From: Octopus sinensis
Taxonomy: Eukaryota
Direction: 5' to 3'
Assembly (NCBI RefSeq): GCF_006345805.1
Contig: NC_043010.1
Coordinates: 26,970,001-27,034,000, forward strand
DNA: 64,000 bases
Shown piece after piece: positions 1-64,000 of this stretch (position 1 is the first letter of the stretch; every line of letters begins with the position of its first letter). The translations under genes and the position numbers were made by a program. The notes under the pieces were generated by a model. It saw nothing but the letters and a program-made list of their open reading frames with translations, was not told where the DNA came from and did no database searches.

Positions 1-1900
1 ATATGAAGTCAGGAAAAGCCCCCAGCCCCATCAGGAATCACTGCTGAGATGTTTAAAATATCTGGTGGTGTGGGTTATGGTCTAGTCACCCATATTGTAA
101 ACCAGGTGGTTCACGAAGGAGTCATACCCAATGACTGGCGTAGTAGCACCATAGTCAGCTGCTACAAAGGTAAAGGTGATGCTTTAGATAGAAATAGCTA
201 CAGGAGTAGTAAATTGCTGGATCAGGTGATAAAGGTCATGGAGAGGGTCATAACCCAACTAATTAGGGAGTCAGCCTAGATGAGATGCAGTTCGGCTTTG
301 TGCCAAGTAGAAACACCAATGATGCTATATTTCTGCAGGAGAAATACTTAGCCAAAGATAAACCCCTATACTTGGCTTTTGTTGACTTGGGGAAAGCCTT
401 TGACAGGATCCCTCCGATCCCTTATCTAGTGGGCAATGGAGAAACTAAGGATAGATGAGTGGTTAGTAAGAGCTGTACAGCCCCTGTACAATGATGCTGT
501 CAGTAAGGTAAGGATCAGCAATGAGCATAGTGAAGAATTCCAGTTAGAAGTAGGTGTTCACCAAGGATCAGTCCTCAGCCCCCTCTTATTCATCATAGTC
601 CTCCAGGCAATAACAGAGAAGTTCAAGACAGACTGCCCCTGGGAGCTCCTCCATGCTGATGACCTTGTTCTCATAGCTGAATCACTACCACATCTAGAGA
701 AGAAATTTCAGATGTGGAAGCAAGGTTTAGAATTAAAGCCCTAGTAGGTAGGAAGGCGAATAAATCACAAACCCTTTCAGGTAGATGACCCTGCTCGATC
801 TGTAGAAAAGGTGTAGGTAGAAGCTCCATAAGATGTGCTCAGTGTAAGCTATGGATGCATAAAAGGTGCAGCAACATCAAAGGAAGGCTAACAAGTATGA
901 CAAATTTTGTGTGCGACAGATGCACAGGAGCAGTAAACATCGAAGATGTCCAGAAAACAGATTCCATCACATGCCAGAGGGAGAAACTAGAAGTAGTTGA
1001 TAGCTTCCGGTACGTAGATGACCAACTCTGTAGCGGGGGGTGGATGCTCGGAGAGCATTGCCACTAGAATAAGAATAGCCTGGGCTAAGTTCAGAAAGCT
1101 CCTACCTCTACTTGGGATAAAGGGCCTCTCGCTCATAGTGAAAGGTAGACTTTATGATGCATGTATGCGAACTGCCATGCTACACGGCAGTGAAACATGG
1201 GCCGTGACTGCTGAAGACATGCGTAGACGTGAAAGAAATGAAGCTAGTATGATCCGCTGGATGTGTAATGTCAGTGTGCACACATGACAGAGTGTAAGTG
1301 CCCTGAAAGAAATGTTGGACATAAGAAGCATTAGATGTAGTGTACAAGAGATATGACTGCGGTGGTATGGTCGTGTGCTGTGTATGGATGAGGAGAGCTG
1401 TATGAAGAAGTGTCACCCCCTGACAGTAGAAGGAACCCGTGGAAGAGGGTGACCTAGGAATACATGGGATGAGATGGTGAAGCATGACCTTCAAATGTTG
1501 GGCCTCACAGATGCAATGATAGGAGACCGAGACCTCTGGAGATATGTTGTGATTGAGAAGCGTGATCACAGCTGTAGCCTGTACCAGTGTCACATAACCA
1601 GCCCATTTTAAAAAGTACCTTTGAATCGTCAGGTGACACGCTGTACTTGAGGAGACCTATTGAGTCAAGTAAAATGAAAATCAAAATCAAAAGGGAAATT
1701 GTAGTTGTGACTGATACCAGTACCGCCAGACTGGCTCCCTTGCTGGTGGCATGCAATAAGCACCATTTATGCATGAATCAAAGTCAGTGCCACTTGACTA
1801 GTTCCTCATGTTGGTGGCATGTAAAAAGCACCATCCGAACGTGGCTGATGCCAGCATGGAAAACAGATGTTAAGCAATGATGGTGATGGTGGTGGTGGTG
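1..1900 (+). mobile_element. Decayed RTE-clade LINE: 3' part of RT, 3' UTR and GAT/GGT tail
   Basis: Broken ORFs with YKGKGDAL, GVHQGSVLSPLLF, (Y/H)ADDLVL, F.Y.GD and LHGSETW; many stops and frameshifts; UTR shared with the other copies. Confidence 0.93.
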
Positions 1901-2349
1901 GTAGCATGGATTGGACAGTTTGACAGGACTCGCTGTGTTCAAGGACTGCATCATGGTCTAATGTCTGTTTTGGCATGGTTTTTGCGGTTGGGTGCCCTTC
2001 CTAATGCCAACCATTTTGCAGCATACTCTGAGTGTTTTTTTCATGTCACCTGCACCACTGAGGTCACCATACAGTTTGCAGAATTACAAACCCTTGAGGG
2101 GTGGGGGATGGAAGCATCAGCTTTATGCTTGGGAACAAGGGATTGAACTTGTGAGAAGTTAGGGGTGGGGCAGTGTAGGACCTTGTAGAGTATCTGCATG
2201 GCTGATCAAATCTAGTGCAGGAAGGGGAATGAAAGAGAAAAATGAACAGTAGGAGCTTCAAGAGATAAATAAAGGAGATGAGATGCCTAGATGGAAATAA
2301 TTTAATAAAATCAAGACAGAAAGGTAAAATTTAAATAAAAACACCTTAG

Positions 2350-3840
2350 CCCTTTCATTACCATACTAGCTGAAACCAGCCCTGGCTCTAAGTACAAATG
2401 TCTTGTTTTCATAAGTTTTGAAGTAAAAATCTTCAACCAAACCTTAGTCACAATTTATGTTCCTAACACTAGCTGAATGATAACTAAGTTATTTCCATAA
2501 ATTCTTTCTTATATTTATTTAAAGTAATTGAAAGAAACACAGAGCATCTCAAAATAAATACAGTAACGAAAGGGTTAAAATATATAATAGAGAAATAATT
2601 CTTTACCCTTTAGATACCAACCTGGCTGAAATTCACTTTGGGTCTGAGTACAAATGTCTTGTTTTCATAAGTTTTGAATTAAAATATTCCACCAAACCTT
2701 AGTCACAATTTATGTTCCTAACACTAGCTTAATGATAACTAAGTTATTTTACTAAATTATTTGTTATATTTAAATTAATTCAAAGAAACACAGAGCATCT
2801 CAAAATATATACAGTAACATAAGGGTTAAAACTAATAGTTTTGTTCCAGAATTTAGAATAGTCTCTGACAGTTTGCTACCAAAATGGTTTGGTGTTATGG
2901 CAGCATATATAACTCAGTATGCATAACATTTACTCAGATGAAAACTAATCAATGTTTAACCAGCCAACCTGTTAGAAATAGACAAAATTTCCTTCAGATC
3001 TTCCCTTACTGTCTTAACTCTTTTGATACAAACTGTCCCTGGTTCTGTGACACAAACTTCCTGTTTTAAATTTATCTAAATTTAGAAAAAAGAAAAAAAG
3101 TTTGTGTTAGTTTCTGCTTCAAACACCAACTTAACAATGACAAAGTTATTCTACTAAATTCTACATTGTTTTCAAAATATTTGAAACAAAAGCTATGTAC
3201 TTCAATGGAATTATGGTAATAGAAGGATTAACATAAATGTTCGAGAGGCATATGTTGAATGCCATTAACCCTTTTGATCCCAAACCATCTGAGACAGCCC
3301 TTGATTCTATGATACAAACTTCTTGCTTTAATACGATTTCTGTCAAACTTTCATGCTGATTTATGTTCCAAACACTCGATTAATTAATGACAAAATTATT
3401 TTACAAAATTTCTCACTATTTTCGAAATTAGTTAAAAGAAAACTGCATTTCAACAATGATTAACAAAAGGGTTAAAGTAGCCTGGATTAAAACCTTCCAT
3501 CAAAATGTCATGTTAATTTATGCTCTAAACACCAGGTTAATGAATGACAAAGTTATTCTGTGATAGGCTTCGTTATTTTCAAAATTAACCCTTTGGCATT
3601 CAGATCATGTAATGCTTATTGACTAACATTGTTTTGAATTAATCCCGGCTTATCTCATTGCTTCTAAATGCTGATGATGTGATTGCTTATTTTTAGAATG
3701 ACATTGTAGGGTATGTGTGAAAAGCCAGATCCAGCTAGGTTGTACATAAAGTAGGTAGGATATTTGGACCAGATGTTTAAATACCTAAGGGTTAATTAAA
3801 ACAAAGTGTATTTGAACAGAAATATGGTAACAAAAGGGCT
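2350..3840. mobile_element. Cluster of about 200-225 bp piggyBac-type MITEs (2350-2574, 2606-2825, 3269-3471, and 3589-3791 nested in another copy)
   Basis: Termini TTAA|CCCTT...AAGGG|TTAA (intact at 3265-3475 and 3585-3795); shared internal sequence; related pieces at about 55570-55912. Confidence 0.7.
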
Positions 3841-3897
3841 AAAAAAAAGAAAAGACAAACTTGACAATGCTGTTCTAAATACTCAATAAACCTGAAT

Positions 3898-4140
3898 CAT
3901 GGAGGTGCAATGCTTTGTGGTTAGGGTGTCAGATTCATAATCATAAGATTGTGGTTTCAATTCCTGGAGCGGTCAATGTGTTGTGTTCTTGAGCAAAACA
4001 CTCCACTTCACATTGCTCCAGTCCACTTAGCTGACAAAAGTGAGTAATCTTAAAATGGATTGGCATCCCATCCAGGAGGGGAATATACAGACCATGGAAA
4101 CTGGGAAACCAGCCCTTATGGGTCTATGTAACTCAGGAAG
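3898..4140 (+). mobile_element. tRNA-headed SINE, family S3 (approximate ends)
   Basis: A-box-like TGTGGTTAGG and B-box-like GGTTTCAATTCC, then tgttgtgttcttgagcaa; relatives at about 13440-13830 (-), 40322-40590 (-), 50105-50378 (-), 57150-57460 (+) and 59215-59515 (-). Confidence 0.65.
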
Positions 4141-4197
4141 GGACTTGAAATTTGAACTTGAAATGAATCTGAATTCCAAATATATATATATATATAT

Positions 4198-4490
4198 ATA
4201 GTAATGTTTATATGCCAACAGAACGTGGCAGTCCTGTAAAGGACTATGTAATTGTTGTTGTAGCCCCAGGAAAACATCTTTTCCAGCTGGCTGCCATATA
4301 GCATTCACAAGGGACACAAACTGTGTATCGATAGCCAGCTGGAAAAGATGTTTTTCTGGGGCTACAACAACAGTAACAGTATAGGACAGTCCCACATTCT
4401 GTTGGTGTATAAACATTACTATCCTGGTACTATTACTGTAGATCCCTCACTCAGGGATTTAAAACAAGTTGTTTTTCTCTATATATGAAA
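4198..4490. repeat. Fold-back copy of the repeat family also at 32371-32725 (inverted arms 4198-4292 and 4333-4422)
   Basis: The arms are reverse complements (about 90 bp); both blocks are homologous to 32381-32440 and 32610-32725. Confidence 0.8.
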
Positions 4491-4646
4491 TACGCTTGGC
4501 TTGAATACCTCTGACAGAACATGGCTGACCAAGGGCTAAACTACAATGCAATGCCAATATACTCTAATGAGGAGCTTGCCTAAACTGGACCTTTGTGTGG
4601 CTCACAAAACCAGAGCTGTTAAAATACTTCAACATAGTAGTTTGGC

Positions 4647-4718
4647 CTCTGGTCTGATCTGGTTTGGTCTGGTCGGGTCTGGTCTGGTCTGGTCGGGTCG
4701 GGTCTGGTCTGGTCTGGT
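4647..4718. repeat. (GGTCT)n pentanucleotide microsatellite
   Basis: About 14 imperfect ggtct/ggtcg units. Confidence 0.9.
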
Positions 4719-5899
4719 ATGTTAGAAAGCCTTCCAGCTGCTTCTCTCACACAGCATATAAACCCATATCAGTGGAACATTGAATGAATGGTATTCATGG
4801 TATTCATTGTGGAAATTCTTCTTATTTCATGAAAATTCAATGTAAATAGTAAAGCATGTTTCTGCTTTCAGCAGCATTATAACTGTTTTTCTGAGAGGAC
4901 AAAAAAAATCTTTTGTTTCCTTACAGCTGTATGGACAGGGACCGGGGTGGGGTGAGAAGGGGGTTCACTTGAGTTGAAAAAAAACACAAGAAACACTTGT
5001 TTGTTTCTAAGCATCTCACCTGACAGACTGTAAAGATGTGTCTGAGAGTGGTTCTATGTGTCTGTGTATTTTTAATTGGGAGTAGGTGTTTATCAATCTA
5101 TCTATCTACATATGTGTGCGTGTGTGTATATATACATATATAGTTACATGTATGTGTGTGTATCTGTGTATATATATATATTTATATACACACATATATA
5201 CACATGTGTATATGCATATACATATGTATAAATGCAAGTATATATACTTACAGATATACACATATGTAATATATATATGTATATGTATATGTAAGTATGC
5301 CTAAATACATATGTATATATATCTATACACACATACATGCCACCACCACCACCACCACCATATGTTTACTGGTTGTATTTTATATACTCCCCCCTTTCAC
5401 TCTCACTCTCTTTCACATTCTCTCTCTCTCTCTCTCTCACTTTCTCCCCCCCCCCCCTTTTTATAAAACCTTTCATATTCCTGTTTAAAATTTTTCCGCC
5501 TTTATTCTTGCATGTTTACACATTTGAATCCATATTTCTATTTAAAACATCCTAGAAATGTAGCACTGTATATTGATTTTACCATGTTTATGTAGCTACA
5601 GGCACTGGGATGGCTGTAAGGTAGACAAACCTGTTATGCAATCATGTTGCTTTTGGTTCAATACCATTGTGTGACACCCATGACATGTGTCCTCTACTGT
5701 AGTCCTGGGTTGAACAATGCCTCATGAAAGGTTTTTGAATAACAGAAACTGTGCAGAAAACCTTACCTCGTTTTACCTGTTTCAGTCATTCAATTGTGGC
5801 CATGCCTGAGCACCCCCTTGAAAGGTTTTATGCAAATGAATTGACCCCAGGACGTTGTTTCTTTTAATAATAATAATAATAATGAGACTATTGCTTGAC

Positions 5900-6292
5900 G
5901 AGACCTATTGAGTCAAGTACATCAACATCAATATCAAAATCAAATCAAATGGAAATTGTAGTTGTGACCCCTGTGCTGGTAACATGTAAAAAGCACTATC
6001 TGAATGTGGCCGATGCCAGTGTCGCTTTGACTGGCTTCCATGTGGGTGGCATGTAAAAAGTACCATCTGATCGTGGTCAATGCCAGCTCCTCTGGCCCCT
6101 ATGCCGGTGGCACATAAAAAGCACCCACTACACTCTCGGAGTGATTGGCATTAGGAAGGGCATCCAGCTGTAGAAACACTGCCAGATCAGACTGGAGCCT
6201 GGTGCAGCCTCCTGGCTTCTCAGACCCCAGTTGAAGTGTCCAACCCATGCCAGCATGGAAAACAGATGTTAAACGATGATGATGATGATGAT
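5900..6292 (+). mobile_element. Solo RTE 3' UTR/tail copy ending in (GAT)n
   Basis: Same sequence as the UTR of the RTEs at 38450-40286. Further solo copies at about 1903-2085 (-), 7080-7300 (+), 15641-16143 (+), 24500-24695 (+), 25445-25680 (-), 25875-26100 (-), 27955-28140 (-), 30164-30420 (-), 35991-36275 (-), 45168-45390 (-), 46324-46758 (-), 56115-56316 (+), 57475-57612 (+), 58795-59160 (-) and 60520-60745 (+). Confidence 0.85.
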
Positions 6293-6295
6293 ATT

Positions 6296-6560
6296 GTGTA
6301 TAGTGCTCAGGTGCACTACAACTCATCAAAGGTGCATGTACAGTACATAAGATTATGTACAAAAGTCAAGAAAGTGAACAGTGTATAAGTCATGATATAC
6401 ATGTGTGCATGTGTATGGAGTGGGGGACATCAGGTGTAGTGTTGGCAAATTTGAGGAAGCATAGTGGCTTTAAAGGATGCAATGTCTCATCAGCTAACAA
6501 CTGATGCAGGTAGTTTGTTCCATGCTTCAGCAACTGAGTGTGAAAAAAATGTTTCTGAAA
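6296..6560 (-). mobile_element. 3' fragment of a CR1-like LINE ORF2
   Basis: The minus strand reads DFQKHFFTLSVAEAWNKLPASVVS..IASFKA (frame corrected by eye), matching the CR1 C-terminal FFxxRVxxxWNxLP motif. Confidence 0.65.
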
Positions 6561-8162
6561 ATCATAAGCTCAATACTTATTCTATCGGTCTCTTTTGCTG
6601 AACAGTTAAATTACTTGGATGTAACTTACTATAGCCCCTTATGTATCCCTATATCTCTTCTACTCTTATATCTTCCACCTTACCCTTCTCCATACTGACC
6701 TTTCTCCTCATCTGCACTCCCACCCTTCCTCACTCACTACACTATTTTTTACCTCCACCTGTTTACCCCCTCCTCACTCCCTTATGAAAGCATCCGCCCT
6801 TCCATTCCCTCCGATGATCTGCTGTCTATGTTCTCTTTTATGCTCACCTTCTTGTTCCTGGAGCATTTACTCTAAAACCTTATCATTACCTTTGCTCTCA
6901 TTTCCTTCAGCCATATATCTCCTCTACAACATGACACCTGTGCTTGTGCCTCTGTCATACTTTGGCCTTTCAACACCTGGCATACAGCCATCCACCTCCA
7001 CTTTTCCCTCCCAAGTACTTCCTCTTAATTGTGGAAGCATCTGGTTTCACCTTTTGCGCTGTTCTTTTTCTGTCTTGTAAGTTACATGGCAGCCTCGCTT
7101 GTGCTAGTGGCATGAAAAAAAGCACCCAGTATGCTCTGGAAAGTGGTTGGCATTAGGAATGGCATCCAGCCATAGAAACCATACCTAAAATGACATTGGA
7201 GCTTGACACAGCCCTACAACTTGCTGCTTTCCTGCCAAACCATTTCACCTATGCCAGTATGGAAAGTGGACACAAAATGATGATGATTATGACACAAGGT
7301 GATAATGGTAATGATGACAACGATCACAACAATATATATAACGTGATATAAATTTACACATTTATATATACAGGCACACATGTATGTGTTTGTACATAAT
7401 GGCTCTGAGTGAGATAACACACGTGGTTCTAATCAGTTCTGAAGCTGGTGAGATACAATTGGATCAAAATCATTGAGAGCCAATGTGGGGTGTCTTTTTT
7501 TTTTTTTTTTTTATACCAAGGGCACTATTTCAGTGCCAGGGGAGAACTGCATGTCAGTAAGAACCAGTGGAAGTGCATCTATGCTCAGAAAAATAATAAA
7601 ACATCATTTTTTATAAATTCATAGTTACGTTCCCTGCCACTGCTTGACAGCCAGTGCTGATGTGTTTACATCTCCGTAACTTAGCAGTTTAGCAAGAGAG
7701 ACCAACGGAATAAGGACTGAACGTTAAGGAAGAAGTAAGAAGTACTGGGGTTGATTCATTTGACTAAAAATCCTGTAAGGTGGTGCCCCAGTATGGCCAC
7801 AGTCTAATCACTGAAACAAGTAAAGGATTATAAATTCATAGATATATCCCCCACCGCTGTTTGACAACCAATAATTGTGTGTCTATGTCTCTAACTTAGC
7901 AGTTTGGCAAAAAAGACTGTTAGAATATGTGCTTGGCGAGCTGGCAGAATTGTTAGCACACCAGGCGAAATGCTTAGCAGTATTTCGTCTGCCATTACAT
8001 TCTGAGTTCAAATTCTGCCAAGGTCAACTTTGCCTTTCAGCCTTTTGGGATCGATTAAATAAGTACCAGTTACACACTGGGGCCGATGTAATCAACTTAA
8101 TCCCTTTGTCTATCCTTATTTGTCCCCTCTATGTTTAGCCCCCTGTGGACAATAAAGAAATA

Positions 8163-8719
8163 TTAGGTTGTCCGAAAAGTGCGTGCCAATTTTTAAAGGA
8201 AAGAAAAAGGTCAATAAATACATGCCATTACATTTTTAATCAACCAAATATGAACCATTTTGTTGCACAATGCGTCTCCATCTTTCCTTTAACTTGAAAA
8301 TACCCTGTTCCAAGAATTTCATGGCAAAGAATTCATCAAGGTATCATTTTACGTCATCCAAGGAATTGAAATTTTTACCATTAAGACTATTCTGCAGAGA
8401 CCTGAATAAGTGGAAATCTGAAGGAGCAACATCTGGTGAATATGGAGGATGGGGTAACACATCACAGCCGAGCTGCAGCAATTTTTGTCTGGTTCCCAAA
8501 GCATCAAGTGCTGAAAATGAACTTTCTTAACTTCCAATTTAAAAGGTTACAGAATTAACACAGATTATAGGAACATTAACCTTCTTCCATGAAAAGAAAG
8601 CTTAAACTGTGCTCTAAATGGAGGTGTAGTCAAATCCTATTTTATGGACTCAACCATGTTCTAAAATAAGTTGAAAGGTAAGCTACTATAAATCGGCGCG
8701 AACTTTCCGGACAACCCAA
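8163..8719 (-). mobile_element. Internally deleted mariner (DD34D-type) element, 557 bp
   Basis: TA duplications at 8161-62 and 8720-21; about 30-bp imperfect TIRs ttaggttgtccgaaaagtgcgtgccaattt / aaatcggcgcgaactttccggacaacccaa; minus strand encodes DVLPHPPYSPDVAPSDFHLFRSLQNSLNGKNF. Confidence 0.9.
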
Positions 8720-9430
8720 TAAATATGCGCTTGGTTTTAAAGTAAAAAAAAGAGTATTGGGGTTAATTCATTTAGCTAAAATCTTTCAAGATGGTAGCCC
8801 AGCATGGCTACACTCTAATGCCTGAAACAAGTAAGTGATTGTAAATTCGTAGATATGTCCCCCATCATTGCCTGACAACCAGTAATTGTGGGTTTATGTC
8901 TCCATAAGTTAGCAGTTTGACAAAAACAACCGATAGAATATGTTTGACTTTAAAGAAAAGGGTTAATTCGTTTAACTAAAATCCTTCAAGGTGGTGCCCC
9001 AGCATGGCCACAGTCTAATAACTGAAACAAGTAAATTTATATTGAATTCTACAATTTATATTGAATTTTAATGTTATTTGTCATTTGGAAGAATATTTTT
9101 GCCATCATTGGTAATATCAGGAAATACAATAATAATAATTTAACTTTCTATTAAATTTCTTGGTGCTTATACAAAATCATGAAGTGAATACTAATTTTCA
9201 AAAGAAAAAATATTTATTAACCTTAAAATAAAATTAAGCAAAACAAAATTCTTATTTGCATACTTGTAATAAATATGTCGATTTTTCTTTTTTTTCCTGT
9301 GTCTTCTTTCTGAATTTTATCACCATGTTGGTAATTTACTCGCTTGAGAACCTACCTTCACAAAACTTCATTTAAGAAATTTGTGTTTTTCAGAAAATTA
9401 TAAGACATTTATTTTGCACCTCTTCTTGCC

Positions 9431-9890
<460 letters not shown>

Positions 9891-10013
9891 ATTTCTTTCT
9901 GTATTTCATCGACATGATCACAATCTACTCCCCTGAAAACTTGTCTCTGCAAAAATTCATTAGAAAAAAATGTCTGGCCCCTCTTAAGTTATCATTTTAT
10001 ATTTATCTTTAAC

Positions 10014-11396
10014 AAGGCAGTGAGCTGGCAGAAATGTTAGCACGCCAGGCGAAATGCTTAGCAGTATTTTGTCTGTCTTTACATTCTGAGTTCAAATTCC
10101 GTTGAGGTCGACTTTGCCTTTCATCCTTTCGGGGTCAATAAATTAATTACCAGTTGCATACTGGGGTCGATCTAATCGACTGGCACCATCCCCTAAAATT
10201 TCGGGCTTTGTGCCTTGAGTAGAAAGGAAACGTTAGCACACCGGGTGAAATGCTTAGCAGTATTTCATTTGTCTTTATGTTCTGAGTTCAAATTCCATCG
10301 AGGTTGACTTTGCCTTTCATCCTTTTGAGGTCGATAAATTAAGTACCAATTGCGTAATGGGATCAATCTAATCAACTGGCACCCTCCCCCAAAATTTCGG
10401 GCCTTGTGCCTAGAGTAGAAAAGTATATTTGTCTTTTACTTCCTGTATTTACTCTCTCTCTCTTTCTCTTTCTCTCTCTTCCCCCTTCTTTCTATACAAT
10501 GTAAAGGAATCAACCAACCAACTGACCAGCCAGCATTAATACTGGCTATTATTACCTAGTGGTTAAAGGTGGGGAGCTGGCAAAATCGTTAGCATGCCGG
10601 GCAAAATGCTTAGCAGCATTTTATCTGTCTTTGCATTCTGAGTTCAAATTCTACTGAGGCTGACTTTACTTTTTATCCCCTTGGGGCCAATAAAATAAAT
10701 ACTAATTGATCACCAGGGCTAGTGTAATCGACTTACCCCATCCTTCAAAATTGCTGGCCTTGTGCCTAAATTGGAAACCATTATTAAATAGAGATTAAAG
10801 AAGGCAAGCCTGCAGAATTGTTAACATGTTGGAGAAGATAGTTAGTGATATTTCTTCCGGCTTTACATTCTGAGTTCAAATTTCACTCTGGTCAACTTTG
10901 TCTTTCATCCTTTTGGAGTTGAAAGGCAAAGGTGCCACTGCATGGCACCTTGGGCAAGTGTTCTTTACTGTAACCTTGGACCAACAAAAGCCTTGTTAGT
11001 GGATTTCATTGATGGAAGCTGAAAGAAATTTGTTGTATATATATATATATGTATTGTGGATCTGTGTGTCTGTGTCTGCACATGTCCCCCACCACTGCTT
11101 GACAACCAATTTTGGTATATTTATGTCCCTGTAACTTAGCAGTTCGACAAAGGAGACTAAGCAATTGACTATCCACTTTCCCTAAAATTTCAGGCCTTGT
11201 GCCTTTCGTAAAAACAGAGATTACTGTTTTAGTATTGAAATGCTTAGCAGTATTTCATCTGTGGCTATGTTCTGAGTTCAAATTCTGCCAAGATCAACTT
11301 CGCTTTTCGTCCTTTCCGGGTCAATACTGGGGTCGATGCAATTGACTTAAACCCTCCCCAAAACTTTCAGGCCTCATACCTAGAGTAGAAAAGAAT
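10014..11396 (+). mobile_element. Array of five S2 SINE copies (plus an S1 fragment) directly upstream of exon A
   Basis: Repeated gagctggcagaa..gttagca..aaatgcttagc..ctgagttcaaattc..ctttgcctttcatcc at about 10014, 10229, 10564, 10800 and 11235. Other S2 copies at 7935-8150, 35110-35320, 35375-35570, 29945-30150 (-) and 30435-30630 (-). Confidence 0.8.
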
Positions 11397-11433
11397 ATTG
11401 AAGCTTAAGAAGTTTCTGTTTTTTTCTTTTCAG

Positions 11434-11586
11434 GAGCATCTGAAGGAATTGGCTAACCTTGAACTGAATTGTGCTGATCCAACTCTGAAGGAAAAAACTT
11501 ACCTGAAACTGAGAGAAATAGAAAACGAGAGAAATAAACTGTTACAATTCAACAAAAAGAAGTGCATCAGTTTGCCAAAATTTGAG
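11434..11586 (+). CDS. CFAP99: CFAP99-like exon A (EHLKELANLELNCADPTLKEKTYLKLREIENERNKLLQFNKKKCISLPKFE)
   Basis: Polypyrimidine tract ttctgtttttttcttttcag then GAG; donor GAG|gtaaac; non-repetitive, charged, helical; joins in frame to exon B. Confidence 0.8.
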
Positions 11587-11980
11587 GTAAACCACACATT
11601 CTCTTTTCTCCTTTTGTTTCCTTCAAATCTCTCTCATCTGTCTTTTATAAACAGACTGGAAGAGAAAGATTTCAATGTTCTGACATACACTGTCTTTGCA
11701 GTTGTAATGCTTATGGTTAAAGGCCTGTTTGGTTAGAATTGACCAAGTGTTAAACAACCATAACAACAACAACTGCAAGACATAGAGTGAACCAATGGGA
11801 GAGCTTGTATTTGGTCACTTGACCTGCAAGAAATAGCAGCTAGATCTTCATGCACGTCTTTAAAAAGGAAGGAAGAACCTGACTATTGTAATTTTTAGAC
11901 ATACCATCTCTTCAACAAAAGAAAAAATGTAAAACTGGGCAAGTTAACCAAATCTAGAATGTCTTTGAAAATAAATCTAC

Positions 11981-12104
11981 AGAGTAAGGTCTAACTTGGA
12001 GTACAGGGTAAGATCTAACTTGGATTACAAGACAAGATCTAACTTGAAGTACAGGGAAAGGTCTAACTTGGTGTACAGGGCAAAGTCTAACTTGGTGTAC
12101 AGGC
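11981..12104. repeat. 24-bp minisatellite, 5 units
   Basis: Units start at 11981, 12005, 12029, 12053 and 12077; consensus about agggNaaggtctaacttggNgtac. Confidence 0.9.
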
Positions 12105-13843
12105 ATAACTGTGTGGTTGGGAAGTCTGTTTTGCAAGTACGTCTTTTCAGGTTCATTTTAACCCTGCAGAAAATGTTTTCTGTTTTGAGTTGATTAAAGT
12201 CTTCTTAATGAGAGTTAGTAAATGACAACTGTACTGAATCCTGTTGAAACCTATTGTTGCTTTTGAGCCGTGGATTTTGCCCAGTTTAACATCATTGCCT
12301 GGCCCTTTGGCCTTTGGTTCTTGTAGGTCATTCCAGTTGCTAGTAATTGGACCCAATTTCTTGATCTGGTGATAACGTCTTTCTATCCTTCCATATGTTC
12401 TAGGGGTCCCTAAAAAGGGTTAATGAGCCCCACTTCTCTTGCTTTCATTTATAACAAATATAAGAATTTACATGATATGTGAAACATTTATGACATTTTC
12501 TAGGGATCTGTTAGTATTTTGGCTAAGGTTGATACTTGGGGTTTCAAATCTGTCATCAGGAGGACATCGTAGGAGAAAGGGAAGGAAATTTTAGTGTCAT
12601 GTAAGGGTTGTATTCAGTCAGTAGACACACACACACACAATGAACCAGCAGGAAAGCTTGTACTGGGTTGCTTGACCTTATAGAAATAGCAGCTAAATCT
12701 CCATATTTGTCTTTAAAAAAAAACAAAGGCATGAATACTGTGGTTGAAAATATACTATGTCAGACACACATACGAGAGAGTGCTGAAAAGTTGCAGGCTT
12801 TAAGGTATCGCGAAAGGCCTGGCTGGAGGCCCAACCATCCAAGTTCTTTTACAGGGCTTAGAAAAACTGAAATACCATTGCAATAAGTGTGTGAATTTGA
12901 GAGAGGAATATGTTAAAATAAAATCATAATTAACTGATCCTCCTGAATTTTCTTTTACCCAAAGCCAGGAACTTTTCAACACCCCCTCATGTCACCCTTA
13001 TAACCACAGTCAACCTAGATAAAAATATCATAAGGTGAGCCCACCCCCACCACACTCTATACCTCAATTCCACCTTGGAAGTATCTAAACTTGACCTTAA
13101 ATACACAAAACCTAATTCATGAAATAACTGTATGTAGGTCATGGTATGTAGGGCTTTTCACTGCCTTCCCATTTAAGAAAAGAAGGGTGTTGCTTATCTA
13201 TTAATTTCATATCGTTTCATATTAAGCTATCTCTTATTTCTTATCTTTTATCAGTCTGTCTTTCTGTTTGGTTGTCTCATATTTCTATATTTTATTCACC
13301 AAGGAACAAAACTTGCATTAGTATTTTATTTATTTGGATTCAAGTAAATCTCTCCTTCTCCTTTCCTCTTGTTTCCTCTTTGTATTGTATTTTGTATTTC
13401 CTTTTCTCTCCTTTTTCTTAATTCCACACTGATACATAAATACATATGCTTAATAAAAACTCTTGACTCCGTCGGTCACGAATGATCATGGGTGCAACTA
13501 AGAGGTTCCCCTCTGGGGTAAAAGTCTGGGCAGAAAGTTGCCTCACCAGTGAACACACAACCTAGGGTTGTTATTATGGAAGACCAGAGGTTGTCCACGC
13601 ATACCAGCTTTTCCCTCTCCAAGCCACTGATGTTATCCAAGGGAAAGGCAAAGGCTGATACAGCTTGGCACTAGTGATGTCACAACTTATTTGTACAGCT
13701 GAATGAACTGGGGCAATGTGAAATAAAGTGTCTTGCTCAAGAACACAACACGCAGCCCAGTCCAGGAATCGAACTCACAACCTCACGATCATAAGCTCGA
13801 TGCTCTAACCACTGAGCCATGCACCTTCACATATGCATAATAC

Positions 13844-13901
<58 letters not shown>

Positions 13902-13912
13902 TGTGTATGTGT

Positions 13913-13948
<36 letters not shown>

Positions 13949-14866
13949 ATGTGTGTGTGTGTACACACACATATATGCATATGAGTGGTACTGGTAACAT
14001 GTAACCCAGTACAACCTGTTGCATGGTTGGGTCGTCGGCGACTAAACCGGCAACCCCACCAAGCTTGCTTGGTGAGGAGAGTGTTTATTGGACACCCTGA
14101 GGGATGAAAAACAAGACCCGTCAAAGGGCGGAGGAACTCTTGAGAGTCCACAGCCATCCAATAAATGTCTTAAGGCTGTATCATGCGCGGGGACACAGAA
14201 ATAATCGGACTCCTAGACTTTCTTAGGGCATCCTTCTAGGAGAGGGTAACTCAAGTAAATGGGATAACTCCAACATAAAACCTGCAGCTCAGTGGTTACC
14301 GATGATGTTGACTTGTTCTTCTTTTCGGATTATGGCTGCTGTTGCTTAGTGAGTGGGATTGACTCAGTGCCCAGCCTTTCCTCACTTTAAAAAAATCTTC
14401 TTGCACAAGCATTGCACGATAACAACATTGATTAAACTTCGTGAAATGGCCATACTCGATAACAAGGGTGCAGCCACCATATGCATATGTGTGTGTATAT
14501 ATATATACACACACACATACACATACACACACACATGCATACGTATGTAATGTTACAATTAAAAAAACCACAAGTCTTGTTAAATACAGCCTCCTGGGGT
14601 CGATGTATTTAACTTGTGGTTTTTCTTATAACATTATCTTTACTCTCTTAGATGATTGACTTCGATACGAATGGTTGAAGCTTTACAACAACATTCATAT
14701 ATATATATATAAGAATGGCTGTGTGATAAGAAACTTGCTTCCCAACCTCATAGTTCTGGGTTCTGTCCCACTGCGTGGCACCTTGGGCAAGTGTCTTCTA
14801 CTATAGCCTCGGGTTGAGCAAAGCCTTGTGAGTAGATTTGATAGATGGAAACTGAAAGAAACCCAT

Positions 14867-14917
<51 letters not shown>

Positions 14918-14918
14918 T

Positions 14919-14955
<37 letters not shown>

Positions 14956-15162
14956 CTGCGTTTGTCCCCCCACCTTCACTTGACAACTGTTGTTGGTGTA
15001 TTTACATCCCCGTAACTTAGCAGTTCAGCAAAAATGACCAATTGGATGAGTACTAGACTTACAAAGAATAAGTCCTGGGGTCAATTTGTTCAACTAAAGG
15101 TGGTGCTCCAGCATGGCTACAGTCAAATGACTGAAACAAATAAAAGAAAAAAAGAATATACA

Positions 15163-15220
<58 letters not shown>

Positions 15221-15224
15221 CATG

Positions 15225-15499
15225 CAATTGCAGCATGGAAGGTGTTTATAAGCCATTTAAAAAACACACAAAAACTGTTAGATTCACTTCAACATTTAAA
15301 TTTAATTTGCCAAAATATTTTCATCGCTTTGAGACCGTGACCTGTTCACTGACAAAATTCCATGCTGCATCACAGTGAACAGGTCGCGGTCTCAAAGCAA
15401 CAAAAATATTTTGGCAAATTATATTTAAATGTTGAAGTGAATCTAACAGATTTTGTGTGTTTCTTAAATGGCTTATAAACACCTTCCACGCTGCAATTG
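15225..15499. repeat. Fold-back element: 127-bp inverted arms, 21-nt spacer
   Basis: 15225-15351 is the imperfect reverse complement of 15373-15499. Confidence 0.9.
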
Positions 15500-15558
15500 T
15501 TTTTGTTTCAGCACACGATTTCAGATCAGGTCATTTGCTTTGCAAGTACATCTCCGTA

Positions 15559-15642
<84 letters not shown>

Positions 15643-16185
15643 CCCGTGGCCTATGCCAGGGGTGTAACCAGCTCATTTATGCGTCCCTTTCCTTCAGTGG
15701 ACGATAAACTCTGCTTGCGAAGACCTGTTGAGGCAAGTGAAATTGAAATCAAATCAAATAATTCGATGACTGACACCCATGCCAGTGGAGCGCTAAGAGC
15801 ACCATTCAAATGTGATCGCTACGAGCATCGCCAAACTTGCACTTGTGCCGGTGGCACGTGAAAAGCAACATTCAAGCGAGGTCATTGCCAGTGCCGCTGG
15901 ACTGGCTCCTGTGGCATGTAGAAAACACCACTTGAGCGTGGTCGTTGCCAGTACCGCTTTACTGGCTCTTGTGCCGGTGGCACATAAAAGCACCCACTAC
16001 ACTCTCGGAGTGGTTGGCATTAGGAAGGGCATCCAGCTGTAGAAACTCTGCCTGGTGCAGCCATCTGGTTTGCCATTCATCAGTCAAATCGTCCAACCCA
16101 TGCTAGCATGGAAAGCGAATGTTAAACGATAATGATGATGATGATATGTATACATATATATATATTAGATGATATATATATGATG

Positions 16186-16222
<37 letters not shown>

Positions 16223-16324
16223 GTGTATATATATTCATATATGAGTGGATAAACAAAAGGAGGGCACTCAACAAATTTATTGGGAGTTACATGTATGGAT
16301 CAAAACAGTTTGATTCAAATTTGT

Positions 16325-16365
16325 TGGTACTCTCAAGTTTCAAGCATGATGCTAGTCATCAGCCA
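16325..16365 (-). ncRNA. Type I hammerhead-ribozyme motif in a Penelope-like repeat
   Basis: Minus strand UGG-CUGAUGA-CU[AGCA uca UGCU]U-GAAA-CUUGAGAG-UA-CCA; stem II base imperfect. Confidence 0.55.
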
Positions 16366-17035
16366 TTTTGAATTGATTGTTATTACCATAAGGGGGGCTG
16401 CAATTGGTTGAGGAAGGTCACATGGTGTCCTGGTTTGATGTTGGTATATCGGTAACAGTTAGTTGGAAAATGCCTCATGGTGAACAAGAAATTGACCGTG
16501 TGGTGGACAGGAAATTGGTTGGGTTGTTGGAGGGGAAGTAGGAAGGGGGTGGTAACTCCTGTTGAGTTTTAACCCTTTGCACTCAGGTTCCTCAGCCCAG
16601 GACCGCAGCCTAGCATTCTGGCATAAAAGGCAAAGTCAGATATGAAAAATTGTGTCACCATAAATGGTATAAATGCCTACAGGAACATGGTTCAGCCAGT
16701 CAGGCTGGCTGGTGTGTAACCAAATGAGCTGAAACCTCCTTCTTAAATAGTCTACTTAAACCTTCTATGACAGAATAATGACAGAATAATAAATAGTGTT
16801 CCAATACACACACAGACGTACATACATACATACACCCATACATACATACATACATACATACATACATACATACATACATACATTCCTGATGATTCTCTGA
16901 AATGAGATGAAAGCACTAAATAAACAATTATTGAAAATTCTGAGAACCTCCTTTTACATATAAAATTTGTACACCACTTGAAGCAGTCTATACAGACATA
17001 CACACACACACACATATATATTATATATTATATAT

Positions 17036-17085
<50 letters not shown>

Positions 17086-17101
17086 ATATATATATATATA
17101 T

Positions 17102-17140
<39 letters not shown>

Positions 17141-17185
17141 TACACATACACATACATATACATATGCATATATATATTATATATA

Positions 17186-18432
17186 CAGGAGTTGGACAAA
17201 ATAATGGAAACACCTTAAAATTTCAAACAATTTATTTTAAGATGGAGTAGGACTGCCTTTGGCAGTAATTACAGCTTAAATTCTACAAGATATGGACTCA
17301 TACAAAGTTTGAATTGTTTCCAAAGGAATTTTTATCCATTCTTCAGCTAAAACAGTCTCCAGTTCTTGTAGTGATGATGGTGGAGGGTATCGACTCCTTA
17401 CTTGTTTTTCTAAAATGCACCATAAATGTTCAATAATAATGAGATCTGGGGACTGTGGTGGCCAGATAAGATATTCGATTTCACTAGAATGTTCGTTGTG
17501 CCATTCAGTAACAACTTCAGCTGTGTGAATTGGTGCATTATCATCCTGAAAGATTGCATTTCCCTCCAGAAACAGGTCCGCAACCATAGGATGAATTGTA
17601 TCAGATAAAATGCTTAAATAGTCTTGACTATTAATTCTGTCATGAAGGAAACCATTGGGCCAGCAGATTTCCATGATATAGCCCCACCAGATTATCACAG
17701 ATCCTCTTCTATGTTTAACAGAATGAAGAAGGCAGTCTGGGTCAAATGATTCTTTTGGCTGTCTCCACATGTATACTTAGCTGGTGGTTGAAAATAAGGT
17801 AAAGGATGACTCTTCCGAGAAAATAACATTCTTCTACTGCTGTAGGAACCAATTCTGTAGGTTTTTACTCTACTCTAAACACTTTGCAACATTTGTTTTT
17901 GAAAGTTGTGGTTTTCTGATTGCAGCCCTCTTGTGAAATCTGGCCTTGTGCAGCTCCCGGCAAATAGTTTTTTGTGAAAACTGGGTTCATGAAGTGGTCA
18001 TTAAGCTCTGCAATGATTTCAGGATCTGTAGTTTTGTTATCTTTTCTAACAGTTTGCATAAGAGTCTGACGGTCCCTATCTGAAAGTTTTGGTTTGACAA
18101 GGAGGTTTTTCCCTCTTTCTCAAAGGCTGTAATTACTTTCAAGACAGTACTTCTTGATACACCAAACATTTCGGCTGTTTTCATTACACTAGTGCCTGTC
18201 ATACGAGCATCAACAATTTGACTTCTTTGAAAGTCCGATAGATTTGTCATTTTAATGAATTTTGATTACTTTTTTCTGATGATATCTGAAAAGAAACAGC
18301 AATTTTAGCAAAACATATTAAGCAACACTAAAACATAAATCAAATAACATAAAAATAAACAAGCTTTTGACAGTTTTATAGATATTTTAAAATTACGATG
18401 CTAGGTGTTTCCATTATTTTGTCCAGCCCCTG
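17186..18432 (-). mobile_element. Full-length (1247 bp) Tc1-family DNA transposon with a DD36E transposase pseudogene (17237-18250)
   Basis: TA duplications at 17184-85 and 18433-34; 30-bp TIRs with 2 mismatches; HTH N-terminus MTNLSDFQRSQIV...FGVSRSTV; catalytic end FQDDNAPIH...WPPQSPDLIIIEHLW with 36 residues between D and E; frameshifts and a premature TAA at 17276. Confidence 0.93.
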
Positions 18433-18467
18433 TATATATATATATATATATGGATCAGAACAGTTTG

Positions 18468-18534
18468 ATTCAAATTCGTTGGTACTCTTGAGTTTCAAGC
18501 GTAATGCTAGTCGTCAGCCATTTTGAATTTGAAT
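18468..18534 (-). ncRNA. Type I hammerhead-ribozyme motif, second copy of the 16.3-kb family, with extended stem I
   Basis: Minus strand AUUCAAAUUC-aaaa-UGG-CUGACGA-CU[AGC auuac GCU]U-GAAA-CUC aa GAG-UA-CCA-ac-GAAUUUGAAU. Confidence 0.6.
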
Positions 18535-18638
18535 GATAGAAGTTGATTGTCGATTGGTCGAAGAAGGTCATGTGGTTTTGTGGTTTGATGTTGGTATATC
18601 GGTAACAGTTAGTTGGAAAATACCTCATATATATATAT

Positions 18639-18673
<35 letters not shown>

Positions 18674-19355
18674 TGATAAAAACGGTAAGACAACAAAAGA
18701 ACGAAGGACACCTCGATATTATGTAAATAGAGGAATTTATCTGTAAATGTAATATGTAACTATTATTCAGTAGCCATGATAAAACTCCGAGGTTTGGATG
18801 CCAAGGTGGAAATTCACACCGCCATCTCTTTAGTTATCCGGCCATCGGAAAAATGCTATGATAAATTACCATTATTCAAAGGGAAATTACTGTGTGATTG
18901 ACCATTATTAAGACAAAAGAGCTATTTGAATGACCGCTAAATAAGGTAAGGCGGTAAAAAGTTCATAGTGTTGGCGTAAGCGCGCCTGTTCATACCTACA
19001 CATGTGCGCCCGCACACCCACAAGCATGCGCTTAAAGCTATACATTCATCCACCCTCACTTGAAAACGTACACATTCTCACTCTCATCCATCGCCAAATG
19101 TATATGCATATACATAGAAACCCACATACACACACGCCCACCGTAATGGTTCATACACACGTCTATATACGCACAAGCACAAGAAAAAACAGGGTTAAGG
19201 GTAACAATACAGAAAAAAGGCATAAGGGAGTATACAAAGAGTAAACCACATCTATATACGCACATACCCTTATGCACACATACACACACGCCTATATACG
19301 CACACACACATGCACACACAAAAAGGATTGTACATATGTCCAACACAAGACGTAT

Positions 19356-19356
19356 G

Positions 19357-19389
<33 letters not shown>

Positions 19390-19415
19390 GGTGGTGGTGG
19401 TGGTGATGGTGATGG

Positions 19416-19449
<34 letters not shown>

Positions 19450-19514
19450 GGTGGTGATGGTGATGGTGATGGTGATGATGATGATGATGATGATGCATGC
19501 ATCATCATCATCAT
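19356..19514. repeat. (GAT/GGT)n trinucleotide array
   Basis: Direct inspection; explains the poly-His/Gly/Pro ORFs. Confidence 0.95.
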
Positions 19515-20399
19515 GTATTTATGTATCTGTATCTCTCATTCACATTGACGTGGACTTCTTTACTCTTGATCGTTTTTCTTAGGTATCCCCTCTCTTGTCT
19601 TTTTAGGAATATGAAATTACTAGGGGGAGTAGATTCCCATTCCCTTCACTCTCCCACCTCTTTTAGTTGCCTCTTACACCCCGCAGGGAATACAGTGGCT
19701 GCTTTCTACCAATCCCCACCACTACCACCACTCAGTCACAGTAGGGTTAGCTAGTGAACCCATAGAGTAGACCTGGGAATAATAGTGGGTAAGAGGTGGC
19801 TCCACACTCTTCAAACCCTGAAACCAGGGCCCCAGGGTCCCACTACTGGATGTAGTTTATAGTCATACCCAGGGCAAAGGGGTACAAAACCAGCATGATG
19901 TGGCAGAAGTAAACCAGCATATGGTGTCGGGTCCTGCTGCTGATATTGGGGGTTGTGCTCTATGCCTTGACCTGAGCATAGAATGGGGCTTGCCTCTTTG
20001 AGCTGGGAAATGAATGGAATGTCTGGTGTGTGTCTTGTTGTGGTTACCCCTCCTGAAACAAAATGGGGAATAGGCCCAGGTATATAAAAAAAAAATCCCC
20101 TCTCAGTGATTCTTTCTTTCTCTCTCTCTTTTTCTCTCTCTCATACACACACACATGCACACAGATATACACAAACACACACTATCATCATCATCATTAT
20201 CATCACCCTCATAGTTTCCTTCGGCAGTTTCATGTATCTCCTTCCACCTCACCCCACCCACCTTAGCAATTAATTCCCCGTTAACTCATTTTTGCACCAT
20301 TTAATTGCAATAAATCCATAATAGAGAGACAGAATAATCAGATATTTTCATTAACCTACGTTAAGTGTCTCGTTGTGTCATTAGTGTGGGTCATTAAAG

Positions 20400-20990
20400 T
20401 AGGGGAAGAAGAAAAAGAAGAAGAAGAGGGAGGAGGAGGAGGAGAAGGAGGAAGAGCAGGAGAAGGAGGAAGAGCAGGAGAGCAGGTTGACAAATTGGTA
20501 GTTTTGGTGTTTTATAGGTATATGGTGGTGAGGGTGGGGTGGCTGGCCAGTGGTGGTCATTGTAGCTATGGTAGTGGTGACAATGGGAGAATGTGGAGGT
20601 GGTGGTCATGGTTGTGTTTGCAGTGATGGTGCTGGTGGTGATGGTCTGCTGCTAGTGGGCAGTAGCAATAGTAGTAGTAGTAGTAGTAGTAGTAGCAGCA
20701 GCAGCAGTGACAGCAGTGGTGGAAAGGTGGGTGATGGAGGGGGAGTCATCATGGAGAGGTGTGTTTGTTGTTATGGTCATCTTCATTGTTGTCATTGTTA
20801 TAGTGGTGGTCGTGGTGAGGTTGTCCACGGTGAGGGTGGTGGTAGCAGTAGTGGTGATGGTGGTGGTGACAGTACTTGGGTGTTGTCGTTGTGGAGGTAT
20901 TTATGATGGCAGTGTTAGTGGCGCTGGTGGTGTTGATGTGCTTGGTGTTGGTGGTGGCCACAGCATTTCTGATGGCAGTAATTGTTAGAG
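20400..20990. repeat. Degenerate G-rich (GGT/GTA/GGA)n low-complexity tract
   Basis: Direct inspection. Similar (AAC)n at 27380-27600, and (CAC)n at 59530-59820 and 60215-60350. Confidence 0.85.
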
Positions 20991-21472
20991 AAAATTCTTT
21001 GGACAGAATACAGACTTGGTCTTGTTAGACAAAAATTCTTTAATCAATTAGAATTTGAAATATCTATAGGATTAGTTCATTATTTTTTTCTCTTATAATT
21101 AAGATCAGTTTATTAAAAGCTATCTGGTTTACTCACCTTATCTATAATCTATGACACAGTTGTGTATGTGTATGCTTGTTGCACATATACATGTGTGTGT
21201 GGTGAGAAGCTCTTGGTGAATGGTGTCTGTATCAAAATATAATGATATCTTTTGGTCTTTTGTTCCTTACACTGTTTTAGCCATCATGTCTGTGACCTTG
21301 CCAATGACTCTGTTGTTCTATTGGTGCATCTAGTGTTTTGTTAGATCTTCTGTAGCTTTTGATGTTGCATCTATGGCCTTGTCTGTGCATCTATAGCTTT
21401 GTACACCTACAACCTTTCTGGTGCACCTGTAGCCTTCCTGGTGCTCTTGTGGTTTTGCTGCTACATCTGTAG

Positions 21473-22223
21473 TCTTACATTATTTACATCTGATGGATAT
21501 TTGTCCTCATCTTGTTTGTACAACATTTTGGCTGATATACCCTCCAGCCTTCATCAGGTGTCTTGGGGAAATTTTGAACCTGGGTTATCATTCCTAAGGT
21601 ATTTTTAGATGTTATTATTATTATTATTATTAATGAGTGAGAGAGCAGTGCATGCCATCAAAGTGACACTGGGGTAAAATATACGAAGCCCAATATACCC
21701 ATCATGACTACCCGTCTGATAAAGGTACACCAGGCACATGCATCACAACCATATGTGCGCGACATGGTGATCTCATATCAAGATAAACAGCACATGACCT
21801 TGCAGGTGGGGCCCAGTTAGAATTTTCTTCAGGTTGAGTAGCCCATCCCGCTCAAACGGTCCCTGAATAAGGGTTGTTTAAGGATGTTGAAAGAACCACC
21901 CATGTTTCCAGAGGTGAATTATTCAAACCCCAAAGAATCCCTCTCAACACATGGCTATGATGCTCCCCCACTACTTCTGCTCGTGATCAGAGATGCACAT
22001 ATCGTCAGCCACTAAGGGACATGCTCAACTGGTTACGGTCAAACAACTGACAAGCAAATCTGTGGTATTGAGCAGAATATTTGCTGTAGCCCATCTTTTA
22101 TACCAAGACAAAACAATGTACATGATAACACTTCCAATCAGTTAAGATCAGAAGCCATGAGAGCCACTGCCTGGTACTGCATCAGGGCATTTATTATTAA
22201 TATTATTATCATTATTATTATTA

Positions 22224-22258
<35 letters not shown>

Positions 22259-22802
22259 GAGTGAGAGAGCAGTTCATGCCATCAAAGTGACACTGGGGTA
22301 AAATATACGAAGCCCAATATACCCATCATGACTACCCGTCTGATAAAGGTACACCAGGCACATGTATCACAACCATATGTGCGCGACATGGTGATCTCAT
22401 ATCAAGATAAACAGCACATGACCTTGCAGGTGGGGCCCAGTTAGAATTTTCTTCAGGTTGAGTAGCCCATCCCGCTCAAACGGTCCCTGAATAAGGGTTG
22501 CTTAAGGATGTTGAAAGAACCACCCATGTTTCCAGAGGTGAATTATTCAAACCCCAAAGAATCCCTCTCAACACATGGCTATGATGCTCCCCCACTACTT
22601 CTGCTCATGATCAGAGATGCACATATCGTCAGCCACTAAGGGACATGCTCAACTGGTTACGGTCAAACAACTGACAAGCAAATCTGTGGTATTGAGCAGA
22701 ATATTTGCTGTAGCCCGTCTTTTATACCAAGACAAAACAATGTACATGATAACACTTCCAATCAGAAGCCATGAGAGCCACTGCCTGGTACTGCATCAGG
22801 GC

Positions 22803-22845
<43 letters not shown>

Positions 22846-23166
22846 GTTCAGGTCACTGCTTGGAATCAAACTTAGAATCTTGGAGTTAGTAGCCTGCGCT
22901 TTTAGCCACTACGCCATATGCCCGTGGTTAAGAGCGCAGGCTACTAACCCCAAGATTCCGAGTTCGATTCCAAGCAGTGACCTGAACAATAATAATAATA
23001 ATAACATCGAAAAAATACCTTAGGAATGAAAACCCAGGTTCGATATTTCCCCAAGACACCTGAAGAAGGCTGGAAGGCATATCAGCCGAAAGGTGTTAAC
23101 AACAAACAAGATGAGGACAAATATCCGTCAAATGTAAATAATGTACATAATTCTTCATCTGTTAAA
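21473..23166. mobile_element. Head-to-head pair of a tRNA-headed element with a Penelope-type tail; the left copy is split by two insertions
   Basis: 21473-21615 is the reverse complement of about 22990-23166, and 22843-22908 that of 22924-22990. A box TGGCGTAGTGG, B box GAGTTCGATTCC; tail carries CTGA(A/T)GAAGGCTG...CAGCC(G/A)AAA. Confidence 0.7.
21634..22804 (-). mobile_element. Two near-identical 557/547-bp retroposon-like units inserted in tandem into an (ATT)n tract
   Basis: Copies at 21634-22190 and 22258-22804 differ by about five substitutions and a 10-bp indel; each is flanked by (ATT)n; no ORF. Confidence 0.8.
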
Positions 23167-25874
23167 TATAGAACTGTATCTGTAGTCTTACTTGTACTTC
23201 TATGGCATTCATATTGCACTGCCTGTTCTAGGATTTCTTTTTACACCTACAGCATTTCTGGCATACCTGTATCATGTGTGGTGCATCTGTAACCTTCTTT
23301 ATGCACCTGCAACTTTGCTGCTACATCTATGGTCTACCTCATGCACCTATGTATTTCTTGGTGCACTGCTTGTTCTAGGATGTCACATCTGTATCTACTG
23401 TATACTCTGAAGTCCATGTTTTGGCTTGTTTATCATTGTTAGTTGAGATGATGGACGGGACATGAAACTAACCAATAACACATCAAGATATCACATAAAT
23501 GGGTGATACAGAATATCAGCAAGTATCACAGCTACATATCACATAGATATAATTTATGATGTTAATGTTTCCTTCCAGAAACGGTTTCCAGCAAACCCCT
23601 TCAGTTTGCTTGGCAGTATCACTGCTTCTGTGAAGGACACAGTGCAAGATGGCCAGATGCCATAGAACTGACAAAAGATCTGTTTATTCTTTTATGCTTT
23701 TTTTACTTGTTTCAGTCAATTGACTGTGGCCATGCTGGAGCACCACTTTAAGGGGATTTTAGTCAAACAAATCGACCCCAGGATTTATTCTTTGTAAGCC
23801 TAGTACTTATTCTATCAGTCCCATTTGCCAGACTGCTAGATTACAGGGATATAAACACACCAACATCGGTTGTCACAAACACACAAATGTATACATACAC
23901 ACACACACATACACACACACACATACACAGACACACACACACACACATATGACGGGCTTCTTCCAGTTTCTATTTCCCAAATCTGCTCACAAGGCTTTGG
24001 TTGGCCCAAGGTTATAGTAGAAGACACTTGCCCAAGGTGCCACACAGTAGAGCTGAACCCAGAACCTTGTGGTTGGTAAGCAAGCTTCTTCCCATATGAC
24101 CATACCTGCGCCTATCATTCACTTATTTAACTTAAAGTGATAAAATCCACTTTGTCTTGCATTCTTTTGAGAAGTCATGTATACAGATGGTTAATATTGA
24201 ATATCAGCAAGTGTTACTTCTAGATATCACATAGCTGGTTGATACAGAATACTTGTACACTGTATATCTATATATATCACATAGAAGATTGATACAGAGT
24301 ACTAACATGTGGTACATCGGGATATCATACATGGTTGATGCAGAAGAGTGTGAGTAACCATGTAGCTCTTCTACAGCAAGAAACCCATTCAGTTCTGATT
24401 CTTCTTTTATACCTTAACCTCTTATCTCCTAGCATAAAGCTTTCTTTCTCTACTGTAGCTCCACTGAGTCGAAAAGGATCTTGGTCTTGTGGGCCACATG
24501 ATGATTTCACAAGTGCTGGTGCCATATAAAAAACATTCAGTATTTGCTGTAGAATGACAGGCATTATGAAGGGCCTCAAGCCACAGAAACCTGGTCAAAA
24601 CAGACAGTGGAACATGATGCAGTCCTTAGAATCATTGGATCCTGTTGACCCATCCAGCCCATGCTAGCATAGAACATTGACATAAAATATGATGATCGTA
24701 TCTAGATGTAATACTTGCTTTATATATACACATATACACACACAGATTATGCATACATGTGTGTGTGTGTGTGTGTGTAATGAAACAATACATTACTGGT
24801 TATGGCATACAACTGATCAGAATGTAGTTTTGTGCCAGGTATTGCTATTTAACAACCAAACAATACTGATGGCTCTTCACACATGTTGTACTTCTGGTGC
24901 TAAAGAGGCTCTGCACTTCCAGCCAAAATATTGAAGGGGTCCTAAATATTCTCTTGTGACAGTGCTTAGAATGAAACCTTTGGTAACATTTCAAGATAAC
25001 CAGTAATGTTTTGTTTAATGATATATCTATCTATATATATATATATATATATAATACATATAGGCACAGGAGTGGCTGTGTGGTAAGTAGCTTGCTTACC
25101 AAGCACATGGTTCTGGGCAAGTGTCTTCTACTATAGCCTCAGGCTGATCAAAACCTTGTGAGTGGATTTGGTAGACGGAAACTGAAAGAAGCCCATCGTA
25201 TATATATATATGTATGTATGTGTGTGTATATGTTGTGTATCTGTGTCCCCCCCCCACATCGTTTGACAACCAATGCTTGTGTGTTTAGGTCCCCATAACT
25301 TAGCGGTTTGGCAAAAGAGACCAATAGAATAAGTACTAGGCTTACAAAGAGTAAGTCCTGGGGTCGATTTGATTCAACTAAAGGTGGTGCTCCAGTCAAA
25401 TGACTGAAACAAGTAAAAGAAGAAAAGAAAAGAAGGAATATATATATATATCATCATCATTGTAATCATTTAATGTCTGTTGTCCATACTGGCATGGGTT
25501 GGATAGTTTGATCAGAGTTGATAAGCTGGGGAGCTGTACCAGGCTCCAGTCTTTGTCATGGTTTCTACAGCTGGAGGCCCTTCCTAAAGTTTATGTGACA
25601 CTGCACGACATGAGTGCCTTTACATGGCACTGGCACAAGTGCTTTTTATGTGGCCCCAGCACAGGACTCTCGCAGGCCTATCCTATTCACTAGGGTGGTG
25701 GGGGGGAAACAGCTTTAACACTTCTGCTGTGGAGTATGGGTCTTCTTCAATACAGCAAGGTGCCCAGTATCTCGGTTTTATGTCATCTCGTCTGAAAGGT
25801 TCAGCGTCCTGAGGTTGTCCTTCAGTGCTTCATCCCATGTCTTCCTATATATATATATACACATATATTTGTAT

Positions 25875-25905
<31 letters not shown>

Positions 25906-26731
25906 CAATTGTTTCAATGTCCACATTTCCATTCTGGCATGGAGTGTATGGAATTTGCTGAACCAGATTTCCCCACAACCTGATGCCCTTCCTGTCACTA
26001 ATTCACACCTATTTCCAAGTAAGGCATTATTAACCTCATGACTGGACATGTTTCCATGGAAATGACAACTGCTTGGATGATGGCAACACTCATTTGCAAC
26101 TATCATATGGTGTCGAGCAAGGAGACACACATGCTCATAAATACATACATACATATATATATGTATATGTATGTAAGTGTGTGTAAAGATATATATATAT
26201 ATATGTACTTATAAATTAAGGATATAATCATTAAAATGATTGTATCAGTGGCTAGCGTATAAAAAAAGTGACCATATTTTGTAAATCTTCTTGCCCACTA
26301 CCTTGCATCCGACCTAGGGTTGTAAATAGAGAACTGATTTAGAGTGGATTGTAGGTATTTGACATCTACGTTTAGCATAAAGGTGCTGGTATTCTAGAGC
26401 CCTTAATTATATTTCATAATTATATACTTATATATATATATATATATATATGATGGGCTTCTTTCAGTTTCCATCTACCAAATCTACTCACAAGGCTCTA
26501 GTTGGCACAGGGCTGTATTAGAAGACACTTACCTAAGTTGCCATAGAGTAAGATTGAACCCAAAAGCACATTCTTGAGAAGTAAGTTTCTTATCCACACA
26601 CCCACACACTCAAGCTGTTCTGATGTGTCTCACTAACAGCCGCCATTAATTTAATTTAGTTTTTGTGAACCTAATTCTCATTTATCTAAAAAATGTCGTT
26701 AATCTATGCAATAATATTCTTCTATCTGCAG

Positions 26732-26817
26732 ACTCCAACACCTATTAAGATGACAAAAGCAGCTGTCCTCAGAGAAGGAAAAGTTCATTTAAAGGAAGAA
26801 GAAGCAGAACTAAAATG
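26732..26817 (+). CDS. CFAP99: CFAP99-like exon B (TPTPIKMTKAAVLREGKVHLKEEEAELK+TG)
   Basis: Acceptor tattcttctatctgcag; donor TG|gtaaat; absent from the ORF track (too short); phase 2 completes TGG with the next exon. Confidence 0.85.
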
Positions 26818-27109
26818 GTAAATTCAGAAATTTTATAAAAGTCAATAGAAATAAAGAATGTATCAGCTTATTTCCAAAACCATTTTCTCCATAACGAAAT
26901 ACAGTGAATGGCTTTCTTACACATTCAAATATGCCTCGAGCAGATTTGAACTGGTAATAACATTGCATTTATGCATATCACTGCTAGTCAGCCTGTATTT
27001 TATTTATGGTGAGCCACTGAATAGCACAACCAATCATTGAACAATGGTAAGAATATCATGAGATTGACCTGTCTCTCGTGTCAGTTTGCAGCACTTCCCT
27101 TTCTGGTGT

Positions 27110-27157
27110 TTGTAGCTGAAGAGGAGATAATCACTTTGAAATGCATGCATCCAACAG
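27110..27157 (+). ncRNA. Type I hammerhead-ribozyme motif, partly decayed
   Basis: UUGUAG-CUGAAGA-GGAG auaauca CUUU-GAA-AUGCAUGCAU-C-CAACAG: palindromic stem III, AUC triplet, G-U-rich stem II, one mismatch in stem I. Confidence 0.55.
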
Positions 27158-28145
27158 TCTAATTTGGGGGATACTGTGGACTGCCTTGTTGTATTTACAC
27201 CTATTTGTCTATAGTGAGAAATTTTCTCCATGACAAATTACAGGGAATGGTTTTCTCATGGGGTCAAATATGCCTCAAGCATATCTGAACTGCTAACAAG
27301 CTTGTATTTATACGTTAAGTCTGAATACAAGTTAGTGTGGTCACTGCTGGAACACCTTTCTTCATAAGTCTGAAGCTAAGCAACCACAACAATAACAACA
27401 CCATTAACAACAACACCAATAATAACAACAATAACGACGCCAATAACAACAACAACACCAATAACTACAACAACAACAACAATAACCACAACAATAACAA
27501 CAGCAGTAACAACAGCAATAACAACACCGATAGCAACAACAATAACAACAGCAATAACAACACCGATAACAACAACCACAACAATAACAATGACAAAGCA
27601 CTAATCTCCACCGAACTGATTCCTCCCTCATTTAATTGACTTCGTTTATCAAATTAATAAATGAGATCAGTAATGAATTGTTTGAGTAATTGTTCATTTT
27701 CACATCCACTGATTAGTAAATCCAACATTTCTGATTGTGTAATATATTGTTGTATTGGTGTAGGCGTGATTGTGTGATTGAGAAGTCTGCTTCCTAACCA
27801 CATGGTCTCAGGTTCAGTTCCACTGAGTGAAACCTCGGACAACTGTCTTCCATTGTAGCCCCAAGATATCCAAAAGCCTTGTGAATGGATTTGGCATACA
27901 GAAACTGCTAGAAGTCTACCATATATGAGTACACATGTGTGTGTATATATATTATCATCATCATCATCGTTTAACGTCTGTTTTCCATACTGGCATGGGT
28001 TGGACGGTTTGACTGAGGTCTGGAGAGCCAGCAACTGCACCAGGCTCCAATTTGATCTGGCAATGTTTCTACAGCTGGATGCCCTTCCTAATGCCAACCA
28101 CTCCAAGGGTGTAGTAGGTGCTTTTTATGTGCCACCAGCACAGTG

Positions 28146-28198
<53 letters not shown>

Positions 28199-28205
<7 letters not shown>

Positions 28206-28641
28206 ATACAGAGTACATTCAAACACAAAAGAGATATCCGAAGATTTTAATTAATGATAAAATGTTTTTTGGCTAATTCTGGAAGAAAATCAGCAATTTA
28301 TTTATTTAGTGCTGGTTGAGTTCCGCATCTGCGCAGTAAATTCGAAATATTAGAACCTATAGACACGTGGCTGATTACTTATAGCTCCATGTCTATGGAT
28401 TCAGTCTTGGCAACCTACTGAGGATGCAGCACCAGATATAGACTGAAATTATCTTATTTCAATCTGTATTTAAGTCTGCAGAAACCTTGCAGGGTCTAGG
28501 ATTAAAGTAAAAGTTTTTATTTTTCAATCACTTTCGGAATTACAATTGGTGGCTTGGAGTTTTAACTGCTCTTTCTAGCAAGTCAAGTATCCTATTCTTC
28601 GGGTATCTCTTTTGTGTTTGAATGTACACTGTATTCTTCTC
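28199..28641. mobile_element. 443-bp element with 45-bp inverted ends enclosing a hammerhead motif
   Basis: 28199-28243 and 28597-28641 are reverse complements with 2 mismatches. Confidence 0.8.
28414..28500 (+). ncRNA. Type I hammerhead ribozyme with long stem II
   Basis: CCUA-CUGAGGA-UGCAG...CUGCA-GAA-ACCUUGCAGGGU-C-UAGG; full core, GUC triplet, predicted cut after 28496; an inner hairpin (CAGAU/AUCUG, UGAAAU/AUUUCA) extends stem II. Confidence 0.75.
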
Positions 28642-28754
28642 TGAATAATATATAGTCTATTGACTAATCTTTTCTTTCTCGCTAGACCACTGGTAACTTA
28701 GAATTTTTCAATGAATATTCTTGCTACCCTAAGATTTTAATATATATATATATA

Positions 28755-29722
28755 TTCTTCTTAATCCTTTTTCGCCCCTTGTGGAGCATAGGGCCTCAAC
28801 AGTTGTTTTCTACTTTTTGCGGTCATTGGTGTGTTTCTTGGCTGCTTCCCATGTCAGGCTGGCAGTCCTGAGCTCGTCCAAAATTCTCCACTTCCATGTC
28901 TGCTTTGGGCATCCTCACTTCCTTTTCCCCTGCGGGTTCCAGTCAAGTGCTTGTCGTGTCACATTTGAGGGTTCTTTCCTCAGTGTGTGTCCGATCCATC
29001 TCCATTTCCTTCATCTAATCTGAACATGTATGGGCTCCTGGTTGGCCCTTTCCCAGAGGTTGGTGTTTGGCACTCTGTCGAACCACTTCAGATGGAGGAT
29101 CTGCCGGAAACATTTGTTGAATCTTCTTGTAGTTGCTGCAGGTGGCTCTCCATGTTTCAGAGCCATACAAAAGCACAGATTTTACGTTTGAACTAAATAA
29201 GCAGAGTTTAGTTTGAGTTGAGATGGCAGTGGACTTCAATACCAGCCAAAAAATAGTGAAGGCTTGCCAAGCTTTCTTGCTTCTTGCCGTGATGTCCTCG
29301 TCTGATCCACCTGATTTGCTGATCTTGCTGCCAAGATAGACAAACTCACTAATGTCCTCCACAGGTGCCCCCTCGATTGTGATTGACTCTTCCTGCTTGT
29401 TGTTGATACACAGCACTTTTGTTTTTTCCACCTGATCCTCAAGCCCACTTGTCATGAAGTTTCTGTCAGGTGGTCTACCTGCATGTCTTGCAGGCGATAT
29501 GACAGGAGTGTGAGATCATCTGCTTAGTCCAAGTCCTCCAGCTTGTTCATCAGTGTCCACTGAATACCTATCCTAGAGGTAGCATAGGCCGTCCTGGTGA
29601 CCTAGTCCAGCACGATGAGGAACAGGAGTGGTGACAACAAACAGCCCTGTCTGACTACCATGCTGACCCTGAATTCCTCCGACAATCTCCCAGCATGGAT
29701 GACCTGGCAAGAAAACCCCTCG
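28755..29722 (-). mobile_element. 5'-truncated RTE LINE of a second subfamily (no PHD insert), decayed
   Basis: Minus strand QGCLLSPLLFLIVL...LEDLD*ADDLTL...EFVYLGSKIS...LLYGSETW; short aagaagaa tail at about 28755. Confidence 0.88.
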
Positions 29723-31491
29723 TATATATACACATATATATACTATGGGCTTCTTTCAGTTTCTGTCTATCAAATCCACTCACAAGGCTTTGGTTGGTCT
29801 GAGGCTATAGTAGAAGACACTTGCCCAAGGTGCCACACAGTGGGACTGAACCCGGAACCATGTGGTTGGGGAGCAAGCTTCTTACCACACAGCCACGCTT
29901 GTGCCTATAATATTTAGATGATATAATATAATACGATATAATCCTTTCTACTGAAGGCACAAGGCCTGAAATTTTGGGGGAGGGAACCAGTCAATTATAT
30001 CGACCCCCGTGTTTTACTGGTACTTAATTCATCAACCTTGAAAGGATGCCAGGCAAAGTCAACTGTGGCAGAATTTGAACCCAGAACATTAAGACTGACG
30101 AAATACCACTTAGCATTTTGCCCAGTGTGCTAACATTTCTGCCAGCTTGCTATCTTATAATCATCATCATCATCATCATTTAACGTCCGCTTTCCATGCT
30201 GGCATGGGTCGGGCAGTTTGAGGACTGGCGAGCCAGAAGGATGCACCAGGCTCCAATCTGATCTGGCAAAGATTCTACAGCCTGATGCCAACCACTCCAA
30301 GAGTGTAGTGGGTGCTTTTATGTCCCACTGGCACGAGGACCAGTCAGGCAGTACTGGCAACGACCACGCTCAAAGGTGTTTTTTACATGCCACCTTTTTA
30401 CATGGCACTGGCAACGACCACATCCTTTTCTATTCTAGGCACAAGGCCTGAAATTTTGAGGGCGGGTCCAGTCAAGTAGATGGACCCCAGTATGCAACTG
30501 GTACTTAATTTATCGACCCGAAAGGATGAAAAGTTGACCTCGGCGGAATTTGAACTCAGAACATAAAGACAGATGAAATACCGCTAAGACTTTTGCCTAG
30601 CATGCTAATGATTCTGCCAGCTCACTGCTTGATATGATATTATATGATATCGTATAATATTGTATAATAAAATATGATGTATTATGTGTTTAGCTTTTGT
30701 TGATAACCTTGAAGCTTAATATGCTTTAAAGATATAACATTGCCTTAATAAGAGGCTTAAATTTAAAATAACACATCAAGTAGTTGGTGAACCATCAAAG
30801 CACCCCATCTTTACGGAACGCTTCAAAATAGTGGTTGGGGGAGGGTAGCAGAATACCATAGTAGAATACCTATCTGCTGAGGTACCATAAATATTCTGAG
30901 AAACTAAATGCAATATTTTGTAGAAGTGGAAATAGCTTATATTTATAGTTAACAGATGAAAGCGGCAGTTGGTTTGAGGTATAATCATTAGCATGTTTCT
31001 TCCAGACTATGATAGATATATAGATATCAGGTTGGAGTCTCTCATCTATTCTTTTTCTGTCCCAGTGTATATGGTGATATATGTGAATGTATATAAATGT
31101 GTAGACCACATCTGTATATGATCTGATTATGTGTGTGTTTGTGTGTGTGTAGCTGTCTAAAAATCCATGCGTCAGAACAAAACTGGCACTCATATATTGG
31201 TGTACATAATTGTTAATAAGACTTTTTTTCAATCATTACTCAACTTCTAGTAAGAAGCTAATTGGCTGTTTTGAGAACATTTTAATAATAATAATGATGA
31301 TTTCATTTATTTGCCACAAGGGCAAAGGGTGAGGGGGATAATACAAAGACAGACATAAAGTATAGGGGTTTGCATATAATGAAATGATAAAAAAGCAAAA
31401 TAAAAGGAAGTATACATGGTATACACTGAAAAAAAAAGAACATATGCATAGCATACAAAGATATAAAGGCTTAATAATGCATTATTATTAT

Positions 31492-31572
<81 letters not shown>

Positions 31573-31587
31573 GAGAGAGAGAGAGAG

Positions 31588-32111
31588 ATGAGTAACAAAG
31601 ACGTGTAAGTTTCACTACATTACAGCCGTTTCAAGTGACTCCTTTAATTGATTGATGAAAGCATTACATCATTACAAAGGAAACCATTCTCATCAGATGA
31701 CTGCATAGGCATCATGCATAAAGGACAAGTTAGATATTTAAACATATTCATATCATCAACAGAGAGCAAATATTGACAATGATTCCACTGCTAAAATTTT
31801 TGGCAGAATGCAAAAGAGATAGTACAGCGAGAAACAAACCACAGATTAGCATATTTCTGATTTGTCTGTTGCTGTACTGTCTCTTTTGCATTCTGCCAAA
31901 AATTTTAGCAGTGGAATCATTGTTAATATTTGCTCTCTGTTGATGATATGAATATGTTTAAATATCTAACTTGTCCTTTATGCATGATGCCTATGCAGTC
32001 ACCTGATGAGAATGGTTTCCTTTGTAATGATGTAATGCTTTCATCAATCAATTAAAGGAGTCACTTGAAACAGCCGTAATGTAGTGAAACTTAAACAGCT
32101 TTGTTACTCAT
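31588..32111. repeat. 524-bp near-perfect palindrome (241-bp arms, 42-nt spacer); each arm has a hammerhead-like motif (31618-31699 -, 32000-32081 +)
   Basis: The arms differ at only a handful of positions; CUGAUGA...GAAAC-(GGCU/AGCC)-GUA-AUG in each. Confidence 0.9.
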
Positions 32112-32518
32112 TTATATTTTACTCACCTACCCTGAAATCTGCACTTTGGAATTATTGGAAAATATCTTTATATAAAGTACTTGTTTGAACAAACAAGAGT
32201 GGATTTATTCACTAAGTTGGATCATACCATCTGCATACACTGCATGAATATCGGATGGAAAAAATTCTATGTAGAGTTTGATAATCATCTGATACTGTCT
32301 GAGTGTGTAAATAAGCTCATTCTAACAAGGTGCCTCAATTTAAGTACCTAATTCAACTGAATCTAAATTACATTTCTGTTGGTACTGTTACTGTAGATCT
32401 CTCACTCAGAGATTTAAAACAAGTTGTTTTTCTTTATATGAGATCAGCGACTGTGTGTCACTTAAAGAATATATATCATTTGAGAGTGGAGATAGCTTTC
32501 ATCACTAGCTTGTGGTTA

Positions 32519-32563
32519 ACTCACACTGAGGACGGATAACATCCAGAAACTTGGTCTGTGAGT
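32519..32563 (+). ncRNA. Minimal type I hammerhead ribozyme
   Basis: ACUCACA-CUGAGGA-C[GGAU aac AUCC]A-GAAA-C uug G-UC-UGUGAGU: 7-bp stem I, full core, GUC triplet, predicted cut after 32556. Confidence 0.8.
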
Positions 32564-32721
32564 ATCGCGTAAGGCTAGAGATGAGAGCAATGATCTCCCT
32601 TGCAAATGCTATAAGGACACAAACTGTGTTGACAGCCAGCTGGAAAAAATGTTTTCCTGGGGCTATAACAACAATAACATTGTCCTATATAGGACTGCCA
32701 CATTCTGTTGGTATATAATAT

Positions 32722-32773
<52 letters not shown>

Positions 32774-32886
32774 GTATATATATATGCACTCACATACATA
32801 CATATATATATATGCATATATGTATTTTAAACAGTTTGAGTCAGCTCTTCATTGGATGTAGGACACATCCATTTTTTCAGATGTTT

Positions 32887-32944
32887 CTGAACATCTGATG
32901 AGATGGATTTGTCCTACTTCCATGAAACTTAAAGTAATGTTGAG
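32887..32944 (+). ncRNA. Minimal type I hammerhead ribozyme
   Basis: AACAU-CUGAUGA-G[AUGGA...UCCAU]-GAA-ACUU a AAGU-A-AUGUU; palindromic stem III, GUA triplet, predicted cut after 32936. Confidence 0.72.
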
Positions 32945-33299
32945 TTGAGTTAAACTGTTATTAAATACATGTAGTTCCAATCAAATCTATTGAATGCTAT
33001 TTTATTTCATTTATTCAGTCTGTCTGTCCTGTTTTTGTTCCCAACTTAGACCCTCCATAAATCTCAAATTTTATTTTGGTACTTATGGGAGCAACTGTCT
33101 TTGAAGACTCATATTGTCATTCAGTGCTCGAAATGAGGAGTAGAAAGACAGCTGACAACTGATGAAGGTTCATTGTTTATATTACTTGTCCTGTTTTCCA
33201 TTTGTTTCTCTTGTTTGTGTATTGAACTCATTTGTTTTCGTATTTCATGTTGTTTACTGTTGTCCTGTACCCATACATGCATGCACACACACATACACA

Positions 33300-33341
<42 letters not shown>

Positions 33342-33478
33342 TTATTTATATTATTGTCTATATATATATATATATATATACAAACACATCTTTTATATCT
33401 TGTGTGTGTGTGTATAAATATGTAAATATATATGAAAATAAATATATGCATTTATTCATTTGTATGTTTGTTTTCAAG

Positions 33479-33683
33479 GCTTGAGGAACTGGAAAAAGGA
33501 GGAAAAGAAGACAGGCAGTTTGTGAAATGGCAGAACACAATGAAAGAACAAGATATGAAACAGTCAATGTTAGAATTGGAGAAGCTACGATTAAAATCGA
33601 AAATCATTCGAGAGGATGCCATTCTAGCAAAAGAGAAACTACAGGAAGAGAATCGACGCACAGTGCTGCAATTGAAACAAGAA
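33479..33683 (+). CDS. CFAP99: CFAP99-like exon C (LEELEKGGKEDRQFVKWQNTMKEQDMKQSMLELEKLRLKSKIIREDAILAKEKLQEENRRTVLQLKQE)
   Basis: Acceptor tgtttgttttcaag; donor GAA|gtaaga; lies within ORF 33432..33704. Confidence 0.9.
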
Positions 33684-34029
33684 GTAAGATTCTTCACTTC
33701 ATAATAATTTCATATGAGATTCTTCACCTCATATTCAACCTAATGCCCTTCAGACAAAGGACATTAAGTTGAGGAAATCAGTACCTTACCGTCTTTAGTT
33801 TAATTCTCTTTATGTTTGGAATTCGAATCCTGCCATGTTTCACTTCACCTTTGAACCTTCTAGGATCAATAAAACAGGATCTAAGTTCACCCTGGCAAAG
33901 CTGGGTGGTTAAGGATTTTGATTTACAAGGACATCTTTATGTTGATCTCACTGCCTGACACCTTGAGCAAGTATCTTCATCTTTTGCCTTAGATTGGTCA
34001 ATAATTTGTAAATGAAATTAAGATGGAAG

Positions 34030-34575
34030 AAGTTGTTAGCATCAGATATCTAGGTGACCTGATCAGCAGTGGAGCAGGGTTCTCTAAAAGCATTGCAACC
34101 GGAATAAGAATGGGCTAGAAGAGGTTCAGGGTGCTATTACCTAAGCTGGAATTAAAGGGTTTCTTTCTAAGAGTGAAAGGAAGATTGTATGTTACTTACA
34201 TACAAAGTGAGATCCTGCGTGGTAGTGAGACAGGAACACTAAACACTGAGGATTTGTGAAGGCTAGGAACAAACAAAGCAGACCCACTTTATTTTATGTG
34301 TAATGTTAGTGTACATGAATGATGAAGTACAAATGAGCTGAGTAAAAAAAAACTGTGTATAAGAGGAAACAGATGCAGCTTGCAAGAGAGAAGATTAGAA
34401 GATTACATTAGTATGGTTATGGGATATGTATGGATGATGACAGCTGTATAAAGAAGCATGGGGTACTTACAGTAAATCTAACTTATAATTGAAGAAAACC
34501 CTCAAAAACATAGGATAAAGGGGTAAAGATTGACCTCCAGATGCTGGGCCTCATGGAGGAGATGCCAAGAGACCA
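34030..34575 (+). mobile_element. Old, heavily decayed RTE 3' fragment
   Basis: Remnants of YLGDLISSG, LSLRVKGRLY, GSET and DLQMLGL. Confidence 0.6.
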
Positions 34576-35582
34576 CAGCAATTGAATACATGCAGTGTTT
34601 GAGAGAGCTGTAGAATCTGTTGCTGGTGCATGTAGCCAAGTATATCTCTGTGTGTGCAGATGCACGTGTGAGTGTATATGTGCATACATGTGAACAAGTG
34701 TGTGTGTTTGCATGCATGTGTGTGTGTATGCATGTAAATTTCACCTGTATATAATCGGTGAAAGATGAAAAGATCAGCAAACATCTTCCTAGGTGTGACT
34801 CGATCAACTGAAGACTCAACATTTTGTCTTTCATCTCTTTGCCTTGTGCTGTGCCCCATGACCTTGGAACAAGCATTACAACATTAGACGTAATACCTTG
34901 TGGTGTTTATTGCAGACTCTTTACATTCCAAGTTCAAATCCCACTAAAGCCAACGTTGCCTTTCTGAAATGAATAAAATAAAGTATCAGTCAAGTATTGG
35001 GGTCTACAATATTGAGTGTCCCCTCCCCTCAGAAATTGCTTGTAATCTACCTAAATTAGAAACGATTATTATTAGTAGTAATAGTAGTAGTAGTATTGGT
35101 GGTGGTGGTAAGGCAGTATGATGGAGAATCATTAGCGCACCGATCAAAGTGCTCAGTGGCATTTCATATGTCTGCACATTCTGAGTTCAAATTCCACTGA
35201 GGTTGACTTTGCTTTTCATCCTTCCAAAGTCAATAAAATAAGCCCCAGTTGAGCACTGGGATTCATGCAATCGACTTACTCCTTCCCGAAATTTCTGGCC
35301 TCATGCCGAAATTTGAAACCATTATTATTATTTTTTTTTTTTTTTAATAGTAGTAGTAGTAGTAGTAGTGAGGTAACAAACTGGCATAATCGATGGTATG
35401 TCAGATAAAATGTTTAGTGGCATTTTCACCCATCTACGTTCTGAGTTCCAATCCCACTGAGGTCGACCTTTGCCTTTCATCCTTTGAGGGTCCATAAAAT
35501 AAGGACCAGATACATACTGGGCTCAATGTAATTAACTAGCTCCTTCCCCAAAATTTCAAATCTTGTACATGCAACAGAAACA

Positions 35583-35616
<34 letters not shown>

Positions 35617-35681
35617 TATTATTATTATTATCGTTATTTTATTGTTATTGTTATTTGCTTTTTTTGTTATTTATTTTCCAG

Positions 35682-35740
35682 ACAGAGGAGATGCTACAAG
35701 ACTATCTTCAGCAACAGCTTGAAGAAGAACAACAATCAAA
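35682..35740 (+). CDS. CFAP99: CFAP99-like exon D (TEEMLQDYLQQQLEEEQQS+AA)
   Basis: Acceptor ttatttattttccag; donor AA|gtaagt; phase 0 in, phase 2 out. Confidence 0.85.
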
Positions 35741-36279
35741 GTAAGTATGATCTGGCAGGTGTATTCCTAAACATATAGGGACCTTGCAGCAGCCAATGCC
35801 TAAATTAGTTGGTTGGTAAAGATCCAGTCAATGTACATATAAGTGCGCACACACACACACATAAAACAGGTGTACTATTTAATGCTTTATGAACACACAC
35901 GCATTTCATCAAAACGCCATAATAGTTACGTAACATTTGTAGAAACATGATGTAAGCTAGCATTTCATTTCATCAGTGTTCTGCAATATCATCATCATCA
36001 TCGTTTAACGTCCATTTTCCATGCTGGCATGGGTTGGACAGTTCGACTGGGGTCTGGGAAGTCAGGAGGCTGTACCAGGCCCCAATCTGATCTGGCAGTG
36101 TTTCTACAGCTGGATGCCCTTCCTAACGCCAACCACTGCGAGAATGTAATGGGTGCTTTTTATGTGCCACTGGCACAGGGGCCAGAGGGAGCTAGCATCA
36201 ACCACGGTTGGATGGTGCTTTTTAGGGGAGTTACAACTACAATTTCCATTTGATTTGATGTTGATGTACTTGACTCAAA

Positions 36280-36384
<105 letters not shown>

Positions 36385-36386
36385 CT

Positions 36387-36418
<32 letters not shown>

Positions 36419-36420
<2 letters not shown>

Positions 36421-38838
36421 CAGGGCTATTAGACAAAAGAGACAGGCTTGGAAGGACTGGAAGAACGGTGGTAGCAGGGAATTGTATCAGACAGCCAAAA
36501 GGGAAGCTAGGTGACAGGTTTACTTAGCCAGAGGGGAAGCGGATAAGAAAAAATTTGCCAATGTTCTGAGCCATGAGGATGAAAGACTTGAGGTATTTCG
36601 TGTTGCAAGATAGTGTGTGAGAAAGAATCGTGATGTGGTAGGAGAGAAGTGTGTTCGCATGGATGTTGGTTCACTTGCGCTAAATGAGTATGCAAAGAGA
36701 GAGGTTTGGAGATGCCACTATGAAAGGTTGCTGAATAAAGAAAAAGAATGGGATAAAGAGAGTCTGCCAAATGTTGACCCAACAGAGGGACCAGCTATCC
36801 GAGTTGATAGCTCCGTGGTAGCTAAGGCAATTAGAAGCATGAAGACAGGAAAAGCCCCAGGCCCATCAGGAATTACTGCAGAGATGCTCAAAATATCTGG
36901 CAGTGTCAGCCATAACCTAGTCACCCGTATAGTCAACCAGGTGATACATGAAGGAGTCATACCTAATGACTGGTGTAGCAGCATACTAGTCAACTGCTAC
37001 AAAGGTAAAGGTGATGCCCTAGATACAAATAATTACAGAGGTATCAAGCTGTTGGATCAGGTAATGAAAGTTACGGAGAGGGTCATAGCCCAACTAATTA
37101 GAGAGAGAGTTAGTTTAGATGAGATGCAGTTTGGGTTCGTGTCAGGGAAAAGCACCACTGATGCTATATTCCTGGTAAGGCAGCTGCAGGAGAAATACCT
37201 AGCCAAAGATAAGCCCCTGTACCTGGCTTTCGTTGACATGGAGAAAGCCTTTGATAGGGTCCCCCGATCCCTCATCTGGTGGTCAATGAGGAAACTAGGG
37301 ATAGATGAATGGCTGGTGAGGGCTGTGCAAGCCATGTACAGAGATGCCGTAAGTAAGGTTAGGGTTGGCAACATGTACACAGAAGAATTCAAAGTAGAGG
37401 TTGGGGTCCACCAGGGTTCAGTACTCAGCCCCCTCCTATTTATCATAGTCCTCCAGGCAATTATGGAGGAATTCCAAACAGGTTGCCCCTGGGAGCTCCT
37501 CTATGCTGACGACCTCGCTCTAATTGCTGAGTCACTATCAGAACTGGAGGAGAAGTTCCAGGTGTGGAAGGAGGGTTTAGAATCGAGGGGCCTTAGAGTC
37601 AACCTAGCTAAAACCAAAGTACTAATAAGTAGAAAGGTAGACAATCCACAAATATCCTCAGGAAGATGGCCCTGCTCGATCTGTAGAAAAGGTGTAGGTA
37701 GAAACTCTATAAGATGTACCCAGTGTAAGCTATGGACACATAAGAGGTGCAGCAATGTCAAAGGTAGGCTAACTGGGAAGATAGTTTTTGTATATGGCAG
37801 ATGCTCGGGAGCATTGACCTCCGAAAATCTGCAGAAAACAACTTCCGTCACTTTCCAGGGGGAAAAACTAGAAGTAGTTGATAGCTTCCGTTATCTAGGT
37901 GACCACTGAAAGTGTAACTGCTAGAATAAGAATAGCCTGGGCAAAGTTTAGGGAGCTCTTACCTCTGCTGGTGACTAAAGGCCTCTCGCTCAGAGTAAAA
38001 GGCAGACTGTATGATGCATGTGTACGAACAGCCATGCTACATGGCAGTGAAACATGGGCCGTGACTGCTGAGGACATGCGTAAGCTCGTGAGGAATGAAG
38101 CCAGTATGCTCCGAAGGATGTGTAATGTCAGTGTACATACTCGACAGAGCGTTAGTACCTTGAGAGAAATGTTGTACCTAAGAAGCATCAGTTGTGGTGT
38201 GCAAGAGAGACGATTGCGCTGGTATGGTCATGTGGCGAGAATGGATGAAGATAGGTGTGTGAGAAAGTACCAATCCCTAGCAGTTGAGGGAACCCGTGGA
38301 AGAGGTAGACCCAGGAAAACCTGGGACGAGGTGGTGAAGCACGACCTTCGAACGTTAGGTCTCACCATGGAAATGACTAGAGACCGAGACTTATGGAAGT
38401 ATGCTGTGCGTGAGAAGACCCGACAAGACTAGTGATGCCATAACCAGTGGCCCCTACCTGGGACGTAGTCAGTCCACCTGTGCATACCTTCCTCCTTGTG
38501 ACACTTGTGAAGACCTGTTGAGGCAAGTGAAAATCAAAATCAAAATCAAATCAAACCAAATAAAAATAGATGAACACCAATGGAATTTGTATCCTTGTGG
38601 GTGGCACATAAGAAAACCATCCAAACGTGACCGTAGCCAGTACCGCATCGACTGGCCTCCGTGCTGTGGGCACGTAACAAACAACATCCGAGCGTGGCCG
38701 TTCGCCAGCCTCGTCTGGCACCTGTGTCGGTGGCACATAAGAAAACACCATCCGAGCGTGGCCGTCTGCCAGCCTCGTCTGGCACCTGTGTCGGTGGCAC
38801 ATAAAAACACCATCCAAGCCTGACCGTCTGCCAGCCTC
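36419..38838 (+). mobile_element. 5'-truncated RTE LINE copy A with a 430-aa open RT region (36617-37909), C-terminus and partial 3' UTR
   Basis: RT motifs YKGKGDAL, QFGFVSGKSTTDAI, FVDMEKAFDRVP, GVHQGSVLSPLLF, YADD, FRYLGD; a small deletion near 37905 shifts the frame. Confidence 0.95.
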
Positions 38839-40282
38839 GAAGGGCCTTAGAGTCAATCTAGCTAAAACCAAATTCCTAATAAGTAGGAAGGTAGACAAAT
38901 CACAAACGCCTTCAGGTAGATGGCCCTGCTCGATCTGTAGAAAAGGTGTAGGTAGAAACTCTATAAGATGCACCAAGTGTAAGCTATGGACACATAAGAG
39001 GTGCAGCAATGTCAAAGGAAGGCTAACTAGGAAGATGGTTTTTGTATGTGGCAGATGCTCAGGAACAATAAACACTGAAAATTCTCTGAGACCAACTTCT
39101 GTCACTTTCCAGGGAGAAAAACTAGAAATAGTTGATAGCTTCCGTTTCCTAGGTGACCAGGTCAGCAGCTGGGGCAGGTGTGCTGAAAGTGTAACTGTTA
39201 GAGTAAGAATAGCCTGGGCAAAGTTTAGGGAGCCCTTACCTCTGCTGGTGACAAAAGGTCTCTCGCTCAGAGTAAAAGGCAGACTGTAGGACGCGTGTGT
39301 ACGAACAGCCATGCTACATGGCAGTGAAACATGGGCCGTGACTGCTGAGGATATGCGTAATCTCACAAGAAATGAAGCCAGTATGCTCCGATGGATGTGT
39401 AAAGTCACTATTCATACTCGACAGGGTGTAAGTATTTTGAGAGAAAAGCTGGATGTGGTGTGCAAGAAAGACGTTTGCGCTGGTATGGGCATGTGGCGAA
39501 AATGGATGAAGATAGTTGTGTGAAAAAGTGCCACACCCTAGTGGTTGAGGGAACCTGTGGAAGAGGCAGACCCAGGAAAACCTGGGACGAGGTGGTGAAG
39601 CACGACCTTCGAACTTTAGGTCTCATTGAGGAAATGACTAGAGACCGAGACTTCTGGAAGTATGCTGTGCGTGAGAAGACCTGGCAGGACAAGTGAGACC
39701 ATAACCCGTGGCCTTCTACATGGGATATAGCCTGCCCACTTATGCATACCTTCCCTTCTTGGGACACAAAACTCTACTTGTGAAGACCTGTTGAGGCAAG
39801 TGAGAATCAGAATCAGAATCAAAATCGATCAATGGAAATTGCAGCTGAGTTACCAGTGCCGGTGGCACGTAAGAGAACCATCCGAACGTGGCCATTGCCA
39901 GTGCCATCCCGACTGGCCTTGTGCCGGTGGCACGTAAAAAGCACCATCCGTTTGTGGCCATTGCCAGCCTCACCTGGCCCCCGTGCCGGTGGCACGTAAA
40001 AAGCACCATCCGTTCCTGGCCATTGCCAGCCTCGCCTGGCCCCCGTGCCGGTGGCACATAAAAAGCACCATCCGATCGTGGCCATTTGCCAGACCCGTCT
40101 GGCACGTAAAAAGCACCCACTACACTCATGGAGTGGTTGGCGTTAGGAAGGGCATCCAGCCGTAGAAACATTGCCAGATCAAACTCGGCCTGGTGCAGCC
40201 TTCTGGCTTCCCAGACCCCAGTTGAACCGTCCAACCCATGCTAGCATGGAAAGCAGACGCTAAACGATAATGATGATGATGA

Positions 40283-40286
<4 letters not shown>
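38836..40286 (+). mobile_element. 5'-truncated RTE LINE copy B fused to the UTR of copy A, with complete 3' UTR and (GAT)n tail
   Basis: Begins at cgaagggccttagagtc (KGLRVNLAKTK); PHD segment, FLGD, stops; UTR minisatellite; tail at about 40268-40286. Confidence 0.93.
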
Positions 40287-40320
<34 letters not shown>

Positions 40321-40978
40321 AGCACTCAATCAGTTACGACAACAAGGGTCCCAGCTGATATAATCAATGGAACTCCTTGCTTGTGAAATCAACGTAGTTC
40401 TCAGGGAGATTCAGTGTGACAGTGTAACAAGGCTGTCCCTTTGAAATAAAGGTACTACTCAGTTTTGCGAGCTGAGTGGACTGGAGCAATGGGAAATAAA
40501 GTGTCTTGCTGAAGGGACATGACGCATCACTGGGAATTGAACTCATGACCTTACGATTTTGAGGCAAATGCCCTAACCACTAAGCCATGTGTGTATATAT
40601 ATATACATATATAAATGAAAAGTGTATAAACAAACAATATAATGTGTACTGAATGTAAAAACGAACGGGAGACAAACAGGTCCATAATTTTTCTTGTGTA
40701 GAATTAGGGACAAGAGCAAACAAAACGAGCAACTGACACAGAGTGTGATTTTGGACAGTGGACGGGTACGAACAGTCGAACAAAATACAGCCTTGGGGCC
40801 AAGGAGATTAGAATAGTGGGTAATGCTTATGGATTAAAACAGATGTAAGTTCAAATAAATTTGTTGAGTCTCCTTCTTTCGTTTGCCCACTCACTTGTGT
40901 GTATATATATGTAGAGAGAGAGAGGCGGGGCAAGAGTGAGATAAACAAATACTTTCAGAGTATCATGATATATTGTAG

Positions 40979-41061
40979 GAAGGTCGTTCAAGAGGTTGCA
41001 GAAAGTCAAAAAACGGTAAAAGATGCCAAGAAAAAAGTGCATGAACAGAAGAAGAAAATAG
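40979..41061 (+). CDS. CFAP99: CFAP99-like exon E (KVVQEVAESQKTVKDAKKKVHEQKKKI+G)
   Basis: Donor G|gtaagt. Acceptor atattgtag is weak but is phase-compatible with exon D (AA+G = Lys). Confidence 0.8.
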
Positions 41062-41146
41062 GTAAGTTTAGCTTTTTTTTTTATCTCTACATCTGTTTTA
41101 TTATTTGGGTATACATACATATATGTCTATATACATATATACATTA

Positions 41147-43760
41147 TATGGGTGACTTTAACTTCCCCAATGTGGAATGGCCTGGGGGGGCAGATGCTCT
41201 CAGGGATGACACACCATCAGCAGGCACAGGCAGAGTCCCTGCTCCATCTCACAAATGCCTCTTTCATGGAGCAAATAGTTCTGCAACCAACAAGGGCAGA
41301 TAATATACTGGATCTCTGCTTCACAAACAATATGGATATTATCCATAATGTTAATGTGATGCCGACAATGATCTCAGATCACAACATAATAGAGCTGTCT
41401 ATGTATGGAACAAAAGCTCCCGTAGACACACAGCCTATACGAAGCATCCACCATCTCTCCAACTTAAACTTTCATAAAGCCAACTGGAAGTTGATTGAGA
41501 AAGAGATCCTCAAACAGGATTGGCCTAAATGTCTCTCCACACCAGACATTAACATGAAACACAAACACTTCATGTCCATAATACAAGCCATATGTGACAA
41601 ATATGTCCCAGTGTGCAGGGCCAGCACACACAAGAACAAAAACAGGATCCCTAGAGAAAGGAAGATTCTTATGAGACGACGGACAAGGATTGCGAACCGC
41701 CTGAGCAAGCACACCAAAAGTGGTGAGAAGTCTCGGCTTGAAAGAATGCTAATGGAAACTGAGAAAAGTCTGCATCAGTCCCATGAAAAGGAGAGAGCAG
41801 ATAAAGAAGCTTGGGTAATAGAAAATATAAAATCAAACCCTAAAGCTTTCTTTGAGTTTGCCAAAGAGACAGCCACAGTGCACCAGAGAATAGGACCTCT
41901 CTTCCAAAAAGATGGCTCTCTCACAGGAAATCACATGAGGATAAGTGAAATACTGAACGAACAGTTCCAAAGTGTGTTCACTACACCTCTAGGACACAGG
42001 CAAGTAAACAACCCAGAAGAATGCTTTGCCACTTTACCTGCGGCCAAAGAGGCAAAAATTGAGTACATCAACATCGAAGATGATGATATCACACTAGCCA
42101 TAGATGAGATTGACACAAACTCAGCTGCTGGACCTGATGGATTCCCGGCGATCCTTCTCAAATCGTGCAAACGAGCCCTTGCAAAACCGCTACAGCTTCT
42201 TTTTCAGAGCTTTCTTGCAAGTGGTAAGCTCCCAGTCAAATTGAAAGAGGGGGTAATATGCCCTATCCATAATGGAGGTAGCAGAGCAGATGCTAAAAAT
42301 TATAGGCCTATCTCTCTGACCTCACACATCAGCAAAGTCATGGAATGAATAGTCCATAAGAAACTAATCATGTTCCTTGAAGAAAATGACTTGCTGTCTG
42401 ACACCCAGCATGGATTTCGACCAGGTAGAGGCTGCCTAACACAGATCCTGCAACACTATGACTGGGTGTTGAAACAGCTACTAAATGGCTCAAATGTGGA
42501 TGTAATATATCTCGACTTTGCAAAAGCCTTTGATAAAGTCGACCATGGTATGATCTGTCACAAACTGAGTGGTCTCGGCATAGGCGGAAAACTTGGAGAG
42601 TGGCTGCACAACTTCCTAAAAGACAGAAAACAGGCAGTTGTGAGCAATGGAGCCACCTCCAAGGAAACACAAATAACAAGCGATGTCCCACAGGGTCTTC
42701 GGGCCACTGGTGTTCATAGTGGCCCTTTCAGACATGCCTTCAGTTGCTACGATGACCACCCTTGCTAGCTATGCAGATGACACAAAAGTCTCCCACGCAA
42801 TACAAAACCCTGAAAATATTGCGCATCTGCAACAGGAGTTGGACGCAATATACAGGTGGGCTGAGGACAACAACATGCAGTTTAATGCAGGTAAGTTCCA
42901 GGCCCTGCGCTACCAGCACACATAGGTAAACAACGTGCAGATTGGATACACTGGCCCAGGAAGAATTGCAATCCCTGAGTCAAAATCAGTGCATGACCTG
43001 GGCATTGACATGAGTAATGATGCATCTTTCCAAGTGCATATTACTAATCTGGTGATAAAATGCAGACGGCTAGCTGGATGGATTCTCCGAACTTTCAGAA
43101 TAAGAGAGAAGGAGACACTGATGGTCCTATGGAAAACATTCATCCTCAGCCGCTTGGACTACTGCTCCCAACAGTGGTCACCACACAATATAAAACTAAC
43201 AGCAGAACTCGAAGCAATTCGGAGAAGCTACACAAAGAAAATCGTCTCAATGCAAAATATCAGCTGCTGGGAAAGACGGAAAGTATTAAACCTCTTCTCC
43301 CTAGAGCGGAGGCGAGAGAGATATGCGGTGATATACATCTGGAAAATCCTGGAGGGTCTTGTCCCAAACTTTGGCATTCAAAGTTACCCCAACCGTAGAA
43401 CGGGGCGCCACTGCATGGTGCCAAAGATTCCAACATCACCATCAAAATACAGGTCCACATACTGCAACAGCTTGGGTTTCAGAGGACCACAGGTCTTTAA
43501 CATCCTCCCTAAATGCCTGAGAGACTTTCATGGTGTGGATGTGGGTTTCTTTAAAACTAAACTGGATCTCTTCTTGTTGGGAGTCCCAGATGAACCTACC
43601 TCACGACTGGAGACGCAGATGCGGGCAGCAGCATCGAACTCCTTTGTTGATCAAGTGCCACGTATCAGAGGTGGATTCACATATTAGTGTAGCTCATTCA
43701 GCGGTGGTGCCCCAGCATGGCTACGGCCTTCGGGCTAAAACATTTTTAAGGAATTTAAGG
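41147..43760 (+). mobile_element. 5'-truncated, lightly decayed CR1-like LINE (end of APE, RT, C-terminus, ttaaggaat tail)
   Basis: GDFNFPNVEW, PTRADNILDLCFTN, YLDFAKAFDKVDH, DVPQG, YADDTK and SLERRRERY; only about four frame disruptions in 2.5 kb. Confidence 0.9.
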
Positions 43761-43838
43761 AATATATACACACGTATATATACATACATACATATATGTC
43801 CATATACATATATATATATATATATTATATTTATATAT

Positions 43839-43895
<57 letters not shown>

Positions 43896-44118
43896 ATGTA
43901 TATCTATTCATAAATGTTCTAAAATCTACACAGACTTGGTTTTTTTATCTCATTATGGAAAAAATTTTTTTATATACACACGCTGATATATGACCTACGT
44001 TGGACTCATTCGCATAATCACCGAACCTGGAGCTTAACTACGGTCTATCCATAGCACTTATTCAGCATTACCTGACACCTTCGGGTCTCAGTGACACCAT
44101 TGCCTCTCATAACCTCTA

Positions 44119-44170
<52 letters not shown>

Positions 44171-44595
44171 ATATATACATACATATGTGTCTATACACAT
44201 ATATATATATATTTATATATATGTATATATAAATATATACATACATACACACACACACACAAACATATAAAAAGAAACATACATATATATGTGTATATAA
44301 ATATATACAGTCATCTAAAAATCCATAATTTCGAGACAATAGACCTTTATATATTTGTCAATTGAGTGGGTGTACTGGATGTATAAATATTAATGCAGTG
44401 TTGTATACAGGTATCATAGATTAGTTACAACCAGTCTTACCAATTGGTTTCACACTGGATGTTTATCTAAAACACGAACACTTCAGGAATGCAAGACATA
44501 AAAAAATAATATGTGGATGCTCTCTGTTATTAGAGGTGTGGAAGGAAAAGTCGCATCTATTTTGTGAGTGCTGTGAAAAAAGATGGAGCAAAATA

Positions 44596-44789
44596 AAAAT
44601 TGTCCCTATGCAAATATTTACTCCCAAAACTTTTGTTGCATCATAACTCACTCACAGTTTAGGTACCTAGGGGTCATAACTTGATTAAGCAAGTGATTTA
44701 TCAAGTTATGACCCCTAGGTACCTAAACTGTGAGTGAGTTATGATGCAACAAAAGTTTTGGGAGTAAATATTTGCATAGGGACAATTTT
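44596..44789. repeat. Perfect 90-bp inverted repeat with a 14-nt spacer
   Basis: 44596-44685 is the exact reverse complement of 44700-44789. Confidence 0.95.
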
Positions 44790-45385
44790 GAAGGGGTTGG
44801 TTTGTGTGCAGGCTTGATACATTTGTAGGGAGATTTTTTGAAACAGGAATTGGGCAGGTGCCTGTACCTGTCCACGTGTGTATTTTGCTGGGATCTCAGG
44901 ACATGATGGTGGGCGGACTGATTGTGGAAGTTTTAGCATTTGTAATTATCGGGGCAGCCATTAGATAATCCAACATGTACCTTATCTCATGTGAGCACAG
45001 GTTGAAAAATTCGTTTCTGCAGTTTTGACAGATGTCAGGGTGAAGAGAACTTTTTAAAATAATTATTTTCTCAACCTAGCATAGCAACAAGAAGGGAATC
45101 AAACTGTAAAACAATGCCTCAGAAAAATGAATGCAGAACAAACATACATACATACATATAAATATATATCATCATCATCATCATCATCATCATCATTTTT
45201 AATGCCTGTCTTCCATGCCAGTATGGGTGAAATGGTACCACAAGAGCCGACCAGACAGAAGCCTACACCGGACTTCTGTGACTGTTTTGGCAGGATTTTT
45301 ACAACTGGATGCTCTTCTTAACACCAACCACTCAGCAGAGTAGACTTAGTGCATTTTACGTGGCACAAACCCAGGCGAGGTCAAT

Positions 45386-45432
<47 letters not shown>

Positions 45433-45446
45433 TATATCTGATCTGG

Positions 45447-45542
45447 CAGTCATTCATCAGGTGGTTTCAAATTTTTCTTGGCGAGTTTTAAACAATGAAC
45501 TAACTCGCCAAGAAAAATTTGAAACCACCTGATGAATGACTG
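45447..45542. repeat. Perfect 41-bp inverted repeat with a 14-nt spacer
   Basis: 45447-45487 versus 45502-45542; the right arm overlaps a hammerhead core. Confidence 0.95.
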
Positions 45543-45587
45543 TGACTCAAAAATTTGATGACAGTAGCCAGGAAACGATCGTAGTGG
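45525..45587 (+). ncRNA. Hammerhead-like motif with a defective stem II junction
   Basis: CCAC-CUGAUGA-...ACUGU..ACAGU...-GAA-ACGAUCGU-A-GUGG; perfectly palindromic stem III; base of stem II unpaired. Confidence 0.5.
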
Positions 45588-45756
45588 ATATTAATTATAT
45601 TTTTTAATAATTGTTACATATTTAAATAATATAAATTAATTTATGTATTGGCTTAAATCTTTCATTGTTTGATTTGCCTAATAGTGGTTTTGTCTCTAAT
45701 TTAATATAATATAATATTTTACTATAAAATTGGATTTATTCCCTAATATTTATTAT

Positions 45757-45787
<31 letters not shown>

Positions 45788-46984
45788 AGAAGTAAAAAGG
45801 ATTAATACACCCACACAGATACCTATAAAGCACTCAGTGTTAAATGAATTTGGTTAAGTATATATCGAAGCAATCAGATACCAATAAATGCAAGTAGAAT
45901 AAACATCCATGGTAATTCTTCATAAATGACAAGTAAATCCAAATATTGCTTAGAAGAATTTTAAGAAATTTCAGATATATTAATTTGACTGGTATTTCAT
46001 ATCTTTTCCTGTATCTAAGGATGCTGGCATAAGAGAAATGATCATCAATAATGTATGGTGTAATCACCAATTAAAGGTGCAATTTCCTCCATTCTTATTG
46101 TTGTTATATAAAATATTGGTTCCGGTGTGAATTGATGAAGCTGTTGTAAACAATATATTAACAGTAATATTTCTAACTCCATTTTTCAATAGTTTTATTA
46201 TATATTTGGGTGATTTGTGGATTTTCTCTTTATTGGAGTAGGATCTGCATAAGGAAGCCGCCATCTTTCCGTTTTCAGAGAGCTGCTTTCCACAGAGGTG
46301 TTTCATGAGCTAGAAGCCTGGATTCATCATCATCATCATTGTTTAATGTCCGTTTTCCATGCTGACATGGGTTGGACGGTTCGACTGGGGTCTGGGAAGC
46401 CAGGAGGCTGCACCAGGCCCCAATCTGATCTGGCAGTGTTTCTACAACTGGATGCCCTTCCTAACACCAACCACTACGAGAGTGTAGTGGGTGCTTTTTA
46501 CATGCCACCAGCACAGGGGCTAGAGGGGGCTGGCATCAACCACGATTGGATGGTACTTTTTATGTGCCACCGGCACTGAAGCCAGTTAAAGCGGCACTAG
46601 CATCAGCCACGTTCAGATGGTGCTTTTTACGGGGACCACAACTACAATTTCCATTTGATTTGATATTGATGTTGATGTTGATGTACTTGACTCAATAGGA
46701 TTCCTCAAGCACAGCATGTTGCCCTACGATCCAAGGTACTTTTGCCTGGGCTGGTTAGTGTTTATAAAAGTTGTTTTTGTTTTATATCATTCAGTCTTTC
46801 AGGCGCTGGCCTGTACAATTCCTAATAACATTTAATTATAAAGATACAATAGGATTTTTTTTACATCAAATGGTTATAGGGGTCCAGTTGCATAGAATAG
46901 AAATTAAAGGGGTCCATCGGAGCCATAATGGTTGAGAAACAGGGATCTAGCTAACTCACTACAACCTTCGAACATTGAGCCTAC

Positions 46985-47040
<56 letters not shown>

Positions 47041-47840
47041 CATCATCATCATCATTAAGCGTCCGTTTTCCATGCTAGCATGGGTTGGACGGTTTAACTG
47101 GGGTCTGTGAAGCCGGAAGGCTTCATCAGGCCCAGTCAGATTTGGCAGTGTTTCTACGGCTGGATGCCCTTCCTAACGCCAACCACTCCGTGAATGTAGT
47201 GGGTGCTTTTTACGCGCCACCTGCACAGGTTCCAGACAGAGCTGGCAAACGTCCACGAACGGATGGTGTTTTTACATGCCACCGGCACGGGGGCCAGGCG
47301 AGGCTGGCAACGGACACAAATGGATGGTGCTTTTACGTGCTACCAGCACGGGGGCCAGGCGAGGCTGGCAACGGACATGAGTGGATGGTGCTTTTACGTG
47401 CCAACAGCACGGGGGCCAGGCCAGGCTGGCAACGGACAAACGATCGGATGGTTCACTTAACCACAGCTGCAATTTCCACTGATGTTGATTTGGTTTGATT
47501 TTGACTGTTCTCACTGGTCTTGCCAGGTCTTCTCACGCACAGCATACTTCCATAGGTCTCGGTCTCTAGTCATTTCCTTGGTGAGACCTAAAGTTCAAAG
47601 GTTGTGCTTCTCTACCTCGTCCCAGGTTTTCCTGGGTCTACCTCTTCCACAGGTTCCCTCAACTGCTAGAGTGTGGCACTTTTGTACACAACTATCTTCA
47701 CCCATTCTCGTCACATGCCCATACCAGCGCAGACGTCTCTCTTGCACACCACAACTGATGCTTCTTAGGTTCAACTTTTCTCTCAAGGTACTTACACTCT
47801 GTCGATTATGAACACTGACATTACACATCCATCGGAGCAA
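47041..47840 (-). mobile_element. RTE LINE 3' end (C-terminal ORF, UTR minisatellite, tail)
   Basis: Minus ORF RRLRWYGHV...GRGRPRKTWDEV; (CAT)n at 47041. Confidence 0.92.
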
Positions 47841-48659
47841 AATAGGATGTTATATTTTATTTTATATGTCTTTCGTATATATTTTTATTAATACACCCAT
47901 TTTTTAAAAGCAATGTTTTTTTAAAAAAAAGCAATGTTGTCAAATTTAGAATGTTTATATAAGTTTGTGTATAGCAAAGCATATGTATTTGTAAGCATGC
48001 GTATCTGTGTATGTGTAAGTGAAAGTATGCTTGTGCTTAAGCACGCATACACACACGACGGTATGTATATGTATCAATTCAAACTTGTGTATGTATACTG
48101 GCCTCTATAGATGCCAATAATATCGCTAACAATTTTTTTCCCCACCCCTCCTTCGTTCCTTTTTCTCTCTTTCCCTTTCTTTCGTCCCCCTCCTTGCTCA
48201 GTATATGAGAATTGCTACATAGATGAATTTTAGCTTGCGTGCGAGACGGTTTTGCGTGAATATATGTACACATGCTTTTATGTGTATAATTTAGATTCAT
48301 ATTCATACGTCTGTATATGTATGTATGGCGTTTACGCGCATCCTTTTGTGTATGTTGATATATATATGTGGATTTTAATTAAATATGTATTGCAGTATTT
48401 ATAACAGGTTTAATTTCTATGCATTAATTTGTACTGTCTTCATTAACGGCAATAGGTTTTTTCCTCGGTTTTTTCCCTCGGATTTTATAATTTTTATAAG
48501 TTTTTTTATATATATATACATATATTTTTGACCTTTTTGTTTATCGCTCGAAGATTGACCGTTTTTTCTAAAGGGCCAATCAACAAGTCCATTTCTTTTT
48601 AAGGTGTAGCGTTTTAAGAGTATAGATTGAATTAATAATATGTTCCATTCTAGCAAAAA

Positions 48660-48698
48660 CTGTCTGATGAACGGCAACGAGAAAACTCAGAGTAACAG
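48660..48698 (+). ncRNA. Hammerhead-like motif with a GCAA-capped 2-bp stem II and one extra A
   Basis: CUGU-CUGAUGA-A[CG gcaa CG]A-GAAA-ACUC a GAGU-A-ACAG. Confidence 0.5.
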
Positions 48699-48730
48699 AT
48701 TTTGTTGAATTTTCTGCTGCTTAAAATAAA

Positions 48731-48769
<39 letters not shown>

Positions 48770-48927
48770 TATATATATATATTAAGGTATGTAGAAAAAT
48801 ACAACATGGACAAGAACGTATAACTCATAGAAGACGATACAATAACATGGACAGGACATTCGAACCCCTCAGTCTTAAGTCAAGAACCGGATCATCGTAG
48901 TAATTTCGGCTGATATATATAATAATT

Positions 48928-48976
<49 letters not shown>

Positions 48977-48985
48977 TATATATAT

Positions 48986-49067
<82 letters not shown>

Positions 49068-49152
49068 TACATATATATATATTATATACATACATATATC
49101 TATATATATATATACCATACATATTATATATATATATTATATACCTATATAT

Positions 49153-49205
<53 letters not shown>

Positions 49206-49209
49206 TAAT

Positions 49210-49257
<48 letters not shown>

Positions 49258-49940
49258 TAATAATATATTCCGAATTTGTGTAAATGTTTATAGAATAATA
49301 TATCAGGTGAATAAGGTTAAAAACATGGACTGGTTTTCATGTTTTTTATTATGGTATTTTAAAAAATTTTTTTTTTTTTATGATGTTGAAGTGTGTTAAA
49401 GATAAAAACAATATTTTGTAATATTCATAAAGTTCAATTAGTGCTTTGATTGTTCGTAGTAATCATCAGATTTCAAATGGGTAGTTAACTGACAGTTGAG
49501 TTCTTGACAACTGTAGTATATATGTCTATGGATGTGCGATTAAAATACTCACTTTGCAGCTATGCGATTTCAGCTTTGACTCTGCTGAGCCCCTCTGAGT
49601 AGGTACTTCTACTGTAGTTTTGAGAGGACTAGTACCCTGTGAAGAAATGTGGGAGACACTGTGCATAACCTTGTCTTTTATATAAGTGTGTATGTATGCA
49701 TGTATGTGTGAGTATGTCCGTGTGTGTATATAGGTGTGTCTTTATGTTGGCACTGCTTCAGGAATGATGCTCTTTGTTTACGTCAGTTTGGGTAGCAGCT
49801 CAACAAAGGAGAGATGTTCAATAAGATAAGCACCAGACTTAAAAATAGTAAGTATCGAAGTTGATACTAAAATTCTTGAGAGCATTGCCCCAGCTTGGTT
49901 GCAGTCCAGTGACTGGAACAAGATAATGAGTGAAAGAATA

Positions 49941-49973
<33 letters not shown>

Positions 49974-50379
49974 ATGTGTGTGTGTGTGCATGTGTGTGTG
50001 TGTATGTGTGTATGAATTTATAATCAATATTTATATACATATTATATACATAATATATACATTAATATATATATATATATATACATTTATATATATGTAA
50101 CTTAACTTAACCATGACCGACCAGGCTATCAGATGTTGCTACACATCGCTGGTCGCAATGCGCTTTGCATTATTTTAGCCTTCAAATGACGCCACCCTGC
50201 TGGCTAAGCGAGCAGGACAACAGAAGAAAGAGTGAGAGATTGCCACCACCCCTGCCGGAGCCTCGGGAGCTTTAGGTGTTTTCACTCAAAAACACTCAAA
50301 ACTCCCGGTCTGGGGTTGAAACCGCAATCCTACAACCGTGAGTCCGCTACCCTGACCATGGGCCATTGTGCATCCACAT

Positions 50380-50550
50380 ATATATATATATATAATATAT
50401 ATATTATATATAGTATATATATTATATATATATATATATATGTTATATGTTATATATATATATGTATATATATATATATGATATATATATATATGTATTA
50501 TATATATATATGTATATATATATATATGTATGTATATATATATAGATATG

Positions 50551-50585
<35 letters not shown>

Positions 50586-50864
50586 GTATATATATGTATA
50601 GATATGTAATATGTATATATATATATATATGTATAATATGTATATATGTATATATATATATATATGATATATATGTATATATGTCTATATATATAATATA
50701 TATATGTAATATATATATATGTTATATATATCTATGTATATATGTATATATGTATATATGTAATATATATATGTATATATGGATATATGTATATATATAT
50801 AAATAGTATATATGTATATATGTATATATATTATATATTGTATATATGTATATATGTATATATG

Positions 50865-50895
<31 letters not shown>

Positions 50896-50969
50896 GATGT
50901 ATATATAATATATGTTATATAGATATATATGTATGTATATATATATATATGTATATATATATATAGTGG

Positions 50970-51002
<33 letters not shown>

Positions 51003-51084
51003 TGTATATATATATATAATATATATAGTCTATATATATATATAGATATGTATATATATATATAATAGTATATATATAGATATG

Positions 51085-51118
<34 letters not shown>

Positions 51119-51164
51119 TATAGGTATATATATATAGGATATATATTGTATATATATTATATGT

Positions 51165-51198
<34 letters not shown>

Positions 51199-51242
51199 GT
51201 ATATTATATATATATATGTCTATATATATATATATTATAATA

Positions 51243-51275
<33 letters not shown>

Positions 51276-51397
51276 GGATTATTATATATATATATATATA
51301 TAATATATGGTAGTATATGTATATATATATTATATATATATGTATATATATGTATATATATGTATATATATTATATATATATATATGTATATATATG

Positions 51398-51428
<31 letters not shown>

Positions 51429-51624
51429 GTAATATATATCTATATATATATGTATTATATATATATATATATATATCTAGATATATGTATATATTATGTA
51501 TTATATATATTGTATATATATTTTATATGTATATATATGTATATATGTTTATAATTTTATATATATATATATGTATAATATGTATATATATGTATATATA
51601 TATGTATATATATATGTATATATA

Positions 51625-51655
<31 letters not shown>

Positions 51656-51809
51656 TATGTATGTTATATATATGTATATATATATGTAGTATATATATAT
51701 GTATGTATATATATATATGTATGTATATATATATGTATATATATATGTATATATATATATGTATATATATATGTAGTATATATATATGTATGTATATATA
51801 TTATGTATG

Positions 51810-51848
<39 letters not shown>

Positions 51849-52575
51849 TGTATATATATATGTATATATGTATGTATATATGTATGTATATATGTATGTA
51901 TATATGTATGTATATATGTATGTATATATGTATGTATATAGTATATATATATGATGTATATATATTAGATGTATGTATATATATATATATTATATATATA
52001 TGTATGTATATATATATGTATGTATATATATATATGTAGTAGATATATATAGATATGTATGTATATATATATGTATGTATGTATATATGATGTATGTATA
52101 TATATATATATATATATGTATGTATATATATATGTATGTATATATATATATATATAGTATGAATATAAATGTATGTATATATATATGTATATGTATGTAT
52201 ATATGTATGTCATATATGTATGTATATATGTTATATATATGTATATAATGTATATGTATCTATATATATATATGTATAGATGTTGTATATATATGTATAT
52301 ATATATGTATATATGTATATATATATATGTATATGTATATATAGTATATATGTATATATATATATTATATATATAAGGTATGTATATATGTTATATATGT
52401 ATATAATATGTATATTATATATGTATATATATATATGTTATATATATGTGTATATATATATGTAATATATATGTATATATATATGTATATATATATATGT
52501 ATATATATATGTATGTATATATGTATATATATATGTATATTGTATTGTATATATATATGGATATGGATATATATA

Positions 52576-52613
<38 letters not shown>

Positions 52614-52910
52614 GTATATATATATGTATATAATATATATGTATATATGTATATATATATATGTTATATATATATGTATATATGTAGGTATATATATATG
52701 TATATATGTATGTATATATATATATTTAATATGTAGGTATATATGTATGTATATATATATATGTATATATGTATGTATATATAAATCCTTAAAAAATGTA
52801 TATGTATATATGTATATATATATGTATGTATATATATTATATATGTATAATATGTATGTATATATATATGTTATGTAATATATATGTAGTATATATATAT
52901 GTATGTATAA
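50380..52910. repeat. About 2.5-kb degenerate (TA)/(TATG) microsatellite; similar tracts at 48725-49260 and 55366-55570
   Basis: Direct inspection; source of all YIYI ORFs. Confidence 0.97.
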
Positions 52911-52997
52911 AATATTTCGAGACAAAACCCTATTTTGCAAAACAAACAAGGAAGACTTAATTAATACATAAAATTTAATAAATAGTCAAAAAAACCG

Positions 52998-53040
52998 CCA
53001 CTACAATCGTTTCTTGTCTTGATCGACAATCTTCAGGTGG
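52998..53040 (-). ncRNA. Minimal type I hammerhead ribozyme, antisense to CFAP99
   Basis: CCAC-CUGAAGA-UUGUC gaucaa GACAA-GAAA-C gauu G-UA-GUGG; all core positions intact, all three stems paired. Confidence 0.8.
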
Positions 53041-53439
53041 ACTTCCAATCTAAAAAATCAATATTTTAAAATATAAAAATAATAATTTTAAAATACTAAT
53101 TAAAGTATGAATGAAAAAAATAAGTATATAATCCATATATAACCTATCTATAATCCATATATAAACAATATATAAACAATATTAAACTAAAAAAACCTAC
53201 AACAATTAAATATAAAATATAAAATTAAAATATAAAATATAAAACAAAACAACAACAAAAAATAATAATAATATAATAATAAACTATATATACACCCATA
53301 CGCATATACCTAATTATATATAACCATATCTAACTACATACACTAAATCACCAAACCTATATATATATCCCTATACATACACATAAAAATGTCTAGGCAA
53401 CTATAAATAAATAAAATAGCTAAATACCTTCAACACCAA

Positions 53440-55265
53440 TACTTATTCATACTCCCACACACACACAATACAACCCACATTCACGCTCTAGAAAACGGGA
53501 CATCACTCAAAACTATGAACGGAGAATGGAATGAAATGAATAATGGAATTAAAAATTATATTCACTTGGTAAAACGAACACTACTTAAAATTATGAATGA
53601 AACAATGCAATAAAACAACAGGACATCGCAAATAGACACAAAATTACTACAAATTCCTTATCAAACCTACCATGATAACCAAAACTCATAAAAACATATA
53701 ATGATAAAATCTCCCTTTACTTAAACTCTATAACAAAACTATATAGCAATCCCCTAACCTAAACATTCACACACAAATACACACACGAAACACACACACC
53801 CACGACATATACAAATACCCACACCACTTGACACATACCAATACATACATATAAACCTCAACATATACTCCAAAAAACCCACTCAACCCCACACAGACAA
53901 ATAAAACACAAAAATTATGAATGGATTCTTTTATAAAACTACCATGATAAAACTAAAATCAAAAAACAGAAATGATTAAAACCTCCCTTTACTAAACACT
54001 AAAACATACTTATATAGCAATTCCTTTTAACAACCAACATTCACACAAAAACCACTCGTAAACCACACACCCATAACAAATACAAACTCCCACCACTCAC
54101 ACAACCAGAAGTACATATAAGCCTCAACATATACCCAAACAAAATTACTTTACCAAGGAACTTAACATATATATAAAAAGTATAACCGCTCTGGAAACGA
54201 ACATCTCTAAATTAATGAATGGAGAAATGGAAATAAAGGGAATTAAAAATAAAATTCACGTGGCAAAACGAACACCACTCAAAAATTATGAATGAAACAA
54301 TTATAATAAAACAACTAACATCGAAAATAGACAAATTACTACGATTCCCTAAAAAAAACCATGATAAACCAAAACTCTTAAAAAACATATTAACGATAAA
54401 TCTCCCTTTGCTAAACTCTATAACAAACCTATATAGTAATCCCCCTAACCTCAACATTCACACACAATCACACACGTAAACCACAGACCCACGACTTATA
54501 CACATACCTAAACTAACTTATTAAAACCTCCATATACACCAAAAACCCACTCATCCCACACAGACAAAGTAAACTCATACAGACAAGACCTAAAGAACAA
54601 ACCCATATACACATTCACACACAACACACACACACACAAAACACACACACACAACAGATACATATACTCCCTCACATATACGCATATACATACTCACTAA
54701 ACTCAATATATACAACATATTTACAACCCACACTCATACAGATAAATAAATTATACAACTAAAAAACTCGCACACAATCTCATATACATAAACACTCCTA
54801 TGAAAAAAAAATTAAATACATCGTAATAACCAGAATATCAAAATAACAATATGACATAAAGGTAAATAAATACATACTTACAATTCAGTGTCAAATTATG
54901 AAGTGAAATTAATTCTTAGCCGTTAAAAATCAAACCAAAAAATTACGTACCATAGAAAAAACTATGTAAAACAAGACTAACAAACAAATTGCAAAAACCC
55001 AACCCATTCTCTATGCCTTCCTCACTACTACACTATCCATTCACATTCAAACAACGCTAGTCCACCTCCCGGTTATTCACGTGACAAAACGACACCACTC
55101 AAAAATTATGAATGAAACAATGTAATAAAACCAAACAACATCGAAAATAGACAATTACCACGAATTCCCTAAAAAAAAACATGATAAACCAAAACTCCTA
55201 AAACATATAACGATAAATCTCCCTTTACAAAACTCTATAACAAACCTATATAGCAATCTCCCTAA
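53440..55265. repeat. Four indel-rich copies of an A/C-rich unit next to the gap
   Basis: Block catcgaaaatagacaaattac...ctccctttactaaactctataacaaacctatatag recurs at about 53620, 53940 (partial), 54320 and 55140. Confidence 0.75.
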
Positions 55266-55365
55266 NNNNNNNNNNNNNNNNNNNNNNNNNNNNNNNNNNN
55301 NNNNNNNNNNNNNNNNNNNNNNNNNNNNNNNNNNNNNNNNNNNNNNNNNNNNNNNNNNNNNNNNN
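55266..55365. other. Assembly gap (100 N)
   Basis: Run of n; the true size is unknown. Confidence 0.99.
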
Positions 55366-55387
55366 TATATATATATGTATATATATA

Positions 55388-55419
<32 letters not shown>

Positions 55420-55510
55420 GTATATATGTATATATATTATGTATATATATATATATATGTATATATATATGTATATATATATGTATATATATGTATATAT
55501 ATATGTTATA

Positions 55511-55571
<61 letters not shown>

Positions 55572-57996
55572 ATATTTGTTTAGTTATAATTGATTTGAAT
55601 TAATCATGCATTATCTTTATTGTTTAGGATTTTAGTGATGTGATTTTTTAGTTTTAGAATGACATGGTAGGGCTGAGGTGAGATGCGAGATCTGGTCAGT
55701 TTCAATATAAAACAGGTTAAATATTTTGGCCAGATATGGCCGGTTTGAATGCTAAAGGCTTAAAATCGTCTAAATCAAAAATATCATATTAATTTTCCAA
55801 ACGCCAGCTTAATAATTACAAGTTATTTTACTAAATTCTTTATTACTTTTAAAATTAATTGAAACAATTTTTTTTTTTAATAATAAAAAAAAAGATAACA
55901 ACAGGGTTAAAGGGATATTTATTTATACCAATGTATCACTGGTACTGACTTTCTTGGCTCCAGAATGATGAAATGCAAAATCAATCCCCAATAAGATTAT
56001 TTGGACTCCAAACAGAAAGAGATGAAACTGAGCACTATAAGGGCATTTAGTACAGAGCTCAGACCCACCCACCACAACAGAATTAAGATCTTGAAAACAA
56101 GGTGCTACGTAAAAAGCATTGATGTGGGTGCTGGTGCCACATACAAAGCTCTCAGTACACTCTGTAAAGTGGTTGGCATTTAAGAAAGGCATCCAGCTGT
56201 AAAATCCAAGCCAAAACAGAATATGGAATCTGGTGCAGCCCCTGGTCTAGCTAGTTTCTGTCAAACCATCCAACTCATGCCAGCATGGAAAATGGATCTT
56301 AAACGATGATGATGATAACTGGACCATGAGTATTGTTACGTTCTGAAGTGGATTAATGGATTTAGTGGGTTGGTACTGAGCATCTTCCTGGTTCAGTTCT
56401 CCTGAACATAACCAAAACAATGAGCTCTGTACTAAATGCTTTGTAGTGGGTTTTTTTTTCACCTTTCTCTCTATGGAGTTTAAATTTTAGTGGACATCGG
56501 TTTGGTATTTCATTATTCTGGAGCTAGGAAAATACCAGTGATATATTGGTAGCCTTCCATTGAAGGCCAGTCTAAATGAGCAGTGAACATAATGAAAGTT
56601 TTACTGGTGCTTCCACACCAAAAGAACACAGTTATTTTCATGAGACACAGAAAGTATAAAAATTTCATTTAAAAATATTTGAATCCCAATAGGTATTATA
56701 AAAAAATTACAAATATTCTTGAAGAGAATATTGGTGTGGTTGTGTAGTTGAGAAGCTTGCTCCTCAGAAACTGGACTCTGGTTAAGTCCCCACTGCATGG
56801 CACCTTCTATTGTAGCCCTAGGATAATCAGAACCTTGTAAATTGGATTTGGTAGACAGAAACTGGAGGAAGCCCATCGTATGCGTGTGTACCTTTGTCTA
56901 AACATGATAGTTGTAAATGAGCATTGTGATCATACAAGCAATGTTATTTTCCAGTCCTCCATGATAAATGTGTCTGGCCATGGAAAATATGTTGCTTGGA
57001 AACATGTGAGGGTTAATGACAGGAAGGATGTCTGGTTGTAGGAAATCTGCATCAGTGAATTTTGTCAGACCCATGCAGGCATGAGAAAGTAGATTTTCTT
57101 GGTAAAAACTGTATAGAATTTTGTTGTGTGTGTGTAATATGTATATATATTAAAGCATCGAACTCACAATCATGAGATAGTAAGTACGATTTCTGGACTG
57201 TTCTGTGTGTTGTGTTCTTGAGCAAGATGCTTTATTTTCACATTTCTCTAGTTCACTCAGCTGTGGAAATGAGTTGCGATGTCACTGGTGCCAAGGCTGC
57301 ATCAGCCTTTGACTTTCCCTTGGATAACATCAGTGGTGTGGAGAAGTGAGGCTGGTATGCATGAGCGACTGCTGGTCTTCCACAAACAACCTTGCCTGGG
57401 CTTGTGCCTTGGAGGGTAACTTTCTAAGTACAATCCCATGGTCATTCATGACCAAAGGGAGTTTTTACTCTTTGCCAGCCTTGCCTGGCCCCCGTGCCGG
57501 TGGCACATAAAAAGCACCATCTGATTGTGGCCGTTTGCCAGCCTCGTCTGGCACCTGTGCCGGTGGCACGTAAAAAGCACCCACTACACTCACGGAGTGG
57601 TTGGCGTTAGGACCTGAGGTTAAACAACTGAATACACTTTATCCAGATTAAAGACAGGATGGTCATGGCTGGAACATCTTTGATCATAGGTCTGCTCAGT
57701 CAGAGCTGATGTGAGAGATAAACAATGAAGGACATTTTGGATAGCTATAACTGAATAAAAGGTGGGGTGGTCATTGTTGGATCATGTTTAATCAGAGCTG
57801 GAATTTGCAACTTTCTTTATGAAACTTAAATAGAAATGGTAGCATTATAAGGCAGAATGTTAGCAGAATCGGTTGAACATCGGAAAAGAACCATCCATTC
57901 ATTTTCATTGCCCACTGTTCCTGTGAAGATTGGGTGAGTAGAGTCCTCATGTCCTTCTTTTGTAAGGTCCTATCAGAATCAACTGTTATTAAACAT

Positions 57997-58168
57997 AGGC
58001 GCAGGAGTGACTGTGTGGTAAGTAGCTTGCTTACCAACCACATGGTTCCGAGTTCAGTCCCACTGTGTGACAACTTAGGCAAGTGTCTTCTACTATAGCC
58101 TCGGGCTGACCAAAGGCCTTGTGAGTGGATTTGGTAGACGGAAACTGAAAGAAGCCTGTTGTATATAT

Positions 58169-58215
<47 letters not shown>

Positions 58216-58424
58216 TGTGTGTGTGTGTTTTTGTCTGTGTTTGTCCTGCCAATATCGATGACAACTGATGCTGGTGTTTACGTCCCCGTAACTTAGTGGT
58301 TCAGCAAAAAGAGACCGATAGAATAAGTACTAAGCTTACAAAGAATAAGTCCTGGGGTCAATTTGCTCAATTTGGTGCTCCAGCATGGCCGCAGTCAAAT
58401 GACTGAAACGAATAAAAGAATAAA
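57997..58424 (+). mobile_element. Complete S1 SINE copy
   Basis: ggcgcaggagtgactgtgtggtaagtagcttgc head, B-box-like gagttcagtcc, internal TA/TG array, tail gactgaaacgaataaaagaataaa. Confidence 0.85.
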
Positions 58425-59969
58425 CTGTCCTTCTGGATTCCTTAGCATGACCAGCAGAGATCATTAGATATTGTCCAAGCATCTTGTTCTTGGTCTCCTC
58501 TTATGTCTCCTGCCACTTGGCTCAGCTTGAAGAATCCATCTTGCGACCCTTTCCTGTGGCATTCTAACCCATATTTCATAGTACCTAAGCTGTTACCTCT
58601 CAATGCAGAAAAGTGATGGCTCAACCTACTCTTTACCTGCTAAGGTTGACTTTGCCTTTCATTACTTCAGGGTAGATAACATAAAATACCAGTCATGTAT
58701 TGGGGAAAGGATACAACTAACCCCCACTACCACCACCACCACCCTCTAAAATTGCTGGCCTTGTGTCTCAATCAAAAAAATTTCATGTGGATACTCATCA
58801 TCATCATCATCATTGTTTAACGTCTGCTTTCCATGCTGGCATGGGTTAGATGGTTTGACTGAGGACTGGCGAGCCAGGAGGCTGCATCAGGCGCCAATCT
58901 GATCTGGCAGTGTTTCTACAGCTGGATGCCCTTCCTAACGCCAACCACTCCGAAAGTGTACTGGGTGCTTTTTATGCGCCACTGGCACAGGAGCCAGTCA
59001 GGTGGCACTGTGCCAGTGGCCATGTTCGGATGGTTGGTGCTTTTATATGTGTTACCAGCACAGGAGCCAGTCAGGGAGGTGGGGGGCTGGCATCGACTAC
59101 CTTTAGATGGTGCTTTTTATGTGCCACCGGTACAGGGAGCCAGTCAGGTGACACTGACGATGACCCATGCTTCTCAACCACACCTACTATCACCCCACTG
59201 GTCCATTGTTGATTATGATGACAAAGGTTCCAGTTGATCCGATCAATGGAACAGCTTGCTTGTGAAATTAACATGTAAGTGGCTGAGTATTCCACAGATG
59301 CATATAATGTTAATGTAGTTCTCAGGGAGATTCAGCTTGACACAGAATGCAACATAGCTGACCCCCTTTGAATTACAGGTACAACTAATTTTTGTCAGCT
59401 GAGTTGACTGGAGTAACATGGAATAAAGTGTCTTGCTCAAGAACACAATGCATCACCAGGAATTGAACTCACAACTTTACAATCATGAGCTGATTACGCT
59501 AACCACTAAGCTATGTGTCTTCATTTTCACCCTACACCACTAAAACCACGATCACTGACATCTCCACCACTAAACATTACCCTAACCACCTCCTCCACTA
59601 CCATCACCTCCACCATCACCTCTTCTGCCACTACCATCATCACCTCCACCACCATCATCACCTCCACCACCACCATCACCTCCACCTCCACCATCACCTC
59701 CACCATCACCACCACAATCACCTCTTCTACCACCACCATCATCACCTAGTCTACTACTATCATCTTCACCTTCATCACTTCCACCACCACCATCATCACC
59801 TCCTCCACCATCACCATCTCTGCAGTTTAATCATTGCATTTCATCTGGTCTTTATTCTTTTTTTTTGTTTTTTTTTTTTTTTGGTTCTCTTCTTTCTCTT
59901 CTGCTCGTCCCTTTTGTCTTTCTCTCCGTTTCTTCAAATTTTTTTCTTTCTGTTCTTTCTTCTCTGCAG

Positions 59970-60166
59970 TGCAGGATGTGCAGCGAGGCAAACAAGAGCT
60001 GAATGCAGCTGCCCTGGAGAATGCTACAATAGAGATGGAGAAGAGACTTGAGATCATCGATCGCATCCGTGTGTTGACGGCCACACAACAGTATCACAAC
60101 ACCAAGCTGTTTGACACCACAGAGACTTCCGGATTAGGGTTACTCAGTGAAATGTCCCTGGCTGAG
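59970..60166 (+). CDS. CFAP99: CFAP99-like exon F (QDVQRGKQELNAAALENATIEMEKRLEIIDRIRVLTATQQYHNTKLFDTTETSGLGLLSEMSLAE)
   Basis: Long T/C tract ending ctctgcag; G+TG completes Val; donor GAG|gtaggt; carries the GLLSEMSLAE motif. Confidence 0.9.
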
Positions 60167-61226
60167 GTAGGTCATTGTTTTTCTTCTTTTTGGTGATGGG
60201 ACGGGGAGGGGTTAGAAAGTGGTGGTGGTGGTGGATGATGGTGGGTGGTGGCAGTGTGGTTGATGGTGGTGGATGGCGGTGGTGGTGGTGGTGATTGGTG
60301 GTGGATGGTGGTGGTGGATGGTGGTGGTGCTGGCAGTGGTGGTGGTTGTTAGGGATAAGACAACTAATGGGGGTTTTTTTGTAGCAGTTTAACATTTTAA
60401 TACATGAGAAATCACGCCAAGCTAAGTAAAAACGTGGTGGTCCTTGCATACTGGCTTGTTCCCTGCATCTCTCTCCAGCTGAGCATTCCTAATCTTGTGG
60501 GCCGGTGGGAGCTGGTGCCCCATAAATACACCCAAGCTGGTGCTATGTAAAAGCACACACTCAGCACACTCTGTAAAGTGGTTGGTTTTAGGAAGAGCAT
60601 CCAGCCATAGAAACCAAGCCTAAATAGACATGGAATCTGGACAGCTCTTCAGTTGACCAGGCTCCTGTCAAACCATCCAACCCATGCACACATGGAAAAT
60701 GGACATTAAACTATGATGATAGTGATAATGATGATGATGATGACAAACATGGTATTGAACCTTTCATGTTCCTGGAACATTAGTCTCTCTTTCATGTGTG
60801 CATACCTGCTTGGGTTTGCTTTTTGTTTTTTGTCTAATGGACAGTTTTGTCTTTTGCCAATTGTTATAATACTAGTAGTATCGCCTGGCCTTGCTCGGGT
60901 TTGTTTCGACCCTTTATATATTTAAATTTTGCATTATGTAGCTTGTTATTCTCTTTAAGTGAACATTTTTCTGGTTGAAATACACTGAAAAATGGCGACA
61001 CAGCAGTCAAAAAATAGGGATTTCCATAGAAAAAAAGCACCTTTTTGATGTAAATAATTTTTGGTGTTAACATGGTCCGATTTGAATTTTTTCTTCAACG
61101 GAAGGAAGAGCAAGCCTTCTTCTATCATACTCTCAAATTTGGTAAACTTGCACCACAGGGTCTCAGAGGAGATAGTGTTAGTTGAAGGCTACCATACATG
61201 CTATACACAGACAACTTCAGCTTTAT

Positions 61227-61227
<1 letters not shown>

Positions 61228-61259
<32 letters not shown>

Positions 61260-64000
61260 GTTTAACGTCCGTTTTCCCGCGCTAGCACGGGTTGGATGGT
61301 TCGACCGGAGTCTGGGAAGCCAGGGGCTGCACCAGGCTCCAGTCTGATCTGGCAGTGTTTCTACAGCTGGATGCCCTTCCTAATGCCAACCACTCTGAAA
61401 GTGTAGTGGGTGCTTTTTACGTGCCACCGGCACAGGTGCAAGGGGAGTCTGGCAGCGGCCACAATCAGTTGGTGCTTTTAACGTGCCACCGGCACAGGTA
61501 TCACAACTACTATTTCCATTGATATTTATTTCGATGTTCATGTACTTGACTCAATAGGTCTCCTCAAGCACAGCGGGATGTTCTGAAATCCAAGGTACTT
61601 TGAATGGGGAGGGGCTATGCGGAACTGGTGCAGGAAGCAGCCCGGGTATTTGCAGTCACAGTGTATCTCCAGAGATCTCGGTCCTTCGTCATTGCCTCTG
61701 TGAGGCCCAACGCTCTGAGGTCATGCTTGACTACCTCATCCCATGTCTTCCTAGGTCTACCTCTCCCCCTGATATCTTCAACTGTTTGGGAGCGGCACGT
61801 CTTCACACATCTCTCCTCATCCATCCGCAGTACATGACCATACCATCGCAAGCGTCGCTCTTGCACACCACATCTGATGCTTCTTATGTCCAGCATTTCT
61901 GTCAGGGTGCTTACCCTCTGTCATGCATGCACACTGACATTACACATCCAGCGAATCCTGCTAGCTTCATTTCTTTCAAGTCTACGCATGTCCTCTGCAG
62001 TCACAGCCCATGTTTCACTACCGTGAAGCATGGCAGTTCGCACACATGCGTCATACAATCTACCTTTCACTCTGAGCGAGAGACCCTTTGTCGCCAGTAG
62101 GGGTAGGAGCTTTCTAAACTTCGTCCGGGCTATTCGTATTCTAGTGATGACACTCTCTGAGCATCCACCTCCACCACTAACTTGGTCACCCAGGTAGCAG
62201 AAACTATCAACTACTTCTAGTTTCTCCCCCTGGAGTGTAATGGAATCTGTTTTCTGGGTATCTGTGGTGTCTATTGTCCCTGTGCATCTGCCGCACATGA
62301 AAGCTATCTTATCAGTTAATTTCCCTTTGATATTGCTGCACCTCTTATGCGTCCATAGCTTACACTGGGTACATCTTATGGAGTTTCTACTTACACCTTT
62401 CCTACAGATCGAGCAGGGCCACCTGCCCGAGGGGTGTGTGTGCTGAGTTCGCCTTTCTGCTTACTATAACTTTGGTCTTTGCTACATTTACTCTAAGGCC
62501 TTTTGATTCTAACCCTTGCTTCCACACCCAAAATTTCTTTTCTAGTTCCGGTAGTGATTCTGCTATGACAGCCAGGTCATCAGCATAGAGGAGCTCCCAG
62601 AGGCAACCTGTTTTGAATTCCTCTGTTATTGCCTGGAGGACTATGATGAATAAAAGGGGACTGAGGGCTGAGCCTTGGTGTACACCTACTTCTACACGGA
62701 ATTCTTCACTATATTCGTTGCCAATCCTAACCTTGCTGACAGCCTCTCTGTATAGGGCCTGTACAGCCCTTATTAGCCATTCGTCAATCTCCAGTTTCCG
62801 CATCGACCACCAGATAAGGGATCGGGGAACCCTGTCAAAGGCTTTTTCCAAGTCCACAAAAGCTACATAGAGGGGTTTTTCTTTAGCTAGGTACTTCTCC
62901 TGCAGTTGTTGAACCAGGAATATAGCATCAGTGGTGCTTCTACCCGGCACAAAACCGAACTGCATCTCATCTAAGCAAATTCTCTCCCTAATGAGATGGG
63001 TTATGACCCTCTCTGTGACCTTCATCACCTGATCCAACAGTTTAATACTCCTGTAGTTAGTTCTATCTAGAGCATCACCCTTACCCTTGTAGCAGTTGAC
63101 TATGGTGCTGCTACGCTGAACTACGGTGCTGAACTACCTGGTTTACAATGCGGGTGACTAGGCCATAGCCCACATAACCAGCTGTTTTAAGCATCTCAGC
63201 AGTGATTCCTGATGGGCCAGGGGCTTTACCTGGTTTCATACTCTTAATTGCCTTAACTACAAGGGAGCTGTCTATTCAGATAACTGGTCCCTCTACTGGG
63301 TCAACATTTGGCAGGCTCTCCTCCTCCCATTCATTCTCCACATTCAGCAGTCTTTCATAATGGTTTCTCCAAGCCTCTTTCTTTTCACCATCATTAAAAG
63401 CAAGTGCCCCATCATCCATGCAGACACATTTCTCTCCTGTAACATCACTATTTTCTCTCACACACTGTCTAGCAATCCGAAATACCTCAGTTCTTTGGTC
63501 CTCACATCGCTGGACATTGGCAAACTTCTTCTTTTCTGCTACATCTTTGGCTATGTATACCTGCCGCCCAGCCTCCCTTTTGGCTACTTGGTACAGTTCC
63601 TTGCTACCCCCACCCCTCCAGGCCTGTTTCTTTGCACTAATGGCTTTGTCTACTGTACTATTCCACCACCACGTAACTCTAGGTCTGGAAGAGACTTTGC
63701 ACCATCCACAGACTTGGTCTGTGGCACTCAGCAAGCTGTCCCGTAGGAATTTCCAGCTACCTTCTATGTCCGACGTCTGTAGCTCCTCCTCCCTCTCATC
63801 AAATTTCTTGATGAGGATGTCCCTAAATCTCTGACCATGTGAAGGGTTCTTTAGCTTCCAAATCCTTCTTTTCTGGATTGGTCTGTTTCTTGGAATCCTT
63901 CTGGCCTCAAGCCTAAAGTCACTAATGATTAGCCTATGCTGAGGGGTACATTCTTCACCCGGGAGGGTCTTTGTATCTAAGAGCAACCCTGCATCCCGTA
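61228..64000 (-). mobile_element. Longest RTE LINE copy: tail, UTR, RT with PHD segment, linker and end of APE; runs off the window edge
   Basis: Minus ORFs 63276-63986 (PGEECTPQHRL, APE end), 62402-63037 (FVDLEKAFDRVP, QGSALSPLLF, YADD) and 61615-61896; frameshifted. Confidence 0.95.

Follow-up and report, generated by a model that had tools for sequence, protein, structure and literature searches.

Minimal type I hammerhead ribozymes (min-HHRs) are known from Penelope-like retroelements (PLEs), in which the G10.1-C11.1 pair is highly conserved and in vitro assays showed no cleavage as monomers and weak cleavage as dimers (Cervera and de la Pena, PMC4209133). "Dual min-HHRs 100-700 bp apart on opposite strands" have also been reported (PMC4209133). 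PLE hammerheads and those of metazoan type I share a self-complementary helix III that is listed as diagnostic (PMC4209133; PMC6765202). PLEs have been described as targeting microsatellites and as forming more-than-unit copies and copies inverted head to head (PMC8557442). In Octopus vulgaris, PLEs are an annotated order of transposable elements (TEs) that expanded long ago, at a Jukes-Cantor distance of about 0.2 (PMC13282606). Hammerheads are also carried by metazoan retrozymes; since about 43% of the Xenopus retrozyme copies are intronic, an intronic location is ordinary for such sequences. Here, a stretch of 64,000 nucleotides from Octopus sinensis (the window) was analyzed, in which a first-pass annotation had noticed five hammerhead motifs within a single intron.

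The CFAP99 intron and its hammerhead motifs

The gene in the window is the CFAP99 gene of O. sinensis and O. vulgaris, which lies on the + strand with exons at about 11431-11589, 26726-26817, 33479-33686, 40974-41036 and 59969-60166. The second of these (exon B, 26726-26817) encodes O. sinensis residues ~302-330, with 100% tblastn identity inside the exon, and the third (exon C, 33479-33686) residues 331-398. The spliced peptide of exons B and C matched PDB 9ijj_J (CFAP99) over residues 295-387 (E=1.9e-12) and was 100% identical to CFAP99 of O. sinensis and O. vulgaris. A GT donor directly follows exon B, from position 26818, and opens a 6.66-kb GT-AG intron (26818-33478, + strand) that ends in ag. 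This intron consists mostly of SINE copies, a LINE fragment, microsatellites and five motif-bearing repeats, and 2305 of its 6661 nt recur elsewhere in the window. The LINE fragment is how we read an ORF at 29015-29455 on the - strand that carries the Pfam domain DUF6451. In O. vulgaris, the CFAP99 gene is 255 kb long.

The five CUGANGA...GAAA...UH cores (M1 to M5) were found at the intron positions first noticed, on the + strand and in type I order, and all five predicted cleavage sites (27151, 28496, 32078, 32556 and 32936) were consistent with the motifs. They also differ from one another as had been claimed, with no mutual similarity by blastn. The full hammerhead core (C3-U4-G5-A6-N7-G8-A9, G12-A13-A14, A15.1-U16.1 and H17 other than G) is present in M1-M5 and in two further motifs of the window, H45 and H53.

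M1 (27110-27157) comprises CUGAAGA, helix II GGAG/CUUU, GAAA, helix III UGCAUGCA, which is a perfect 8-nt palindrome, and UC^, with cleavage predicted after C27151; the 5 pairs of its helix I are interrupted by one A/A mismatch. M2 (28414-28500) is the best-formed: CUGAGGA is followed by a 5-bp helix II (UGCAG/CUGCA) closing a long imperfect hairpin, GAAA, helix III CCUUGCAGGG (A-U, C-G, C-G and U.G pairs plus a UGCA loop) and UC^ (predicted cleavage after C28496), and helix I has 4 bp (CCUA/UAGG). M3 (32000-32081), which shows decay and forms part of a foldback's right arm, consists of CUGAUGA, a long imperfect helix II, GAAA, helix III CAGCCG and UA^ (predicted cleavage after A32078); its helix I is weak, not exceeding 3 bp, and has a broken 1.1-2.1 pair. 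In the compact M4 (32519-32563), CUGAGGA is followed by a C/A mismatch, helix II GGAU/AUCC, GAAA, helix III CUUGG and UC^ (predicted cleavage after C32556), and helix I has 7 bp. M5 (32887-32944) contains CUGAUGA, a bulged G that separates A9 from helix II (AUGGA/UCCAU), GAAA, helix III CUUAAAG and UA^ (predicted cleavage after A32936), with a helix I of 5 bp. The three helices thus radiate cleanly from the core in M2, and M1, M3(+), M4 and M5 each have a defect.

Helix III is self-complementary in M1, M2, M4 and M5, in the mirror copy of M3 (CGGCUG), and in H45 (CGAUCG) and H53 (CGAUUG), while CAGCCG of M3(+) is two transitions off this requirement. The G10.1-C11.1 pair is absent from all five motifs, being replaced by G.U in M1 and M3, U-A in M2, C/A in M4 and, after the bulge, A-U in M5. 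An unpaired nucleotide between A9 and 10.1 occurs in M5 and in a repeat at 23060, not in M1, M2 or M3, and M4 has its mismatch instead. Decay of CpG type is present in several of the five: the C/A mismatch of M4 is one such transition short of a C-G pair, and the two foldback arms of M3 (CAGCCG/CGGCUG) are each one such transition from the perfect palindrome CGGCCG.

Outside this intron, H45 (45525-45587, + strand), a sense motif in the 19-kb intron, has the arrangement CCAC-CUGAUGA...GAAA-CGAUCG-UA-GUGG with a disrupted helix II, and is preceded by a 100-nt hairpin (45445-45545). The antisense H53 (52998-53040, - strand; CCAC-CUGAAGA-UUGUC/GACAA-GAAA-CGAUUG-UA-GUGG), with U-A at 10.1-11.1, belongs to the same repeat family as H45 and is the cleanest minimal hammerhead of the window. 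A further remark, that in the 15-kb intron upstream the intact-looking motifs are antisense and the sense copy near 23060 is decayed, was right only in part: the 23060(+) copy retains both boxes, and at 21557(-) GAAA has become AAAA.

Motif frequency compared with controls

Since CUGANGA, GAAA and UH are low in information, and AT- and repeat-rich introns readily offer stems, the matches could in principle have arisen by chance. Two descriptors were used: a first one, in strict and relaxed versions, that was fixed before the details of the motifs were examined and did not require a self-complementary helix III, and a second, literature-style one that did. Controls comprised 719-720 pairs of scrambled cores, searched against the real sequence, together with dinucleotide shuffles and the reversed sequence. 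With the first descriptor, 3 strict and 10 relaxed matches were obtained in the window, versus scrambled-core means of 0.035 and 1.3, respectively. In dinucleotide shuffles, the matches per strand numbered 0 for the strict version and 0.52 for the relaxed one. The literature-style descriptor gave 5 matches (6 with a looser helix I) versus scrambled-core means of 0.011 and 0.028, with a maximum of 1. Under every descriptor, the real core ranked first among the 720 core pairs. The descriptor search over the locus thus showed the motifs to be enriched far above controls, and a self-complementary helix III was common to them although the first descriptor did not demand it.

Some observations do fit chance matching. 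CTGANGA is itself over-represented (52 occurrences on both strands versus ~27.5 in shuffles), the reversed sequence yielded one borderline match to the literature-style descriptor, and M1 and M3(+) were rejected by the stricter descriptors, which the - strand mirror copy of M3 passed. The excess of CTGANGA comes partly from reverse transcriptase (RT) active-site codons and other TE copies. In addition, a covariance-model search with the Rfam hammerhead models gave no match at gathering score or at E<=10, either over the whole window or in sub-searches of 1-2 kb. However, these models have low power for minimal forms; because they also missed the clean minimal motif H53 in a 121-nt search, their silence does not discriminate. 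For the motif set as a whole the chance reading is largely refuted, and we give it very little credence. As a set, the five are genuine, non-random minimal type I hammerhead motifs with an evolutionary origin.

Predicted folding and proposed self-cleavage of the pre-mRNA

The first-pass annotation had also proposed repeated self-cleavage of the CFAP99 pre-mRNA within this intron, which would tune splicing or release small RNAs. The data on pairing, folding and strand lend this no support. In folding predictions, the hammerhead fold was 3-30 kcal/mol worse than the local minimum free energy, and the CUGANGA core was paired elsewhere in all five motifs when folded in context: M3 was predicted to lie within a foldback of -421 kcal/mol, and the core of M5 to be sequestered in the stem of a hairpin (32853-32922). 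Tertiary contacts between helices I and II were not recognisable in any of the five motifs, and these cannot form homodimers within one transcript. Because G10.1-C11.1 is missing, CpG-type decay is present and the core is buried in competing predicted folds, self-cleavage is unlikely, and probably very little or none is to be expected; the five motifs would be inactive.

Co-option as intronic ribozymes would require at least one motif to cleave the pre-mRNA co-transcriptionally, with effects on splicing, expression or small-RNA release. The five motifs are clustered and every one is sense, helix III of M2, with its 4 pairs and tetraloop, might be stable in a monomer, and RECK, CTCL and DTNB carry conserved sense-strand intronic hammerheads (PMC6155905). 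Against this, besides the pairing and folding defects above and the inactivity of minimal PLE hammerheads as monomers in vitro (PMC4209133), the substitutions between the arms of M3 break pairs and are not compensatory. The orientation bias was not significant either (sense 4:0 when the two-stranded M3 is left out, two-sided p=0.125), and the count over the whole window was about 7 sense and 5 antisense. Judging from this comparison, we consider such a role highly improbable.

Origin of the motif-bearing repeats and comparison with known systems

The first reading of the motifs as minimal type I hammerheads of the PLE and metazoan retrozyme type is borne out by their short self-complementary helix III and mutual difference, and by each having its own repeat. 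The host repeat of M1 (26882-27311, + strand) comprises a unit of ~339 nt and part of a second copy (26882-26972 and 27221-27311 are 79% identical); an (AAC)n-type microsatellite lies 3' of it (27382-27596). The host element of M2 (28198-28642) has inverted repeats of 47 nt at its ends (28198-28244 and 28596-28642; 96% complementary) and directly follows an (AT)n(AG)n tract (28146-28202). M3 belongs to a foldback (31566-32133) with 281-nt arms (31566-31846 and 31853-32133; 91% complementary), whose left arm has the motif in mirrored form, read from the - strand and with its core at 31696, and which has an (AT)n(AG)n tract (31496-31588) directly upstream. The ~330-nt unit of M4 (32376-32712, + strand), with the order A-X(hammerhead)-B, terminates at a (TA)n tract (32712-32825); at 4203-4484 it recurs as a B-A copy in circularly permuted order, accompanied by a B in inverted orientation. 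Microsatellites adjoin the repeats of M2, M3, M4 and M5; head-to-head inverted copies are seen for M2, M3 and the 4.2-kb copy, and more-than-unit or circularly permuted copies for M1 and M4, where the 339- and ~330-nt units amount to 1.1-1.3 units and one hammerhead per locus.

These features suggest that each motif arrived in a separate insertion of a small non-coding piece of a PLE or non-LTR retrozyme and is now a decayed passenger, and we regard this as the probable origin. A Pfam scan of the 48 ORFs of at least 110 aa in the window found RVT_1 (LINE-type, with PHD) and DDE_3, and did not find GIY-YIG; because the window holds no RT/GIY-YIG ORF, the PLE link is drawn solely from architecture and motif style. 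The repeats might instead belong to other mobile-element classes with hammerhead-like sequence, such as MITEs, foldback DNA transposons or, like Sm-alpha of Schistosoma, SINE-like elements with a hammerhead. The terminal inverted repeats of M2, the foldback of M3, the lack of a PLE ORF nearby and the plentiful Tc1/mariner and SINE copies in the window would fit such a source. However, hammerheads are not known from DNA transposons, and the hammerhead style fits PLE and retrozyme motifs. Inverted head-to-head and more-than-unit copies and microsatellite targets are likewise PLE traits (PMC8557442), so this alternative appears unlikely.

If the motifs do derive from PLEs or retrozymes, the inserted pieces would be 5'-truncated 3' ends or non-autonomous units. 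As the literature suggests, in the active element the hammerhead, dimerised via its self-complementary helix III, may have cut multimeric element transcripts and so freed unit-length RNA for reverse transcription. Insertions would have landed beside (TA)n/(GA)n microsatellites and beside one another, and a target preference for microsatellites and earlier copies could account for the clustering of the motifs (five of the six best descriptor matches fall within 10% of the window, as noticed post hoc). Later decay would have proceeded by CpG transitions and left non-canonical 10.1-11.1 pairs.

Among known systems, the schistosome Sm-alpha and Sj-alpha SINE-like elements are likewise short non-coding interspersed repeats bearing a type I hammerhead, but each of them is one high-copy family whose ribozymes are canonical and active and which has Pol III promoters, whereas the octopus motifs each lie in a different repeat. 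The amniote intronic hammerheads (RECK, CTCL, DTNB; Rfam HH9/HH10) share the sense-strand type I setting inside introns of protein-coding genes, and they are thought to be retroelement-derived, as proposed here. Unlike these canonical, highly conserved, active, single and covariance-model-detectable ribozymes, the octopus motifs are five, unrelated, degenerate and Rfam-negative. Metazoan non-LTR retrozymes (Cervera and de la Pena 2020, PMC7229834; Li et al. 2026 preprint) resemble them in their low-GC units of ~330-340 nt, in the more-than-unit or circularly permuted copies of M1 and M4 with one type I hammerhead per unit, and in the intronic setting, intronic monomers being frequent in Xenopus. 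In such retrozymes, two or more units of 150-450 bp, each with a type I hammerhead, stand in tandem, unlike the 1.1-1.3 units and single hammerhead per locus found here, and canonical loop-loop contacts are not recognisable in the octopus motifs.

Compared with PLE min-HHRs, the octopus motifs all lack G10.1-C11.1, have no flanking RT/GIY-YIG ORF in the window and, in M1 and M2, have a helix III of 8-10 nt, exceeding that of the minimal "no helix III" form. A PLE min-HHR is expected in the terminal repeats (pLTRs) of an element encoding RT plus a GIY-YIG endonuclease; the octopus motifs, like most published min-HHRs, are solitary or truncated. They share with PLE min-HHRs (Cervera and de la Pena 2014, PMC4209133) the type I order, a self-complementary helix III that is short or missing, a helix I of 3-7 bp, a sometimes long helix II, the unpaired base after A9 (M5 only of the five), high sequence diversity inside one genome, and a mainly solitary occurrence with opposite-strand pairs a few hundred bp apart. 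Partial copies, inverted or in tandem, in host repeats that adjoin microsatellites are a further likeness, and the octopus motifs would thus represent an element type already described, here in a new host.

Hammerhead-like motifs in a CFAP99 intron

The + strand of the window (Octopus sinensis or O. vulgaris) contains part of CFAP99, with exons placed by tblastn at about 11431-11589, 26726-26817, 33479-33686, 40974-41036, and 59969-60166. This placement makes 26818-33478 an intron (6.66 kb, GT-AG borders) and the + strand the sense strand. The joined peptide of the two flanking exons is similar to residues 295-387 of CFAP99 in PDB 9ijj chain J (E=1.9e-12), also matches Chlamydomonas FAP99, and is 100% identical to O. 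sinensis and O. vulgaris proteins; a Pfam search with the spliced peptide returned no domain, and the gene was named via the PDB and homologue searches. The intron is mostly repeats, among them SINE copies with 9-15 relatives inside the window, four microsatellite blocks, and an antisense ORF (29015-29455) with Pfam domain DUF6451 that reads as a LINE fragment. Homologues of the LINE reverse transcriptase (RT) of the window were ENA proteins only 50-61% identical and not evidently from octopus. Exon 40974-41036 codes for 21 residues (417-437 of the O. sinensis CFAP99 model), is absent among the tblastn matches of the O. vulgaris and O. bimaculoides models, and adjoins ORFs (40899-42348) in which a LINE endonuclease/RT domain is encoded; exonisation or misannotation may account for this exon. 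An assembly gap (100 N at 55266-55365) lies within the 19-kb intron.

The five cores reported on the CFAP99 strand by the first-pass annotation (M1 to M5) were all found there. Each follows the type I arrangement, running from the 5' strand of helix I through CUGANGA, the helix II hairpin, GAAA, helix III, and UH to the 3' strand of helix I. M1 (27110-27157) has helix II GGAG/CUUU, a perfectly palindromic helix III (UGCAUGCA), and a helix I of five pairs with one A/A mismatch. The cleanest of the five is M2 (28414-28500), with helix I CCUA/UAGG, helix II UGCAG/CUGCA closing a long imperfect hairpin, and helix III CCU-UGCA-GGG. In M3 (32000-32081) helix II is long and wobble-rich, helix III is CAGCCG, and helix I is poor. 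M4 (32519-32563) combines a 7-bp helix I, a C/A mismatch followed by helix II GGAU/AUCC, and helix III CUUGG, and M5 (32887-32944) an unpaired G after A9, helix II AUGGA/UCCAU, helix III CUUAAAG, and a 5-bp helix I. Blastn detected no similarity between any of them, confirming that they are different sequences.

The 19-kb intron contains two further motifs, H45 and H53, which form one repeat family with a common ~120-nt 3' region. H53 (52998-53040, - strand, 53036) is the cleanest minimal motif of the window (CCAC-CUGAAGA-UUGUC/GACAA-GAAA-CGAUUG-UA-GUGG); H45 (45525-45587, + strand, 45529) has a disrupted helix II and is preceded by a 100-nt hairpin (45445-45545). Another hairpin, a near-perfect palindrome of ~190 nt at 44596-44789, scored 68-71 bits with the plant model MIR2619 on each strand; rather than a microRNA gene, it is almost surely a foldback or MITE. 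The many matches to mir-297, mir-466, and similar models in other parts of the window come from (TG)n/(TA)n microsatellites. Imperfect hammerhead-like motifs also occur on the - strand of each of two direct repeats (16288-16478 and 18443-18628; ~190 nt, 90% identical, 2155 nt apart) that enclose a Tc1/mariner DDE_3 fragment; a single CpG-type transition separates either helix III sequence, CUUGAG or CUCAAG, from CUCGAG. Finally, inverted repeat copies at 21476-21631 (-) and 22985-23145 (+), separated by a tandem pair of SINE-like units of ~624 nt that end in (AAT)n, carry CUGANGA-A-GGCUG...CAGCC-GAAA, that is, the bulge and the G10.1-C11.1 pair, without a usable helix III or cleavage site downstream, and in the antisense copy (21476-21631) GAAA has become AAAA.

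Descriptor and covariance-model searches

The first-pass annotation had proposed a descriptor or covariance-model search of the locus. Rfam cmscan of the whole window and of 1-2-kb pieces around the motifs returned no hammerhead, either at the gathering score or at E<=10. This negative is not decisive, since H53, a clean minimal motif, was equally invisible in a 121-nt search; studies of such minimal motifs rely on structure descriptors and not on covariance models (PMC8557442, PMC4209133). Descriptors were accordingly written and, for a null that keeps every repeat and stem, applied to the unaltered sequence with the core boxes scrambled in all 720 combinations. With a first, naive descriptor the true core ranked first among the 720, giving 3 strict and 10 relaxed matches where the scrambled cores averaged 0.035 and 1.3; in dinucleotide shuffles the numbers per strand were 0 (strict) and 0.52 (relaxed). 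A second descriptor, built on features listed by Cervera and de la Pena (a self-complementary helix III and, optionally, a base left unpaired after A9), gave three matches and none across the 719 controls. Allowing one helix II irregularity raised the number to five (M2, M4, and M5 on the + strand; 53036 and the M3 mirror on the - strand), and a looser helix I on top added M1, six in total; the controls for these two versions averaged 0.011-0.028 matches and never exceeded 1. The reversed sequence, in which stems are preserved, gave one borderline match.

CTGANGA itself was about twice as common in the window as in shuffles. Part of this excess comes from RT active-site codons (GCTGATGAC) and other transposable element (TE) copies: CTGATGA/CTGACGA lies inside such codons (..GCT GAT GAC..) in three LINE copies, at 656 and 37506 (+) and 62583 (-), so that raw counts of hammerhead boxes are inflated in TE-rich DNA. 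This excess does not account for the structured matches, and chance does not explain the motifs taken together. A C/D-box snoRNA was also considered, given the C box within CUGAUGA and weak matches to snoR21 and Afu_264. It was discarded: N7 may be A, G, or U, a D box with terminal stem is missing downstream, and a hammerhead alone accommodates the GAAA, the palindrome, the UH, and the helix I pairing.

Predicted folding and the proposed cleavage of the CFAP99 transcript

From the same motifs, the first-pass annotation had suggested that the CFAP99 pre-mRNA may cleave itself. In folding predictions with 12-40-nt flanks, the hammerhead fold was never the minimum, being 3-30 kcal/mol worse, and inside every host repeat the CUGANGA core was paired elsewhere. 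The core of M5 sits in the stem of a predicted hairpin (32853-32922), and 93 of the 96 bases of M3 are predicted to pair with the other arm of its foldback (-421 kcal/mol). Substitutions between the two M3 arms disrupt pairs of the sense motif without compensating for them. Published minimal hammerheads of Penelope-like elements (PLEs) do not cleave as monomers, and their dimers cleave weakly (PMC4209133). Since helix III differs among M1 to M5, no two of them can form a dimer within a single transcript; heterodimers were rejected, the helix III sequences not being complementary in register. Leaving out the two-stranded M3, the sense bias was 4:0 (two-sided p=0.125), and roughly 7:5 across the window. 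Five of the six best matches fall within 10% of the window, a clustering noticed post hoc that insertion beside microsatellites and earlier copies would give. No observation supports self-cleavage and those above speak against it; we consider it very improbable that at least one of the five sense motifs cuts this pre-mRNA co-transcriptionally. The best candidate would be M2, since its helix III, of four pairs and a tetraloop, could form unaided; M2 is the sole motif from which any monomer activity would be expected.

If such cleavage did occur, a cluster of retroelement hammerheads would be a built-in brake or processing site in the transcript of a ciliary gene, for which the locus supplies concrete predicted cleavage coordinates (27151/2, 28496/7, 32078/9, 32556/7, and 32936/7). 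Most likely, the motifs have no effect on CFAP99 biology. A likelier proposition than pre-mRNA cleavage is that the number of minimal hammerheads invisible to covariance models is of order 10^5 in octopus genomes. Should the retroelement reading be correct, the locus would illustrate that cephalopod introns commonly contain minimal retroelement hammerheads, that these escape standard Rfam annotation (the giant squid genome paper gives only 235 Hammerhead_1 matches), and that scrambled-core controls on real sequence tell true minimal motifs from chance ones. That covariance models overlook all the motifs here is a useful methodological point. The broader interest lies in the abundance and turnover of ribozyme-bearing PLE/retrozyme elements in octopus genomes.

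Octopuses are known for heavy A-to-I editing. The foldback around M3 (31566-32133) would form a double-stranded RNA of -421 kcal/mol in the pre-mRNA, and long intronic duplexes of this sort are plausible ADAR substrates.

Host repeats and probable relation to Penelope-like elements and retrozymes

M1 lies in a ~339-nt unit with a partial second copy, and M4 in a ~330-nt unit of order A-X-B, a relative of which (4203-4484) is circularly permuted (B-A) with an inverted B beside it. M2 is bounded on both sides by 47-nt inverted repeats, M3 belongs to a 281-nt head-to-head foldback (31566-32133), and (AT)n(AG)n or (TA)n tracts adjoin the repeats of M2, M3, M4, and M5. This architecture fits that of PLEs and retrozymes: PLE insertions are described as having copies longer than one unit, a truncated copy inverted at their upstream end, and microsatellites as targets (PMC8557442), and metazoan retrozymes are defined by ~300 nt units with one type I hammerhead each (PMC7229834). 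A 2026 preprint (Li et al.) traces retrozymes to PLE termini and places ~43% of Xenopus copies in introns; PLEs are an annotated TE order of O. vulgaris with an old expansion (PMC13282606).

Helix III is self-complementary in M1 (UGCAUGCA), M2 (CCUUGCAGGG), M4 (CUUGG), M5 (CUUAAAG), H45 (CGAUCG), and H53 (CGAUUG), and in the two M3 arms (CAGCCG and CGGCUG) it is one CpG-type transition away from CGGCCG. Metazoan type I hammerheads that act as dimers are marked by a short palindromic helix III, and so are the minimal hammerheads of PLE terminal repeats (PMC4209133, PMC6765202). Together with the host repeats, this feature supports a Penelope/retrozyme-style identity, the kind of hammerhead to which the first-pass annotation had pointed. 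The kind of element is already known; what is new is the host and the set of members.

The motifs differ from PLE minimal hammerheads in that the G10.1-C11.1 pair, described as highly conserved, is absent from all of them, and only M5 has the PLE-typical unpaired base after A9. Since the pair is missing and no PLE-type RT/GIY-YIG ORF was found in the window, they are classed as working like PLE/retrozyme minimal hammerheads, short of membership in a defined PLE family, and probably derive from PLEs or retrozymes. In other respects they resemble PLE minimal hammerheads (PMC4209133, PMC6765202), which likewise show extreme diversity within a genome, are mostly solitary and taken as truncated PLEs, and form opposite-strand pairs 100-700 bp apart, exactly the arrangement of M3.
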